Of a stretch of DNA of 64,000 nucleotides, positions 1-64,000 are shown in pieces (position 1 is the first letter of the stretch; each line of letters begins with the position of its first letter). The position numbers and the translations under genes are program-made. The notes under the pieces were generated by a model. That model made no database searches and had not been told where the DNA came from. It saw only the letters and a list, made by a program, of their open reading frames with translations. The stretch lies in the NCBI GenBank assembly GCA_964019335.1, contig OZ025736.1, positions 62,001 through 126,000 of the forward strand, written 5' to 3'. Source of the DNA: Diplonema japonicum. Its lineage: Eukaryota > Protista > Euglenozoa: Diplonemea.

Positions 1-327
1 CGAGATGCCGGCGTAGGCGTGGTACTTCATGACGTCAGGTGGTGGGACGGGGGGGGCTTCCCGTGCTGGCACCAGCTCGTTGGCGACGTCGAAGCCGCCG
101 AACACGTCTCTGACCGCTGAGACAAGACGCCCGTCTTTCGTCTTGAGCCTGATCACCAAGCCCTTCACCTCGCCTCCGCAGCTTTGGCAGTACCTGCTGC
201 ATTCGTTGCAGCACGCTCCGCATGACCTGCACTTCTTACTCTTTGCACTCCGGTCCGTATGTTCCCCGCATACCCCGCAATAGACCCACCAGGCTTTGTG
301 TTCCGTTCCGCAGCTGTAACATTTCAT
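1..327 (-). CDS. Double zinc-ribbon (CxxC x4) protein, 3'-truncated by window edge
   Basis: ATG at 327 reads MKCYSCG...YCGVCG...KCRSCG...YCQSCGGEV... and stays open to position 1. Not in the ORF track because it has no stop in the window. Confidence 0.75.
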   Translation of the reverse strand, partial: MKCYSCGTEHKAWWVYCGVCGEHTDRSAKSKKCRSCGACCNECSRYCQSCGGEVKGLVIRLKTKDGRLVSAVRDVFGGFDVANELVPAREAPPVPPPDVMKYHAYAGIS

Positions 328-528
328 GGCTGGGAGTATAGATAGATTACCCCACCCCACCCCACCCCCCCTTTTTTTCTTTTCTCTTTTCCCGTTATAA
401 GAATCTTTAAAACTGTGGGGAGAATGGGGGGATGATATAAAGGGGGGGGGGGGGGGGGGGTCACATGGGTGGTAAAGTGGGTTTTTTCAAATTCGGAAAT
501 GCAGTACACTGGAGCCGCTTAAACCATG

Positions 529-1000
529 TAAAACGCCCCTTTCTCGACCAAAAAAATCGATTTCCGCCCGGTACTTTTTACTTTTGGGCACCTACAAGGC
601 ATTATTTTGCATTTTTAAAACTGGTGACCACGGTTTGGTACCTGGCCTGTTGTCTCCCCTGTAGTTTCTGAGTTTTCTGAAAATTTTAGAATTTGACCAT
701 GGTTTGTTCCACCCTTTGAACGCGGCTCTTTAGGACGCCGCTACCGTTTGAACGGCAGAGTACTGTCTTACATTGTCCGATTGTGAACTTCTCTATATTT
801 TGCGCGGCATTTCTGATGAATATCTATCATTTCCCCGAGGTTAGGATGGTAAGTTTGTTTTTGCAAATATTTTAGGTACCAAACCGTGGTCACTGTTTTT
901 CAAAAATACAGATAAAGCATTAACAAGTGCCCAGAAATGCTCTAATCCGGCGAATTTTGATTTTTTGGTTAATTTGGAGGGTATTGGGCGGTTTTTTTTA
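529..1000. mobile_element. MITE-like element with ~115-125 bp imperfect terminal inverted repeats
   Basis: 529-642 is homologous to the reverse complement of 875-1000. They share gtgaccacggtttggtacc/ggtaccaaaccgtggtcac plus accaaaaaaatc and gggcac blocks. No coding capacity. Exact ends uncertain. Confidence 0.65.
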
Positions 1001-1039
1001 CCTTAGGGGGAAAAAATTTAGGAAAGACACCGCGTCCCC

Positions 1040-1972
1040 TTAGTTCACGATGTATTTGTGAATGGACTCAACAACCTCCAGGTTCTCGCTTTGTTCGGGG
1101 TAGGCAAGGGGGACAGGGGTGACCCATTCCGTGCTCATCCCAAGCTCCTCCAGCGTGTTCTCGAGAGATGGTACGACAATGATGATGGTGTTGGGTTTGA
1201 GCGTGTCCTTGATGGTGGCCCACGCGCGGATTTGATCCTCTTTTGAGAGGAAGAATTCAAAAACATTGTTGAATATGGCGATGTTGGCGTTCTGGAGGAG
1301 GTGGAGCCCTTCTTTAAACGCGTCTCCTTCTACGATATCGATGGGGGAGGGGAGGGCTGCGGAGAAATTGCGGACGGTCTCGCGTTGAACATTGCAGAAG
1401 AATTTGCTCATTTCGACACCGGAGATCCGGGAAAACTGCTTTCCATAGTACAGGCTTGCATAGTAGAGTAGAATACCAGTGCGGGAACCTACATCTACGA
1501 AATTCTTCCCACAAACCTCTTCGCGGGTCAGAACTTTTTCAAAGATAAATTCCATCGCGTCTATCGGAAGAGAATGCGAGTGAAGCAGCAGTTCATCGAC
1601 ATCACGCGAGCCGCATTGCTTGCAGAAGTTTGTCGAGATTTTTCCGGCTTTCACCAAATCTTCAACATCATCTTCGTCGTACAAAAACAAGTCCAGGTGC
1701 ATGGAGTTCTCGTCTGTTGAGGTTTTGAACGCACCGCCTTCAGGAAGGTTCACCTTCTCATCCCCCGCCTCCCCGGACAACGGTACCAGATCCTTCACAA
1801 AGGCTTTGATGTCCATGACCACCGCCTCCCGCTCTGCTGCGTCCTCGTCGATTTCCTCAACCAGATGGCCCACCAACTCCCTCAGCCTTTTCCTGTCAAG
1901 CCCCTCAGGCACTCCATTGATAATCCCTTCAATTCGCATAAAGGCCTCTGCCACATGTGGGGGTGCGTCCAT
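1040..1972 (-). CDS. Class I SAM-dependent methyltransferase-like protein
   Basis: Motif I-like FVDVGSRTG, acidic motif GVE, DIVEGDA, IFNNVFEFF and an upstream CKQC knuckle. Confidence 0.8.
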   Translation of the reverse strand: MDAPPHVAEAFMRIEGIINGVPEGLDRKRLRELVGHLVEEIDEDAAEREAVVMDIKAFVKDLVPLSGEAGDEKVNLPEGGAFKTSTDENSMHLDLFLYDEDDVEDLVKAGKISTNFCKQCGSRDVDELLLHSHSLPIDAMEFIFEKVLTREEVCGKNFVDVGSRTGILLYYASLYYGKQFSRISGVEMSKFFCNVQRETVRNFSAALPSPIDIVEGDAFKEGLHLLQNANIAIFNNVFEFFLSKEDQIRAWATIKDTLKPNTIIIVVPSLENTLEELGMSTEWVTPVPLAYPEQSENLEVVESIHKYIVN

Positions 1973-2280
1973 AATTCCCCGGAGTCCCTCCTTTATAAAT
2001 TACTGAAGGCAAAAAAAAATGGATGCAAGGGGGGTTGAAGGTGAGATGGTATTGTATCGGGGGGATGCAACAAGACAGCGAATAATGGGAGGAGGGGGGG
2101 AAAAAAATCGAGAAAAAAAAAAAAAAACCTTCCCCCCTCCCCCCACACCGGTGGAGGTGTTGTTAAAAAAAAAGGGGGATAAAAAATGGTACACAAAAAT
2201 AAGGGAGGGGGGAGGAACAAATACAATAATTAAATAAAAAAAAAAACACTACTTTTTTCTTCGTTTTTTTTTTTTTTTTT

Positions 2281-4553
2281 TCACATGATGTCGCAGCATT
2301 GTTCATTCTTGACCTCCCGCTGGTCCTTTTTGGGAAGCTTCTCAACTTTTTTTACGTTCGGGCTTTGCGGAGAAACCTTCGGAGGGGGTATCAAAAACAA
2401 TGTGTTTTTCGAGGGATGCGCCGTGCGTGACAGCAACGCGAAATCGTCAACATCGACAGGATTCTGGTTCAGCCGAACCAAGTGCCATCCAAGATACCCT
2501 TTCGCCGCCTGCGTACGTGTCGCCCTCAACACGTTGCCAGTAAAGGAAAGCCCCGCAGTTTCAAGACTGCCACTGAGCTGCAACACCGCCTCATCAGGGA
2601 TAAAAACTGCAGGATAGTGGGTGGGTGGGATATTAGTAACGTCCTTCCCTTCAATTTGCTGCCATTTCCCGACGAGTTTCTTCGAGGAAGCCTTCCAGTC
2701 CGACGTGCTTCCGGTCGTGTTCATTCTCCACAACCCCAACGAATAATATATAATAGCTGCTTCCGCTTGCTTTTTGAACTTTGCTCTGACCTGGTTCTTG
2801 GTGTCGTTGTCAGTGAGCCTTGCTCTGCCGTACACCCCGTTCAGCTCTGGTACACTGTCCGTCACTACCAACGAGGTTTGATTCAGCCCAAGAGCAACGT
2901 CGTTCTCCCGCATGAGGATCAAGTCCAGTTCTCTTTGAGACGGGACGGGTTCGCCGTTTACGTACACCACTCTCATCCCCAAACCCTTTTCGATGTTGCT
3001 CCTCGAAGCTGGGCTGTTCATCTCCACGGACTCGAGGACGAGGCTTTGGGTCACCAGGCCTGATACAGTATCGTCGTCTTTGTGTAGAAGCAAGTCGAGT
3101 TCCTGTTTGTGATATGGATGGGTTTGCAGTGAAACAGATAAAAAAGCCATACCGCTTTCGACGGGCTGACGTCTTGCCGTGGTGTGGCTGCTATGTTGGT
3201 GTTGCCAACGGTTTCCCCTACAGGCATGAATGAGTTCGCCCTGTTCCTTGTTGTTGGTGTTGCGGGTGCGCCTCGTCCCCGCCCCCTTCCCGATGCTACT
3301 GAAGGCGGTGTCACATCACCCACTCCCCGTCCAGCAGGGACTATGAAGCTCTGTCGCAGCGGTGGGGTTGCGTTCGTCTGTTCCTCTGCTGCGATCCCCA
3401 CTTGCACCTCCTCCACATCCCGAACCACCTCCGCCGGGGGTTCCTCAGCAGGCGGTGGAATGGGTAGCTCGTCTGGCGTTTCCACCTTCACTTGCGGCAT
3501 CGTCGTCATCATCACCTCCTTAGGCGTTTCGGGCGTTTTCGGTGTCACTGGATCTTCACCTTCGGTAGGCGCTCTTGCCCTTTCTGCCGATTCCATCAAC
3601 TTGCTGTCCACGGCCTCTGCTGTCAGAGGGGACCCACCACGAAGTGGGGACGGCGACGATGGCTCAGAAGGGGGCGTGCTGGGCTGTTGAAAGTGTGTAA
3701 CCATTTTTGTTTTCTTCTTTTTCGATACCCCGTGGCCATGGTCCCAGGGGGGTTCCGTCTCCTGGGCCCGTGCTTCATGTTGAACCTCTTCTCGAGGGGC
3801 TTGGCTGACCTTTTGAGATAGATGTTGAGGTGGGGCGACTTTCCGCAACGAGGTTTCTGCAGGCGGCGGCACAGGGTCTGGCTCTTCCGAGCAGACAGAA
3901 GGTTGCGGGGGAGTGGGTTGGGGGGCGAAGGGCGGGGTGAGGGTAGGGGTGGGTTCAGCTTTCGGTTTCGAGGATCTTCGAGAGATGAGGGGCGGGGCCG
4001 GGGGGGTGGGGGAGACGAGTTCGCTAGAGCGGTCTTTAGGGGTGTTGTGGGTGCTGTTTCTTTTCGCGGTTTGTTTCCGCCGTTCGAGTGCGATGGGGGC
4101 GTGCTGGAGGGCTAGCTCAAGTGCGGATAAAGGACACTCGAGACGGGGAGGATCGAATCGTATGTCCTCATCACTAGGAGGAGTTCCCGGTGAGTCAGGC
4201 GACGCTGTGCGTAACGGCGTCATCACCCTTCTGTGAGGAGAGAGAGACCGCCGGTTGCTCCAATACCCATACTGTGCCATGAGCTCTGCAGACCTTTGTC
4301 GCTCGGGGGAGACATTCATCTTTGTCTTTGACTCCACACTTGGATACAAGGGACTCGGTGCTGGCGGACTTACTATAGGTGTCACCACAGGAGGCCGTGA
4401 CCTCCACACCCCATCTAGCACAGGGGACCCCTCACCCGGACCAGGACTGTTTTCCACAATCTCCAATATTCCCGCAAGATGCTCCTTGTGTTCCCCTAGC
4501 TGCCTTCTTAGGAGCTTCACGATTTCTATTTCATTTGGCTCGTCGGCTTCCAT
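2281..4553 (-). CDS. Pro-rich protein with C-terminal PDZ-like segments and CaaX end (CCDIM); one intron 3103-3152
   Basis: A 50-nt GTATGG...ACAG intron joins ORF 3051-4553 (..SKA) in phase 0 to ORF 2281-3150 (ELDLLL..). GMRVVYVNGEPV is PDZ-like. Terminal CDIM fits CaaX. Confidence 0.7.
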
Positions 4554-4968
4554 CTTTTTTTTTTTTTTTTTTTTTCCCTTCAGGGGTTCTTTTTTTTCTT
4601 CTTTTTTTCTCTTTGTTGTTTTTTTTTTTTTTAAAATTTATTGTACTGCTTTTACAGCATATGTGTATGTGACGGGAAGGGGTGGGAGGGGGTCTCGTCC
4701 TGGAGTGAAAAAAATATTATTTTCTTTTTGAAAAATCAAAAGGTACAGGAGGGGGAAATAAACAAAAGAAAAAAAAATATGTGTACTTGGTTTCTTTAGT
4801 GGGAAAATGCAGAATGTGCCCTACTACGTCCAGTGGTCGCAGTAAGTAAAGGGGGGGAAGGCTTCCTAAAGGCGTTCCGCAAAGAAGCATTGAGACAAAA
4901 AAAGAAAATCACTATGATAGGAACGAAGTGGTAGCAACAGCCCGCCCAAAAAAATAAAGAGGGAAAAA

Positions 4969-5009
<41 letters not shown>

Positions 5010-5020
<11 letters not shown>

Positions 5021-5332
5021 TTAAAGGAGGCCGGTGTTGGCGGCGCCCTGCACAAGAACTGTCTACTTGATTACAGGGGGCGCACCGCGGCCGAGTTGTA
5101 GCTTCTTCTGCGTTCCGCGTCGTGTCCTTAATGCGTGCGGTGTACAGCTCAACCCCAGCCGGTGCGTCCAGGGTAACCAAGATTCTGCGCTCGTGCAGTT
5201 TGCTGCCTGTTCGTCACCCTGAGCATCTGCATTATGTTCTTCCACTCGGGCGCTACCGGTGATGACCGACGAGGAGGTCAACAGCGAACAACACATCTGA
5301 TCTTTTTCTTATATTTTCATGTTATCCCCACC
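5010..5332 (-). mobile_element. ~320-bp dispersed repeat (SINE/non-LTR 3'-end-like), copy 1
   Basis: Near-identical to 46017-46338. On the minus strand it ends in ...cctcctttaactca followed by a (TA)n tail. Confidence 0.75.
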
Positions 5333-5435
5333 ACCTTTAAAAAAAAAAAAGACATTTAAGGGTACCTGCGGTATGTGACAGGACGCCTAAAAAAAAATGC
5401 GACTTGATTATAGTGGAGAAATGTTGGATGCTAAA

Positions 5436-5775
5436 CACATCCAACACCCTTGAAGCCTCCCAAATCCCTGTGGTCCCGTAGAAAGTAAAAGTGGAGAGGT
5501 AAAGAAAGCTCAGTGTTGAGCAAATAAAGAAAGTGAAGAGGTAAAGAAAGCTTTGCTTTGAAGGGAGAGGGGCCACAGAGGCATTGAGACAAAAAAAAAA
5601 AGAAAAAAAAAAAAACTCACATGAAAAGAAAAAAAAGGAGGGGGAAAAAATGCGACTTTTAGAAAATAAAATTTTAGTGGGGAAATGTAGGATGCGACAC
5701 ATCCAACACCCTTGAAGCCTCCCAAGTCCCTGTGGTCCCGTAGAAAGTAAAAGTGGAGAGGTAAAGAAAGCTCAG
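5436..5775. repeat. Direct repeat of ~78 bp (5436-5513 and 5698-5775)
   Basis: acatccaacacccttgaagcctccca..gtaaagaaagctcag occurs twice about 262 bp apart, downstream of the first PARP gene. Confidence 0.85.
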
Positions 5776-5906
5776 ATTTGAAAATAGAGAGAGGGACCAC
5801 AGAAGCACTTCGAGTTTAAAAAGAAAAATACTCTCACATCGGGGATAGTAAAAGTGGAGAGAATGTAAAAAGAAAAAAAAAGAAAAAAAAAGGGGGGGGG
5901 AACGTC

Positions 5907-7160
5907 TCAAGCAGTGTAAGTAATTAGATACTCAGGGTAGCCTCGACCATTGGAATAAACCATGTAAACCTGTGTGCCGGCCGTGATGCCTGAAACAGAG
6001 TCATATCTACGAACAGAATCTTGCGCGCCGGACTTAACACAAGGGGGAATCACAAGGCTCGAATCTGTGTTCTTTCCATAATCCTTGCAGTTTCCAACCA
6101 AAACAGTGGCAAGGAGCATCTGTTTGTGTGTTGGAGCTGCCGGATCACTAGTTGCATAGGAGTGTGAGTAGCTAGCTGTGGTGGAAAAGTAGGTTGCGCG
6201 ACCCCAAAGACCATTGTTTGCGAACCTTGTGTCAAAGCCGTCTTGGCCGTCGTAGATAAGCTTCGGTTGGGCCCGACCCGTTCCGTGAAATAGTTTGGCG
6301 GTTCTGACCGTGACCCCGTTGTTGGCCTCCATTCTCTTCTTCTCGCTTACAAAGTAAGCCCACAGCATTTTGTTCTGTATTCTTGTAACGCTCACGATCT
6401 TTGCCTTTGTCATCGTCTTACTGAACGCATTGGCCACGGAGTCGTACTCCTTGCTCCCTTGGGGGATGTCCACCTCCTCCAGGTTATTCTTTTGCGGTTT
6501 CCACGTTTTCGGATACGGTGAAACGGCTTTGACGTGCGCGAACTCACATTTTGCCCCCGCTTTGCAATCCCCCGCTGCGTAAAATATGCAGATTTGTTTC
6601 GGGATTGGTGCTGCCACTTTTCTTTTGTCTTCCAAGCTGTGCGGAAACTCACATTTTGCCCCCGCTTTGCAATTCCCTGCTGCGTAATATCTGCAGATTT
6701 TCTTCTGGGTTTGTTCTGTTGGTTTTCCTTTGTCTTCCAAGCTGTGCGGAAACTCACATTTTGCTCCCGCTTTGCAATCCCCTGCTGCATAATATCTGCA
6801 GATTTTCTTCAGAGCCGGTTCTGGTACCTTTTTATTCTCTTCTATGCTGTGCGGAAACTCACATTTTGCTCCGGCTTTGCAATCCCCTGCTGCGTAATAT
6901 CTGCAGATCTTCTTCTGAGCTGGTTCTGGTACTTTTTTTTTCTCTTCTAAGATGTGCGCGTACTCGCACGTCCACGCTTTGCACTTCCCTGTTGAGAAAA
7001 ACCGGCAGATTTCTTTCTGTGCTGGTTCAGCTGCTTTCCCCTTTTTTTCTAAGATGTGTGCGAACTCGCACTTGGCCCCCGCCGTGCACTCCCCTGCTGC
7101 ATAATATCTGCAGATTCTTTTCTGTGTTGGCCCTGCTACTGGTTTGGCACCGTTAGACAT
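5907..7160 (-). CDS. Six CCCH zinc fingers + PARP catalytic domain (ZAP/PARP12-like mono-ADP-ribosyltransferase), copy A
   Basis: Repeated C-x7-C-x5-C-x3-H units (one is C-x7-C-x4-C-x3-H). ART motifs RIQN, LFHGT, GRATYFS, YDSV and YPEYLITY. Confidence 0.92.
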   Translation of the reverse strand: MSNGAKPVAGPTQKRICRYYAAGECTAGAKCEFAHILEKKGKAAEPAQKEICRFFSTGKCKAWTCEYAHILEEKKKVPEPAQKKICRYYAAGDCKAGAKCEFPHSIEENKKVPEPALKKICRYYAAGDCKAGAKCEFPHSLEDKGKPTEQTQKKICRYYAAGNCKAGAKCEFPHSLEDKRKVAAPIPKQICIFYAAGDCKAGAKCEFAHVKAVSPYPKTWKPQKNNLEEVDIPQGSKEYDSVANAFSKTMTKAKIVSVTRIQNKMLWAYFVSEKKRMEANNGVTVRTAKLFHGTGRAQPKLIYDGQDGFDTRFANNGLWGRATYFSTTASYSHSYATSDPAAPTHKQMLLATVLVGNCKDYGKNTDSSLVIPPCVKSGAQDSVRRYDSVSGITAGTQVYMVYSNGRGYPEYLITYTA

Positions 7161-7330
7161 ATTCTTTTTATTTTCTTTTCCGTTTTGTTTACCCTGTTTT
7201 TCTTTTCCTTGTCTTTTCCTTTTTTTTTTCCCCCCATGCTGAATTTAGAAAACGAAGAGGGGGGAAAGAGGGCTTTAAAAAAAAAAAAAAAAAAAAAAAA
7301 ACAAACAAAAAAGAACAAATCGATCTTTTA

Positions 7331-7517
7331 ACGTCAAGGTGACAAGTCAAACGGCGCTCAGCACGACCACCACAGTCGGCTCCCAGAAGCCAAATGCGAT
7401 ATCCATGTTACCCCTGTTTTGAAAGGTCTAGTTGCTCTGACGCTTGGTGGTGTGACATGCACCAGTCATTCTGGCAGACTTCCCTGAAATGACTCGCTTA
7501 AACCCGTCTTGCTGCTC
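7331..7517. repeat. Dispersed repeat with conserved ends, related to 45665-45931
   Basis: Shares acgtcaa.gtgac..aagtc...gcgctc at the left and cagacttccctgaaatgactcgctt...acccgtc...ttgctgc at the right with 45665-45931. Confidence 0.55.
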
Positions 7518-8313
7518 TCTGAAAAAAGAAAGTATGAAGATACTTCGGGGACGTGGGAGTACGTACGACCCCGGCAGTCCCTATAACAAAAAAAAAACTC
7601 AAAGTACAAGACAAGCCCTCCGCTAGAGGACCGCCCTATGGGAGGGGGGCCCTACTAAATCCTGAGGACGCAGTAAGTAAAAGGAGAAAGACACTTCCTC
7701 AGGCCGTTTTTAGTGCTTGCGAAGAGCTCCAAGCGGTACCTCAATCAGGTCATCAACAAGTAGTTATCAGGCAGCTCACTGTTAAAATTAATAAACTATA
7801 AGAAGAAAGCTTGAAATAAATAAAAGAAAAAAATAACAGCAATAAAAAATAAATAAAAATGAAATTTGATTTTAGTGGTAACACCAGAGCCAGGTGAGAC
7901 CACCTCAACTTGTTCGATGTAATGGATAACTTGTACATCTAGAGAGCGTGAGTTACTGAAAGAAAAACTCGATAAAATTTCAGTGGCATGGAGGGGGGGG
8001 GGGGGGGGGGGTGCTCACTGTGAAAAAGAATAAAAAGAAAAAAGAGCAAAAATATGCCAACCGCACTACGTTGAGGTGTGTGGTGTCATCTTAAGGCGAT
8101 GCCAAGGGAGGGCTTCATGTACCGGGTCTTGAATACTGTAAAAAAATAAATAAAAAAAAATGAAAAAGCGTTGGACTGCCAAATGTATGAGCTAGCTGTC
8201 CGGACATTTCTCACTTTCTTTTACAGAAACAAGGTATGAAAACAAATTAGTAAAGGTTGCAAAATATGTTTATTTCAAAATACGGGGGAGGAGGGGGGAA
8301 GGGGGAGAAAAGC

Positions 8314-9726
8314 TCAAGCAGTGTAAGTAATTAGATACTCAGGGTAGCCTCGACCATTGGAATAAACCATGTAAACCTGTGTGCCGGCCGTGATGCCTGA
8401 AACAGAGTCATATCTACGAACAGAATCTTGCGTACTGGAGTCAACGCAAGGGGGAATCACAAGGCTCGAATCTGTATTCGTTCCATAATCCTTGCAGTTT
8501 CCAACCAAAACAGTGGCAAGGAGCATCTGCTTGTGTCCTGGGGCTGCCGGAGCATAGGAGTGTGAGTAGCTAGCTTTGGTGGAGAAGTAGGTTGCGCGAC
8601 CCCAAAGACCATTGTTTGCGAACCTTGTGTCAAAGCCGTCTTGGCCGTCGTAGATAAGCTTCGGTTGGGCCCGACCCGTTCCGTGAAATAGTTTGGCGGT
8701 TCTGACCGTGACCCCGTTGTTGGCCTCCATTCTCTTCTTCTCGCTTACAAAGTAAGCCCACAGCATTTTGTTCTGTATTCTTGTAACGCTCACGATCTTT
8801 GCCTTTGTCATCGTCTTACTGAACGCATTGGCCACGGAGTCGTACTCCTTGCTCCCTTGGGGGATGTCCACCTCCTCCAGGTTATTCTTTTGCGGTTTCC
8901 ACGTTTTCGGATACGGTGAAACGGCTTTGACGTGCGCGAACTCACATTTTGCCCCCGCTTTGCAATCCCCTGCTGCGTAAAATATGCAGATTGCTGCCAC
9001 TTTTCCTTTGTCTTCCAAGCTGTGCGGAAACTCACATTTTGCCCCCGCTTTGCAATTCCCTGCTGCGTAATATCTGCAGATTTTCTTCAGAGCCGGTTCT
9101 GGTACCTTTTTATTCTCTTCTATGCTGTGCGGAAACTCACATTTTGCCCCGGCTTTGCAATCCCCTGCTGCATAAAATTTGCAGATTTGCTTCGGGATTG
9201 CCACTCTTCCTTTGTCTTCCAAAATGTGCGAAAACTCACATATCGCTCCCGCTTTGCAATCCCCTGCCGCATAAAATTTGCAGATTTGTTTCGGGGTTGC
9301 CACTTTTCTGTTCTGTTCTAAGTAGTGCGAAAACTCACATTTTGCTTCGGCTTTGCAATCCCCTGCTGCATAATATCTGCAGATTTGTTTCGGGGTTGGT
9401 TTTGCAATTTTCCCGTTCCTTTGTAAGCTGTGCGGGAACTCACATTTTGCTCCGGCTTTGCAATCCCCTGCTGCGTAATATCTGCAGATCTTCTTCTGAG
9501 CTGGTTCTGGTACTTTTTTCTCCTCTAGGCTGTGCGCGTACTCGCACTTGGTCCCCGCTTTGCACTTCCCTGTTGAGAAAAACCGGCAGATTTCTTTCTG
9601 TGTTGGTTCAGCTGCTTTTCCCTTGTCTTCTAAGATGTGTGCGAACTCACACTTGGCCCCCGCCGTGCAGTTTCCTTTCTGTGTTGGTTCTGCTGTTGGC
9701 TTGTCACCGTTAGTCGTATTCCCCAT
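8314..9726 (-). CDS. Seven intact + one truncated CCCH zinc fingers + PARP catalytic domain, copy B
   Basis: Tandem paralog of 5907-7160. The PARP domain is almost identical while the finger array differs. Confidence 0.92.
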   Translation of the reverse strand: MGNTTNGDKPTAEPTQKGNCTAGAKCEFAHILEDKGKAAEPTQKEICRFFSTGKCKAGTKCEYAHSLEEKKVPEPAQKKICRYYAAGDCKAGAKCEFPHSLQRNGKIAKPTPKQICRYYAAGDCKAEAKCEFSHYLEQNRKVATPKQICKFYAAGDCKAGAICEFSHILEDKGRVAIPKQICKFYAAGDCKAGAKCEFPHSIEENKKVPEPALKKICRYYAAGNCKAGAKCEFPHSLEDKGKVAAICIFYAAGDCKAGAKCEFAHVKAVSPYPKTWKPQKNNLEEVDIPQGSKEYDSVANAFSKTMTKAKIVSVTRIQNKMLWAYFVSEKKRMEANNGVTVRTAKLFHGTGRAQPKLIYDGQDGFDTRFANNGLWGRATYFSTKASYSHSYAPAAPGHKQMLLATVLVGNCKDYGTNTDSSLVIPPCVDSSTQDSVRRYDSVSGITAGTQVYMVYSNGRGYPEYLITYTA

Positions 9727-9986
9727 TTAATTTTATTTTTCCGCTTTCCCCCCTGTTTTTTTCTTTTTTTTCCCCATGCTGAATTCAGAAAACATGAAGA
9801 GGGGGGAAAGAGGGCTAAAAAAAAAAAAAAAAAAAAAAAAAAAGTATGATGATAATACGGGAGTGGGAGGGGAAGGGGAAGATATTTGATACACCACTGT
9901 TTTTTCTTCTTTTCTTTTCTTTTTTTTTTTTTTTTTTTTTTTTATAAATTTTCTTTTTCTTTTTCTTTTTCTTTCCCCCCCCCCTT

Positions 9987-12900
9987 TCATTCATCTTTCG
10001 GCTTCTTACTCTTTTTCTCTTTTTTCTTTTTTTCAACTTTTCTCTTTTTCTTCTGTTCCGCACCCCCCTCGAACTTCCGCTTCTTCTTCTTATCCTTCTC
10101 CGCTTTCTCCTTTGTTTTTTCACCGGCACCACTGAGATATTTCAACAACACCCCAACATGCTGTCTAGAAGGTGGCGCATCTGTCAATGCATGGGCTTTC
10201 TGGATACTTACGATACAGGAAACAAAGTCGCTAGGGGTAGCAGGAGGAGTTTCGCCCAAGAACTTCGACAAAACGTTTAAAAGAACGGTAGCGGCAGAGA
10301 AGAACAACGCAGCGTTCGTTGTAACCTGCTCGCCAAGGGTGTGGATGAAAGAGGTCACCGAGACCCATGCGGTCCGGAGGTCCCAAATAATATTGTGAGA
10401 CTGGAAGTTTTCGTCAAGGTTGAGCAAGGCTATGCTCACCATCGACAAAAGCCTGGCTTTGTACTCCCATGTTTTTTTCTGAATAGCAGAACGCGCGTCA
10501 CCAGTGGCCGACATAGTTAATGTACATGCTGTGCTGACAATGGGAACCAACAGCTTCAACTGGTTCAGCATGACATTGGGGATCACCGCCATGCCTGCTT
10601 CCAAGGTTCGGACTGAAACGTCTCTTACCTTCTCCGGCGACAGCGGGGATTGTAAAACGGTCAAGCAGCCTTGCATTACACCCGATTTTACCAACGCACC
10701 GATGCTCCTTCCGCATCGTGCCGTTGACATTGACCAGATGATGTTTTGCGTGCTTTGCATTGCGAATACTTGCATTCCACCGGATTTCTCGGGCAGAACA
10801 ACATTATCGCCAAACGGCCAGTCGCCCCTCCGTGTGTATGGGAACTTCAATAAATACTTCGTGACGGACTGATGTGTGACACCTGGACGGTACACAGCTT
10901 CACACGCTGCCGACAGAAACCCTGCTATGCTGTTCGGAAGCTTGCATGTCTCCTCCCAACACGAGTTCTTGATATGCTCCAGTACAAGTGCGAACGGGGT
11001 TCTTGAAGGAACCACAACAGCCAACGCCCCCATTGCCGTGTATGAAAGTTCACGGACCTCGGTGTTCTTGCTGGACAAACCCTTCACGAGTAGCGGGATG
11101 AACCCTTGTAATGTCAAACGACGGACTTCTGGTACCGTAGGTGGTGTTCTCGACACACAAAGCGTCAAATGTGCAGCCAGAACCAACGTGACGTACCTTG
11201 GGTCGAGAAGGGTAGAGTCATCCTCCACTGCAGTCGGGTCAGTGGGGTATCTGGAAAGCGTTTTTTGTATCAGTTTGTCGCCGAACGTCCCCGCGAGCGT
11301 TTGCGTCCATAAAGGGTCCGGTCTCCCCGGGGTTTTTGGCGCGTTGGAGCCTGCTTGGTAATGGTACTCCGGCAACTTTTTCTTGATGACAGCCCATCTT
11401 TCCTGATCATCCTTCCCCAGTGTCCCGTTGTAACCCCTTACGTCGTCCTGCTCATATGTGTTCACAGTTTCCTGTTCATGTTTCTTCTCCATTGTCATAA
11501 CGGCTGTTTTTGACATGGGTGTGTATTGGCCCCATTTCTTAGGGGTTTCAAGAAGCGTGATGCAAGATTCGTGCGATTTTTCGATGTTGCGAACCGCCTG
11601 CAATTTGTCAGCGTTCGCAACATCCTTCCCGGCGACGCGGAGGAGCGGGGAGCCTGGTATCCTCTGTTGCTTCAGAGGGTTCTTCACAGACAGCATGTCA
11701 TTGTACAGTTTTAAAAGACATGTGTTGAAGAAGTAAGGGTCTGGTCCGGACATCCAAGCAACGACTTCTTCAGGTGATAGGGGTTCAAGGCAGGGTACGA
11801 TTGTAACGGAGGCGATGATGGAGCGCACGAGGACCACGCAGGCATCAATGAGGAACGGATCGCCAGTTTTAGATTCTTTTTCGGATTTGTAGAAATCGAC
11901 AATGCGGGTGAGGAGGGTACGATCCTTGTCGTCGCCGGCCTCGCCCAGCGGGGTGAGGTACGTTGTGGTCTTGATGCTGGTGTCGTGCGCAAGAATTTGA
12001 AAAAGCATCAAAATCGAGATTTTCGAGAGTTTATCGGTATCCAACCGGCTAGGGAAAAGCTTCACCAAGTTCACCCCAGAGAAGAACGAAGGAAGCTCGA
12101 TTTGAACCACCCTCAGAACCGTCAGCAGCCGTTCGAACCGGAAAACGTCTTGCAAAGTCGGTTCACGAGAAGGGGGAAGCTTCAAAGCAAGAAACACACC
12201 AGCATGCGGAAGCCTTCCGGACAAGATGAACCCCAGCTGAGGAAGGAAATCCTTGGATTCGATAAGATCCGGGTTTTGCTGTTGAAACGTTTTCTGTCGA
12301 ACGTCGACTGCGGTGACAAGCCGCACCACAGATCGGAACTTCTTCACCGCGAGCATGACCACCTCCATCGCTTGCACGACAATTAACTGAACATCATGTT
12401 TCAACAACCCAGACAAGGCAGACCCGACAAAACTAGGCAGAACGATATCCGCAACGGATCCCGGGGTTAGCTCAAACGTGTTGACGCCTCTCCAGTTTCC
12501 ATTGTAAAGATATCCCCGCTTCAGAGAAATAGGCAGCGGTGCCTCAAGAACCATGATAATGACATCGAGAGCGGCGATGAGCTCCAAGGAATCCTGATTT
12601 TGCTGCAGGGAAAGCACGTTTTGAATATGGTTCACATAATGCGTTGCGAGCGACGGCGCAAGCGACAGAATTTTTCTGGCGAGCCTGCGGTGGGAAATAT
12701 ATTTGTGGGGCGACGACGCCTTCAGAATGTGCAGCAGAACATGATTCGGGACAATGGTGGCAGTGGGGTCATACGGTATTTCAGGAACGGCCAAAGCGGG
12801 GACTATCTTATCCAGCAAGATTGTCTCTGCTTTCTCGGTTTTTTGCAAGAGGTTTGTCACCACATCCGCAACACCGTTGCGTTCAAAGGCGTGGGCACGC

Positions 12901-13571
12901 CTAGAACGCATGACGCTAGGAGTACACAGTAGCTTCCCTACACCTTCCAAAATTTCTTCCCTTACATCCTCGCTGTCCTCATGCAGAGTGGAACATAGCG
13001 ATGTTAGGAAATTTTGCGATCCCAGCGCAATACCGCATGAGACTTCGTCCCCTGACTGTGGGTACGAGAGGAGGTATTGAATGCCAGCTGCTCGAAGGTT
13101 TCTGTCGTAGTTCGCGCGTTTCTTTTTCCAAGCTGCTTCGGGCCCGATCCATGGTCCTTTAATGACCGGCTTCAACCTGTGGTGCAGCAGTGCTGGTGAG
13201 AATCTGTTGATTTCTGTTAAAAATTCTAGGATGCCTTTGCAGCTGTTTTTTCCTCGTTCTCCTGCCAGTCCCGCTGTGAAGAACTGCCCGTGGTTTGTTA
13301 GAACTGAGTGCAGAACGGAGAACAGTCTGCCTTCCTCTGACCCGATGCCCATTGCTGCGCAAAGACAGCCCAGAACATTGGTCTGATTCACGCCCCCCAT
13401 GTGCCCGGCTACTTCTTTCATCTCCGGGCTCACGTTCAGCAATTCGGACAAGACCTCCTTACCGCCGTCTTGTTTAAACTCATCTGACAGTACCTCCAGG
13501 CCCTTTCCCACCTCTGCTTTGTCACCTGTTAGCAACACGCATATTTTCGAGACTTTTAGAGGAGCGGTCAT
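9987..13571 (-). CDS. URB1: Nucleolar pre-ribosomal-associated protein 1 (URB1/Npa1)-like
   Basis: ~1190-aa helical protein. Npa1-like RNLRAAGIQYLLS segment, NopRA1-like LLDPRYV...LVKGLSSKNTEVRELSY segment and a Lys-rich tail. Start reassigned to MTAPLK, because the upstream ORF extension is homopolymer. Confidence 0.7.
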   Translation of the reverse strand: MTAPLKVSKICVLLTGDKAEVGKGLEVLSDEFKQDGGKEVLSELLNVSPEMKEVAGHMGGVNQTNVLGCLCAAMGIGSEEGRLFSVLHSVLTNHGQFFTAGLAGERGKNSCKGILEFLTEINRFSPALLHHRLKPVIKGPWIGPEAAWKKKRANYDRNLRAAGIQYLLSYPQSGDEVSCGIALGSQNFLTSLCSTLHEDSEDVREEILEGVGKLLCTPSVMRSRRAHAFERNGVADVVTNLLQKTEKAETILLDKIVPALAVPEIPYDPTATIVPNHVLLHILKASSPHKYISHRRLARKILSLAPSLATHYVNHIQNVLSLQQNQDSLELIAALDVIIMVLEAPLPISLKRGYLYNGNWRGVNTFELTPGSVADIVLPSFVGSALSGLLKHDVQLIVVQAMEVVMLAVKKFRSVVRLVTAVDVRQKTFQQQNPDLIESKDFLPQLGFILSGRLPHAGVFLALKLPPSREPTLQDVFRFERLLTVLRVVQIELPSFFSGVNLVKLFPSRLDTDKLSKISILMLFQILAHDTSIKTTTYLTPLGEAGDDKDRTLLTRIVDFYKSEKESKTGDPFLIDACVVLVRSIIASVTIVPCLEPLSPEEVVAWMSGPDPYFFNTCLLKLYNDMLSVKNPLKQQRIPGSPLLRVAGKDVANADKLQAVRNIEKSHESCITLLETPKKWGQYTPMSKTAVMTMEKKHEQETVNTYEQDDVRGYNGTLGKDDQERWAVIKKKLPEYHYQAGSNAPKTPGRPDPLWTQTLAGTFGDKLIQKTLSRYPTDPTAVEDDSTLLDPRYVTLVLAAHLTLCVSRTPPTVPEVRRLTLQGFIPLLVKGLSSKNTEVRELSYTAMGALAVVVPSRTPFALVLEHIKNSCWEETCKLPNSIAGFLSAACEAVYRPGVTHQSVTKYLLKFPYTRRGDWPFGDNVVLPEKSGGMQVFAMQSTQNIIWSMSTARCGRSIGALVKSGVMQGCLTVLQSPLSPEKVRDVSVRTLEAGMAVIPNVMLNQLKLLVPIVSTACTLTMSATGDARSAIQKKTWEYKARLLSMVSIALLNLDENFQSHNIIWDLRTAWVSVTSFIHTLGEQVTTNAALFFSAATVLLNVLSKFLGETPPATPSDFVSCIVSIQKAHALTDAPPSRQHVGVLLKYLSGAGEKTKEKAEKDKKKKRKFEGGAEQKKKRKVEKKKKEKKSKKPKDE

Positions 13572-15024
13572 TTTTTTTTTTTTTTTTTCTCTCCCCCTTC
13601 CCTCCCCCTCCCTCTTTTTTTTTTTCTTTTTAGAATTTTTTGAAAAAGCGGAATAGAAGAAACACAAAAAAAAGAGGGGTGGGGGAAAAAAAAAAAGAAA
13701 AGAAAAAAAAAAACCCGAGAACCAAAAAAGAGAAAAGAAAAAAGAAAGAGGGTGGTGGGTGGTGGGGTTCAAGGTAGGTTGTTGGTCGGGGGGGGGAGAG
13801 AGGGTGCCTCTTGGAGTCAATAAAGGGGGGATCGGAGTGCAGAAGGTTTATCGAACATAACATCTTTTTTTTTTAAAGTTCTCCCCCCCCCCCCCCCCCC
13901 CGGTAGGCAGTATTTCTATGATGGTAGGATGCAGCTATATGGATAAAAAAGGGGAGGGTGGGGGGTTTTTTTTTTTTTATTTCCCTTCCCATTTTTGATT
14001 CTCGAACACTTAAAAAAGAAATAACGGAGGTACAGCTGACGTGTTGAAAAGGTGAAAAAAAAAGAGAAAGAAAGGGAGGAAGGAACATGGGAGGGGTGGC
14101 ATGGCGAAAGGGTGGGGGGGAGTGAACAAAGTGACCCCGACAGCCAGGAGAAGAAGACAAGAAGAGAGAACCTTCAAAATTCGCTCTCTTCCCTCTGTCT
14201 TTCTGTTGGCGCCAGGGCTTCTATAAGTAAAAAAAAAAAACAAAAAAAAGGGGGGCGGTTTAAAAAAGAAAAGAAGAAAGCAAAAAAGAAAGAGGAAAAA
14301 AAAGGGGGGGGGTGAAAGAAAGAAGAGAGGCGGGCGTCCACACATTACTCTTTTTTTTTTTTTTTTACAAACTTGTGAAAGTATTAAAAAAAAACTTTTA
14401 AAAAAACGGGGGAAATAAAAAAAAAAAAGAGAAAAGGCAACCCTGAAGGCCCCATTGGCCTTGCAGCGTTAAGGTCTTAGAGAGATAATCGAGGATTACT
14501 TCCTTTGGGGTGGAGAGGGGTGTCTTTCCCCCTTCTTTTTTTTTTAAAAACTTTCTTTTTTTTTCCCCCCTTCATTTCCTTCCAGCTTCTTTTTTTCCCC
14601 CCCTTTCTCTTTCGGTACCTACCCCCTTCATAAAAAAAAAAAATACCAAGGGAAAAAAAGGGGGAAAAAAAGGTACACAATAGAAGGGAAAAAAAAAAAC
14701 TTTGCTTTGGGGATCAGAGAAGAGAAGGGTAAGACAGAATCGTCTTATGGTAGAAGGTAAAAATTTAATGAGAAAAAAAGGGGGGGGGAAAGGGAAAAGC
14801 TGTAGGGAACCATCACAAAAGGGGAACAGGGGGAAAGGGAAAACAGGAGGGGTTGGGGGGGGGAAAAAAATGAAAAAGAAATAGTTTACAAAGGGTTTTT
14901 TTTTTCTTTAAAAATATCCCCTCCCAGATATTGTCTCTATATTTTTATTTTATTTTTTTTTGTCGCTTGACACCATACACCACCGCCTCTTACATTTTTT
15001 TTTTTCACCCCCCTATTTTCAGTT

Positions 15025-15056
<32 letters not shown>

Positions 15057-15058
15057 AT

Positions 15059-15192
15059 CTAGAGAAGGGTAGCGACAACAGCAAGAACGACCGCTGCAAA
15101 GGTCATGGGAGTAAGGGTGCTGGAGGCGTCCCACATGGCGCAGAATTCCTCGTTTTCGTCATCGGCACCCGCACCAACACCAGTCCCGGCCT

Positions 15193-15225
<33 letters not shown>

Positions 15226-16676
15226 TTTTGGCCCAATGGTAACAAGTTGCAGGGTACTTGCACCAATGGGAAAAAACCCATTGGTGCAAGTCGTGCTTTT
15301 GTGACCAAGAATGCCCCAACAACTACAGGCATTCTTGGTCGCAAGTCATGTGGCAGTTCGGCAGGATCTCAGGAAGTCACCTCAGGTAAGCCCTTTTGCC
15401 GGCGCCTTGCCAGCTTGAAAATTCATGATGCTTACCACAAGTGGTAAATCTAGGACTTTACAAACAGGTCCTGATCATCTGTAGTGTGAGCTTGATGAGG
15501 GTGCACTGTGCCCAGATTGCACATGACTAGCCAGGGCCCTCATGGCAGTGGAATGCCCAATACCCGCCCAGAAGACCCGAGTGTCAGGTGCCTTCTTATT
15601 TGTAGGAAGGTGTGTGGTTCCACAAAGGATCTTAGGCTGTAGGACTTCAGGAGTATCTTGAACATTTCCGAAACCTAGGGGGGCCAGTTACACTTTGAGC
15701 ATTTAGGAAAGTAAGGGGACCGAATTTAAGCATTTTAAAAACACAGGGGTCTAGTTTGAATTTCTCTCTTTTTTTTTTCTCTTCTTTTCTTGTTTCTTCT
15801 TCTCCCTAAATTGCATACACGGGTCTCGCCGAACATCCCGATACCCTTGTTCCAGGCATCGCAGAACAGGGAGTTGTCCATGTTAACGCTGTAGTTCCTT
15901 TCGGAGGCGGCGTTGATCCAGTCCTGCGAGCATTCGTAGCACCCGGGCTCCCTCCTGTTGCAGTTCTCAAGAACGGTGTTGCACCAGTCCTTGCACACGG
16001 GCCGCACACGGGAACCAAGCCCGTTGTTCACAAGGTTGGTGGAGTTGGTAACGTCAGCAAACTGGGGGAAGGCCATGTGGCATGCTGTCTCCTTCATGTA
16101 AGCACCGCACCAGTTGGAAGGGTTTGACCCTGAAGCACCAGACCCCCACAGGGTGGCGTAGTCGTTGGTGGCAGGCTTGTTCTTTTGAACAGCGACAGAC
16201 TTCTGGTACCCGTAAGACGTTCCAAGGTAGTTCCAGAGCTCCTTGGCAGCGACGTCAGCAGCGAGGACGGCCTCCCACTTGTTACCGACGGTGTAGTCCC
16301 GAATGCAGATACCAGGCTCTCCGAATTCGTTGGGGTTTTTGTACCCGCTGATGTAGTCGTAGCAGAAGAGCGACGCGAAGTCGTTGGCGAGGTACTGTGC
16401 CTGCTTTGTCGCGCCAGCAGCGGCGAGCTCTGCCGCGTCGGTCCTCACGTGGTCAATGGATCCATCTACCAAGAACACGATGCCGGCATTCGAGTTGTGC
16501 AAATCCTGTACTTCTTTTAAGTCCTCAGTGCTCGGGTTTGTGTTGTTCTCGAAAACCTGCGAGTGCCCGCACTGCCACCCGAAGTAACCGTTCGCAGCGT
16601 CCTGTCTCCTGTTTGCCGGGAGCACGGCAGACATAACCAACGCAGGCAGGGCAAGCATAGCCATGGTCATCTTCAT
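15059..16676 (-). CDS. Secreted, probably GPI-anchored Cys-rich surface protein (Frizzled-CRD-like); intron 15191-15818
   Basis: Signal peptide MKMTMAMLALPALVMSA. CxxxxxxxxCHMAFPQ...PVCKDWCNTVLENC pattern. A phase-0 GTATGC..ACAG intron joins it to a last exon AGTG...DASSTLTPMTFAAVVLAVVATLL*, which looks like a GPI signal. Confidence 0.7.
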
Positions 16677-16862
16677 TTTACTTTCTTTTTTTTTTTTTTC
16701 CCCTTTTTTTCTTCTTCTTCCTACCCGAAAAGAAAAAAAACTTTTTTTTCCCCTGCCAGAAAAAAAAAGAAAAAAGGGAGAATAAAAAATTGTAGGTATT
16801 GGGGGAGAGAAAAAAAAAAAGAAGGGAGTCGGGAGGGGGAGTATGTAACACTGCCTCATTTA

Positions 16863-17626
16863 AATAGCTATTACTGCCAACAAGTAATGACTTCACCGTT
16901 ACCTCGAGGTTCCGCAGGGCCCGAGATGGTAAAATGCGGAACCGAGAGGTCGGTAAAGCATTACTTGGCGGTAGGTAAGTGGTTTTATTTCACGACACTG
17001 AAATTACTTCACCACGAGGGGCACAACAGGGTGACAAGGGGTACAACAAGAGAGGGGTTACAATACAAGTTGTTTTTCCTCCTTTTGTTGACTAAGAGCT
17101 GCCGCTGTCGCTGGCATTGCCACTGTCACCATCTCTAATCAGGCCTTCCCATACCTAGCGCGGCCGCATTGCCACTGTCACCATCTCTAATCAGGCCTTC
17201 CCATACCTAGCGCGGCCGCTGGCTCCTTTTTTTCTGCTGCTTCGGTATTTTGAAGTCTTTTGGGGTGCTTGGGTAAGCTGACTAAGTTACCCTTACCCAC
17301 AGAAGAGTTACCCACAGAAACTGGGGACAAGGCCTAGCCAAAAGTGGGCAAATTGGGAGGAAAAAGTAGTCCAACTTGGAACTGAGCCGAGGCAAAAGTT
17401 GGCCAATTGAGCTGAACCTGGGGGGAAATAGCAAACTGAGAGGAAAAAGTAGCCCCACTGGGAACCGAACCGAGGCAAAAATTGGCCCACTGAGGCATAT
17501 TATTTAACGGAAACCCCCTATTACTTCACGGAAAACAGGCCATTATTTCACCGTGAAGTAATGAGATTTAGCGTGAAGTAATGGGCCCCCCAGTGCGTGA
17601 AGTAATTTCTGAAGAGTGAAATAAAA
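16863..17626 (-). mobile_element. Non-autonomous element with asymmetric subterminal IRs and terminal hairpin (Helentron/HINE-like), copy 1
   Basis: Near-identical to 61300-61984. IR ttttatttcac..gaaattacttc (16983-17010) pairs with gaagtaatttc..gtgaaataaaa (17599-17626). Hairpin at 16870-16978 lies outside the IR. Confidence 0.75.
17114..17217. repeat. 52-bp tandem duplication inside element copy 1
   Basis: gcattgccactgtcaccatctctaatcaggccttcccatacctagcgcggcc occurs twice here but once in copy 2. Confidence 0.9.
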
Positions 17627-17714
17627 AAAAAAAAGAGATCTTTTTGAAAAAGAAACACTACCGGAAAAAAAAACACTTTACACCCCCCCCCTCCCCCCAA
17701 TATTCCCACCTCAA

Positions 17715-18821
17715 TCACCTTTGTCTCAGCAACGCCATCAGAGCATCTGCACCCCCAGACCGCTCGAGTAACGCCGACAGGTTGTCTTGCTGCAAAGGAG
17801 GTGCCTGTATGGAAGGGGCCATCTGTACCGGGAAAGGTGCCCGAGAGTTGAAGGTCGGGAGCCCTGCTGCCTTCTGCGCTTTGATCGCAGCCTTTAACCG
17901 CTGCTTGCGTTTTGTAAGGATAGTCGCAATATATTGGTCGTAAGACTGGCCAGTCACGTCCATGGGGATTCGCCTCTTGGGGACAGTATGACGGGTTACC
18001 TTGACCTTGTTTGCAATTTCAATAGATGATGCGTCAATGTAATTACAAAGCTCAGACCCTGCGACGCGTGTGAGGAGCTGCCCGTCTCCTGCCTGCGACA
18101 CAGATCTTCCTTGGTCATGCACATTCGTTATCGACCCTACCTCTGTGAAGGGAACGGACCCTATTCGGACCCATGACACTCTGAATGGATTTGTCCAGTC
18201 TGATGGAAGGTTCCCAAAATCGGCTTGAACTGCCGCTGGTTGCTCGTCTCTCGGTTTTATTTGCGTTGCCATGAACCCGTACCCGATAAAGTGGTGGCTG
18301 TCACGCGCTGTGAATATGAGGACAACACACGAATGCTTGTCGTAAGCTTCATTGAGAATTTCTTCTATTTCTGCTGATACCGCCCATAAACCTGTTTGAA
18401 CAGACAGGTAGAGCATGTCGTGGCGGGGTGCCTTTAGGACAACGTAAGCGGCGTTTGTCTCCGGTCTTGGTTTTTCGAGTTGTAATTTTTTGCTGTTTCG
18501 GGTCACAACCTCTCGGACGTGTTTTAGCTCGTCCTCGTTCAGCTGTTTAAGGGTCGCGGGATCGGGGACCTCGTAGTCGTTGTGGCTGTTGCTTCCCGCC
18601 CCCACTTTGCTTAGGAGCGCAAAGGGGTCTTGGTGTTGTTGCATCCCCATCATCCCCATTTGGTTCTGCACCGGTGGTACCCCACCCATCCCTCCCAACC
18701 CGCTCATGTCTGTCCCCTGTTGAATCTGCCCCATCAAGCTTGTAATCTGTCCCATCAAACTGTTTGCATCGTTGTTCCTTGGCGGTGGCGGCGGCGCCCC
18801 TCCTTGGTTGAATCCCATCAT
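17715..18821 (-). CDS. YTH-domain protein (candidate m6A reader) with Q/G/M-rich low-complexity N-terminus
   Basis: YVVLKA...SVQTGLWAV...LNEAY...VVLIFTARDSHHFIGYGFM...FRVSW...DGQ follows the YTH motif order. Confidence 0.85.
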   Translation of the reverse strand: MMGFNQGGAPPPPPRNNDANSLMGQITSLMGQIQQGTDMSGLGGMGGVPPVQNQMGMMGMQQHQDPFALLSKVGAGSNSHNDYEVPDPATLKQLNEDELKHVREVVTRNSKKLQLEKPRPETNAAYVVLKAPRHDMLYLSVQTGLWAVSAEIEEILNEAYDKHSCVVLIFTARDSHHFIGYGFMATQIKPRDEQPAAVQADFGNLPSDWTNPFRVSWVRIGSVPFTEVGSITNVHDQGRSVSQAGDGQLLTRVAGSELCNYIDASSIEIANKVKVTRHTVPKRRIPMDVTGQSYDQYIATILTKRKQRLKAAIKAQKAAGLPTFNSRAPFPVQMAPSIQAPPLQQDNLSALLERSGGADALMALLRQR

Positions 18822-19037
18822 TTTTCTTTTTTCTTTTCTTTTTTTTTTTTTTTTCTTTCCTCTCTCTTTTTCACACCTACTTTCTAAAAAAAAGAAAAAA
18901 AAAAAATTATATGTAACAAAGAAAAAAAAAATATTTATAATATCACCAAGTATCCGTTAGGAATTACGAAGAAAAAAAAAAAGAAAAAGAAAAAAAAAAA
19001 AAAGGGAAACAAGATAGGGGAGGGGAGGGGAGACACC

Positions 19038-19451
19038 TTAGCTCATTAATACATCGCAAGTGAAGCTAGAGCTAGGGTGGCCGGCATTGGAGTCTTTGAG
19101 CATGAATTCGGTGAGGAGAAGACGGTGGAGTTTTGTGGTGTGTTCTTTAGTGGTGGTGTATATTTGGACATCGCCAAGGGAAGGGGTTGACGTGCCGTCG
19201 CAAGATTTTGTTACCTCAACAATACAGGAGCCTTGTGCGACTTTGACGGTCAGAGCCACGCCATCGCCTCCCTTTGTGGGGATAGTTGCTTCGACAATAT
19301 TTTTCATCCCGATCAGGGGAACCCCAACCTCCACTTTACCGGCGTCTAAGGCTGCTTGTACACATTCCCTCACCCTCTCCCACGCTGTTTCGGATGTTAC
19401 TTCTACGCAACTTGACCGCCCTCCAGGCAGGCCTAATCGTGTTACTTTCAT
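19038..19451 (-). CDS. Hypothetical protein (137 aa)
   Basis: Coding-like segment MKVTRLGLPGG... starting directly after an A-tract. Confidence 0.6.
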   Translation of the reverse strand: MKVTRLGLPGGRSSCVEVTSETAWERVRECVQAALDAGKVEVGVPLIGMKNIVEATIPTKGGDGVALTVKVAQGSCIVEVTKSCDGTSTPSLGDVQIYTTTKEHTTKLHRLLLTEFMLKDSNAGHPSSSFTCDVLMS

Positions 19452-20016
19452 TCTCTTTTTTTTTTTTTTTTTTTTTTTTTCCTCCCTGTTTTTGTTATAA
19501 CAAGTTACAACGCGAATGATACAAAAAAAAAAAAGAACGGGGATGAGAAAAATACAACAGGGGTGAGGAAAAGGAGGAAATCTTGGAGGTGAGCCTCTTT
19601 TTTTTGGGGGGGGGAGAGGACGAGAGTTTAATTTACAAAATAAGTACTCCTTCAAAAGAAAAAGAAAAAAAAAAGGGAAACATAATGTATTTTTTTTCTT
19701 CTTTCTTCGTTCTTTTTTTTTTTTGGCTCTGCCTGGAAAGAGAAAAAAAAAAGTCTGCAGAATTTGTTGGGAAGGAAAGGACGAGAAAGCGAAGCCCCCC
19801 GTCATATCTTTACAAAAAAAAAAAAAAAAAATGAAACTGATTCCCGCGAGTTTTTTACGGATATAAACAAAAGGAGAAAGGAAATGTTGTGTTAAAAAAA
19901 AAACTTCTACGAGCCAAAAAAAAAAAAATTGTTAATGGGAAAGCGGGAAAAGAGGAAGACTACAAATTCTATCCCTTACTTTTTTTTTTCCCCCCCTCCT
20001 TCTTTTTTTCTTGCAT

Positions 20017-23000
20017 TTAATAAGACGGCGAAGGGGTACGCCTGGGCACATCAGGATTCCAATCACTTCTCCGCGACAAGGCTTGCATGCCCGAATCGAT
20101 TGCGTGAATAAAACTATCGGGCTGAGGATGCACAGGGGCAGGCGACACCCGACCAGCAGACACGTAAGAAACGGGATTTCTGTGATATTGCGCGTCCCAA
20201 ACACTGCTTGGCGGAGTTCGAATAGCAGAAGGTGACAACGGTGTCAGGACCCTGTCCCCCCTTCGGCTTGGGGGTGGCATCCCCCACTCCAACGGTAGTG
20301 GCGCACCTTCCATAGGAGAGCCCGGCCTGCTATCGTAGACCCCAGGGAATCCAGGGGAGGGTGTCCGCATGCTAACAGGTGACCCTATATTCTCCTCTTC
20401 GGGGATGTTGTGCCCGACGAAACACTTGTCAAATAGTGTTTTGAGCTCCATCAGCGTCGCGACCCTCTGCAACTTCCCTTCCGGGAGGATCATGCTTCTC
20501 TGTAGCTCCGGCAGCCTCAAACATTCCCCTCTGTACTCCGCGTATGTGAACGGTGGCCGTCGCTCGCCCTCCAGGCTGTAACAAGCACGTCCTTCGTCCA
20601 GTGCTATAACCGTCACCAATCTGTTCTTCTTCCCGTCAAAGAACTTCACCACATCACCATCGGTGTCGCTGGCCGCGTCGTGCACCACCACAATGGGATC
20701 CGCCTTGGGGGATTTCAGGCTGCTCTTTGTTGGGTACGATCTTGGTTCTTCTGTTTTCTTTTGAGGGTTCGCGTAGGCCGCGCGTTCCACGATCTGTTTG
20801 GGCAAAGGCATGCCTCTACCTTGCGGTCCCTTGCGGGGGGGTGACACCAGCTCCGTTCCCGCATCGGTTGTCCTGTAACGTAATGTGTTGTGTCAGCAAG
20901 ACGGCATACCCTTCGTCGACCTCCATGGCACCCTCGTCATAGCTTGTCCCACCTGGCGATGCCGTATCCCCTGCCATGTCGCCCTGCGGGGCCGTAGTGC
21001 TCGGGTACCCTGCTGCTGTCTTCGACTCTCCATACGGGATATGGTGTATCTCCTCCTCGTTGTCAAGCGTGCTTCGCTTGTCCAACGACGGGTCCGCAGG
21101 GACAGGAGCAGGGGCAGGCGGCACATCCGCCATTTCATGCTCCTGAGGCGGTGGGTCTTTCCTCGGCCCGCTCTCCGTTTCACCAGGATCGTGGTCCTTC
21201 TGGTAGGCCCATATGAAGCACGCAAGTAGCACGATACACAGGCAGCCGCCTATGGCGATCAGCACAATGTACAGGACGGCGAGCTCGCTGTTTTATGTTG
21301 TTTGGGTTTCCTGAAGGAGACATACTCATCGCTATCATCCTTGGCGCATGTCTCCGTGCACCCCCTGCTGCTTGCAAGGTCTGTGCAGCAACGCGTTCGG
21401 AACTGCCTGCACGAAAAGGTCCCCTGTGGTTGAAGGTGCGTTGCTCACACCGCATGGCATACCGTTGTCTTCTCAAGGCAAGCATCGAACTCGTCCTGGC
21501 ACGTGAGGATGAGGTTGCAGGAAGTGCCGCTCGGCGGGACGCATTCGTTGATGGTGGGCCAGACGGTACCTCGCAGGCACGTGCAGCGCGTCTGTTGTGT
21601 TATTGTTGTTACCCTTAAGCACACCTGTTCACAAGCGAGGTACGCGGCGAAAGTAGCAGAACCGCAAGAAAAGGAATTGGCCGTCACAGCGCAGTCGGGG
21701 TTTGTGGTGGGCGGTGCAGGCGTGGCCGGTGCTGATGTGAGCGGGGCAGGTGTGGCCGGAGCATTTGTCGGTGGCTGCGTAGTGCAGTCAGCACCTGACC
21801 AGTTGTCAGTACAGACACACGTGCAGCTCGGGCGGTTGCCGCTGGGCACACCGCGGTTGTTGCAGTTATCTGCTGTGCAGGCAACGACCACTTGAAGCGA
21901 CATCCCGTCCAGCGTAGGGTCCACCAAGGCAGCCTTGTCCACCGCAACTGTGTTCCCGAACAAGCTCTGCATGTTCGCAGTGTTGAGAGTCCCTGCTGCC
22001 GCCTTCTGCGCAACGCTGTTCCCGAGCGGGGCTGCCTTCGGGATCGACGTCTCCACGCTGATGTCCGCGATGACAGACCCGTTGCGCAGTGCACCCACAC
22101 TGCACACCTCGTTCCACAGCAGCCCCTCGCTGGCCACCATGTCCTTGCAAACAGCTTCCTTGACAACGTCCTCTCCCAAAGCAGTCGCCTCCTCCAACGT
22201 CGCGAACACATAACGCAACGAGAAGGCGACGACACCTTTGGTGACGCAGACCCTGTCGACATCGATCTGCCCCGCAGGGCAGGCAAAGGTGTCGGTGATG
22301 CTTAAGGTCGCAGTGTCGGTGCCAGAATATGTGGCAGACGAAGACAACGAGTGCGTGAGCGACGAGGAGAAGGTGGCCGTAGGTGTGGGCAGCGTGAAGG
22401 AGACTGTGGGGGAAAGCGACCCGCTCAAGGTAAGCGTGGTACTGAAAGTAACCGTGGGAGTAAATGTGGCACTGTAAGTAACCGACACCGTAGAAGAAGG
22501 TGTAACGCTCCGCGTGGATGTCAAGGTTTCCGTGAGCGTGACAGGCATGCTGACAGTCGACGAGAGGCTTGTCGTGCGGCTCTCCGTCAGCGACAGCGAA
22601 ACCGAGCGCGAGAGAGACGCTGTGGGGGTCCCCGTGAAGGAAGGGGTGAATGTACCAGTGCCCGAAAGGGACAGCGACACGGAAGAAGTATGGGTGAAGG
22701 TAGCAGTATGCGAAACAGTGTGGGAAAGGGTAAAGGAACGCGAGATGGAAGATGAGACGGACTTCGTAGAGGACAACGAAGGAGAAACTGTCACAGAAAA
22801 GGACGGAGTGGAGGTTGGGAGGGTGGCGGTGAGGGTGCCCACTGTAAGCGACACCGTCTGCGTAGGAAGCGTCATCGTCGCTGTTCGCAACGTCAGAGAA
22901 CCTGTCGCAGTGGGCACGGTAAGGGACTCTGAGACCGTTACAGACACAGATTCTGTCAGGGTCGCAGAGATGCTGGCTGACTCGCTTTGAGTAGGCGTCC

Positions 23001-23187
23001 GCAGAGTCTGCGACACTGTATCTGTAGGCAGTGTCGCACTAAAACTCTCAGTCCCCGTCCCCACCGTCATACTCTCTGTCCCCGTCCTCAGTGTCTCGCT
23101 GATTGTGAACGTCTCGGTCCGCGTCGGGCCTACACTACTCACCCCAACCACCAAGGCCAGCACCAATACTCCTTGGCTGTGCCTCAT
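20017..23187 (-). CDS. Type I membrane surface protein: signal peptide, S/T dipeptide-periodic region, SEA-like, EGF-like, Cys-rich, TM and Pro/Ser-rich cytoplasmic tail; introns 21424-21462, 21288-21325, 20873-20909
   Basis: Three GTATG..CAG introns (39, 38 and 37 nt) join ORFs 21445-23220, 20816-21265 and 20017-20847 in consistent phase. EGF: CNNRG..CTCVCTDNWSGADC. TM: LAVLYIVLIAIGGCLCIVLLACFIWAY. Confidence 0.8.
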
Positions 23188-23591
23188 TGCAGGGAAATCA
23201 CGGGAAATAGGTATGATCACCTAATCCCTTCTTTCCCTTCCCTCCCTCCTGTTTTATGGGTTTTGCCTTCGAAAAAAAAAAAGGGGAAAAAAAAGGAAGG
23301 GATAGTAAACAAAAGAATCTCAAAGAAAAAGGAATTGATGGAAAAAAAAGGGGGGGGGAAGAGATGGGGGGGCACGTGTATGAAGGATAAAGTAAACTCA
23401 GAAGGGGAGAGGGAGTAGGGGGGGTGTTATGTGTCCTTTTTTTTTTATTGGTAGTTTTTTTTTTTCTTTTTTAAATTAATCGTCCCATTCCTTTGTGTGC
23501 TTGGCTCACGAAAGGAAAGGACCGAGAGGGAGGGGAACCGGTTCAGGAGAACATTTCGTCTCTCCGGATGCTGCGAAGTAAAGAAAGAAAG

Positions 23592-23625
<34 letters not shown>

Positions 23626-24813
23626 AGAGAAGAAGGAATTTCTTTTCTTATTACAATGAGTCTTTCTTTTTTTTCGCCAATCTTATTTCCTTCCTTAATT
23701 ATTTCTTTTTTGAAAAAAAGGCTTGTAACTCCCACTCTAAGCGGACAGGGAGGAGGGTTATGTGCGTGAAAATCTAGTGTCTAGGGAATGGAGAAGGGGA
23801 AGGGGAAGGGGTGGGGGCCGTGTGTTAGCGCCTCATATCTCTAAAACCCATTTGAACGGCCCCTTCAAAACAGTAACTGCAATGAACTCGTTTCGCAACT
23901 CTGCCAATGATTAGAATACGGTTTGTTTTCTTGACACAACTGATCTTTTTTTTTTTTTTTTTTTTTTTTGTGCATTCTCTGGAGTAAAATGTTGGAGGAC
24001 TGCGGTCCACCGATTGACCTGACTGGGGTTTTAGAGATACGGGCGTAGTTTTCTTTTTACCCCCCTTTTTTCTTTTTTTTTTTTTGTACAATAAAAAAAA
24101 ACCCCCTTGGTTTTAAGTTGTTTTCCCGGTCCCTTTTAAAAAAAAGAGAAGAGAAAAAAAAAAAATAGGGGGGTAACTATTCTGCTTTGGTAATCAAATT
24201 TTTATCACAAAAAAAAAGAGGGTATATGGGAGGGTGAGGGGAATTTTCACTTTACTGAAAAGTTAACACAACCCCCTACCCCCGAAGAAAAGTGTCTAGT
24301 AGATTCTATATGGGGGAAGCAGAAAAAAAACAGGGGGTGGAAATCTCGTTTTTTTTTGGGGGGGGAACAAAGCACTGTTCACGTTAGTTAACATTTTTTT
24401 TTTTTAAAGCTCCCTAATCTTTCAGCCATGCAGTCCTTAGACTAACGTCTGCAAGCCCGGCACATAGCCTTCCTTCGCGTGAAATCTTTCGTAATTCGTT
24501 GAATAGAGGCAAAATAGAACCCTTTTTTGTATTCCCACGTTGTCCCTCTTGCCCGGGCATCTTTTCTTAGCCCAAAAGGGGGGGGAAACAAAAAAAAAAT
24601 CTTCTTTCTTTGTTCACCGTGAACAGCGCTGTTTCCCCCCCCCATCTTCTTTTTTATAATAATTTTTTTTTTTTTTCTCGCACGCACGACAAAAAAAAAA
24701 AAAAAAAAAAAAAAGCCAACTTTTTTTTTTTTTTTTTTTTTAAAAAGGGAAACACCAGAACAGAACGGAAAAGGGGTGGGGGGTGGGGGGGGACAAAAAA
24801 AAACAATAAAACT

Positions 24814-25287
24814 CTAGACGTGCCCAGGGGGGACCGGCGGGTGTTTTGGTGTATTTACCCTGCATAGCCGTAAAGGTGATATGAAAGATGCAGGAAGGTG
24901 TGGAGAAGGAATCCTGGGAGGGACCGGGGGCACATTCCGCAGCAGCTTGCTGAAGCAATCTCTCGCGAGCATTACATACCGAATACGGACTACGGACTGG
25001 GAGATTTCCCACACCTCAATAGGTGCGACCCTGTCACGGGAGAAATTGGTCATCGGGCGCAGACACTCCTTCAAAGGGATGCTCTTCAGGCACATTGTTT
25101 TCCAGTATTTTGGGTACTTCAGCAACACAACTGCTCTCTCGTCTCCTTCAGCCACCACCTGCCACACGGCACCCTCTACTACCGCTTCTCTCACACCCAT
25201 GCCCGAGTACTCCAGACAAGCCACATCTTCCGGCTTTAAAAATTTTGCGATGTTGAGTAACAAATCCTTACATTGCAATACTTCCAT
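24814..25287 (-). CDS. Small F-box-like protein
   Basis: N-terminal DLLLNIAKFLKPEDVACLE...AVW matches the F-box pattern. Confidence 0.55.
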   Translation of the reverse strand: MEVLQCKDLLLNIAKFLKPEDVACLEYSGMGVREAVVEGAVWQVVAEGDERAVVLLKYPKYWKTMCLKSIPLKECLRPMTNFSRDRVAPIEVWEISQSVVRIRYVMLARDCFSKLLRNVPPVPPRIPSPHLPASFISPLRLCRVNTPKHPPVPPGHV

Positions 25288-25653
25288 TATCCCCCCCCCC
25301 TTTTTTTTCCCCCACTGGAATAATATCGTCTGCGGAGGACAGGGGGTTTTTTTTTTAAAAAAGGAACACAGGATGAAAGAAATTTGAGGGGGGGGGAGGA
25401 TATCGAAAAAAGAAAAAGAAAATATAGTGGTGATAAGACACCAAAGGAAACGGATAGTAAAATAAAAAAAAAAAAAGAATCCTGAACACGGCCCAAAGAA
25501 AAAAAAAGGAAAAAAAAAAAAAAAAAAAAAAGAGAATGAACCGTCTGCTCGACGTTGCAAGTCTCTTTCTACTGACAATATAAAGAATGGGAAAAAAAAA
25601 ACTCGATCTATTTTTGCGGTGCGCTGGTTGGTGCCCACCGTGGACGGGGGATC

Positions 25654-26347
25654 CTACACGTGCCTGTCACCATTCTGCGGTTGCATCCTGGTGCCGGCCG
25701 TCGGGGTTTGCCTGTCCGTCATGGACGGCATCTGCGCTAAGAACATCGGTCGCAGTCCCTCCAAATAGGGGGCTGTTTGGGTTGACGAGAACAGGGGTCT
25801 CTTGTCGTAGCCATGCATCGCTGGTGCGCCCAGGTTTCTCAGGGAGTGTACTCTGGTCATCCTTCTTGCCGGGAAGCCGCTTTTGTTGCCCTTTGCCGCA
25901 CATGCTTGCACTCTATTGAGGATGTACCGCAAAAAAAAAAAAAATCTAGCAACGCAAATAGAGCTCGGCAGCAATGTCCTTGCCATGCTTGCCTCTCTTG
26001 CTCCGGGTTGTATCCGTGTATGGTTTAGCAGGGTTAACCGTCTTCACGGGGGCGGTGTGCAATGCGGAATACGAAGACAGTTGTTTGCCCTCTTGCTTGG
26101 CCATCCTGACCACTTGCATTGACTGAGATGCTGCCATCAGCTCAACCACCTTCTGGTCGGGCTTGTGCTCGATTACCGGTTTGAACTGGGAGAAGAACCT
26201 TGGCCCGCTTTTAGCCCCCTCATTCCTTGGGTTCAACCCCTTCCCGGTATCACTGAGCGGGGGTTGGGCTTTGTACCCCGAGAACAGAGGTGGCCTCTTC
26301 TTAGATAAACCGTTGGGGACAAAGTCATTCCCATGCGCCCATGACAC

Positions 26348-26378
<31 letters not shown>

Positions 26379-29300
26379 CCGTGAAGGTTTTTCTGACTTG
26401 ATCTAGATCAACGTCTTCCCTCCCACGGGGGGATTCTTCCACCTCCTCTGTTTTAATTTTTTTTTTCTTCTTTTTTTTTTTTGTAAAGGACCACACCAGT
26501 CACAACTTGTTTTTCCTGTGCAACAAGCACCTCTGTCACCTCTGCCCTCGGCTTTGTCCGCATTTCTTGCAGTGCATCGTTGATCCCGGCATTGGTGTGC
26601 AGGGCTCGCGCAGTGTTGGGCCTGCCTCGTGACATAGCCGGCGATGCTGATAACATGCGATCTGTCGGCGGCTGAGGGGCCTTGGGACTTCCTTCATATA
26701 ATTGGATCCCTTTGACCTGTGTCTGTGGCATTTGCACGGTTGGTGCGTAGCTTTTCGAGGTGAACTTGAGTTTTGTGTCGAAGGAGCACTCCCTTTCTGC
26801 AGTTGGGGTCATTTCCTTCTCGTCTCGTGACACCAACTCCCGCACAGGGGACATAGAACGGCGAATGACAGGGCTCTGTGCTGTCGGGACTGTTTTGATC
26901 CCCAGTGCAGGGCTGATGTCCACAACCCGGCGTGTCCACTGATGACCCTCGGGCGTGATTTCCGGATCGCCTGGTGCTTCCTCGTCATTTATCTTACTAG
27001 GGTTCAACGGCCATCCTGCCGCTCCTACCACGGCTAGCGGCACACCCTCCGACGTGCTCACCTTTATCTCTTTATCACCAGCGGCCGTTACAAGAACTTC
27101 ACTCCCGGGCACCCATATCACTGATGACAGGACCGCGTTGTGTGGCTTGAAACAAGCCTTCACAGTTACGTTTTGCGTGGTCATCGCGAGGCGGAGGGCG
27201 TTCTCCAGCGTGCCCTGGTGGGTGGGCTGCTGTTTTTGCGACGGCTTTCGTGTTTTGTGCGTCACGGTGAAGCTGAAGACGTTCGACGCAGTAGACTCCA
27301 GGTTGATGGACGCTGAGCGCGGCTGCTTCGTCTGCAGCGTTTTCGTAGCCAGCGCAATGGCAGCGTCGAAGACGGAGACAACACCACCTGAATCGCCTAT
27401 AAAGACGAGCCCCTTCTCAGGGGCTACGGAGATGACGAATGCCTCCTCTGTGGGGGAGTGCGTTGCGTGGAAAGCGGAGACGATCTCTGATGTGTCGCTC
27501 TTCCCGCACCGCCACACGACCACCAACCCGTTCCCGTGCAGGGAGAGCAGCGATGAGTTTCCGGCGAACACGATCTGCTCCACAATGTGCGACAGCCCTT
27601 CTTGCATCTTTGTTTGGAATTTCGAGAATTCAAACTCAGCACGTTCCAGGCTGACTGCAGACTGTCGATGCATCACCTCGCTCATTCTTTGAGCGTTCGG
27701 GGTAGCCTTGAGGACCGTGTACACTGTCATCTGGCCCAGGTCGTACATTACCACAGCGCCTGAAGAGGTGCCCAGCGCCAGGCGGTTGGGTGCGTTGAAA
27801 GACATGGAATAGACGTGGCCCCAGTTGTTCCCGATGTGTAGCTCTTGCCGTAAGGGGACGAAGAACTCCCCTGCTGCGTCGATCCACAGCAGGATCTTCC
27901 CGCTCCAGCCTGCGGCGATGATGAAGGCGTTCCCATCGGACGCTGAGGCCACCACCTCCGCATGGCAAAGACATGCAAGCTCGAAGGTGTTGGTGTTGCT
28001 GCACTTCTTCAACTGCTCACCGTTAATGTAGTTCCACACCGATAGCACTCCGCCGGGCATTGAGACGAGTAGACGCCGCTGGCCAGTGTCGAAAGCGAGG
28101 GAGGTGATCCGCCCGCCAGGTGCCCACGAAGCAACCTTGTTGCCCGTTGCAAAATCCCATACATATACCTTATGCGAGTCAGCGGAGACGACATGGTTGT
28201 AACACGAGTTGAAGAGAGCAGCGATGATAGGCTTTTGATGTCCTTGTCCGTCTGAACCACGCGATTTGTCCCGCCCGTTCTGAAGCCGTCCTCCGGAGTG
28301 TTGGTTTTGAAAGGCAACGGGCATGTTCGCGGCGGCCACTATGCAGCCTTTCTTCGAGTCGTACTCGAGAGCGGAGAGCTTGTTCTCAGGGCGGCGGAGT
28401 ACTTTATCTACGATCTGCTGGACACACTTGCTGGACCTGACGTCGTACACAGAGAGGGTCTTGTCCTCCGTCAGTACCAGGGCGTGTCCAGAGTCGGGGT
28501 TGAATTTCACACTGACGACAGGTGTCTTCTGAGCAAGCTTGGTGGGGTTGGTCATGGTGGGGTTCCACAGCAGGACAGTCGAGGCGCCCCACGTCGCGAT
28601 GATGTTGACGTCCTCGTTGTAGTCAAAGCCCAGGATCCCCGCGTCCTTCTGCCCGAAGGTGGGGCAAGCTCCGTTGGGCCCGCCTAATGACTGAATTTCT
28701 TCAGATTTTTCTAAATTGTAGACTTTTAGATACTGGTCCATTGACAGCGTGATGAGTGAGTCCAGCCTATCGCAGACTTTTATTTTGGTGACCCACGACG
28801 TGTGAGGACGCCATTGCTGCTGGACCCTGAGGCTGAGATCCGATTCCCGACCGGATTCCCTGCGGAAGTTGTAGAGTTGCACCCAGCCTTGCTCGAGACC
28901 GAGCAAAACTGGTTCGGAGAGATGCGGGAAGAGTCTTTTCTGCATGGAGCTTGTCACGACCTCCGCGCACATCGGCGAGTACTGGAGCCCGTCCATGGGG
29001 AGAACCTCGATCCTTTTGGGCTCCGTGGTGAGCCGGTTGCGCCCGATATGAGGGAACATCTTTTGTTGAACGGGGTTTTGATCCTTGGCTTGGAGCTTCA
29101 TCCAGTCATCATCGGATGCTGGAGGCCCGCCCTCTGCAAGCATCAACATGCCTTCCCCGTCGTGCACTTCACGATACCGTTCACTGCAGTACTTAGAACC
29201 TGGTTCAACCCCTCGGTACATTTTGTGGATTGCGGTTGTTGCTGCGTCGTACAGCGTCACGGTGCGGTCGATTTGGAAGACGCCAATGCGGTTGGACACG

Positions 29301-29977
29301 TTGAGGTAAGCTAGGTCGGAAATGTATCGAGACTTCGCCACCGCACCGTCGTTGTGCATAGTGGTCATGTAGCTTTGGTTCGAAGAGTTCCAGACCTTCA
29401 CAGTCCCGTCCAAAGACGCTGTGAAGTACTTGTCCGCGGTGCAGATAATCTTGTGGATGGGTTCTTTGTGAGCGGACTGGCTGCTCTTTTGCTTCGCTGC
29501 TGGTTTGTACGTGTATTGTTTGTCAAAGCCGTCCATCGCTTCACCAGCTTGCTGTTGGTTCATCAACAAGTAAGACGAGAACTCTTCCCAGTCAATGACT
29601 CCGTTTGCGTCAGTGTCTATCCGAGAGGTCATTGTTGGGTAAAGCGAGGGCTGGGCTCCGGGGAGCAAGATTGGGGCGATTCTTTCTGTGAATATCTTTT
29701 CGGGCATGCCCACCGCGATCGCAGCGCTGCTCCATTTTTGCTGAAACAGTTTCTTCAACTGCCTTATCGGTCCGAGGTCCAGCTTTGCCGTGCTTATACA
29801 CACCAGGCCGCCCACATCCATATCCCCGCCGCTTTTCCATTGCAGGACTTCTGATAAATCCTCTGTGTCGTCGTAGACCCCTTCTTCCCCTTCGCTGTGA
29901 AGCGTTTTGAACAACCGCTTTGCTTCTGCTTCCAATTCCAGAAGGGTTGATGTGAGGAAGTGTCGACCCCCATCCAT
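25654..29977 (-). CDS. EF-hand + WD40 repeat protein (WDR49/EFCAB8-like); introns 26448-26496, 26348-26379 and probably 25913-25955
   Basis: EF-hand IDTDANGVIDWEEF and many WD repeats (TASLDGTVKVWN, HKVYVWD, LSVWNY). Short introns link the downstream ORF fragments. The last exon frame is uncertain. Confidence 0.8.
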
Positions 29978-30105
29978 GCCCCGTAGGAAAGGGGGGGGGG
30001 GGGGGTTCTCTTTTTTTTCTTAAAAGAAAGAAATTGTATTGACATTAGATAGAGGTGTGGGGGGGAGGGGGGTATACTAAAAAAAAAAAAATATAGAAAA
30101 TAAAT

Positions 30106-31245
30106 CTATGGTTTGTTTGCTTTCTTGGTCACCTCCTGCTGCATTTTCTGCAAGGATTGCAAGGCAGCATGGCTGAGTGAAGGGCTGGATGAGGACAGTG
30201 AGGCTTCGGGAGACGGCTCGTCTTCGATCTCACGGTTTTCATATTTTGCATAGAGGTCTGCGTAAGCCTTGCGGTAGTGTTCGGCTTGGTCAAGCCGTCG
30301 TTCGAGAACGGCGACCCTTTGAGGGCTGCAGAGGTTGGAGATCTCAGAGGGGACGTTGAGGATTTGCGTTTGCTTGACAAGAGTCTCGGCGAACTCCTTC
30401 CACTCGTCTAGTTCCTGTTGGAGGCGGTCGACACATGCGATTAGATCTTTGCTTTGTTTTTTGAACATTTCCCGACCGAGGTTTGCCTCCCGGCTCATTC
30501 TCCGAAATGTTGCCACCGCTTCCTTCATCTTCGCTGTTTCCCTTGTTTTCTGTTCCATTTCCAACGAATTGTTGAACACCTTCATCAACTGCTCTTGAAA
30601 CGCTTCCAGCTCCTTGTTTTTTGCAAGGCAGAATTTGCATTTTTTCCCGGCAGCCTTGTCCTCCTCTTGCACGCGAAGGTGGGAATCGAATATCCTTTCC
30701 CCGTCAGGGACCTCGAAGATGGGGAGTTTCATGACATCGCCTTTTCTTTCAAATCGATCGACCGACCACGTCTTCCTGATGGTGTCGATGGGGCTCGGAG
30801 CGAAGCTGTCGTTGAATTTGTGGTCGATCAAAGCAAGAAGAAGGTCCTGGTCGGTAGGGACCTTTATGAGAAGGTGTAGAATGGGTTGTTCTCCTTTTTT
30901 TCGAGGGATTTTTTGTGTCATGATTTGAGAAATGGCGGACAGTCTGATCAGCCTCTTCAACGGCCCTCCCAAGTCGCACAGCAACAACGAGTTCGGTGAA
31001 ACCACCAACACTCTCTCAGGAGTGCCGGGGAAGAACGACTGTAGCACACGTGTCTCTACTTTCTCCACCACCCTCACGCAGTGGATCTTGCTGCTTTTGA
31101 AGTGTTTCAAACCGCTGTTTATTTTCCTCTGGAACGGGACCGGGTCGGGCGGCCGTATTGTAATTTCCCCCAGAACCTCGCTGACATCTCGCGGTTCGTT
31201 CTTGTCCTCCTCATACAAGGTTTCGACGTCACTCATTTTATCCAT
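30106..31245 (-). CDS. PH/TH1-like domain + coiled-coil hypothetical protein
   Basis: RVLVVSPNSLLLCD..LKRLIRLSAISQI..LLIKVPTDQDLLL resembles TH1-like PH domains common in euglenozoans. Heptad-rich C-terminal half. Confidence 0.65.
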   Translation of the reverse strand: MDKMSDVETLYEEDKNEPRDVSEVLGEITIRPPDPVPFQRKINSGLKHFKSSKIHCVRVVEKVETRVLQSFFPGTPERVLVVSPNSLLLCDLGGPLKRLIRLSAISQIMTQKIPRKKGEQPILHLLIKVPTDQDLLLALIDHKFNDSFAPSPIDTIRKTWSVDRFERKGDVMKLPIFEVPDGERIFDSHLRVQEEDKAAGKKCKFCLAKNKELEAFQEQLMKVFNNSLEMEQKTRETAKMKEAVATFRRMSREANLGREMFKKQSKDLIACVDRLQQELDEWKEFAETLVKQTQILNVPSEISNLCSPQRVAVLERRLDQAEHYRKAYADLYAKYENREIEDEPSPEASLSSSSPSLSHAALQSLQKMQQEVTKKANKP

Positions 31246-31499
31246 TTTTTTTTTTTTTTTGGTTTGGTTCGTGTGGCTTTTTTTTTTTTTTTTTTTTTTT
31301 TTTTCCCCGTTCTTATTTGAAAAATGGACAACAAAAAAAGGGGGGGGGGAACAAGAACCCAATCAGCTTTTTGAAAAGCAGGGGGTGTTATTACTAAGCT
31401 CGAATAATTCAGGTTAATGAAAGAGCGCGGAGGGAGAAGGGGGGAATATTTAAAGAGATAAAGGGACGTCAGTGTTGGTGGCACCCTGCACAAGCACTG

Positions 31500-31533
<34 letters not shown>

Positions 31534-31576
31534 TGAAGGAGCTAGCGGAAACGGATTTTTTTTTTTTCTTTTCTTC

Positions 31577-32452
31577 TCAAAATTTGTACGCTTTCATCGC
31601 GGTCCTTCTGAACAGCCAGTCTCTGTCCTCTTCAGAGTATCCCGCGGTAAAGCCTTGGTACGCCGCATAAGCGTCTCGGAGTTCAACACCATTCTCTTCA
31701 TCAACAGGGTGGTTGGTAGCAAACATACACCTGCAGGGCGTGAAGATATCAATAAGACGCTTCACAACAGGCTCAAGGTCAAGAGACGGAAGCATAGAAA
31801 TCTTGACGAAGAGGTTGGGAAGGGTAGAAAGTTGGGTGAGGGGTTCCCAATAAGACTCCTCACTGGCTAGCTCAGAGGAAGTAGGAGAGCCAATATGGTT
31901 GAGGATCACAACAAGACCTGGTATGTTCGAGAAAACCTCATAGGCCGTTTGGAACTGGTGTGGGTTCAGCTGTAGGTCGAACGAAAAACCAATTTCTTCA
32001 AGTCTCGTAAGATTTTTCAAAAAGGTTTTGTTTTTCAAGAAGTTCTCATGGACACGGGGGTATGATGGTTCAAAGTTCACAATTTGCCTGAAGCCCACTA
32101 CTTGTTCAAACCCTTTAACCTTCTCGAGAAGCCTCTCCACACCAACTCCTTCCTCTTCCAAACAACAGTTCGCTACTATTTTTAATGGTTTGTTCTTCAC
32201 CTGGCCCGCCGTCCACTCCAGCTCTTCCAAACATTTCCCCTTGTTCATTTCACCCGCCGATTTTTCTTTGTAACACACACTCATTGCCTCTACGACCACC
32301 CCGCCTTCAAGGTCCAGCCCTGCTTCTTCAAGATCCTTCTCATACTTTTGTATCGTGTATTTCTTCACCCCTCTTGGTGCGAAGAGGCACCCTTCAGCAT
32401 AGCCACCTTCAGAAATGTCCCAAATGTGGAAGTGAGGGTCTATTATCTTCAT
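31577..32452 (-). CDS. Amidohydrolase_2 family (sugar-lactonase/L-fuconolactonase-like)
   Basis: IIDPHFHIWD, GFRQ, SFDLQ, ILNHIG, NLFVKIS, MFATNHPV and a terminal TAMKAY. Intronless. Confidence 0.88.
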   Translation of the reverse strand: MKIIDPHFHIWDISEGGYAEGCLFAPRGVKKYTIQKYEKDLEEAGLDLEGGVVVEAMSVCYKEKSAGEMNKGKCLEELEWTAGQVKNKPLKIVANCCLEEEGVGVERLLEKVKGFEQVVGFRQIVNFEPSYPRVHENFLKNKTFLKNLTRLEEIGFSFDLQLNPHQFQTAYEVFSNIPGLVVILNHIGSPTSSELASEESYWEPLTQLSTLPNLFVKISMLPSLDLEPVVKRLIDIFTPCRCMFATNHPVDEENGVELRDAYAAYQGFTAGYSEEDRDWLFRRTAMKAYKF

Positions 32453-32886
32453 TTTTTTTCTTTTTTTTTTTTCTTTTCTCTTTCTCCCCCTCCTAAAAGG
32501 ATCTTTATCTTGCACATGTGGAAACAATGGTCAAAAAGAATATCTCGGAGGGCTTTCGTGGGAAGGGTTTTTTTTGTTTCTCCTTTTTTTCTTCTCTCTC
32601 TCTCTCACCCCTCCCCTCTCTTTTTTGCCACGTTTTCTTTCTGAACGTCAAATAGCAGGGGGGGGGGGGGGGGGGGTGGCAGAAAAGGATAAAAAAGCAT
32701 AAGTTCTCATAAAAAAAATCTTTTTTATTGTTTTTTTGTGAGCGAGGGTGTTTTTATCCCCCCCCCCATTCCCTCGCTCTCATTTTCCATTCTTACTTCT
32801 TTTTCTTTTTTTTTTTTATAAAGTTCATTATTCCTTTAGGTGAGGGGAAAAAAAAAAAAAAAAAAAAAAAAAGAGGGAAACCCTTA

Positions 32887-33887
32887 TCATAGCACTTGAT
32901 AGTGCTTCGCTGTTGCACCCAGCGCCACGAACACCAACGCAACAGCCAGCACACAAAGGTAAAGGTACGCAAAGAAGTACAGCTTCCGAAGATGCAGGAG
33001 GTAGTGGACAATGACCTTCCCTGTGAGCTTGCTGGCACCCATCTGGCGAGTACCGAAAAGGAAGCTTACCTGTTTTTTTTTTTTAAAAAAGCTTTTATAT
33101 TTCCCCCCCTCGGCTCATACCTCCTTCAGTGCATCCCGTTTCACCTTCGCCTTCACATACACCTCAAGGGCTATTTTGTACCCAATCGGGTCGATTCTCG
33201 AACGAGCTTTCTCAAATGTTTCCCGTCTCACCCCGAAGAAGCCGGACATCGGGTCGGAGAGCGGCGACAGCGGTCTGGCCAGCATCCTTGCACCCGACGA
33301 GATGACCCGCCTGTGGAGCGGCCAACCTTCGCTTACACCACCTTGGTTCCCGTATCTTTTTTTTTTTCCTTTTTTTTTTCTTTTTTTTGAAATACCTTGT
33401 ACCAAGCACAAATTCCGTACCTGGTGTTCTTAGTGCCTCTATCATATCAGGTACCGACTCAGGGGGGTGTTGAAGGTCGGCATCCATGCATAGCAGCAGC
33501 TGTTTTTTTTTTTTTTTTTTTTTTTTTTTATTTAACTCCACCAAAATTTTCATGGGTGGGAGTGAAAATAAGAATTCACTTTATTTGATTTTTTTTTTTT
33601 TTTTTTTTTTTTAATATTACCGATCCATTCCCTTCCGCAAACCCTCTCAGTACTGCGCTGGAGAGGCCCCGTTCGGTTGTCCTTGTGATGAGGTGCAGTC
33701 TGTACCCCTCGTCTTTTAGTGTTGCACACACTTCCTTCGTGCTGTCTGGGGAGTTATCATCCACGATAATCATCTCTGCGTCTCTGATCCCTTTCGCCTC
33801 CAAGGCCTTGAATACCCTTTCAGTCAAAGGTCTCAAGTTCGCTGCTTCCTCGTACGCCGGCACCACGATACTGATGTTAATAGCCAT
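32887..33887 (-). CDS. DPM1: Dolichol-phosphate mannosyltransferase (GT2) with C-terminal TM; introns 33500-33620, 33356-33395, 33070-33120
   Basis: SIVVPAYEE, IIVDDNSPD, RGLSSAV, MDADLQHPP, GTRY, SDPMSGFF, GYKIALE and GASKL, followed by a hydrophobic tail after splicing. Confidence 0.88.
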
Positions 33888-34011
33888 TTTTTTTTTTTTT
33901 TTTTTTTCCCGCCTTTTTCTGTCATGTGGTTGGGGTTGGAAGATTAGGAAAACAACAAAAAAAAATTGTGGAACACGGGAAAGATGAAAAAAAAAGGGGT
34001 GCGGGAAAGCA

Positions 34012-34054
<43 letters not shown>

Positions 34055-34323
34055 GTGGTACTCAAGCAATGTGCACATCGGTACAAATCATCAGTACCAA
34101 ACAAAAAAAAAAAATACCAAAAAAAAAAAAAAAATCAGGAGAGAAACAGAGGGGGAGGGGGATAGCGGGGAAAAAAAATGCGAGAAAAACAACAAGAAAA
34201 AAAAAAAAAAAGAAAATCCACACGAGGGGGAAGGGGGGGAGAAAAACACTAATAAGAAAAAAAAAAAAAAAAAAAAAAAAAAGCATCATAGCTTCGATTC
34301 ACTTATACACACATGTCCCCTTC

Positions 34324-34894
34324 TCATTCAACTTTAATCATGTCAGCCGCCTTGAAAATATATAACGCCCCATCTGTACCGCAAGTGGAGAAGCTGTAAG
34401 AAGACCCATATTTAACAACTGCTATTTGGGTAATTGCAGACCGATGATGTGTGTTGACAGTTTTTTTAACCTGCAATTTTTTTTTTCCTTTTTTTTTCCC
34501 CTCTCCGCCCCCCCCACTATACCTGAGCTGCACCGAAGGTCTCTTGATCCTGGAACATCTCCATCGCCGCCTTGGTGCTGGAAGATTTCTTTTGGAGGCC
34601 AGAGCTTGTGAGCCACTTACCCTATTTTTTTTTAAAAAAAGAAAAAAAAAATTTCCCCCCCTTTCAAATTCATACCGCCATGGCCCACTTGTCGCCGTTC
34701 TTCTCAAAAGCAACAGGATAGAAATCGTTCCCCGCAGCCACACACACCTCGTCGGAGACAAATCGGACAGTGCTGAAGGGAAGAGTATTGAGCTTGATGG
34801 TCTGAATCTTGTCGTAGTCAGACCCAGAAGTGTTCACAAAGCTGATGGAAGAGTTGTGCGAAACTGCCGCAAGCCAGTTCGAATCCGGGCTGTG

Positions 34895-34933
<39 letters not shown>

Positions 34934-35675
34934 AGAAGGACACATCGTGGACCCACCCGCCGATGTCGAACTGACCCAACATTTTTCCGAGTTTACCAGG
35001 GTTTGCCACCTTCCCGTCAACAGGTTTCAAATATGCGGATATTATGTTCAGCCTACAGTCGGTCGAACCGGTTGCAAGGAGCAAGTCCCCACAAGGCATC
35101 CAGTCCACACACGTCACAGAACTGCTGTGGTCCCGGGTCGCCTTCGCCACCCACCAGTTGTTGCTGTCATCGTAGTAACAAACATAGGTCCGCCCGCTCC
35201 CTGTTCCGATCGCAAACTTCGATTCTGAGGAACACCATTTCACCTGCAGCCCGGCGTAGGAGCAACCACCACTGTCTGTTTTGGGATTTTTTTTTTTTTA
35301 ATTTTTTTTTTTTTTTTGCATTACCCATCACCACCAGTTCTTCACACCACTTGTCCCCTTTAAGCTGCCACACGTATGCGGTCAAATCTTCGCTGCAGCT
35401 TACGATTCTGTTTTTGGTGTGTCCCCAGTGAAGCCCTAGTACAGTCATGTCATGCTGTGGTTTGTGTGTGTTTTTTTTTTTTTTTTTTGAAATGAAACAC
35501 ATACTGCCTCCAGAGTGTGTAGCAGCTTCCACTTTGCCGAGTCTGTCCCCTCCACAGCGAATATCAAAATCTTGTTGTCGTTAAAGGACACAGCGACCTG
35601 CGACTTGTCCTCGTTCCATGTTTGGCACGTGATGGCGCTCTTCGACAGCCTTACTTCTTCCTTTTTCTTCAACAT
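34324..35675 (-). CDS. ARPC1: Arp2/3 complex subunit 1 (WD40); introns 35455-35504, 35276-35324, 34890-34932, 34622-34675, 34471-34522
   Basis: ITCQTWNEDKSQVA, NRIVSCSED.TAYVW, KFAIGTG, CYYDDSNNWWVAK, LLATGSTD, GGWVHDVSF and FSTCGTDG join in frame through five GT-AG introns. Confidence 0.92.
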
Positions 35676-36617
35676 TTTTTTTTTTTTGTATGTGTGTCCT
35701 TTGGGTTTGATAATGGTATTGGAAAAAAAAAAGAAAATAATAAGAAAAATAAACTAGACATTTAAAGGTTTGCGTTTTCGCGCTCACATGTGTCTCTCAG
35801 AAAGAAAAAAAAAAAGAAAAACAATTAGCCGCAACATCGTCTTTTTTTTTTCTTTTTTTTTTTCTTTCTTATTTTTGTTTTCCGCCCTTCACCTGGAGAG
35901 AGGATCGGAAATTTTCACGAGAAAAAAGCAAAAGATTGCAAAAAAGAACTCTTTTTTTTTTCTTTTTTTTTTAAAAGGCAGGTATCCCTGAGTCAGGGGA
36001 ATTTAAAAACAAAAAAAGGGGGGGACAAAAAAAACTTGACCGAATCTTTTTTTTTTTTTCCTAAATTGCCGTTTATTTGCCGTTTGTTCGGGTTTTTTCA
36101 AGACAGAGCAAAGGCTGCAAAATAAAAAATAAAATAAAAAAGGTGGACGAGGGTTAGCATTCAAAAGAAAAAAAAAGAAGAAGAAAAAAGAAAAGAAGAA
36201 AAAAGTTTTTTTTTTTCCCCCACCCACGCCACAGTATTTCCTTCTTTAAAAAAAGCACACCGAGGGCTTCGAGAGTAGTATTCTCCTGATGTGTGCAATA
36301 AAGAAAAATGGGGAGGAAGAAAAAAAGGGGGGGGGGGGAAAGACATAACACGAAGGAGGGGGTGAGATCTTATTCACACTCTCTTGTTTTCCTTTTTTTC
36401 GTTTTTTTTTTTTTCTCCTCGTAGGGAAATAGGGAAGAAAACAAAACAAAAAAAAAAAAAACTGAACAGAAAAAAAAAAGGGGGCGGGGGAACATACAGA
36501 ATGAGAAAAATAAATAAAATGAGAAAACCGGGAGACAAAACTACTCATGATACTTGGTGTGACAAGTAAAAAAAAAAAAAAAGAAAAAACTCAAAGGCAA
36601 TCTCACTCCATGACAGA

Positions 36618-36650
<33 letters not shown>

Positions 36651-36773
36651 CCATGTTAAAAAAAAAGGAAAAGTAAGAGGTGCCGCCACCACCACCCCCC
36701 CTGCAACCACCACAACGAAAATGAGGGAAAGCTAAAAAGAGAATAAAAAAAAAATTTTTTTTATGACTTATGT

Positions 36774-36807
<34 letters not shown>

Positions 36808-36830
36808 CGCACGAGGGCAAAAATACCCTT

Positions 36831-39800
36831 TCACTCTTTCCAATAATCCACAAAAGAAGGGAAGATACAAGCAGTGGATGTGCTCATGACATCGTGCTCG
36901 GCCCTGTACTGCGACCCCCTCGCAGTTTGCCATTCGCTTCGCAATGTTCCTAAAAGCAACGCCTCGGCACTAACGTGCTGAGCCAGCGCAACACGGAACT
37001 GCCTGGACAGCTCTATAGAAAGATACTTAGCTGACTTTGCAGTAAGAAGAATGTGGCTAGAAATAGGTTCGCTGTACGAGTCGAGGAGAAGCTTCAACCG
37101 TGAGACGGACGCTGCAGCACAACTGACATAAACACAACTCACACCCCATCCCCCTTCACGAAGAACCCCAAGTAGCGTTTTAAGCTGCAATTCCGGTTTG
37201 TCCTCAGTGACCGTTAAACAGATTCTGTGAGCTCGCTGTTTTAAAGCAGAGGCGAGCAATGATGTGTAAGTCATGGAGAGAGAAGAGCTGGTAGGGACCA
37301 CAGGGTTGCTATAAAGAAGAAGTGAGACCGGGTTTTTCTTGCCTGCCAGGATGTTTGGAGTTTGTTTCGATCCGCTCACAAAGAAGTAGGCTTGCATGGA
37401 CATGCACAGGCCCTCGCTGAGTTCTTGTAAGCTCTTATCAAAGCCGTCTTCTCCAACGTCTTCATCTGACACTCCGTAGAGCCATCCTGCCCAGTCGTCC
37501 TCTATGTCGTCATTGCTTAGCATCTTCACGTCTTTCTTTGCTTGATCGACCTGTGTCCACACATCATGCCATTCCAGCCATGCCTTCCCCACCCCTTCCT
37601 CGCCTTCCCCCCCGCAGGTAGACCGCGCAGCTTCCTTTTTCTTTAGGATCTCCCCGAGCTGTTCAAGCCGGTTCTCAGCAGCTTCCTTTTTTTTTTTTTT
37701 TTTTTTTTTTTTTCGTTTGTGGAAACACCTTGATCTTGCGGTACGGGTTTGCCTTCAAAGCATACTTCGATCGCAGCGCGAAGTATCTGTTTTTTTTCCA
37801 TTTTTTTTCTTTTCTTTTTTTTTTTTTTTAATTCAAACCTCCTCCGGTTGTAGTGCCCGCAGTGCTTCATCAGGCTTCTAATGAAGTCCTCGGTGATCGC
37901 GGTATTTGTGGTCTTCAAGGTGACGGAGTCCAAGCATGTACGGATTTCTGCAGAAGAAATAGCGAACTCGTTTGTGCCGTAAACAGAGCGGGCCGGGACC
38001 CGCGTGCGGCCTTTGATCATGCGGAAGATGGTGTCCTCCACTTCAATGTCGCTGGTGTCCACTGCGGAGTGGTTCAGGACGAACATCCGTTCCCCATCTC
38101 CCGCCAGCGACTCAAAGGTCTGCATCCCGTCGTCAAGGAGGGAGGTGAAGACGGTCCCGAGCCTCTTTGCCGCAGGGTAGAGCTGACTCGCCATCAGGCT
38201 GCTGTTCTTGTAGACCGCCCCTAGCTCCTTGTCAGCGTGTGCGAAGTCGTTCTCTCTGCTGGCGTCTGCGCCCTCTTGGATAAGCTTTGCCACGTCGCTG
38301 GTCATGGCTGCTGGCCTCACAACCCATCCATCGTCCTCCTGTGACGTGTGTTGGTTTTTTTTTTTTTTTTTTTTTTTTTTCGCACACCACTAGTCCCACA
38401 TTTGCCTCTCCTTCCAAAGACTCCTCATCGCTCGCCTCCACGTACTCATCACTATGCGGCTGCAGTGCCCGCGGTGGTAGTGGTTCCGTTGAATTCTGTG
38501 AGTTGTTTCCCTCTTTTCCCTCTTTCTTTTTCTCCGGGTACCTTGCCGTTGCCGTGTTTGGAGTACGATTCGTACTCGCTCTCTGTGTCCGTCTGCTGGC
38601 ATTCGATGATGCTGCCTATCCCACTATCTGAGTCGTCCTGTGTGTGTGTGTGTGTGTGTGTGTGTTGTGACCCTTGCCATACCTCCAGCACTGCTATGCC
38701 CATCGGCGAGGAAATAAAGAGGTCTGACACCACACCTGTCGGTGTCGCCAAACGTATCGCTGGCAGCATTGTCTTGTGGTACATTGAGCCCCATGCATCG
38801 TCAGAAGTGTAGCCGCTGTAGGAGTGGTTCCACCAGGAGGGCGACAGGGCGGATGCGGGGTCCTCCTCGCGTATGATCTTGCTCTCTATGGGCAGTACCT
38901 CGCTGCTCTTCAGGGGCGGTGGCGGGGGCATCACGTAGTCGACGCTGGGCGACGCGGGGGGCGTGATGGAGGACTTGGTGGGGGACAACGGGCTGTTGGT
39001 TGCCTCTAACCTCGGCGACGACGAGATGGAACCATTAGAAGACGTCCTGAGAGGCAGCCTGAAATTGTTCAAAGAGCAAGAACCCTCAAACCCGTCTTTC
39101 TTCCCCGACCCTGACCCCGCCGAGTCCAGCGAGCGTTGCCCAAAGCTTGATGTCATTGTGCCTGTCAATGGGAAGTCGGCAGGCGAATCACTGCCCTCTT
39201 GACGTTTCTTCAACACTATCATATCCAAAGCGGGGGGACAACGAGGGTCCGTGCTCCCCAGCTTCGGGGTGCTCCTCCTCTCTGGTGATGAAAGCTCTGA
39301 TCTTTCAGGAGCAGTGCTGCACGTGGAGTCGAGTTTCACCTCCACTGTCGCCTCAATTTCGACCTCCTCCACCTCCTCAACTTCTTCAATCTCTTCCACT
39401 TCCTCGATCTCTTCTACCTCCTCAACACCCACCACCTCCAAGCACTTGTCCTGTGACTCATCGAACGGGTCATGTGGCCCCTGCGCCGTTTTGGGTTCCC
39501 AATCTGCTTCTTTTTCTTCACCCTCGTCGGCTATCACTTCCTGTGTTTGCATCTGCACCTCGGGTGCTTCCGTAACTACTGCTGTCTCTTCTTCGGCGGG
39601 CATCCTATCGACCACTTCCTCCAGTTTACCTGTTCGCAGCCCCTCCAGCAGCAGTGCTTTCATGCCAACCATCTTTGTCTTTACTGGTCGTTTCTCTTCA
39701 CTAGGGACTGCCTCCTTCGGCTCTTCTTCGACCGGCAAGCTCTCGATCACTTCCTCCAGCTTCCCACTGCGTAGACCCTTCAGAAGTGCTGCTGCGAAGC

Positions 39801-40653
39801 CCGAAGCCTGTCGCACAGGCAGCTCTGCGAGGTGTTCCTCCACGTGCTCTTCGTCAACATGCACTGTCTGCGTCTGCTCTCGTGGTGCTTCCGTAACTAC
39901 TGCAGTCTCTTCAGCAGGCATGGTGTCTACGACCTTTTCCAGTTTGCCCGTGCGAAGGCCCCTTAGGAGTGCTGTCTTAGCACCGGATATCCGCCGTTGT
40001 GTCTCGGTGGGCTTTGTCTCGGTGGGCTTCGTCTCGGTGGGCTTTGTCTCGGTGGGCTTTGTCTCGGTGGGCCTTGCATCAGGGATCCCCCGGTCATCGA
40101 GGGCACGCCGCTCCCGTTCTTGTTCGGTGTCGGTTAAGCTGGCGTTCGACGGCACCGTCTGCGGTTCGTTTCTCTGCAGCTGTGGCTGAGAAACGGGCAG
40201 GTCGCGGTGACCGTTAGCGAGGCAATCTATGTTAGGGACAGGGACTGGGACAGGGGAGGGGATGGGGGTAGGCGCGACCTCAAGAGGCTTCGGTGCAGGG
40301 GACTGCGTGCCTCTTGACGATGGCTGATAAGTAGGAAGAGACGAGAGAGAGATGCTTGGAGAGACGCGCGAGGTGCTTCGCAAACGGCAAGGGGAGATGC
40401 TTCCTGTAGGGACTGTAAACGGCAAGGCGGACATTTTAATGGCAGTTCGCTGTGCTCTCGCATAGACGTGAGATGAAGGCGATCCGTTGTCAGCCCACGC
40501 CACAGATGGCACCCGCCCTTGGCACGGGTTCTGCAGCAGGCTGTCAAAGCTATTATTCTTTCTCGGCCGCCCACATACGACCTCTTTCCTGGACCCCCTC
40601 GGGGTCAGCGTGAACAGCAGGCTGAACCGCTCGTCATCTCGCACAGGCGTCAT
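36831..40653 (-). CDS. Large hypothetical protein with internal repeats; introns 38638-38682, 38496-38541, 38339-38387, 37787-37838, 37686-37728
   Basis: Five 43-52 nt GT-AG introns join ORFs 38452-40653, 37643-38320 and 36831-37592 into one frame. Start codon uncertain. Confidence 0.7.
40000..40071. repeat. 15-bp coding minisatellite (PTETK x~5)
   Basis: gtctcggtgggcttt repeated about five times. Confidence 0.9.
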
Positions 40654-40760
40654 CCTCGACGGCCTCCTGGTGGCAGGGTCATGGGGCAGATTGAAGAGAG
40701 AAATAAGATAATAAAAGGAACGCAGAAGTGAAAAGGACCCTTTTCTTTTGAAAAAGAACT

Positions 40761-40809
<49 letters not shown>

Positions 40810-41058
40810 ATACCAAATATATGGCCATATCTCCTATGAAACAAGGATACAGAATGTTTTGTTTTCTCTTTTTTTTTTTTTTTCCCATATCCGCTCAACT
40901 ACTCAGCCAAGCTGACTCCCCTCAAAAGAATTTTTCAAAAACACAGAGAGAAGGGAGAAGAAAGAAGAAATAAAAGAACAGAAAAAGAGGGGTTTGCACT
41001 CTCTTTTCTCATCCCCCCCCCCCCCCCCCCTCTTTTCTCCCTGTTATACTCACCTCTT

Positions 41059-41808
41059 TCAAGACAAGGTTTCGATCCGACAGTTGGGCCACAGCTGCTC
41101 CGCAGCTTCAGCGAGTTGGAACGCCCTCTGGGAAGAGGGGTGTGTCTTATGTTTAGAAAAGGAGAGACAATCAGCAGAACAGGTTGTGGACGCCACCTTG
41201 TTCGTTGCCAGGTCGATCTCAAGCCTCAGTACCCATGACATAGTAAAGTCAGGCTGGATGATGGAGGAAGGGTTGTAGCGTTCCACCCGGCGAGTGGTGC
41301 AAAGGAAGGAAGTTGAGGAAGCGGCATAGGTGGTGGACCAATCCTCAGTAGACCACGTGCCTGCCATCCAAGGCTGCCAGATAATCGACTTTAACCGGCC
41401 AAAGGCTTGGAAGGGAATTCCTTGATTGACGGCAGACATGCAACACTCCGCCCGCTCCCCCAGCGCTAGCTTTTTCATAACTTCTCTCAGAAGCGGGCTT
41501 TCATCATAAGATAAACTCTCCTCAGGGAATAGTTTCCGTGTCTCCTCCCACGTCTCCACGATCTCTGCGTCGCGTTCTACACCGCACGCTTTTACAAAAT
41601 CCCTGAACCATTCCAATAAACCCCACCCTGCCTTTTCTCTCCCTTCCTGCTCGCAGTCTTTGTACAACCGACATACATCGCCATGGGACGTCTGCCGCTT
41701 CTGCACAATACGGCTGATCTGCTGTTCCCATTCCACGTACGCCCCGTCGGGCGCTTCCTCAACAGGTTCTTCTCGCATCTGGAGGAGGATCGCATAGATA
41801 TTTCCCAT
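41059..41808 (-). CDS. Hypothetical protein
   Basis: Open frame from MGNIYAIL, preceded by a pyrimidine tract and AG. No recognisable family; may hide an intron. Confidence 0.5.
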   Translation of the reverse strand: MGNIYAILLQMREEPVEEAPDGAYVEWEQQISRIVQKRQTSHGDVCRLYKDCEQEGREKAGWGLLEWFRDFVKACGVERDAEIVETWEETRKLFPEESLSYDESPLLREVMKKLALGERAECCMSAVNQGIPFQAFGRLKSIIWQPWMAGTWSTEDWSTTYAASSTSFLCTTRRVERYNPSSIIQPDFTMSWVLRLEIDLATNKVASTTCSADCLSFSKHKTHPSSQRAFQLAEAAEQLWPNCRIETLS

Positions 41809-41887
41809 CTTGTTTGTTTTGCTGTCCTCTGCCTGTGGGAGTTGCAACACCTCTCTTGGAAGGAAAAAAAAAGAAGAAAAATCATGG

Positions 41888-44242
41888 TCAAGACTGGCAC
41901 TTCCATCTGATAATGCCTGGACGGACTTCCTTCCGCTTCCACTCGCACCCGACAAGCGGGGTAGCCGACTGCGGGGCTTCGTCAGAAACCGAACCACATT
42001 TCAAGTCGAGGTTCAGAATAGTTTGAAGGTCGGTGCAGGTGAAACGAGTGGCACAAGTAGGAGGCGCGAAAGGTGGTCTACAGGAACAGGATGCAGGGCG
42101 TGACGGGGGGTAGATGAGACCGTACCTGCAAGCGCCTCTGTTGTTGCATGCCGAGGTAGGGGTGCATGTGGGCGCGTATGAGGCCACTGCCGTGGGGGCG
42201 ATGCCACGTGGATGGTGTCCAGAAACATGCCATGCTGTCGCGGGTTCCACAGATGTAAACAGCTCTGCGTCAGATATTAGCCCCCACCTCCCAGGGCCCA
42301 GTGTCACTATGCTTCGAAGTTGTGTCGTTGCATACACCACAGCCCACCACCTCACCAAAGGCAGCTCTGTTGTAAGATCATACGGCAGCTCTACCACCAC
42401 TGCACGCTTCCCGTCCAGCACGTAAAACCGCCCCTGCACACCATATACACCGTTCACATTTTGCACCCCCGACGTCCCTGGTAGGCTCTTCCACTTTCCC
42501 CCCACAACCTTTGCCCGCAATGCCCCCCCGCACCCCGAGAGCAGCAAGCCCCTCGCTGTACCAACATGTGCGAGGCATCCAAACCCCATCCGCTCGTCCT
42601 GCGTCCATGTCATGCCTGAATCTTCAGTTGACCACAAGTACCCTTCATCTGTGGCCACATAACCCATCCCATTGTCCCATATGAAGACTCTCATTTCGCT
42701 TGGTGTCATTGCCGAAGAACCCGGCAACACCACTTCTGTCCATGTTCCGCCCATGTCCTCGCTCCGTAACACGCCCTTCAGCGATGACGAACCAGCAAGA
42801 ACAAGCCCTGTGTCCAGAGCCGCCCCATGGTCGCATGGGTGTGCTGTGTAAACAGTTACCCACGACAACCCACCGTCCGTAGACTGTGATATCCCTAGTG
42901 AGTGAGTGACTACGACGGCTTGTGTGTAGGGCAGCACAAGGATAGCCGTTGCGTTGCCAGGAACGGTAAAAGTGTGCAGCTCTGGTGTAAAGGTCCCCTT
43001 TTCATCTCTCCACGTCATGTACTGTGTGTCATTTGCCAGCTTATACTCGGAGTTGACCAAGGGCACCCACAACCTATCCATAGCAGACGTGAGCGGTTTC
43101 TCTGTAACAGGTGCATCGTTCACTTCGGGTGGGTCCACTCTCTGGTTCAGCTCCTTTAAGCAATCCATCGTGAACACCTGCACTAACCCATGTGCAGGAC
43201 TCTGTTGTTCCGTGTGGCACCCAGACAGCAGACTAATACTCCCCTCGTCTAGTCCCCATGTCACCTTGTCTGCAATGGCGGCCTTCCCGTCAATTCTGAC
43301 GGTGAACAGACCATCCTGAAGAAGCACCTCCACTCTGTATGTCACACCAACGTGGAGCATGTAACTAGTAGTGGTCTGTGCAGAATAAACAGGAACAGGG
43401 TTCCCAAGAAGTGTGCACCGCAGGAGGCCCCCACCCGGTTCCTCTACAACGTCAACAAGTAGCCCTCCCGCGAGGTCCGTAACACTACAACCTGTGTCAC
43501 CCCCGCCGACCAAAGCTATCGAAGCGGCTGCCTGTGGAGCAGAAAGCAGCGTGATGTACATTTTAAGATAAAAACTATTTTTGCGAGGTGTAAACGCAGC
43601 GTTGGTAAAGGGACGACTAGCAGTGTAGGGCCCGCTGCAGCCGTGGCTGCAAAGCGCGGCGAAGACGTTTCTGTAGAGCCCTGTCGTGTTGGTGTTGACG
43701 ACGAGGTCCCCGTATGTGTCAGCAGCGTCCGCTATCAGCTCCGTCGCTGTGAGATGCTTCTGGTAGTAGTGCACGTCTCGTATGCCACCCCGGAACTGGT
43801 ACCCGAGGGCGCAGTCCGTCCTGAAGCCGTTGGGAACTGCTGCGCCCATGTACCTGCTGAGCAGGAGTACCCCGTCGGTGTAGATGAGGAGCCGCTTCCC
43901 GTCGAGAACCACTGCCACATGGTGCCAACGCCCGTCGGTCATGTCAACTTCCCCGTGCCCCACAACACCGTCTGCTGTCACGACCTCGAGCCTTCCTGCT
44001 GTGCTGTTCCAGTACCGCAGCTGGACGAGGTCGTTGCTCCCACCGCATGTCCACACTGCACCACCACCAGCCACCCGCACGTGTGCTGTGACTGTCACAG
44101 GCCAGCTCCCCATCCACAGGTCGTCGATCTTCACTACATCGTTATCTTCAGTAAAGTGCACTGCCCCAGTGGTGTTGCAGGTTGCAGCAGCGTTCGCCAC
44201 ATATAACAGCAGCATCAACAGATCGACCCCCATGTGCCCCAT
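41888..44242 (-). CDS. Secreted LamG/ConA-like + BNR (Asp-box) propeller + EGF-like protein
   Basis: Signal peptide, LamG DGRWHHVAVV..LLIYTDG..FRGGIRDV, Asp-boxes STDGGLSW, SEDMGGTW and TEDSGMTW, EGF CNNRGAC..CSCRPPFAPPTC. Confidence 0.8.
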   Translation of the reverse strand: MGHMGVDLLMLLLYVANAAATCNTTGAVHFTEDNDVVKIDDLWMGSWPVTVTAHVRVAGGGAVWTCGGSNDLVQLRYWNSTAGRLEVVTADGVVGHGEVDMTDGRWHHVAVVLDGKRLLIYTDGVLLLSRYMGAAVPNGFRTDCALGYQFRGGIRDVHYYQKHLTATELIADAADTYGDLVVNTNTTGLYRNVFAALCSHGCSGPYTASRPFTNAAFTPRKNSFYLKMYITLLSAPQAAASIALVGGGDTGCSVTDLAGGLLVDVVEEPGGGLLRCTLLGNPVPVYSAQTTTSYMLHVGVTYRVEVLLQDGLFTVRIDGKAAIADKVTWGLDEGSISLLSGCHTEQQSPAHGLVQVFTMDCLKELNQRVDPPEVNDAPVTEKPLTSAMDRLWVPLVNSEYKLANDTQYMTWRDEKGTFTPELHTFTVPGNATAILVLPYTQAVVVTHSLGISQSTDGGLSWVTVYTAHPCDHGAALDTGLVLAGSSSLKGVLRSEDMGGTWTEVVLPGSSAMTPSEMRVFIWDNGMGYVATDEGYLWSTEDSGMTWTQDERMGFGCLAHVGTARGLLLSGCGGALRAKVVGGKWKSLPGTSGVQNVNGVYGVQGRFYVLDGKRAVVVELPYDLTTELPLVRWWAVVYATTQLRSIVTLGPGRWGLISDAELFTSVEPATAWHVSGHHPRGIAPTAVASYAPTCTPTSACNNRGACRYGLIYPPSRPASCSCRPPFAPPTCATRFTCTDLQTILNLDLKCGSVSDEAPQSATPLVGCEWKRKEVRPGIIRWKCQS

Positions 44243-44310
44243 GAGGGCAGCCCTCCCTGTGGGTGTGGCAAGACGAGAGAAGCAGGATAAAAACGATTTT
44301 TTTTCTTTTT

Positions 44311-45303
44311 TCAAGGAGTTACTATGAACTGCCCCAGCCTGTTCCCCGTTCTGACCTCGAAGGCCCCTTCGGTGATGGAGTGCGCCGCGTCTTGCGCCAG
44401 TTCGGCGACGGTGGACGTAGTGAGGTAGGCAAGGGCCTGCTGCGCTTTTTCCTCGTTCTGTTTTTCCTCGTCGATTTTGACGGATCGTTCGTGCTTCACC
44501 TTTTGAGAGCGGCGCGCCGCCTTTTGCTTTGAAAGCTGCTGACGGGTGGCGTTTGCCGTATCCTCGCAATCGATGGGGAGACACAGCCGCCAAGCGTGCA
44601 ACATCATCCTGGGCACAATGCGTTGCTTGTCAGCAGGGTGGTAGCATATATCGCCAGCGATGGGGTGTCCCCACTGCTGGCAATGAACACGCAGCTGATG
44701 TCTCCGCCCGGTGCACGGCGCTAGAACAACAAGGGACACGGGGGTGTCAGAACATGTGGACAGAACACCATGCTGAAGCACTTTGCAATAAGTTAGGGCG
44801 GCCCTGCCCTGTGGGGGTTGTTCCTTGCCGTCGGTGCTTTCAAGCTTTCGTTTCAACGTGTTTGCTGTTGTGCCCACACACATCCGGAACCCGTTCGGGT
44901 CGGTGGGGTCATCTGCGATGGGCTGGTCGAACCGGTGTAGTTCCTCCATGTCGGGGTGGCCATGGACAATGGCGAGGTATAACTTCTTACTTGTTCTGGA
45001 CTGGAAGCAATGGCTCACTCGTGCTGCCATGTGCTTTGTGAAGGCTAAGCACAGCACCCCGCTGGTTGCATAGTCCAACTGATGGCAGAATCTTAGCTTC
45101 CTCCCTTCCCCTTTCAAAAGCTCCTCGTGTTCCTTGGCCACCCATTTTTCCACGGTTGCGTCGTGATTGCCGTCGATTCGTAAGTCGGGCGGCTTGTCCA
45201 CCACCAACAGCTCCTTGCTTTTGTACAGAACCCCAAAAGCCTCCTTCCCTGTAAACTCTTTCCTGATTTTCTCACCTTCACTTACTACTGGTGGCTCTTC
45301 CAT
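44311..45303 (-). CDS. RluA-family RNA pseudouridine synthase
   Basis: LLVVDKP, catalytic HQLDYATSG, KLYLAIV, TGRRHQLRVH, GHPIAGD and MMLHAWRL. Confidence 0.92.
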   Translation of the reverse strand: MEEPPVVSEGEKIRKEFTGKEAFGVLYKSKELLVVDKPPDLRIDGNHDATVEKWVAKEHEELLKGEGRKLRFCHQLDYATSGVLCLAFTKHMAARVSHCFQSRTSKKLYLAIVHGHPDMEELHRFDQPIADDPTDPNGFRMCVGTTANTLKRKLESTDGKEQPPQGRAALTYCKVLQHGVLSTCSDTPVSLVVLAPCTGRRHQLRVHCQQWGHPIAGDICYHPADKQRIVPRMMLHAWRLCLPIDCEDTANATRQQLSKQKAARRSQKVKHERSVKIDEEKQNEEKAQQALAYLTTSTVAELAQDAAHSITEGAFEVRTGNRLGQFIVTP

Positions 45304-45664
45304 ACTACTTCCCTCCCCACACACACCCCTCTTTTTTTTTTTTTCTTTCGAAATGTCGGGAAGCAAAAAACAAAAAAAAAATAGTTTCATAGACAAAAAA
45401 GTGGAGAAAGAAGAAGAAGGGATATAAAAAAAGAAAAAAAAAAAAGAAAAAAAAAAAAACGGAAAATAGTATGGCGGGCGGGGGGGAGGTACTTCACCTA
45501 AATTCTCCGGCAACGTGACAGTCTTGAAGTAGCCCGGTAAAGGGGGAGAAGAAAAGAAAGAGAAAAAAAAAAAGAAAAAGAAAAAAAAGAAAAGCACCAA
45601 CGGAAGTTGGCTTGGTTCAAAAAAAAAAAAAAAAAAAAAAAAAAAGAAGTTCTTAATAGATAAT

Positions 45665-45931
45665 ACGTCAAAGTGACACAAGTCGTACAGCGCTCCAAGT
45701 GTACTTTAAGTACAAGAGGTGGGTACACACTGGAGTGAGCTCTGACCTGTGGCGTGCCTGGTCCCTCCCAGTTGGAACGTATCCATACTGATGTAGGTAT
45801 CACAGGTATATGCACTGGCACAAGACCGAGTACATGTACCATCCACGACCACTTGGTACAGACTTCCCTGAAATGACTCGCTTTAGGTGAGGTGTCGTTA
45901 CACACCTAGACCCGTCCAAAGGCCTTGCTGC
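45665..45931. repeat. Dispersed repeat related to 7331-7517
   Basis: Shares an exact 25-mer cagacttccctgaaatgactcgctt and a similar left terminus. Confidence 0.55.
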
Positions 45932-46016
45932 CCGTAAAAAAAATATAGGTTGGCTTGTGTTCAAGTTCATGTAAAAAAAAAAGCCCCCCTCCCCGCACCG
46001 CCCGTACCGAAAAAGA

Positions 46017-46338
46017 ATATATGAGTTAAAGGAGGCCGGTGTTGGCGGCGCCCTGCACAAGAACTGTCTACTTGATTACAGGGGGCGCGCCGCGGCCGAG
46101 TTGTAGCTTCTTCTGCGTTCCGCGTCGTGTCCTTAATGCGTGCGGTGTACAGCTCAACCCCAGCCGGGACGTCCCGGGTAACCAAGATTCTGCGCTCGTG
46201 CAGTTTGCTGCCTGTTCGTCACCCTGAGCATCTGCATTATGTTCTTCCACTCGGGCGCTACCGGTGATGACCGACGAGGAGGTCAACAGCGAACAACACA
46301 TCTGATCTTTTTCTTATATTTTCATGTTATCCCCACCA
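46017..46338 (-). mobile_element. ~320-bp dispersed repeat, copy 2
   Basis: Near-identical to 5010-5332 (a few substitutions) but with only a short ATAT tail. Confidence 0.75.
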
Positions 46339-47198
46339 AAGAAAAAAAAATAATAATAATAAGTAGGGGTTTTTTTTTTTTTTTTTCCAGGTCGGGTTCT
46401 CTTTACATTTTAAGCAAAAATTTGCTTCACGTGAAATGTACTCGGGGGGAAAAAAAAACTCAAAGTGCAGGTGGATGTAAAAAATCCCTCTGCTTGTAAA
46501 AAAATATCCAACAATTTCAAATCTTTTGACCCCTCCCTCATGCATAAAGTGCGTGCACTCTTCCTTGAGACATGACACGACGAACATGGCTGAACCAGTA
46601 TTGCACTGGGGGGGGGGGGGGGGGGGGGGGGGGTTTGATGATGATGTTGGGGAGAAAAGTTAATGTTTCTTTATAGTTTTGACATTTGTACTTAGAGGGG
46701 AGGGGACCCAATCCAAAAAAAAAATCTTTTTTTTCCCCCCTACAATACCTCCCTTTTTTTTCTTTTTGCATTTAACAAGTTCTGCTAATCCCGAAACACG
46801 TTGCCGACGTTCCCCTGTTGTTTAGACCAAAGACTCGTTATTGCAAAAAAAAAAAAAAAAAAAGTGGGCAGCGCGCAATCCTTCTCTCGGGATTTGTACC
46901 ACACTGTGTGTACTAAACAAAATACTAGCTGGAGAAGCGGCCGCAACGGCTCACAAGAAAAGAAAGAATAAAAAGAAAAAAAAGGGGGGGGGAGAAACCC
47001 CTTCTCCCCTCCCCTTTGTCACGGGGCGGGATGAAAGGCACCAGCCATGATGTAAAACTTTTTTTTTTCCTCTTCTTCTTCTTTTCTTCAGCTGGGCTGT
47101 AAAGCTCATCTGGGAGAGAGGATCTGAGGTGGAACGAACTATCAACATTCTCATACTGTGGCTTCTTTTTTTCGCCATCCCAATTTCTTATTCCCACG

Positions 47199-48198
47199 TC
47201 AGTCCTCTTGCACCTCCTTGTTCAGTGGTGGGTCAGCAGGGGGATACTTTAGTGGATTCTTTTTTTTTATCCCCCCCCAACTTCCGCCTTTAATCATACC
47301 AGGGTTGCGGGGTCCACAAAAAGGTGCCGAGGCTGGGACATGATCCAGTTTGTGATTTTAGCCAGCTTCGCATCTTGTTTTTTTTTTTTTTTTTTTTTTC
47401 CTTCTCCAAAAAAAAAAAAAAAAACCATACTTGATAATGGCTCGTGGTCCCTTATGATTGTTCTGGTGGAGATGGGTTTTTGGGGGCGCATTTTTGAAAC
47501 CGACATTTTTCGCCCTGAGGCCGAGGACAGCCTGCGGCCATCTCCAGTGTCAGCATCACCGTTGTTGCCGTTATTGCTGTTCGCGAAATCTTGTTGTTCA
47601 GGTGGTGATTGTGCAGGTAACACCGCAGGTGCTGATGCAAGGGGTGACAATGCCGGCTTCGGGGGATCTGGATGGACCACGCACGGCGGTTCAGCCTCTT
47701 TTTGCTGTTCTATTTTATGTAGTACTGGAATTGGTTTTTCGGGTGGGCTTTCTTCTTTATTATCATTAAGCTGTAATGGGGAGGGCTTCTCATCTTTAGA
47801 CGCATGCACCACCGGCTTCTCCTCGTGCTGTGACGGTTTTAACGAACTTCGTGACTCATCAACAGCATCTGTCTTGACCTCTGTCCATTCTGTTTTTTCA
47901 GTTTGGGATGTGGTCTTCCTCTTCCGTTTCTAGTTTTTTTTTTTTTTTTTTTTTTTTTTGGGAGAAAAAAAAAAAAAGAAGAAAAAATTCAGTACTTTTT
48001 TCTTTACTTCCGATTTGTCGGTTTCGCTCTTCGTCTTTTTGCGCCTTTTTCTCGAGGTTGCTGTGGTTGTACTCCGATCTATTCGGGACCATGCTTCCTT
48101 TTTTTTTTTTTTTTTTTTTTTAAATCTCGTACCTCATCCTTTGGCTTTAACGATATCTTCGCCACGGGACTGCTCTTTCTAAACTGGACACACCCCAT
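47199..48198 (-). CDS. Small N-acylated (MGC-start) hypothetical protein, four short introns
   Basis: Starts MGCVQF. Four GT-AG introns join exons in phase up to ...DPATL|YPPADPPLNKEVQED*. Confidence 0.6.
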
Positions 48199-48737
48199 TG
48201 TTTTTTAACATTACTTTAGTTTTTTTTTTTATTTTATTTTTTTCTTGGGTGGGGGGGGGGGCTGTTGTTGTTTTTTTTTAAAAAAAGAATACGGCATACA
48301 AAACTATGAAAAATAACAAAAAAGAAAAAAAGGGGGGGGGTAGCCGTGTGGACGAAGCGTGAAAGCGATATTCCTTTTTTTTTTTTTTTTCCCCTCCACC
48401 AAACCCGCAAAAAAGAAAAAAAGAAAACGGAATAAAAAAAAAAGAAGAAAAGCTCCATCAGTCGTTCTATCCAAACTACAGAATCGAGATTTTATTCATA
48501 AAAGGCCTGAAGCCATCTTGGGTCCCCCCCCTGCCCCCTCCACTGCTTAAGATAAATATTAAAAATTTTTGTTTGTGCACACCCGGGATTAACCTATAGA
48601 AGGATAACCATTGGTATTTTTTTTTTTTTTTCTTGTTCATACGAACAAAACAACACCAGGCTAAAGCCAGTACACACACTTTTTTTTCCCCCCTCTTTTC
48701 TTCTTCTTTTTTTCCCCCCCCTCCTATCCCTTCTTTT

Positions 48738-49937
48738 CTACTTTGTCCTTTTATAAATTTTCGCCAAGAAAATCTCGAAGACTGACCACGGGACCTCTTT
48801 CGTGGTGTTCTTCAACGCCATAATTTTCTCGTAGGACTCTTCTTCGTACTTCTTGTACAACTCCGGGAGCTTTAACTTCGTGAACAGATCTTTGATAGCT
48901 TGCTCCTCAGGAGAGTTGACTTTCGTCCTACCGTAATGCTCGTCAAGATATGCCCGGTCTTCTTGTGAGCCGAAGGTGTGGTAAGCGTGGGTGAAAAGCC
49001 AGGAACATTTTCTGTCTTGGATGTCGGTTCCGATTTTCCCGATTTGCTCAGGGGTACCATAACAGTCTAGGTAGTCATCCTGTGCTTGAAAATAGACACC
49101 CATAATAATCAATATTTCTCTGGCAGAATTGAAAGCTTCAAGATCGGTGATGCCGGCCAATATCATACCCGACGCAACGGCGATGTAAAACGAGTAAAAA
49201 GCAGTTTTGTATTTTACGATAAGCTCCCAGCGTTGGGTTGTGAGGTCGTTCATGTCAAGATTTTCACACAGTGTGTCCAAAAGCTGCCCGCATTCGGTTT
49301 GGAACGTGGTTTCTAAAAAGAGGTCCAACAGCTGTGTGTAAAACGGTTCGGAGCTGAAATGTCTTTTCAGAATCTTAAAGGTCATCATTTCTACCAAGAA
49401 TGCGTCGTTGATGGCAATGTTCCCAACATGCGGGGTGAGGTACCAGCAAGGCTGGCCTCTTCGGGTTTTAGAATCGTCCATTATGTCATCTGCGATAAGA
49501 AGCCAAGCTTGGAGCCATTCGATGCACCATCCCAAGATTGCAAACTTGCACAAAGCATCATTGTGTACTGGTATTCCTTTTGATTTGAAGATTTCTAGCC
49601 CTGCTTCTACCACCATCATTCCTCTGTTCATTTTACCCCCTTCCAAATTGTATTTCAGCATTTTCCGCACACGGTCGACTTCTTTTTCCGGTACCTCGTA
49701 CCCGGGTTTCAAATCCGCGCAGAGTTCGTCAATTAAGAAGTCTCTTATTTTCAAGAACGAGCCTCTGCGATCGTCCAGAACGTATTCGGGGTATGTAATT
49801 TTCCCCTGCAGCCATTCTCTTTTTGGGTAAGAGGTTGCGGGGAAGCCCACGGCTTTTTCCTTCCATGCGTCTCTCTCCTTTGTCATTTCCTCCAGCTTCT
49901 TTTGAAGCTCTTCTATCGTTTGCGTTGTTTCGGCCAT
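48738..49937 (-). CDS. FPPS: Farnesyl diphosphate synthase
   Basis: GGKMNRG, FARM DDIMD..TRRGQPCWY, GQLLD, KTAFYSF, SARM QDDYLD and GTDIQDRKCSW. Confidence 0.95.
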   Translation of the reverse strand: MAETTQTIEELQKKLEEMTKERDAWKEKAVGFPATSYPKREWLQGKITYPEYVLDDRRGSFLKIRDFLIDELCADLKPGYEVPEKEVDRVRKMLKYNLEGGKMNRGMMVVEAGLEIFKSKGIPVHNDALCKFAILGWCIEWLQAWLLIADDIMDDSKTRRGQPCWYLTPHVGNIAINDAFLVEMMTFKILKRHFSSEPFYTQLLDLFLETTFQTECGQLLDTLCENLDMNDLTTQRWELIVKYKTAFYSFYIAVASGMILAGITDLEAFNSAREILIIMGVYFQAQDDYLDCYGTPEQIGKIGTDIQDRKCSWLFTHAYHTFGSQEDRAYLDEHYGRTKVNSPEEQAIKDLFTKLKLPELYKKYEEESYEKIMALKNTTKEVPWSVFEIFLAKIYKRTK

Positions 49938-51004
49938 TTTTTTTTCTTTTCCCCCCGCTTTCTTTATCGTGTTTCATCAGCAGGAGAAAAAAAAAAAGAA
50001 AAGGAAAAAAAAAAAAAAAAGGGAAAACAAAAATAGGAGGTACATAATTTTTTTTAGATCAGGACCTGTGGGACACCTATCGGGGGGGGGGGGGGGGGGG
50101 ACGGTGATATATACGGGTCTTTGAAGAGGAACCTGCACGTATGTGACAGGATTGCCCTACGACAGTCAACAAAAGGCAGAACATGTGTATAAGAGGGGCC
50201 TAAGAGGGTCATTTTTATGAATCAGAAGAGGACACCATATATAAGTGCCCCCCCCCCCCCCCGCACAGTTCATGGCAAGGCGATCTAGGGCTAAATTATG
50301 TACCCCCCCCTATTTTTTGAAGTTTCCTCAAATATAGAAAAATTTACAATGGCATGGGGGTAAGATGAGCAGATAACCCAAAGAGGAAGAAAAAAAAAAG
50401 AGGAGAAGAAGAAGGAACACATAAAGAATAGGAAAAAAAATATAATAACTACAACTGGGTAAACATATGGATAAAAAAAAAGCAAGGGGGCAGGAGGAAA
50501 AAAAAGGGGGGGGAACTTGTTTTTTCTCTATTATCAGTCTTTTGTTTAATTCTCTCCCCTCCGCGCCCATTCATATCGATACTGTTAAATTCTTTCCAGA
50601 ATGGGAGGGGGGGGGGGGGGGGGGGAGAGGAGAGGGGGTTGTACTTTTCGTTCTCAATTTCTTTTTTTTTTAATTTTTTTCTTTTTTTCCCCCCTATACC
50701 AACTGCGTGGTATCCGTTGGAGATAATAAAGAAAGAAACGACGATTGTCTTTTTGTTCGTTTTGTCCCCCCCCCCCCCCGCCTAACCTAACCGTGCTGCC
50801 AGATTTTGGTAGAGGGGGTTATGGCATAGGGGGTCCTCCCCCCCCCAAAAAAAGTCAAAAGACTCGTTTCTTGCAAGAAAAAAATGGAATAAAAAGAGAT
50901 ATACTAACGGAAAGTGTTGTTGTTTACAAAAAAAAAAGGGGTAAGGGAGGGGAAATGTGACAATTTTTTTTTTTTTTTTTTTTTTTTTTGGGCTCTAATT
51001 TTTT

Positions 51005-51036
<32 letters not shown>

Positions 51037-51289
51037 GGTTCTTCTATTTCTTTATTTTTTTTCTCCCCCCTGTGTATTTCATTTCGCTTTCAGTATAAGG
51101 GCAAACCGTCCAAATTTATCTTCGAATTATCTCTGCAAAATTGTATTTAAAAAAAAAAGAAAGAAAAGGACATACATGTTAACGCAGCTCTTCGCTAAGT
51201 GTGGTAAAATTATTTTCAAGTGATGGCAATCAGACTGCGTGTTGGTTCCTCTCCCTCCCCTTTCTTCTTCCCCCCCCCCCCCCCCCCCC

Positions 51290-51643
51290 CAGGGCTATGC
51301 TGGCATGGAAACGCGTTTTCATGCATTTTTTGAAAAAAGGGGAAACGGAAACGGAAACGGAAACGTTTCCTTATGTTTCCTTAAGAAGCCGTTTCCATAA
51401 GAATTTTGAAAAGTATGGAAACGGAAACGGGAACGGAAACAGAAACGTTTCCACGTTTCCTGCCAGCATAGGGGCCCGGGGCTATGCTGGCAGGAAACGT
51501 GGAAACGTTTCCGTTTCCGTTCCCGTTTCCGTTTCCATACTTTTCAAAATTCTTATGGAAACGGCTTCCTTCTTAAGGAAACATAAGGAAACGTTTCCGT
51601 TTCCGTATCCGTTTCCCTTTTTTTCAAAAAATGCATAGCCCTA
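51290..51643. mobile_element. Foldback/MITE-like ~350-bp palindrome inserted in a poly-C tract
   Basis: Ends agggctatgc...gcatagccct. The two arms are near-perfect reverse complements around gggcccgggg (51471-51480). Contains GGAAAC repeats and has poly-C on both flanks. Confidence 0.85.
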
Positions 51644-52294
51644 GCCCCCCCCCCCCCCCCCCCCCCCACCCCTTATAAACTCTGTACATACATCATCTGA
51701 AGCATCACACGCAATGCCTTGAACTCCACCGGCCTGTTTATTTTATTTATTGTTCGCTCTCCCTTCTTCTTCTTCTTTTTTTTTTTTTTTTTTGCCCAAA
51801 AGCCCGCCACACATGGAAGAAGAACGGACAACACCGAAAAGCACGATCAGAGAGACAAAAAAAAGAAATATGCATCACAACAAAATGTATACTAATACAG
51901 AAAAAAAATTAAAATAAAAATAAAATGGAAGGGGAAGAGAAGATGAAGGTGGAAAAAAAGCAGCGAAGGGAAGGCGATGGGATAAAAAAAAAAAAACTCT
52001 ACCAAAAAAAAAAAAAAAAAACGGGGGAAGAAAACAAAAAAAGGGGGGGGGTGCAATGAGTTACATACAAAAGAAAATAAAAAAAGGAAACAAAAAAAAG
52101 TTTTAATTGCGCTCAACAGCTAAGTCTTACGGTTTTTCAATCAAAAAAAAAACAACAACAACAACAAAAAAAAACCAAATGATCTATCTACCCCCCCCCC
52201 CCCCCCCACCCCCACATTTTTTTGTTAATAGCAATCAGTGAACAAGAATCTGTACATCTTAGAATAATATTTAAAAAAAAAAAAATCACCACTC

Positions 52295-54403
52295 TCACTG
52301 ACATAATGACACAGCATGCTTGAAAGCTTCAATGTCCAACCCATCTGAGAAAGCCAAGAACTCCTCTGTTGCACTTGTCAGCTGAAGCCCCAGTGCCAGC
52401 GAGCAAGTCTTGAAGTGATCAGGATCCATGGTTGCGTTACTTGCAAAAGCATTGAAAGCATGCGTAAGGTCAGTCTCTGAGATCTGCACCTGGCGAGACG
52501 TGGCCTGCGCCTGATTAGGAGTAGTAGCTGGGAGTAGACCTTTCGGGGGAGAGTCTTCTAAAGGGTGCTCATATGGTGGCAGGACTTCCCTTCCCACAGC
52601 CTCTCCCACTTTACTCACACTTGCACTGTTGTACATAGTCTCGTACAGAACGCCTAAGGTCGATCTGCTCCGAGGGACGTGGTCAAGAGTGTCATCTTCT
52701 GAGTCATCGTCCTCCAAGGCCTGCAGTGTTGCTGCTGCTAGTGCGGTGCTTCCTCCTTGAAGGCCGGTGTGGCTTTCGTCCGCTTTTCGTTTCGCTTCCA
52801 GCTCCAATAATTTGATTGCTATTTTCTCCCCCACACCTTCCTTGTCGAGGCCCTCCTCTTCAACCACGCTTTTAAACGCATCACGTTCAATGATGGTCCG
52901 TTCGTACTCCCCAACTGATCGGGGCATTTGAAGGAACACCCCTGAAATGCTGTCGACGGAGCTCTCTAGCAGCTGCATTCCTTTCTTCAGTTTTTGGATC
53001 TCATCGTCCTTCGCTGCTAAGATGTCGTCTTTCTGCTTCAACTGCGACTCGAAGAACTCCATCGACGTGACTGTCTTGTTGAGCGTCTCCATCCGTGTTG
53101 CGACCTCTGCTGTCGACTGCATGGTGTGTAGCTCCGTCACCGCACCCGACAAACGTGTTTGGACTTCCCCCAGAACCAGTCCAAAGTCTTTTCGTTCTTC
53201 GATCATCATCCTTAGCTGGTTGAGTTGTTCCTGCAGCGTCATTTTTTCAACGTGAAGCAGCTCCATTTTGAACGAGTTTTCCTGCAGTGCCCGCATCTGG
53301 TTCTCGACCTGCCCGTTAAGAGACTCGAGCTGCGTCGACAGTTCCTGCACCGTGTCCTCCGATTGCATGTACTGTGCATGCAGCACCTCGGCCTCTCTGT
53401 CCCTTTCCTGCAGCCTTGACTGTGCTGCCTTTTGTCGGGCGCAGTCTTCCTTCTCGTACGCATCGAGCTTCTCTTTGTACACTGATATGATGTGTTGCAT
53501 CGATTGCATGTCCCGTAGAAGGTCTGCCTTAGATGCTGTCACGTCATCCATCTGTGCCTCGCGTGAGGCGATCTCTGTGTTGGCCTCGTTGAGGGAGGCG
53601 AGCAGCACGTGGATGTTGTTCTGCATCTCGACCACATTCGACGAGTGGTCCATGCGCAGTGTGTTGTTCGCCTCCTTTGTCTTCTGAACACGCGTCCTCA
53701 GCAGGCTGTTCTGTTTCTGGAGCAACGTGTTCTCCTGTGCCAGACTGTCTACCGTGCGAAGCCTTTCAAGCGCTTCGTGGAGCTGCATTTGAAGCGACAT
53801 ATTGTCTTCCTTCATAGAGCTGATGATGATGGCAGCTGAGGCGTCGGTCACTTCTTCGTAGTGCGCAGGGGGCGGAGGGGAGTGGAACCTTGATGGTGAG
53901 ATGGTCGGGCGTTGGTAACCCGAGGCTTGTGACTGTTTCAGAGTGTTGTTCTCCATCTCTGTCTCTCGGAGCTTGTTCTGGAGCAAGCTAATGTCTTCGG
54001 CAAGCTGGTTCTCACAAGCGTTGTTCTCTTCGATCACTGAACGTATCTTCTGTGTTGCGGAGATGAACTTCCCGTGCCAGTACTGCCCGTCGCCGACAGT
54101 GGGCGTTGCATCGATTCTTCCCGGGCTCCCTAGTGCGTCCATGCCAGGCATCTCCGCTACCAGCCTTCCGTACACATCAGATATGTCCTGCATCTTGACA
54201 GTGCCTGTCGCTGCGTCTTTTAGCAGCATTCCTATCTTTTGCCGGAACACCTCTCCGATGTGCTGCAGGTATTTTATCTTCTTCTTGAGCACCTCGTTTT
54301 CCGTTTCGAGGTCCGACCGCACAGGCAGCGGGGACGGGTAGGCGGTCCCCTTGATGGGAGACAGCGTCGACATCGACCCCATGCTGGCCGCCTGCGTCAT
54401 CAT
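52295..54403 (-). CDS. Long coiled-coil protein with degenerate C-terminal EF-hand-like segment
   Basis: 702-aa ORF rich in E/Q/L/K heptads. C-terminal LTHAFNAF...GLDIEAF. Confidence 0.75.
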   Translation of the reverse strand: MMTQAASMGSMSTLSPIKGTAYPSPLPVRSDLETENEVLKKKIKYLQHIGEVFRQKIGMLLKDAATGTVKMQDISDVYGRLVAEMPGMDALGSPGRIDATPTVGDGQYWHGKFISATQKIRSVIEENNACENQLAEDISLLQNKLRETEMENNTLKQSQASGYQRPTISPSRFHSPPPPAHYEEVTDASAAIIISSMKEDNMSLQMQLHEALERLRTVDSLAQENTLLQKQNSLLRTRVQKTKEANNTLRMDHSSNVVEMQNNIHVLLASLNEANTEIASREAQMDDVTASKADLLRDMQSMQHIISVYKEKLDAYEKEDCARQKAAQSRLQERDREAEVLHAQYMQSEDTVQELSTQLESLNGQVENQMRALQENSFKMELLHVEKMTLQEQLNQLRMMIEERKDFGLVLGEVQTRLSGAVTELHTMQSTAEVATRMETLNKTVTSMEFFESQLKQKDDILAAKDDEIQKLKKGMQLLESSVDSISGVFLQMPRSVGEYERTIIERDAFKSVVEEEGLDKEGVGEKIAIKLLELEAKRKADESHTGLQGGSTALAAATLQALEDDDSEDDTLDHVPRSRSTLGVLYETMYNSASVSKVGEAVGREVLPPYEHPLEDSPPKGLLPATTPNQAQATSRQVQISETDLTHAFNAFASNATMDPDHFKTCSLALGLQLTSATEEFLAFSDGLDIEAFKHAVSLCQ

Positions 54404-57400
54404 GTGGATATTTGTTTCCTCCCCCCCCCCCCCTTCCGTAACTGCGACCCCCTCCTAGGAAGAGGCCCCCTCCCTCCTTTGTGTTGGTATTTTTTTTTTT
54501 GTGATCTTTTTTTTTCTTCTCTTTTTTTTGAGAAAAAAAGTACGGAGAGCCGGTAAAATGACGAGACGACGAGTGTAGCGGGCTTTTGCGTTCCCCCCCT
54601 CATTCCCTCCTTCCTTGGACATACCTGTCTGTCAATGGACGGGATGAAAGCGTTCTCAGGTACTATGGACACGCCTTGCCTCATGGAGGAGAATGACATC
54701 TTCTCACGCATGTACGCGATGCCAGGTGGCGAGAAGGCCACAGACGGCACGTTTAGCTTGGAACCGGCGATGTGTGCGAGGCCACCATTCGCAGCATGTC
54801 CCACCAGTACCACGTTGTCGGGCATCAGGGTAACAACGAACTCCAAAAGCGGTTTCAAGTAATGCTCCGGGTGGTCCCCAGCATCAAGCGATCGCTTCAC
54901 TCCCGCTGCTGCCACCCAATCCTCGATCATGTTTTCAGGGAAAAACCGCAGGACAGGGACAAGGCACGCCACCACAGATGCAACAATACTGTCTCCCCAT
55001 ATGTCCATGTCGCGTGTGAGGTACCTGCCTTCGAGGTTGCTCTTGATTACTACGAAGTGAGTGGTTCCGTTTTCTGTGGAGTTCCGCCAATGATGCCACT
55101 TGATGATCTCACCATTTGTTTCGTCTGAGTCGCCAACAAACTTCGTGCTCACGGCAGTGAGCCCTGCCTCGACCAGCTTGGCGTCGTACGCAGCATAACT
55201 AGAGTTCGATTCCAGGTAAGAGACCTCCGCCAGGACCCCAATATCAGTGACGCTGTAGCCATGCCACGTGCGGTAGCATACGGGGTACGCTGCGATGCCG
55301 TTAGCGGAGTTCAACGAAAAGGAGCCCGACCCGGAGGGCTCGCGAAGCCCCGATGCGATTCCGAACACGAGACCATTGCACACCAGGAACAACACCAAGA
55401 ACCACATCACAACACGAGGGGACAGAGAGAGCTGCACCTTTCGACGAGGGTCTGCGTACCGCGAGTCGTCGCCGCCGCCGTAGTACTCCCATGAAGGCGC
55501 CCAATGCCGCTCGGGAACAGGTTCCTCGGGGAGGTATAGAAAACATCTAAAAACCGCGTAAATAACCCGCCCGCAAGGAAGCCACGACGGGATGACGGGG
55601 TCTCTGTTCTTCTTGTCGCCGTGGCGGGCTTTCATAAGGCTTCTCTCGACAGCGCGTGACGCCTGTGACAGAGGGATCGTCTCCTCAGTGAAATTATCCA
55701 TCCTCTCCGAGACAACATCAGTCACATCAGACACCTTGATATGGAACACCGTCCGAGCATGGTGTGGAAGCAGCAGGCCCTGCGTCAATATCATGACAAG
55801 GACAAACAAAGCGGCTACGGACCCGCTAAGTGTGGCTGTACCGATTATCCCGGTAATAGTGAAAGCGGAGATGAGGATCGCTAAGAGAAACGGAAGCTGT
55901 CGCTGGTGCTTGTAGTCACGGACGAATTCCCGTACGAGCAACAAAAGCCCCACCATCACCAGGGACATGATGGACCACGTCACGCTGATGTTGATGTCGG
56001 TGCTGGACATCAACCAAAACAGCAAACACACAGGTACAGCGAAGGCGACGGTCATGCCAAGGTTGGCCACGACTGTTTCCTGATCGAGGCCCCATTCGGA
56101 AAGAAGGACCGTGTCATGATGGAACCTCTTGCCGCTCGCACCGTGCCGCCATAAATAATAGTATTTGTATTTTGACCGGACACCCACTGCCCATGCGTAG
56201 ATCCACAGCGTGAAATGAAGCGTAACACCTGACGCGATCCACCACTCTGCAAAAACGGCCAACGCAACAAATATGTTTTCCCCAATCACAGCAACGTAAA
56301 TAAAGCTGAACAGAACAGGAACGAGGAGAGTGGCAAAGAGGATGACAAGGCAGTATGCTTCCCGCGGCCAGTTCTTCGACGTCGGAAGCCCCCAGAACGT
56401 GACGGTTGAATATGGAGGGAGCAAGTGCTCAATCCCGTGAGGGATTGGGTTTGAAGGCAGGCTGTCGAATCTGTCTTGCTTCTTCTTGCACAGCGCAGCA
56501 TAGTCAACATCACCGAAGAACACCTCGTCGTCCAAAAAGACCATCTGGTGGATGTTCTTGAAGACAGTTGTAAGCAACGATCCAGCTGCAAAGATAGACG
56601 CAAAGAACAGACACAACAGCCCCACCGTTTCCGCGAAGCCTGATTTGTAATCTGAGAAGATCCTCGCGCACAAAAATGTCATAAAGTGGATCACGCCCAC
56701 CACGATACAAGCAGCACCGCACACCAGACAAATCGTCAGGTAGGCCCGATATGCCGGAGAAACAAACATCTCACGCATCATAGACAGCACCCATGAATTC
56801 CCCGCTTTCCTCACATGATGGTATAATCGTGCAATTCTCGCATTTGGCGTCAGCCAGTCGAGTCTCGTGGGGGCTTCGTCCTCATCTTCGTCATCGTCCT
56901 CATCATCGTCCTCATCTTCTTGAATGTTGTCGTTGCTGCTCCGGTTGGGTTCCCCGTGTTTTTCCGTTTTTCTTACAACTGGTACGACTAGTGGGTTGGC
57001 CAGCGGTGGGTTGCCGATCAAACCCCTGTCGCTGCCGACGTCGGTGGTTGTTGGTGCGTGAATGGATCCGACTGTGGATGATATGTGAAGAGGTGGGTCG
57101 GTTGAAAGATTCTGCAGCTCCTTGATTTCCAAGGCACGAGGGTAGTGTCCCCTGAGGAGCTCAGACAATTCCTGCCATTTATCACGGACGCAGTATTCGA
57201 GTGTCAGATTGCTTGCTGTTATCTCGCCAGACGCCCCGTCCCAAGGTTCATATCGTGCGAAGAATCTCCGTAGAAACGACCCCACCCTGTCGATGTCTCT
57301 CAAACGCTGGTCTAAATCAGCCTTTTTCTGATCCAGCCGTTTGCACGATGGGTCAAGGTTGTGAATGGTTTCGCTGTCGCCGTATTCCGATCGTAGGTAC

Positions 57401-57690
57401 GTAACGAGCTCGCTTCCAGTGGAGAAGCTCGAGGACAGTGCCTCGACCTCGTCCATCCTGGACGGGGCAACAGCTTCAAAAAACGTCTGCAGCATGGAGG
57501 AGATCTCCTGAAACACCATCGTCTGGTGTGCGGTCTCCATCTTCCACTTCGGGTCGCTCAGGTGCCCCAGCACCAATTCTACAGCGACCTCTTCCGACTT
57601 CCCTTCGGACATGTACTGTGCACATAAATGCTGTCCGCACCGTTCATATTCCTCATTTGTCAACCAGATCGCGCCTTCGGCCATTCCCAT
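54400..57690 (-). CDS. Multi-pass membrane protein with C-terminal class-3 lipase-like domain (catalytic Ser absent)
   Basis: About nine hydrophobic helices, then VVLVGHAANGGLA..SVAFSPPG..D. The 3' end is probably spliced after SIDRQ|GTATGT, so the true stop is uncertain. Confidence 0.75.
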   Translation of the reverse strand: MGMAEGAIWLTNEEYERCGQHLCAQYMSEGKSEEVAVELVLGHLSDPKWKMETAHQTMVFQEISSMLQTFFEAVAPSRMDEVEALSSSFSTGSELVTYLRSEYGDSETIHNLDPSCKRLDQKKADLDQRLRDIDRVGSFLRRFFARYEPWDGASGEITASNLTLEYCVRDKWQELSELLRGHYPRALEIKELQNLSTDPPLHISSTVGSIHAPTTTDVGSDRGLIGNPPLANPLVVPVVRKTEKHGEPNRSSNDNIQEDEDDDEDDDEDEDEAPTRLDWLTPNARIARLYHHVRKAGNSWVLSMMREMFVSPAYRAYLTICLVCGAACIVVGVIHFMTFLCARIFSDYKSGFAETVGLLCLFFASIFAAGSLLTTVFKNIHQMVFLDDEVFFGDVDYAALCKKKQDRFDSLPSNPIPHGIEHLLPPYSTVTFWGLPTSKNWPREAYCLVILFATLLVPVLFSFIYVAVIGENIFVALAVFAEWWIASGVTLHFTLWIYAWAVGVRSKYKYYYLWRHGASGKRFHHDTVLLSEWGLDQETVVANLGMTVAFAVPVCLLFWLMSSTDINISVTWSIMSLVMVGLLLLVREFVRDYKHQRQLPFLLAILISAFTITGIIGTATLSGSVAALFVLVMILTQGLLLPHHARTVFHIKVSDVTDVVSERMDNFTEETIPLSQASRAVERSLMKARHGDKKNRDPVIPSWLPCGRVIYAVFRCFLYLPEEPVPERHWAPSWEYYGGGDDSRYADPRRKVQLSLSPRVVMWFLVLFLVCNGLVFGIASGLREPSGSGSFSLNSANGIAAYPVCYRTWHGYSVTDIGVLAEVSYLESNSSYAAYDAKLVEAGLTAVSTKFVGDSDETNGEIIKWHHWRNSTENGTTHFVVIKSNLEGRYLTRDMDIWGDSIVASVVACLVPVLRFFPENMIEDWVAAAGVKRSLDAGDHPEHYLKPLLEFVVTLMPDNVVLVGHAANGGLAHIAGSKLNVPSVAFSPPGIAYMREKMSFSSMRQGVSIVPENAFIPSIDRQVCPRKEGMRGGTQKPATLVVSSFYRLSVLFFSKKREEKKRSQKKKYQHKGGRGPLPRRGSQLRKGGGGRKQIST

Positions 57691-57759
57691 CAACCACCTG
57701 ATGATGACGTCAGAAAACACAGGGTAAGGGGAAAAAAAAAGAAGGAAAAAAAAAAAAAA

Positions 57760-58362
57760 TCAGTAGACCGAAAGTAGAATATCGGGCAGTTTTGCGTACC
57801 CGCCCTCTGTGTCGCGGATGTAACACTCCAAGTAACCATATCCCTTTGCGAGTGGTGTGCCCACCATGTGCGCGGTGGTTGGTTGTGTGATGGTGTACTG
57901 CATCGCGAAGAGCTCTACGGTAGGCGGGTCAAGAAAAAGACCGGGGTTCGAAAAGGTACAAGAGAGGGGGGAGAACAGAGATTGTGAATCTTCGTCCGTG
58001 GCAGTGGCAGGCCCGCTAGAGACGTTGGCAAGCAAGGGGAGCTCATGCGGGATGCCAACTGCAAGTTGTAGCGACGGTGATATCACTGAAAACACGGGAT
58101 CGTCATTTACTGGAAGCACATCACACGTCACTCCTTTGTACACCAACCTTCCGTTGAAATCTTGTTTGAGCGGTACCTTGACACCCTGTACTGTCACCTC
58201 GGTGCCGTTTGTTGGCGACCTTGCTTCCTTGCTCCCATCCTCCCATACCTCAAAAAGAGGTGTTTTCTGTTCTTGGTTTTGTCTCTCCTCAGCGTCGCCC
58301 GTTTGCAACATGACCACTGTGCCTACCGCCACCAAGACTGCAGCGCACACCCTACACCGCAT
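57760..58362 (-). CDS. Small secreted hypothetical protein (beta-rich C-terminus)
   Basis: Signal peptide MRCRVCAAVLVAVGTVVMLQTGDA followed by an open frame of about 200 aa. Confidence 0.6.
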   Translation of the reverse strand: MRCRVCAAVLVAVGTVVMLQTGDAEERQNQEQKTPLFEVWEDGSKEARSPTNGTEVTVQGVKVPLKQDFNGRLVYKGVTCDVLPVNDDPVFSVISPSLQLAVGIPHELPLLANVSSGPATATDEDSQSLFSPLSCTFSNPGLFLDPPTVELFAMQYTITQPTTAHMVGTPLAKGYGYLECYIRDTEGGYAKLPDILLSVY

Positions 58363-58591
58363 GCTGGGGAACGTTGGCCGGATTGAGGGGGAAAAAGAAA
58401 AATAGCAATGAATAGAAGGAGTGTGGCAAGTACAATGAACAAAACAAGGGTTTCTTCTTTCTTTTCCCTCCTTTTGTTCCGTAAGACGCAGACGAAAGGA
58501 ACAAGGAGTGAAGGGAAGTGGGAAGGGAAAAGGTTTTACTTCTTTTTTTTTTTTTTCGATTTTTTCTTTTTTTTTTTTCGTTTCCCCCATT

Positions 58592-60480
58592 TCACCATCG
58601 CATTTTTCTCATTGGCGAGGGGGTATCGTGAGCAGGACGTGGGCTGTGCGGGATACGGGGGCTCGGAATGGGTGCTGCACGGAGGGGGCTGGAGTGGGAC
58701 ACACTTGGCGACTGTTTTTTAGTTTTTTTTTCTTTTTTTTTCGTTCTTCAACTCAAGATACCTGAGGCATCCACATCCCCGCCGTGCCCTTTGTGGTGGG
58801 GACGGAGTTAGCAGCGACCCCGAGGCCCTGGATAGTGTTGGTAGTCTCCATCTCACAGAGCAGTGCCTTGTCGCGGACCATGCGGAGGTGCAACATCTTG
58901 ACGAACGCCTCGTTGACCTCGTCCTCAGTCACGCCCTGCCTGTGGTGATGTGGTGTGGTGTGGTGTGCGGTAATGCCTGCATACTCCTGGGGTAGGCTCA
59001 TCATCTGCGACGTGAGCTTGTCGACATTCGCACGAGGCGAGGCCTGCCTGGTGCCCCTTGTGTCGAAGTACGACCCATCCACCATCATAGGCTGCTGCCT
59101 TTGTTGTCTTTGTTGCCTCCATGCGTCCTGTGGGACCCTCCTCAGGGAATCTACGTCCTCTTGCGTCTTCCTTGCTGCCGCCGTTACGTGTTCCAACCTC
59201 GTTTTGATGGACCCCGATCCGTCAGGGTTGAAGTACGACTGACCTGTGGCCTGCGGCGCCCTCTGTGTGTACCCTGTGTGTAGTCCCGCCCCTCCCCGCC
59301 TGCGAAGGTCGTCCACTCTCTCGTTGATGCCTACCCCCATCACACTGCCCACGTCCCTTGTGCGCGGCACGCTCTGTGCAGCCTTCGGACTGCTCCGCAT
59401 CCCGCTCACCAGGTGCGTAAAAGCGTCGGTCGTTAGTTCGTTCAGCTCATCCTGTATCTGGTGCAGCTCCTTCACTTTGCCCCGCAGCCCCATGCGTTCC
59501 CTCAGCAGCAGTCTCGCGTGTGCCTCCTTCTCAGCCTCCCTCTCCAATCGCATCCTGTCGATCTCGCTTAGCAGAGCACCCCACTTTGGCTCCCGTGGTT
59601 CCTGCGATGCTGCTGATGTCACCCCTCTTGGTGAAACAGCGGAGTTCGGCCCGAGTGACGCTGCAGCCATGTTTGTCGTTGCCTGCGGGGAGGCAATCGA
59701 GACAGGCACAGAAGACGGGATGGGAGAGTTGTCGGGCACGGGCTGTGAGGTCGTTTGCTGTGGGCTGGCGATGGTAGGCAGTGGGGGAGAGGCTGCAGGC
59801 GGTGGTGGGAGGACACCCTTTGTTGGAGGAACAGTCGGCGCAGCAGGTGCTTGCACGGGCGGGACAACAGCTGTAGCTGGAGTAGGGGGTGTGGGAACCG
59901 GAACCGGGGCCGGTGTCGGAGGTGTGGGGACTGGAGCTGGGGCAGGTGTCGGAGGTGTGGGGACTGGAGCTGGAGGAGTAGGGGCAGGAGGTGCAGGCTG
60001 AGATTTTTCAGCAGGTGGGGCAGGTGGGGCAGGCGGAGCAGGTGGTGTTGCTGATTCAGGTTTTTCGGCAGGCGGTGCAGGCGGCTCTGCGGGGGGTTTT
60101 GGGGGTGGCTCTTTGACCGTCGGTGTTGCAGGAGGTTGCGGCGGCTTGGGGGTTGCAGGGGTGGCGGAAGGTGTGGTCTTCTTTGCAGGCTTGTTGGGCC
60201 CTTCGCCCTTCTTCTTGGCGTAGATGACCAGGTCTTTGTCGATCTTGTAGCTCTCCAGCGTCTTCCGAATGTCCATCTTCTGCCCGAGGAGGAGGTTCGT
60301 GGGTTTCTTCTCTTTCATTGCAGCAGCAGGATTCTCTAATGTCCATAGATCGATCAGCCTGATGCCCACCTTTGCAGCGACATCCTTCGCCGTACGGCCT
60401 ACCTTGTCCTTGAAGTTCACACCTACGATTATTTTGTCAGAGACGGCATGCTTGTCGGAAACGACTTTGATGACAACCAT
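58592..60480 (-). CDS. N-terminal ubiquitin-like domain + Pro-rich + coiled-coil protein; intron 58712-58761
   Basis: MVVIKV...KMDIRKTLESYKIDKDLVIYAK is beta-grasp-like, followed by PxP repeats. A 50-nt GT-AG intron gives a last exon SPSV...RKMRW*. Confidence 0.65.
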
Positions 60481-60620
60481 CGTGCCGTCAAGCCTGTGGT
60501 GCATGAGGGGAGAAGTGACAATACAAAGGGGGGGTAAAAAACAGTACAGTGGATGAAGTAACATAACAGAAATGAAACACTTGGGAGAAAAAAAAGAAAA
60601 AAAAAAGATAGAATTACCCT

Positions 60621-61091
60621 TCACTCTTTGTCATTGCTGGCTGCAGCTTGCGCACCCAAAGCAAGCAGTTCATTGATATTTTCTATACGGGCCATGCATT
60701 TGGTTGCAGAAATTTGTGAGGCCTCGATTGCCTTTTCTAATTTTGAGACACCCGAAAGGTCGGAGTGGAGCTTAGCAAGAGAGGTGTTGGCTGCAGAAAC
60801 ACGTTTTTCGAGGCTCTCGCACAACTGCCTGCTGTCCCGCATGTCCTGTGCTATGCTGTAGGTGCCGTTGAGAAGGTGTACTGAACACTGCCTTGTGTGT
60901 GTTTGGAAGGAAGCTGAGAGATCGATTAGGTCGTCGGGCTCAAGGACGTGGACGGAGCTCGTCTCAATACCCTTTCCTTTTCCTTGCGCCTGCCGATTAG
61001 GCATAAATGTATCAATTGGCTCCAATTTCGCTAGTTTCTCCAACAGTTCGTTCTGACTTTCTTCTCTTGGTGCGCTGGAAACCGTCAGCAT
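60621..61091 (-). CDS. BLOC-1-related complex subunit 5 (BORCS5)-like coiled-coil protein
   Basis: L..L...FQTHTRQCS...SKL...INELL pattern and size resemble BORCS5 (by-eye alignment). Confidence 0.55.
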   Translation of the reverse strand: MLTVSSAPREESQNELLEKLAKLEPIDTFMPNRQAQGKGKGIETSSVHVLEPDDLIDLSASFQTHTRQCSVHLLNGTYSIAQDMRDSRQLCESLEKRVSAANTSLAKLHSDLSGVSKLEKAIEASQISATKCMARIENINELLALGAQAAASNDKE

Positions 61092-61299
61092 TTTTTCCTT
61101 TTTTTTTTTAATTTTTTATTTGCGCTTACCTGTTCCGCCTTCATCAGGCTTTCATAGTCGGCTTTCCCTGCCCCCGATGGTGACTGGTCAGTCATCTTTG
61201 TTTGTTTTGGTCCCATTTCTTCTTTTTTTTTTTTTACACCACCCCCTTCTTCCTTTTATTTTTATTGTGTTTGTGTGTCATTTTAAAAGGGTTTGGAAT

Positions 61300-61984
61300 A
61301 ATAGCTATTTACTGCCAACAAGTAATGACTTTACCGTTACCTCGAGGTCGGTAAAGCATTACTTGGCGGTAGGTAAGTGGTTTTATTTCACGACACTCTG
61401 AAATTACTTCACCACGAGGGGCACAACAGGGTGACAAGGGGTACAACAAGAGAGGGGTTACAAAGGTTACAATACAAGTTGTTTTTCCTCCTTTTGTTGA
61501 CTAAGAGCTGCCGCTGTCGCTGGCATTGCCACTGTCACCATCTCTAATCAGGCCTTCCCATACCTAGCGCGGCCGCTGGCTCCTTTTTTTCTGCTGCTTC
61601 GGTATTTTGAAGTCTTTTGGGGTGCTTGGGTAAGCTGACTATTGTTACCCTTACCCACAGAAGAGTTACCCACAGAAACTGGGAACAAGGCCTAGCCAAA
61701 AGTGGGCAAATTGGGAGGAAAAAGTAGTCCAACTTGGAACTGAGCCGAGGCAAAAGTTGGCCAATTGAGCTGAACCTGGGGGGAAATAGCAAACTGAGAG
61801 GAAAAAGTAGCCCCACTGGGAACCGAATTGAGGCAAAAATTGGCCTACCGAGGCATATTATTTAACGGAAACCCCCTATTACTTCACGGAAAACAGGCCA
61901 TTATTTCACCGTGAAGTAATGAGATTTAGCGTGAAGTAATGGGCCCCCCAGTGCGTGAAGTAATTTCTGAAGAGTGAAATAAAA
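61300..61984 (-). mobile_element. Helentron/HINE-like non-autonomous element, copy 2
   Basis: Near-identical to 16863-17626. Lacks the 40-bp hairpin apex and the 52-bp duplication. Confidence 0.75.
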
Positions 61985-62461
61985 AAAAGAAGAGGAAAAA
62001 GAAAAGGGATGGAAAAAATCGATAAAATTTCAGTGTGCATGGAGGTGCTCACTGTTCAGGATCCTCGAAAATATCTTCCACCTTCCGCCCCTTCTCCCTT
62101 GAAAGCCACAATAGGGTACGTCAAAAAGCCTGTTTCCAACTACTTCTCAGCTTTAAAAGAGGCATCCGTCCTTGCAATAGTTATAGTTATTTCAGTGGTC
62201 TGAGCATAATCTCGTGTTTTAGAATGTACCCGATTGTGCGAAACCATACTTCTAAGTCATCCCAGGGAGCCCTAACCCAAAAAAAGCAACTTACGACCTT
62301 TTGGAAACGCCCGTTCTTGCATGTTTGTTCCCCAAAATCAGGGAAAAATGAAATTGGGTTTTCCGTGGATGGTGGAAAATAAAAATTCAGGTTTGGCTTG
62401 AACGGTGGAAAATTTTTCATTTGGTTGCCGTGTTCGTAATCTTCAGGGACGGGACCTCATT

Positions 62462-62492
<31 letters not shown>

Positions 62493-62553
62493 CTTTTTTT
62501 CCCCTGAATACTTACCCCCCCGTGGCACTTCCAATCAAAGACATATAGTCATA

Positions 62554-62592
<39 letters not shown>

Positions 62593-62594
<2 letters not shown>

Positions 62595-63173
62595 ACCCGA
62601 CAACAAATATAAACCAATGGAATTAAGATTGGTCATCGCATTCAAGTCGATGGTTTCCACTCAAGAAGCAATGACCAATTGAAGAAAGCCTGGTCATCGC
62701 ATTCCAGTCGGTGATTTCTAGTTTTCTGCACCAATCATCGCATTCAAGTCGATGACTTTCAGTTCACGGCAATAATTTAAGAATGATTGGTCATCGCATT
62801 CAGGTCGATGGTTTCTATTCTTTTGCACGCTTCTAAAAAGCCATCATGATAGTAACATAGATAGAAACATTGGGGGGGGGGATGAGATCACCAGACGTCA
62901 GCTGGTTACAACATCGAAGAAATCCAGTGTCTATACTTGTAACACAGCCTGTGGAGTCGGTGACAACGAGGAACCGAAACCTCCAGAAGGAAGATGTCCC
63001 CTGTGTATGGATAAGACCTCAACATTCCCCATTTTCCAGACGCTGCCCTCCACGAGCCCAAGTTCCTGAAGACCCTCAGTCTTTTTGTACAGGCTCCCCA
63101 CCGTCTCCTTCCCCGACACTTCCACATCGTGAACCCCGCCTCCCGTCTTCACGAACACTGTCATATCGTTCAT
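62593..63173 (-). pseudogene. Decayed ubiquitin-like + BspA-type leucine-rich-repeat gene
   Basis: Ubl-like MNDMTVFVKTGGGVHDVEVSGKETVGSL, then frameshifted LRR units VTSIDTGFLRCCNQLTSGDL, DGFLEACKRIETIDLNAMTN, FLNYCRELKVIDLNAM, MTRLSSIGHCFLSG and ETIDLNAMTNLNSIGLYLL. Confidence 0.7.
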
Positions 63174-64000
63174 TTTTTTGTTGTGTTTCTGTTGTTCATG
63201 CCTCTTGTGTTGTTGTTGATATGTTTATTGGTCAGTGGTCCGCCTTGTAGGGGCAGCCTCTCCTTCGTGCAGAAATCTTCAACACGGGTGTCCTCTCCTA
63301 TCTGTGATGAGTGGTACAAGTCCTGTGGAATTTAGTTTTCGAATTAAAAAAAAAAAATAATAATAATAAAAAAAAAAAAGAAGAAAGATAGCAAATAACA
63401 ACTACGTGGTAGGCGTTCAAGTTCACGATGTGTACTCGGGGCCTGTCTTCTGGCTGATCGGCACGGAGGTCTTCTCGGTGCTTTTGAGTTCTTTTTTTTT
63501 TTTTTTTTTTTTATTCTTCCCGTACTTGTCTTGAAGGTAAACCCACAGGCACACAATAATAATGCTTGTGAAAAGAAAAAGAAGAAGAATAAAAATTAAA
63601 AGAGACACAAGAATTCTTTTTTTTTTTTTAACTTTTAACTTGCAACGACCACCAGGGTCAACAGCCCCGTGCCAAACATAATTTAGTATGGTTTCCTTCC
63701 TTTTTTTTCTTTTTTTGTTTTGTTTTGTTTCTTTTTTTCTTTATTTCCAATAATTAAAGCAAAAAGGAAATTGAAGAACCTGGGGAAACATGGCCAACAA
63801 GTTCCTGCTCGGACGCTTTTTTTTTTTTTTTTTTCCCTTTTTTTTTTCTTCCTTTTCCATAGAAAGACGCCTTACGACTTAACGCGGCAGGAGGGAGTTG
63901 GAAAGGAAGAAGAAAAAAGGAGAAAGGGGGGGGGGGGGGGTGAAAGTAGGGAGGAAAAACCAAGAAAGCCTGAGAAGGGTGTTGGAAAGGAGGAAGAAAA
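63170..64000 (-). CDS. Possible multi-exon small protein (5' part unresolved or outside window)
   Basis: Short GC-balanced islands join in phase through GT-AG introns: ..LLAMFPQ|ETILNYVW..RCN|IIIVCLWVYLQDK|TQKH..AYH|DLYH..*. Confidence 0.35.

Follow-up and report, generated by a model that had tools for sequence, protein, structure and literature searches.

Two tandem genes of Diplonema japonicum that couple CCCH zinc-finger arrays to a PARP-type catalytic domain: probable convergence with animal CCCH-PARPs

An ORF scan of the window, the 64,000-nucleotide stretch of DNA from the marine protist Diplonema japonicum that was analyzed, revealed two intact, intronless genes on the minus strand, each encoding an array of CCCH zinc fingers followed by a PARP domain. 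Gene A (5907..7160; ATG at 7160, stop codon 5907-5909) encodes a protein of 417 residues and gene B (8314..9726; ATG at 9726, stop codon 8314-8316) a protein of 470 residues. Both genes were identified from the reading frame, Pfam and transcripts, and the two complete ORFs bear out the initial annotation, which had described two adjacent paralogues. The region upstream of gene A (7161..7300, minus strand) is 84% identical to its counterpart upstream of gene B (9727-9860). In this shared region a T-run of about 27 nt is followed by a conserved C/T-rich block, then by an AG and then by an upstream ATG that opens a short Lys-rich ORF. The arrangement is likely to represent a polypyrimidine tract and trans-splice acceptor.

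Trinity transcripts of D. japonicum in EukProt contained the N-terminus specific to gene A, as well as the N-terminus specific to gene B and the units B2-B4 that only gene B possesses; both paralogues are expressed. Logan contigs matched stretches of gene B (9118-9379 and 8047-8342, up to 8529) without a mismatch in three independent studies, and a stretch of gene A (6992-7194), also without a mismatch, in one of the runs displayed. These contigs show the presence of copy-specific sequence and are silent on RNA versus DNA, on transcript ends and on expression level. In a low-share run that bears the label of another organism, near-exact pieces of the arrays occurred at low depth; they were tentatively read as D. 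japonicum within the sample rather than as an orthologue.

It was considered that the pair might be an assembly artefact, a single gene whose repeat array had collapsed or been mis-expanded. Misassembly is common in repeat arrays, and the Trinity isoforms (409-515 aa) are mosaics of both genes that carry a 'KG' insertion absent from the genome. However, the N-termini of the two genes are distinct and their 3' flanks are unrelated, the PARP domains differ by a 3-codon indel and six amino-acid substitutions, and the copy-specific segments were found without mismatch in contigs from three separate studies, all of which makes an artefact extremely improbable.

The finger array of gene A occupies residues 16-209 (6534..7115, minus strand) and comprises units A1-A6, while that of gene B consists of a relic, B0, and the full units B1-B7 (8932..9675, minus strand). 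Pfam assigned both to zf-CCCH (PF00642), with E-values of 6e-27 (93 bits) for A and 7.5e-36 (122 bits) for B against a cut-off of 20.5. The spacing in both arrays is C-x7-C-x5-C-x3-H. Gene A has five canonical fingers and one atypical finger, A2 (6909-7010, minus strand), in which a 1-codon deletion produced C-x4-C. Gene B has seven canonical fingers preceded by the N-terminal relic (9592-9675, minus strand), which lacks Cys1 as a result of an 8-codon deletion. A2 and B0 may not fold properly. The units are 33-35 aa long (99-105 nt) with linkers of 11-16 aa, and TRF reported a period of 105 with 5.8 copies in A and periods of 99/105 in B. Regular-expression searches, unit alignment and TRF were in agreement with the initial annotation, which had counted units of about 33-35 aa, six in one gene and seven plus a truncated one in the other. 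Its observation that variation is concentrated at a few positions also held, these being Cys1+1 to Cys1+3 (RYY/RFF/KFY/IFY) and the residue preceding His (A/P/S), as did the claim that the linkers differ, the linkers being more variable than the fingers.

The best PDB matches of the arrays were TTP/TIS11, CPSF30 and MBNL1 (E 2e-7 to 5e-4), and no ZAP chains were found among the matches. PF25261, the profile of ZAP/PARP12-type N-terminal fingers, gave a partial match (profile positions 16-42 of 45) that ranked below the generic zf-CCCH match. By their similarity to the RNA-binding proteins TTP, CPSF30 and MBNL, the fingers would be of an RNA-binding type. A donor of the finger unit was sought in the genome and none was found, the best non-self array match being 36% identical. 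Elsewhere in the genome, neither a comparable array nor another gene pairing CCCH with PARP was found.

The order of the fingers had been thought to differ between the two genes. This was not the case; the arrays are colinear, with A1=B0 (90% nucleotide identity), A2=B1 (95%), A5=B6 (99%) and A6=B7 (98%), so that a shuffled order was rejected and the differences reduce to gains and losses of whole units. B2-B4 (9187-9489, minus strand), missing in gene A, and A4 (6699-6803, minus strand), missing in gene B, stand out in the unit alignment as insertions or deletions of whole units. The first 53 or so nucleotides of A3 (6804-6908, minus strand) are exactly those of B2, and from about nucleotide 39 on the unit is identical to B5. 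As judged from this alignment, A3 is a B2/B5 recombinant, which is the mark of an unequal crossover.

Sliding identity showed that a 300-nt tract in the N-terminal part of the PARP domain (6204..6503 in gene A vs. 8602-8901 in gene B) is 100% identical, and in gene A it reaches to about 6703 at 99% identity. There are no substitutions in the first 110 codons past the last finger, and dS in the remainder is 0.107. Gene conversion is the probable source of the 300-nt tract. Between A and B, dN/dS was 0.15-0.6, from small counts, with no sign of positive selection. The value for the PARP part was about 0.3, a sign of constraint on both copies. For the fingers, positive selection was rejected, the counts being too small and the ratios below 1. 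The earlier description of the arrays as modular and rapidly recombining is therefore correct as to recombination at the scale of the unit, but 'rapidly' is not sustained by dN/dS values of this size in one strain.

The pair might alternatively be an antiviral or anti-transposon sensor, whose arrays would detect non-self RNA and become diverse through an arms race. In its architecture the pair parallels PARP12 and ZAP. The paralogues differ in finger number, and such differences as persist in the PARP domain are clustered in loops that lie between conserved beta-strands. Neither the dN/dS values nor the colinear arrays, however, bear the imprint of such a conflict, and the analysis is of a single strain. 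The neighbors of the pair are housekeeping genes, for example an Npa1/URB1-like gene, and no partner genes were found near it. Moreover, the CCCH proteins of kinetoplastids are mostly ordinary mRNA regulators, which was also counted against this role. It is unlikely, and its proposal is pure speculation.

The PARP domain extends over residues 226-417 of the gene A protein (5910..6485, minus strand) and over residues 282-470 of the gene B protein (8317..8883, minus strand). The Pfam PARP profile (PF00644) matched at 1e-14 and 3e-15, scoring 54.9 and 56.7 bits where the threshold is 26.7. The two cores are 97% identical, as expected from the initial annotation, in which they were called essentially identical. 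The triad of gene A consists of H292 (6285-6287), Y324 (6189-6191) and V398 (5967-5969), all on the minus strand, with V398 aligned to the triad Leu of PARP14. G293, S332 and Y335 are kept as well, and the same motifs are present in gene B, where the triad is H348, Y380 and V451. A phmmer search of the PDB with the gene A domain returned PARP14 (2.7e-24), PARP15 (1e-22) and PARP12 (2.8e-21); the bit scores of the catalytic domain were 84-89 for PARP14/15, 79 for PARP12 and 38 for ZAP. An AF2 model of the whole protein was built from a 10-row alignment. Its PARP core had a pLDDT of 70-95 and was matched by Foldseek to PARP15/12/14 (E ~1e-13, TM ~0.70), while the finger array, with a pLDDT below 35, was uninformative. 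Its H-Y-V triad is what one would expect to find in a mono-ADP-ribosyltransferase.

The PARP domain begins just 16 or so residues after the last finger, which leaves no room for a WWE domain. Pfam found zf-CCCH and PARP but no WWE in both proteins, and a six-frame search of the genome for WWE gave no match on the contig of the pair, in agreement with what had been claimed from the sequence at the outset.

The proteins could also be RNA-binding adaptors in which the PARP domain is inert and serves as a ZAP-like scaffold or an ADP-ribose-related interaction module. They share with ZAP a Val at the third position of the triad (PMC2964712). In addition, the same genome encodes a RanBP2-finger protein, C62, with a PARP-like domain whose triad has degenerated to Y-H-F, indicating that loss of activity does occur in such proteins. 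However, the catalytically dead ZAP has Val at triad position 3 but is missing the His too, whereas both copies, and all members of the H-Y-V clade described below, keep the full set of NAD+-pocket residues (His, Gly, Tyr, Ser and Tyr). Human H-Y-I/L enzymes are active mono-ADP-ribosyltransferases, and the 110 codons without substitution are followed by a remainder of the domain with dN/dS of about 0.35. An inert domain was considered improbable.

At least 150 non-human cluster representatives scored at least 139 bits against the catalytic domain, above any human PARP, and no CCCH motif was found in the best 150 PARP-domain representatives outside D. japonicum. The nearest relatives are diplonemid PARPs with RanBP2 fingers, ankyrin repeats or C4 ribbons, together with protist WWE/macro PARPs. 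The H-Y-V triad is shared by D. ambulator P0012 (five RanBP2 fingers and a PARP domain, 53% identity), P0014 (about nine RanBP2 fingers and PARP), P0013/C67 (C4 ribbons and PARP) and Rhynchopus euleeides P0159, which has RanBP2-type fingers and is among the closest relatives. In an ML tree, the pair was sister to the RanBP2/ankyrin clade with moderate support (92/77), and the resulting group joined C67/P0013 (81/32). C62 and C17 were excluded from the tree, their branches being so long that a tree containing them was unreliable. V398 does not vary in the clade alignment, P217, W220 and N226 hardly do, and a junction motif, P-x-x-W...NL, directly follows the N-terminal module in both the pair and the H-Y-V clade. 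Among the sampled diplonemids, in searches of limited sensitivity, the CCCH-PARP combination was seen only in D. japonicum. The genome of this species contains at least 30 PARP-domain genes and 5 PARG genes, plus macro and WWE genes; no more than one PARP is known from the related kinetoplastids.

Proteins that combine CCCH, WWE and PARP domains (clade 3E) have been described in animals only (PMC2964712, PMC4245714, PMC8102003). The initial annotation had raised the idea that the pair was assembled independently of the animal proteins. This is favored by the nearest catalytic relatives, which are diplonemid and protist, by fingers that resemble TTP, CPSF30 and MBNL and not ZAP, and by the restriction of the CCCH-WWE-PARP clade to animals (PMC2964712, PMC8102003). 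Since the ML tree contains no animal clade-3 sequences (PARP7/11/12/13/14/15), the case for independence is built on the ranking of bit scores, the architecture and the type of finger. On these grounds, an assembly separate from that of animal PARP12, ZAP and PARP7 is very probable, and the likeness would be convergent. A language-model feature search placed the PARP12/ZAP/TiPARP clusters nearest, with a score of about 0.8, which was treated as a lead and not as evidence.

Taken as a whole, the data make it reasonably probable that the pair are real, expressed tandem duplicates encoding a CCCH array joined to an H-Y-V PARP domain of mono-ADP-ribosyltransferase type, targeted to RNA and convergent with the animal proteins. 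The fingers, strung like beads, would bind single-stranded RNA with an affinity and specificity set by their number and identity. Once bound, they would draw the transferase to RNA-protein complexes, in which it may mono-ADP-ribosylate itself and neighboring proteins. The setting would probably be post-transcriptional control, or else the biology of stress and RNA granules; the organism depends to a large extent on post-transcriptional regulation. As to origin, the catalytic domain may have come from the diplonemid H-Y-V clade, in which an interchangeable N-terminal targeting module would have been swapped among RanBP2-type finger arrays, ankyrin repeats, C4 ribbons and CCCH. The CCCH array would have grown by tandem amplification of a single 105-nt unit. 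After the duplication, unequal crossover may have altered the number of units and gene conversion homogenized the middles of the genes.

A bolder proposal is that diplonemids possess 'programmable' mono-ADP-ribosyltransferases, an H-Y-V module re-targeted by arrays of ssRNA fingers that are swapped and resized, CCCH in D. japonicum and RanBP2-type in its relatives. At its extreme, the enzyme would act on RNA ends, so that the RNA itself is ADP-ribosylated. For the human enzymes PARP10, PARP11 and PARP15, the catalytic domain reportedly ADP-ribosylates RNA in vitro on phosphorylated ends. We regard this proposal as distinctly unlikely.

In the published view, the CCCH-finger PARPs, namely PARP7, PARP12 and ZAP, originated in animals and are tied to antiviral defense and RNA regulation. 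The pair would represent the same union, in which an RNA-type finger array is joined to a mono-ADP-ribosyltransferase, arisen separately in a euglenozoan and inside a clade whose other members use another RNA-binding finger, RanBP2. A separate origin supports the idea that evolution has repeatedly arrived at the coupling of ADP-ribosylation to RNA recognition. The pair also provides a natural system, simple and free of WWE, in which to ask how a mono-ADP-ribosyltransferase is directed by the number and identity of its fingers. Furthermore, the analysis reveals an extensive ADP-ribosylation repertoire in a diplonemid.

The initial label 'ZAP/PARP12-like' is apt for the architecture, a CCCH array with a PARP-type mono-ADP-ribosyltransferase domain, but not for family membership, as the catalytic domain is not specifically PARP12- or ZAP-like. 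The domain of PARP12 scored no better against the pair than those of PARP14 and PARP15, and ZAP scored lower. PARP12, ZAP (PARP13) and TiPARP (PARP7) have a WWE domain between fingers and PARP, which the pair lacks, and their one to five fingers are unlike one another and lie within a folded N-terminal domain, whereas the pair has six to eight near-identical tandem fingers of one spacing. PARP12 and ZAP are, moreover, animal proteins, and the pair belongs to a euglenozoan protist. PARP14 and PARP15, which are H-Y-L mono-ADP-ribosyltransferases, are the best solved-structure matches by sequence and fold but, unlike the pair, have macro domains (PARP14 also WWE/KH) and no CCCH array. TTP/TIS11, CPSF30 and MBNL resemble the arrays in finger spacing and sequence but have only two to five fingers and no enzyme domain. 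The diplonemid RanBP2-zinc-finger PARPs, of which no description was found in the literature searched, resemble the pair in catalytic identity (48-53%), the H-Y-V triad, the junction motif and similar size. They too have an N-terminal tandem array of small fingers of ssRNA-binding type, although theirs are RanBP2 (C4) fingers and those of the pair are CCCH.

Genes A and B lie in tandem on the minus strand, at 5907-7160 and 8314-9726, and are complete open reading frames of 417 and 470 aa, respectively. Pfam identified a zf-CCCH array (E 6e-27 in gene A, 7.5e-36 in gene B) and a PARP catalytic domain (1e-14 and 3e-15) in both. The initial annotation had noted no evident WWE domain in this architecture, and this was upheld. 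Pfam gave no WWE match in either gene, and of the at least 12 WWE genes recovered by searching the genome in all six frames, none lies on contig C89, which carries the pair. Homology to other PARP domains begins only about 16 residues after the His of the last finger, which excludes a hidden WWE domain. The genome-wide searches were taken over a 62.5-Mb D. japonicum assembly; the published genome of D. japonicum YPF1604 is 62.3 Mb (PMC13598402). The upstream neighbor (9987-13820, minus strand) encodes 1277 aa resembling the nucleolar pre-ribosomal protein Npa1/URB1; a low-complexity N-terminal extension within its stop-to-stop frame is probably non-coding. The minus strand holds nearly all long open reading frames of the 64-kb window, which fits the polycistronic gene organization of euglenozoans.

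Both genes are real and expressed. Their encoded proteins were linked by exact sequence match to the D. japonicum set EP01064 of EukProt. Trinity assembled five isoforms of one D. japonicum "gene" (409-515 aa) that are A/B mosaics. Jointly, the isoforms hold both gene-specific N-termini and the units confined to gene B, showing that both genes are transcribed. The possibility had been raised that the pair is an assembly artefact. This was ruled out by a copy check on assembled Logan contigs, in which copy-specific stretches were matched without mismatch in three separate studies of D. japonicum: 8047-8342 and 9118-9379 in all three, and 6992-7194 in one of the displayed runs. Three Trinity isoforms (P0001, P0167, P0002) have two residues, Lys-Gly, in the A5/B6 linker (6590-6640, 9000-9035) that are found neither in the genome nor in the exactly matching Logan contigs; this variant could reflect a second allele, a difference between cultures or assembly noise.

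Gene A has six fingers (A1-A6), and gene B has seven full fingers (B1-B7) preceded by an N-terminal relic (B0) that lacks eight codons, Cys1 among them. The spacing is C-x7-C-x5-C-x3-H except in finger 2 of gene A, which is one codon short, giving C-x4-C, and has Trp in place of Gly. The linkers are 11-16 aa long and rich in Lys, Glu and Pro. TRF found a 105-nt period in the gene A array (5.8 copies, 79% matches) and 99/105-nt periods in that of gene B. The arrays had been described as differing in the number, order and linkers of their units; number and linkers do differ, but a unit-by-unit nucleotide comparison showed that the arrays are colinear. The unit pairs are A1=B0 (90% identity), A2=B1 (95%), A5=B6 (99%) and A6=B7 (98%), while A4 has no counterpart among the gene B units. 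A3 is a recombinant spanning the B2-B4 gap, since it equals B2 exactly over its first ~53 nt and B5 from about nt 39 on; one unequal crossover or deletion would yield it. The best PDB matches to the array were the TTP/TIS11 tandem fingers (2e-7) and CPSF30 (2.5e-6), followed by TMA46, MBNL1 and Yth1, with no ZAP entry among them. The Pfam PARP12-finger model matched these fingers only partially. No similar array was found elsewhere in the D. japonicum genome, where the best match was 36% identical.

The homology between the two genes starts ~140 nt upstream of the ATG and stops sharply at the stop codon; the 3' flanks are unrelated. Identity is 80-96% in the N-terminal units, 100% over 6204-6503 (8602-8901 in gene B), 99% up to ~6703 and 92-93% in the C-terminal third of the PARP domain. 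The first 110 codons past the last finger have no substitutions, and the rest gave a dS of 0.107 and a dN of 0.038. This uneven identity, together with the substitution-free codons, suggests that gene conversion has acted on the middle part of both genes. Recombination at the scale of units separates the two arrays, and part of the pair has been homogenized. Pairwise dN/dS values of 0.15-0.6 in the finger units and ~0.35 in the PARP part, from small counts in one strain, indicate purifying selection, and on the same small counts show no sign of an arms race.

The upstream regions (7161-7300 in gene A, 9727-9860 in gene B) contain a T-run of ~27 nt, then a conserved block rich in C and T, followed by an AG and an ATG. 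This upstream ATG, common to both genes, starts a short Lys-rich open reading frame that ends 4 nt ahead of the main ATG in gene B and overlaps it in gene A. The region may be a trans-splice acceptor with a regulatory uORF. A 96-nt direct repeat in the gene A 3' flank (5435-5530 and 5697-5792, 92% identity) is probably a dispersed repeat because its Logan contig depth is extremely high. A second very high-depth spot lies between the genes at 7533-7673.

The closest PDB sequence matches to the catalytic domain were PARP14 (E 2.7e-24), PARP15 (1e-22) and PARP12 (2.8e-21), followed by PARP10 (2.8e-10, 43 bits), the tankyrases (~40 bits) and ZAP (1e-8, 38 bits). The PARP core of the AF2 model was confident, and Foldseek returned PARP15, PARP12 and PARP14 with a TM of ~0.70. 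Alignment to PARP14 showed that His292 and Tyr324 are retained and that Val398 occupies the triad Leu position; the third triad residue is Glu in true polymerases. The nicotinamide-pocket residues Gly293, Ser332 and Tyr335 are also present, and the residues of the NAD+ site are intact. The H-Y-V triad carries the H-Y-aliphatic signature of mono-ARTs (PMC2964712), the predicted activity.

The nearest relatives of this domain are diplonemid, not animal. Scanning 1.84 billion representatives exhaustively with HMMER yielded 339 matches below 1e-30, the best 150 of which scored at least 139 bits, above every human PARP. Own-species transcripts aside, none of these 150 has a CCCH motif; their architectures include WWE, macro-WWE, ankyrin, multi-PARP and bare PARP. 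Diplonema ambulator P0012 has five RanBP2-type fingers before the PARP domain (53% identity), P0014 about nine RanBP2-like fingers (51%), Rhynchopus euleeides P0159 a RanBP2 finger and zinc ribbons (48%), and P0013, from an ENA assembly, C4 ribbons like those of the D. japonicum paralogue on contig C67. All four are H-Y-V and share the junction motif of the pair. In a maximum likelihood tree of non-animal catalytic domains, A and B were sister to a RanBP2/ankyrin group (support 92/77), with C67/P0013 next outward and a large WWE/macro set apart. Moreover, no further CCCH-PARP of this kind turned up among 5.8 billion proteins searched by word index, in one case with a clade profile.

Of the 30 or more PARP-domain genes in the D. 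japonicum genome, A and B alone have CCCH arrays. Their closest paralogue, the C67 gene (1495-3297 of stretch L033, minus strand), encodes 600 aa with an H-Y-V PARP domain 41% identical to theirs. At the N-terminus, four or five zinc-ribbon repeats (C-x2-C...C-x2-C) precede a long unannotated middle, a layout matched by P0013. A PARP-like gene on contig C62 (1480-3132 of stretch L054, G000:C62:194871-196508, minus strand) encodes 550 aa with ~10 tandem RanBP2-type fingers (period 111 nt, 84% matches; best PDB matches ZNF265/ZRANB2 and RBM10). In the C-terminal PARP-like domain the triad has degenerated to Y-H-F, and the match to the Pfam PARP model is sub-threshold; this gene is a ZAP-like, "dead-PARP" analogue of genes A and B. 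The ADP-ribosylation toolkit is large: besides the WWE genes (at least 12), there are 5 PARG and at least 7 macro-domain genes, and the PARP-domain genes include one WWE-WGR-PRD PARP, two vault-type PARP4-like genes and several double-PARP genes (C104, C35, C33, C10, C36).

No publication on diplonemid PARPs was found in the literature. PARPs with WWE, with or without CCCH fingers (clade 3E), are confined to animals (Citarelli et al. 2010, PMC2964712), and the ZAP/PARP12 ancestor predates the cnidarian split (Gonçalves-Carneiro et al. 2021, PMC8102003). ZnF_C3H1 occurs in lancelet and vertebrate PARP12-like proteins, and ZnF-RBZ PARPs occur in Rhizaria (Perina et al. 2014, PMC4245714). The fingers of A and B would bind ssRNA and the enzyme would mono-ADP-ribosylate proteins within the bound RNP, in a putative post-transcriptional or stress regulation. 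The antiviral or anti-transposon role proposed in the initial annotation is possible, but the present evidence lends it no support. In contrast to animal PARP12 and ZAP, of which the WWE domain and the ZAP-type finger domain are defining features, genes A and B lack both, and the initial "ZAP/PARP12-like" assignment does not hold as a family; their likeness to PARP12 and ZAP is one of functional analogy rather than family membership.
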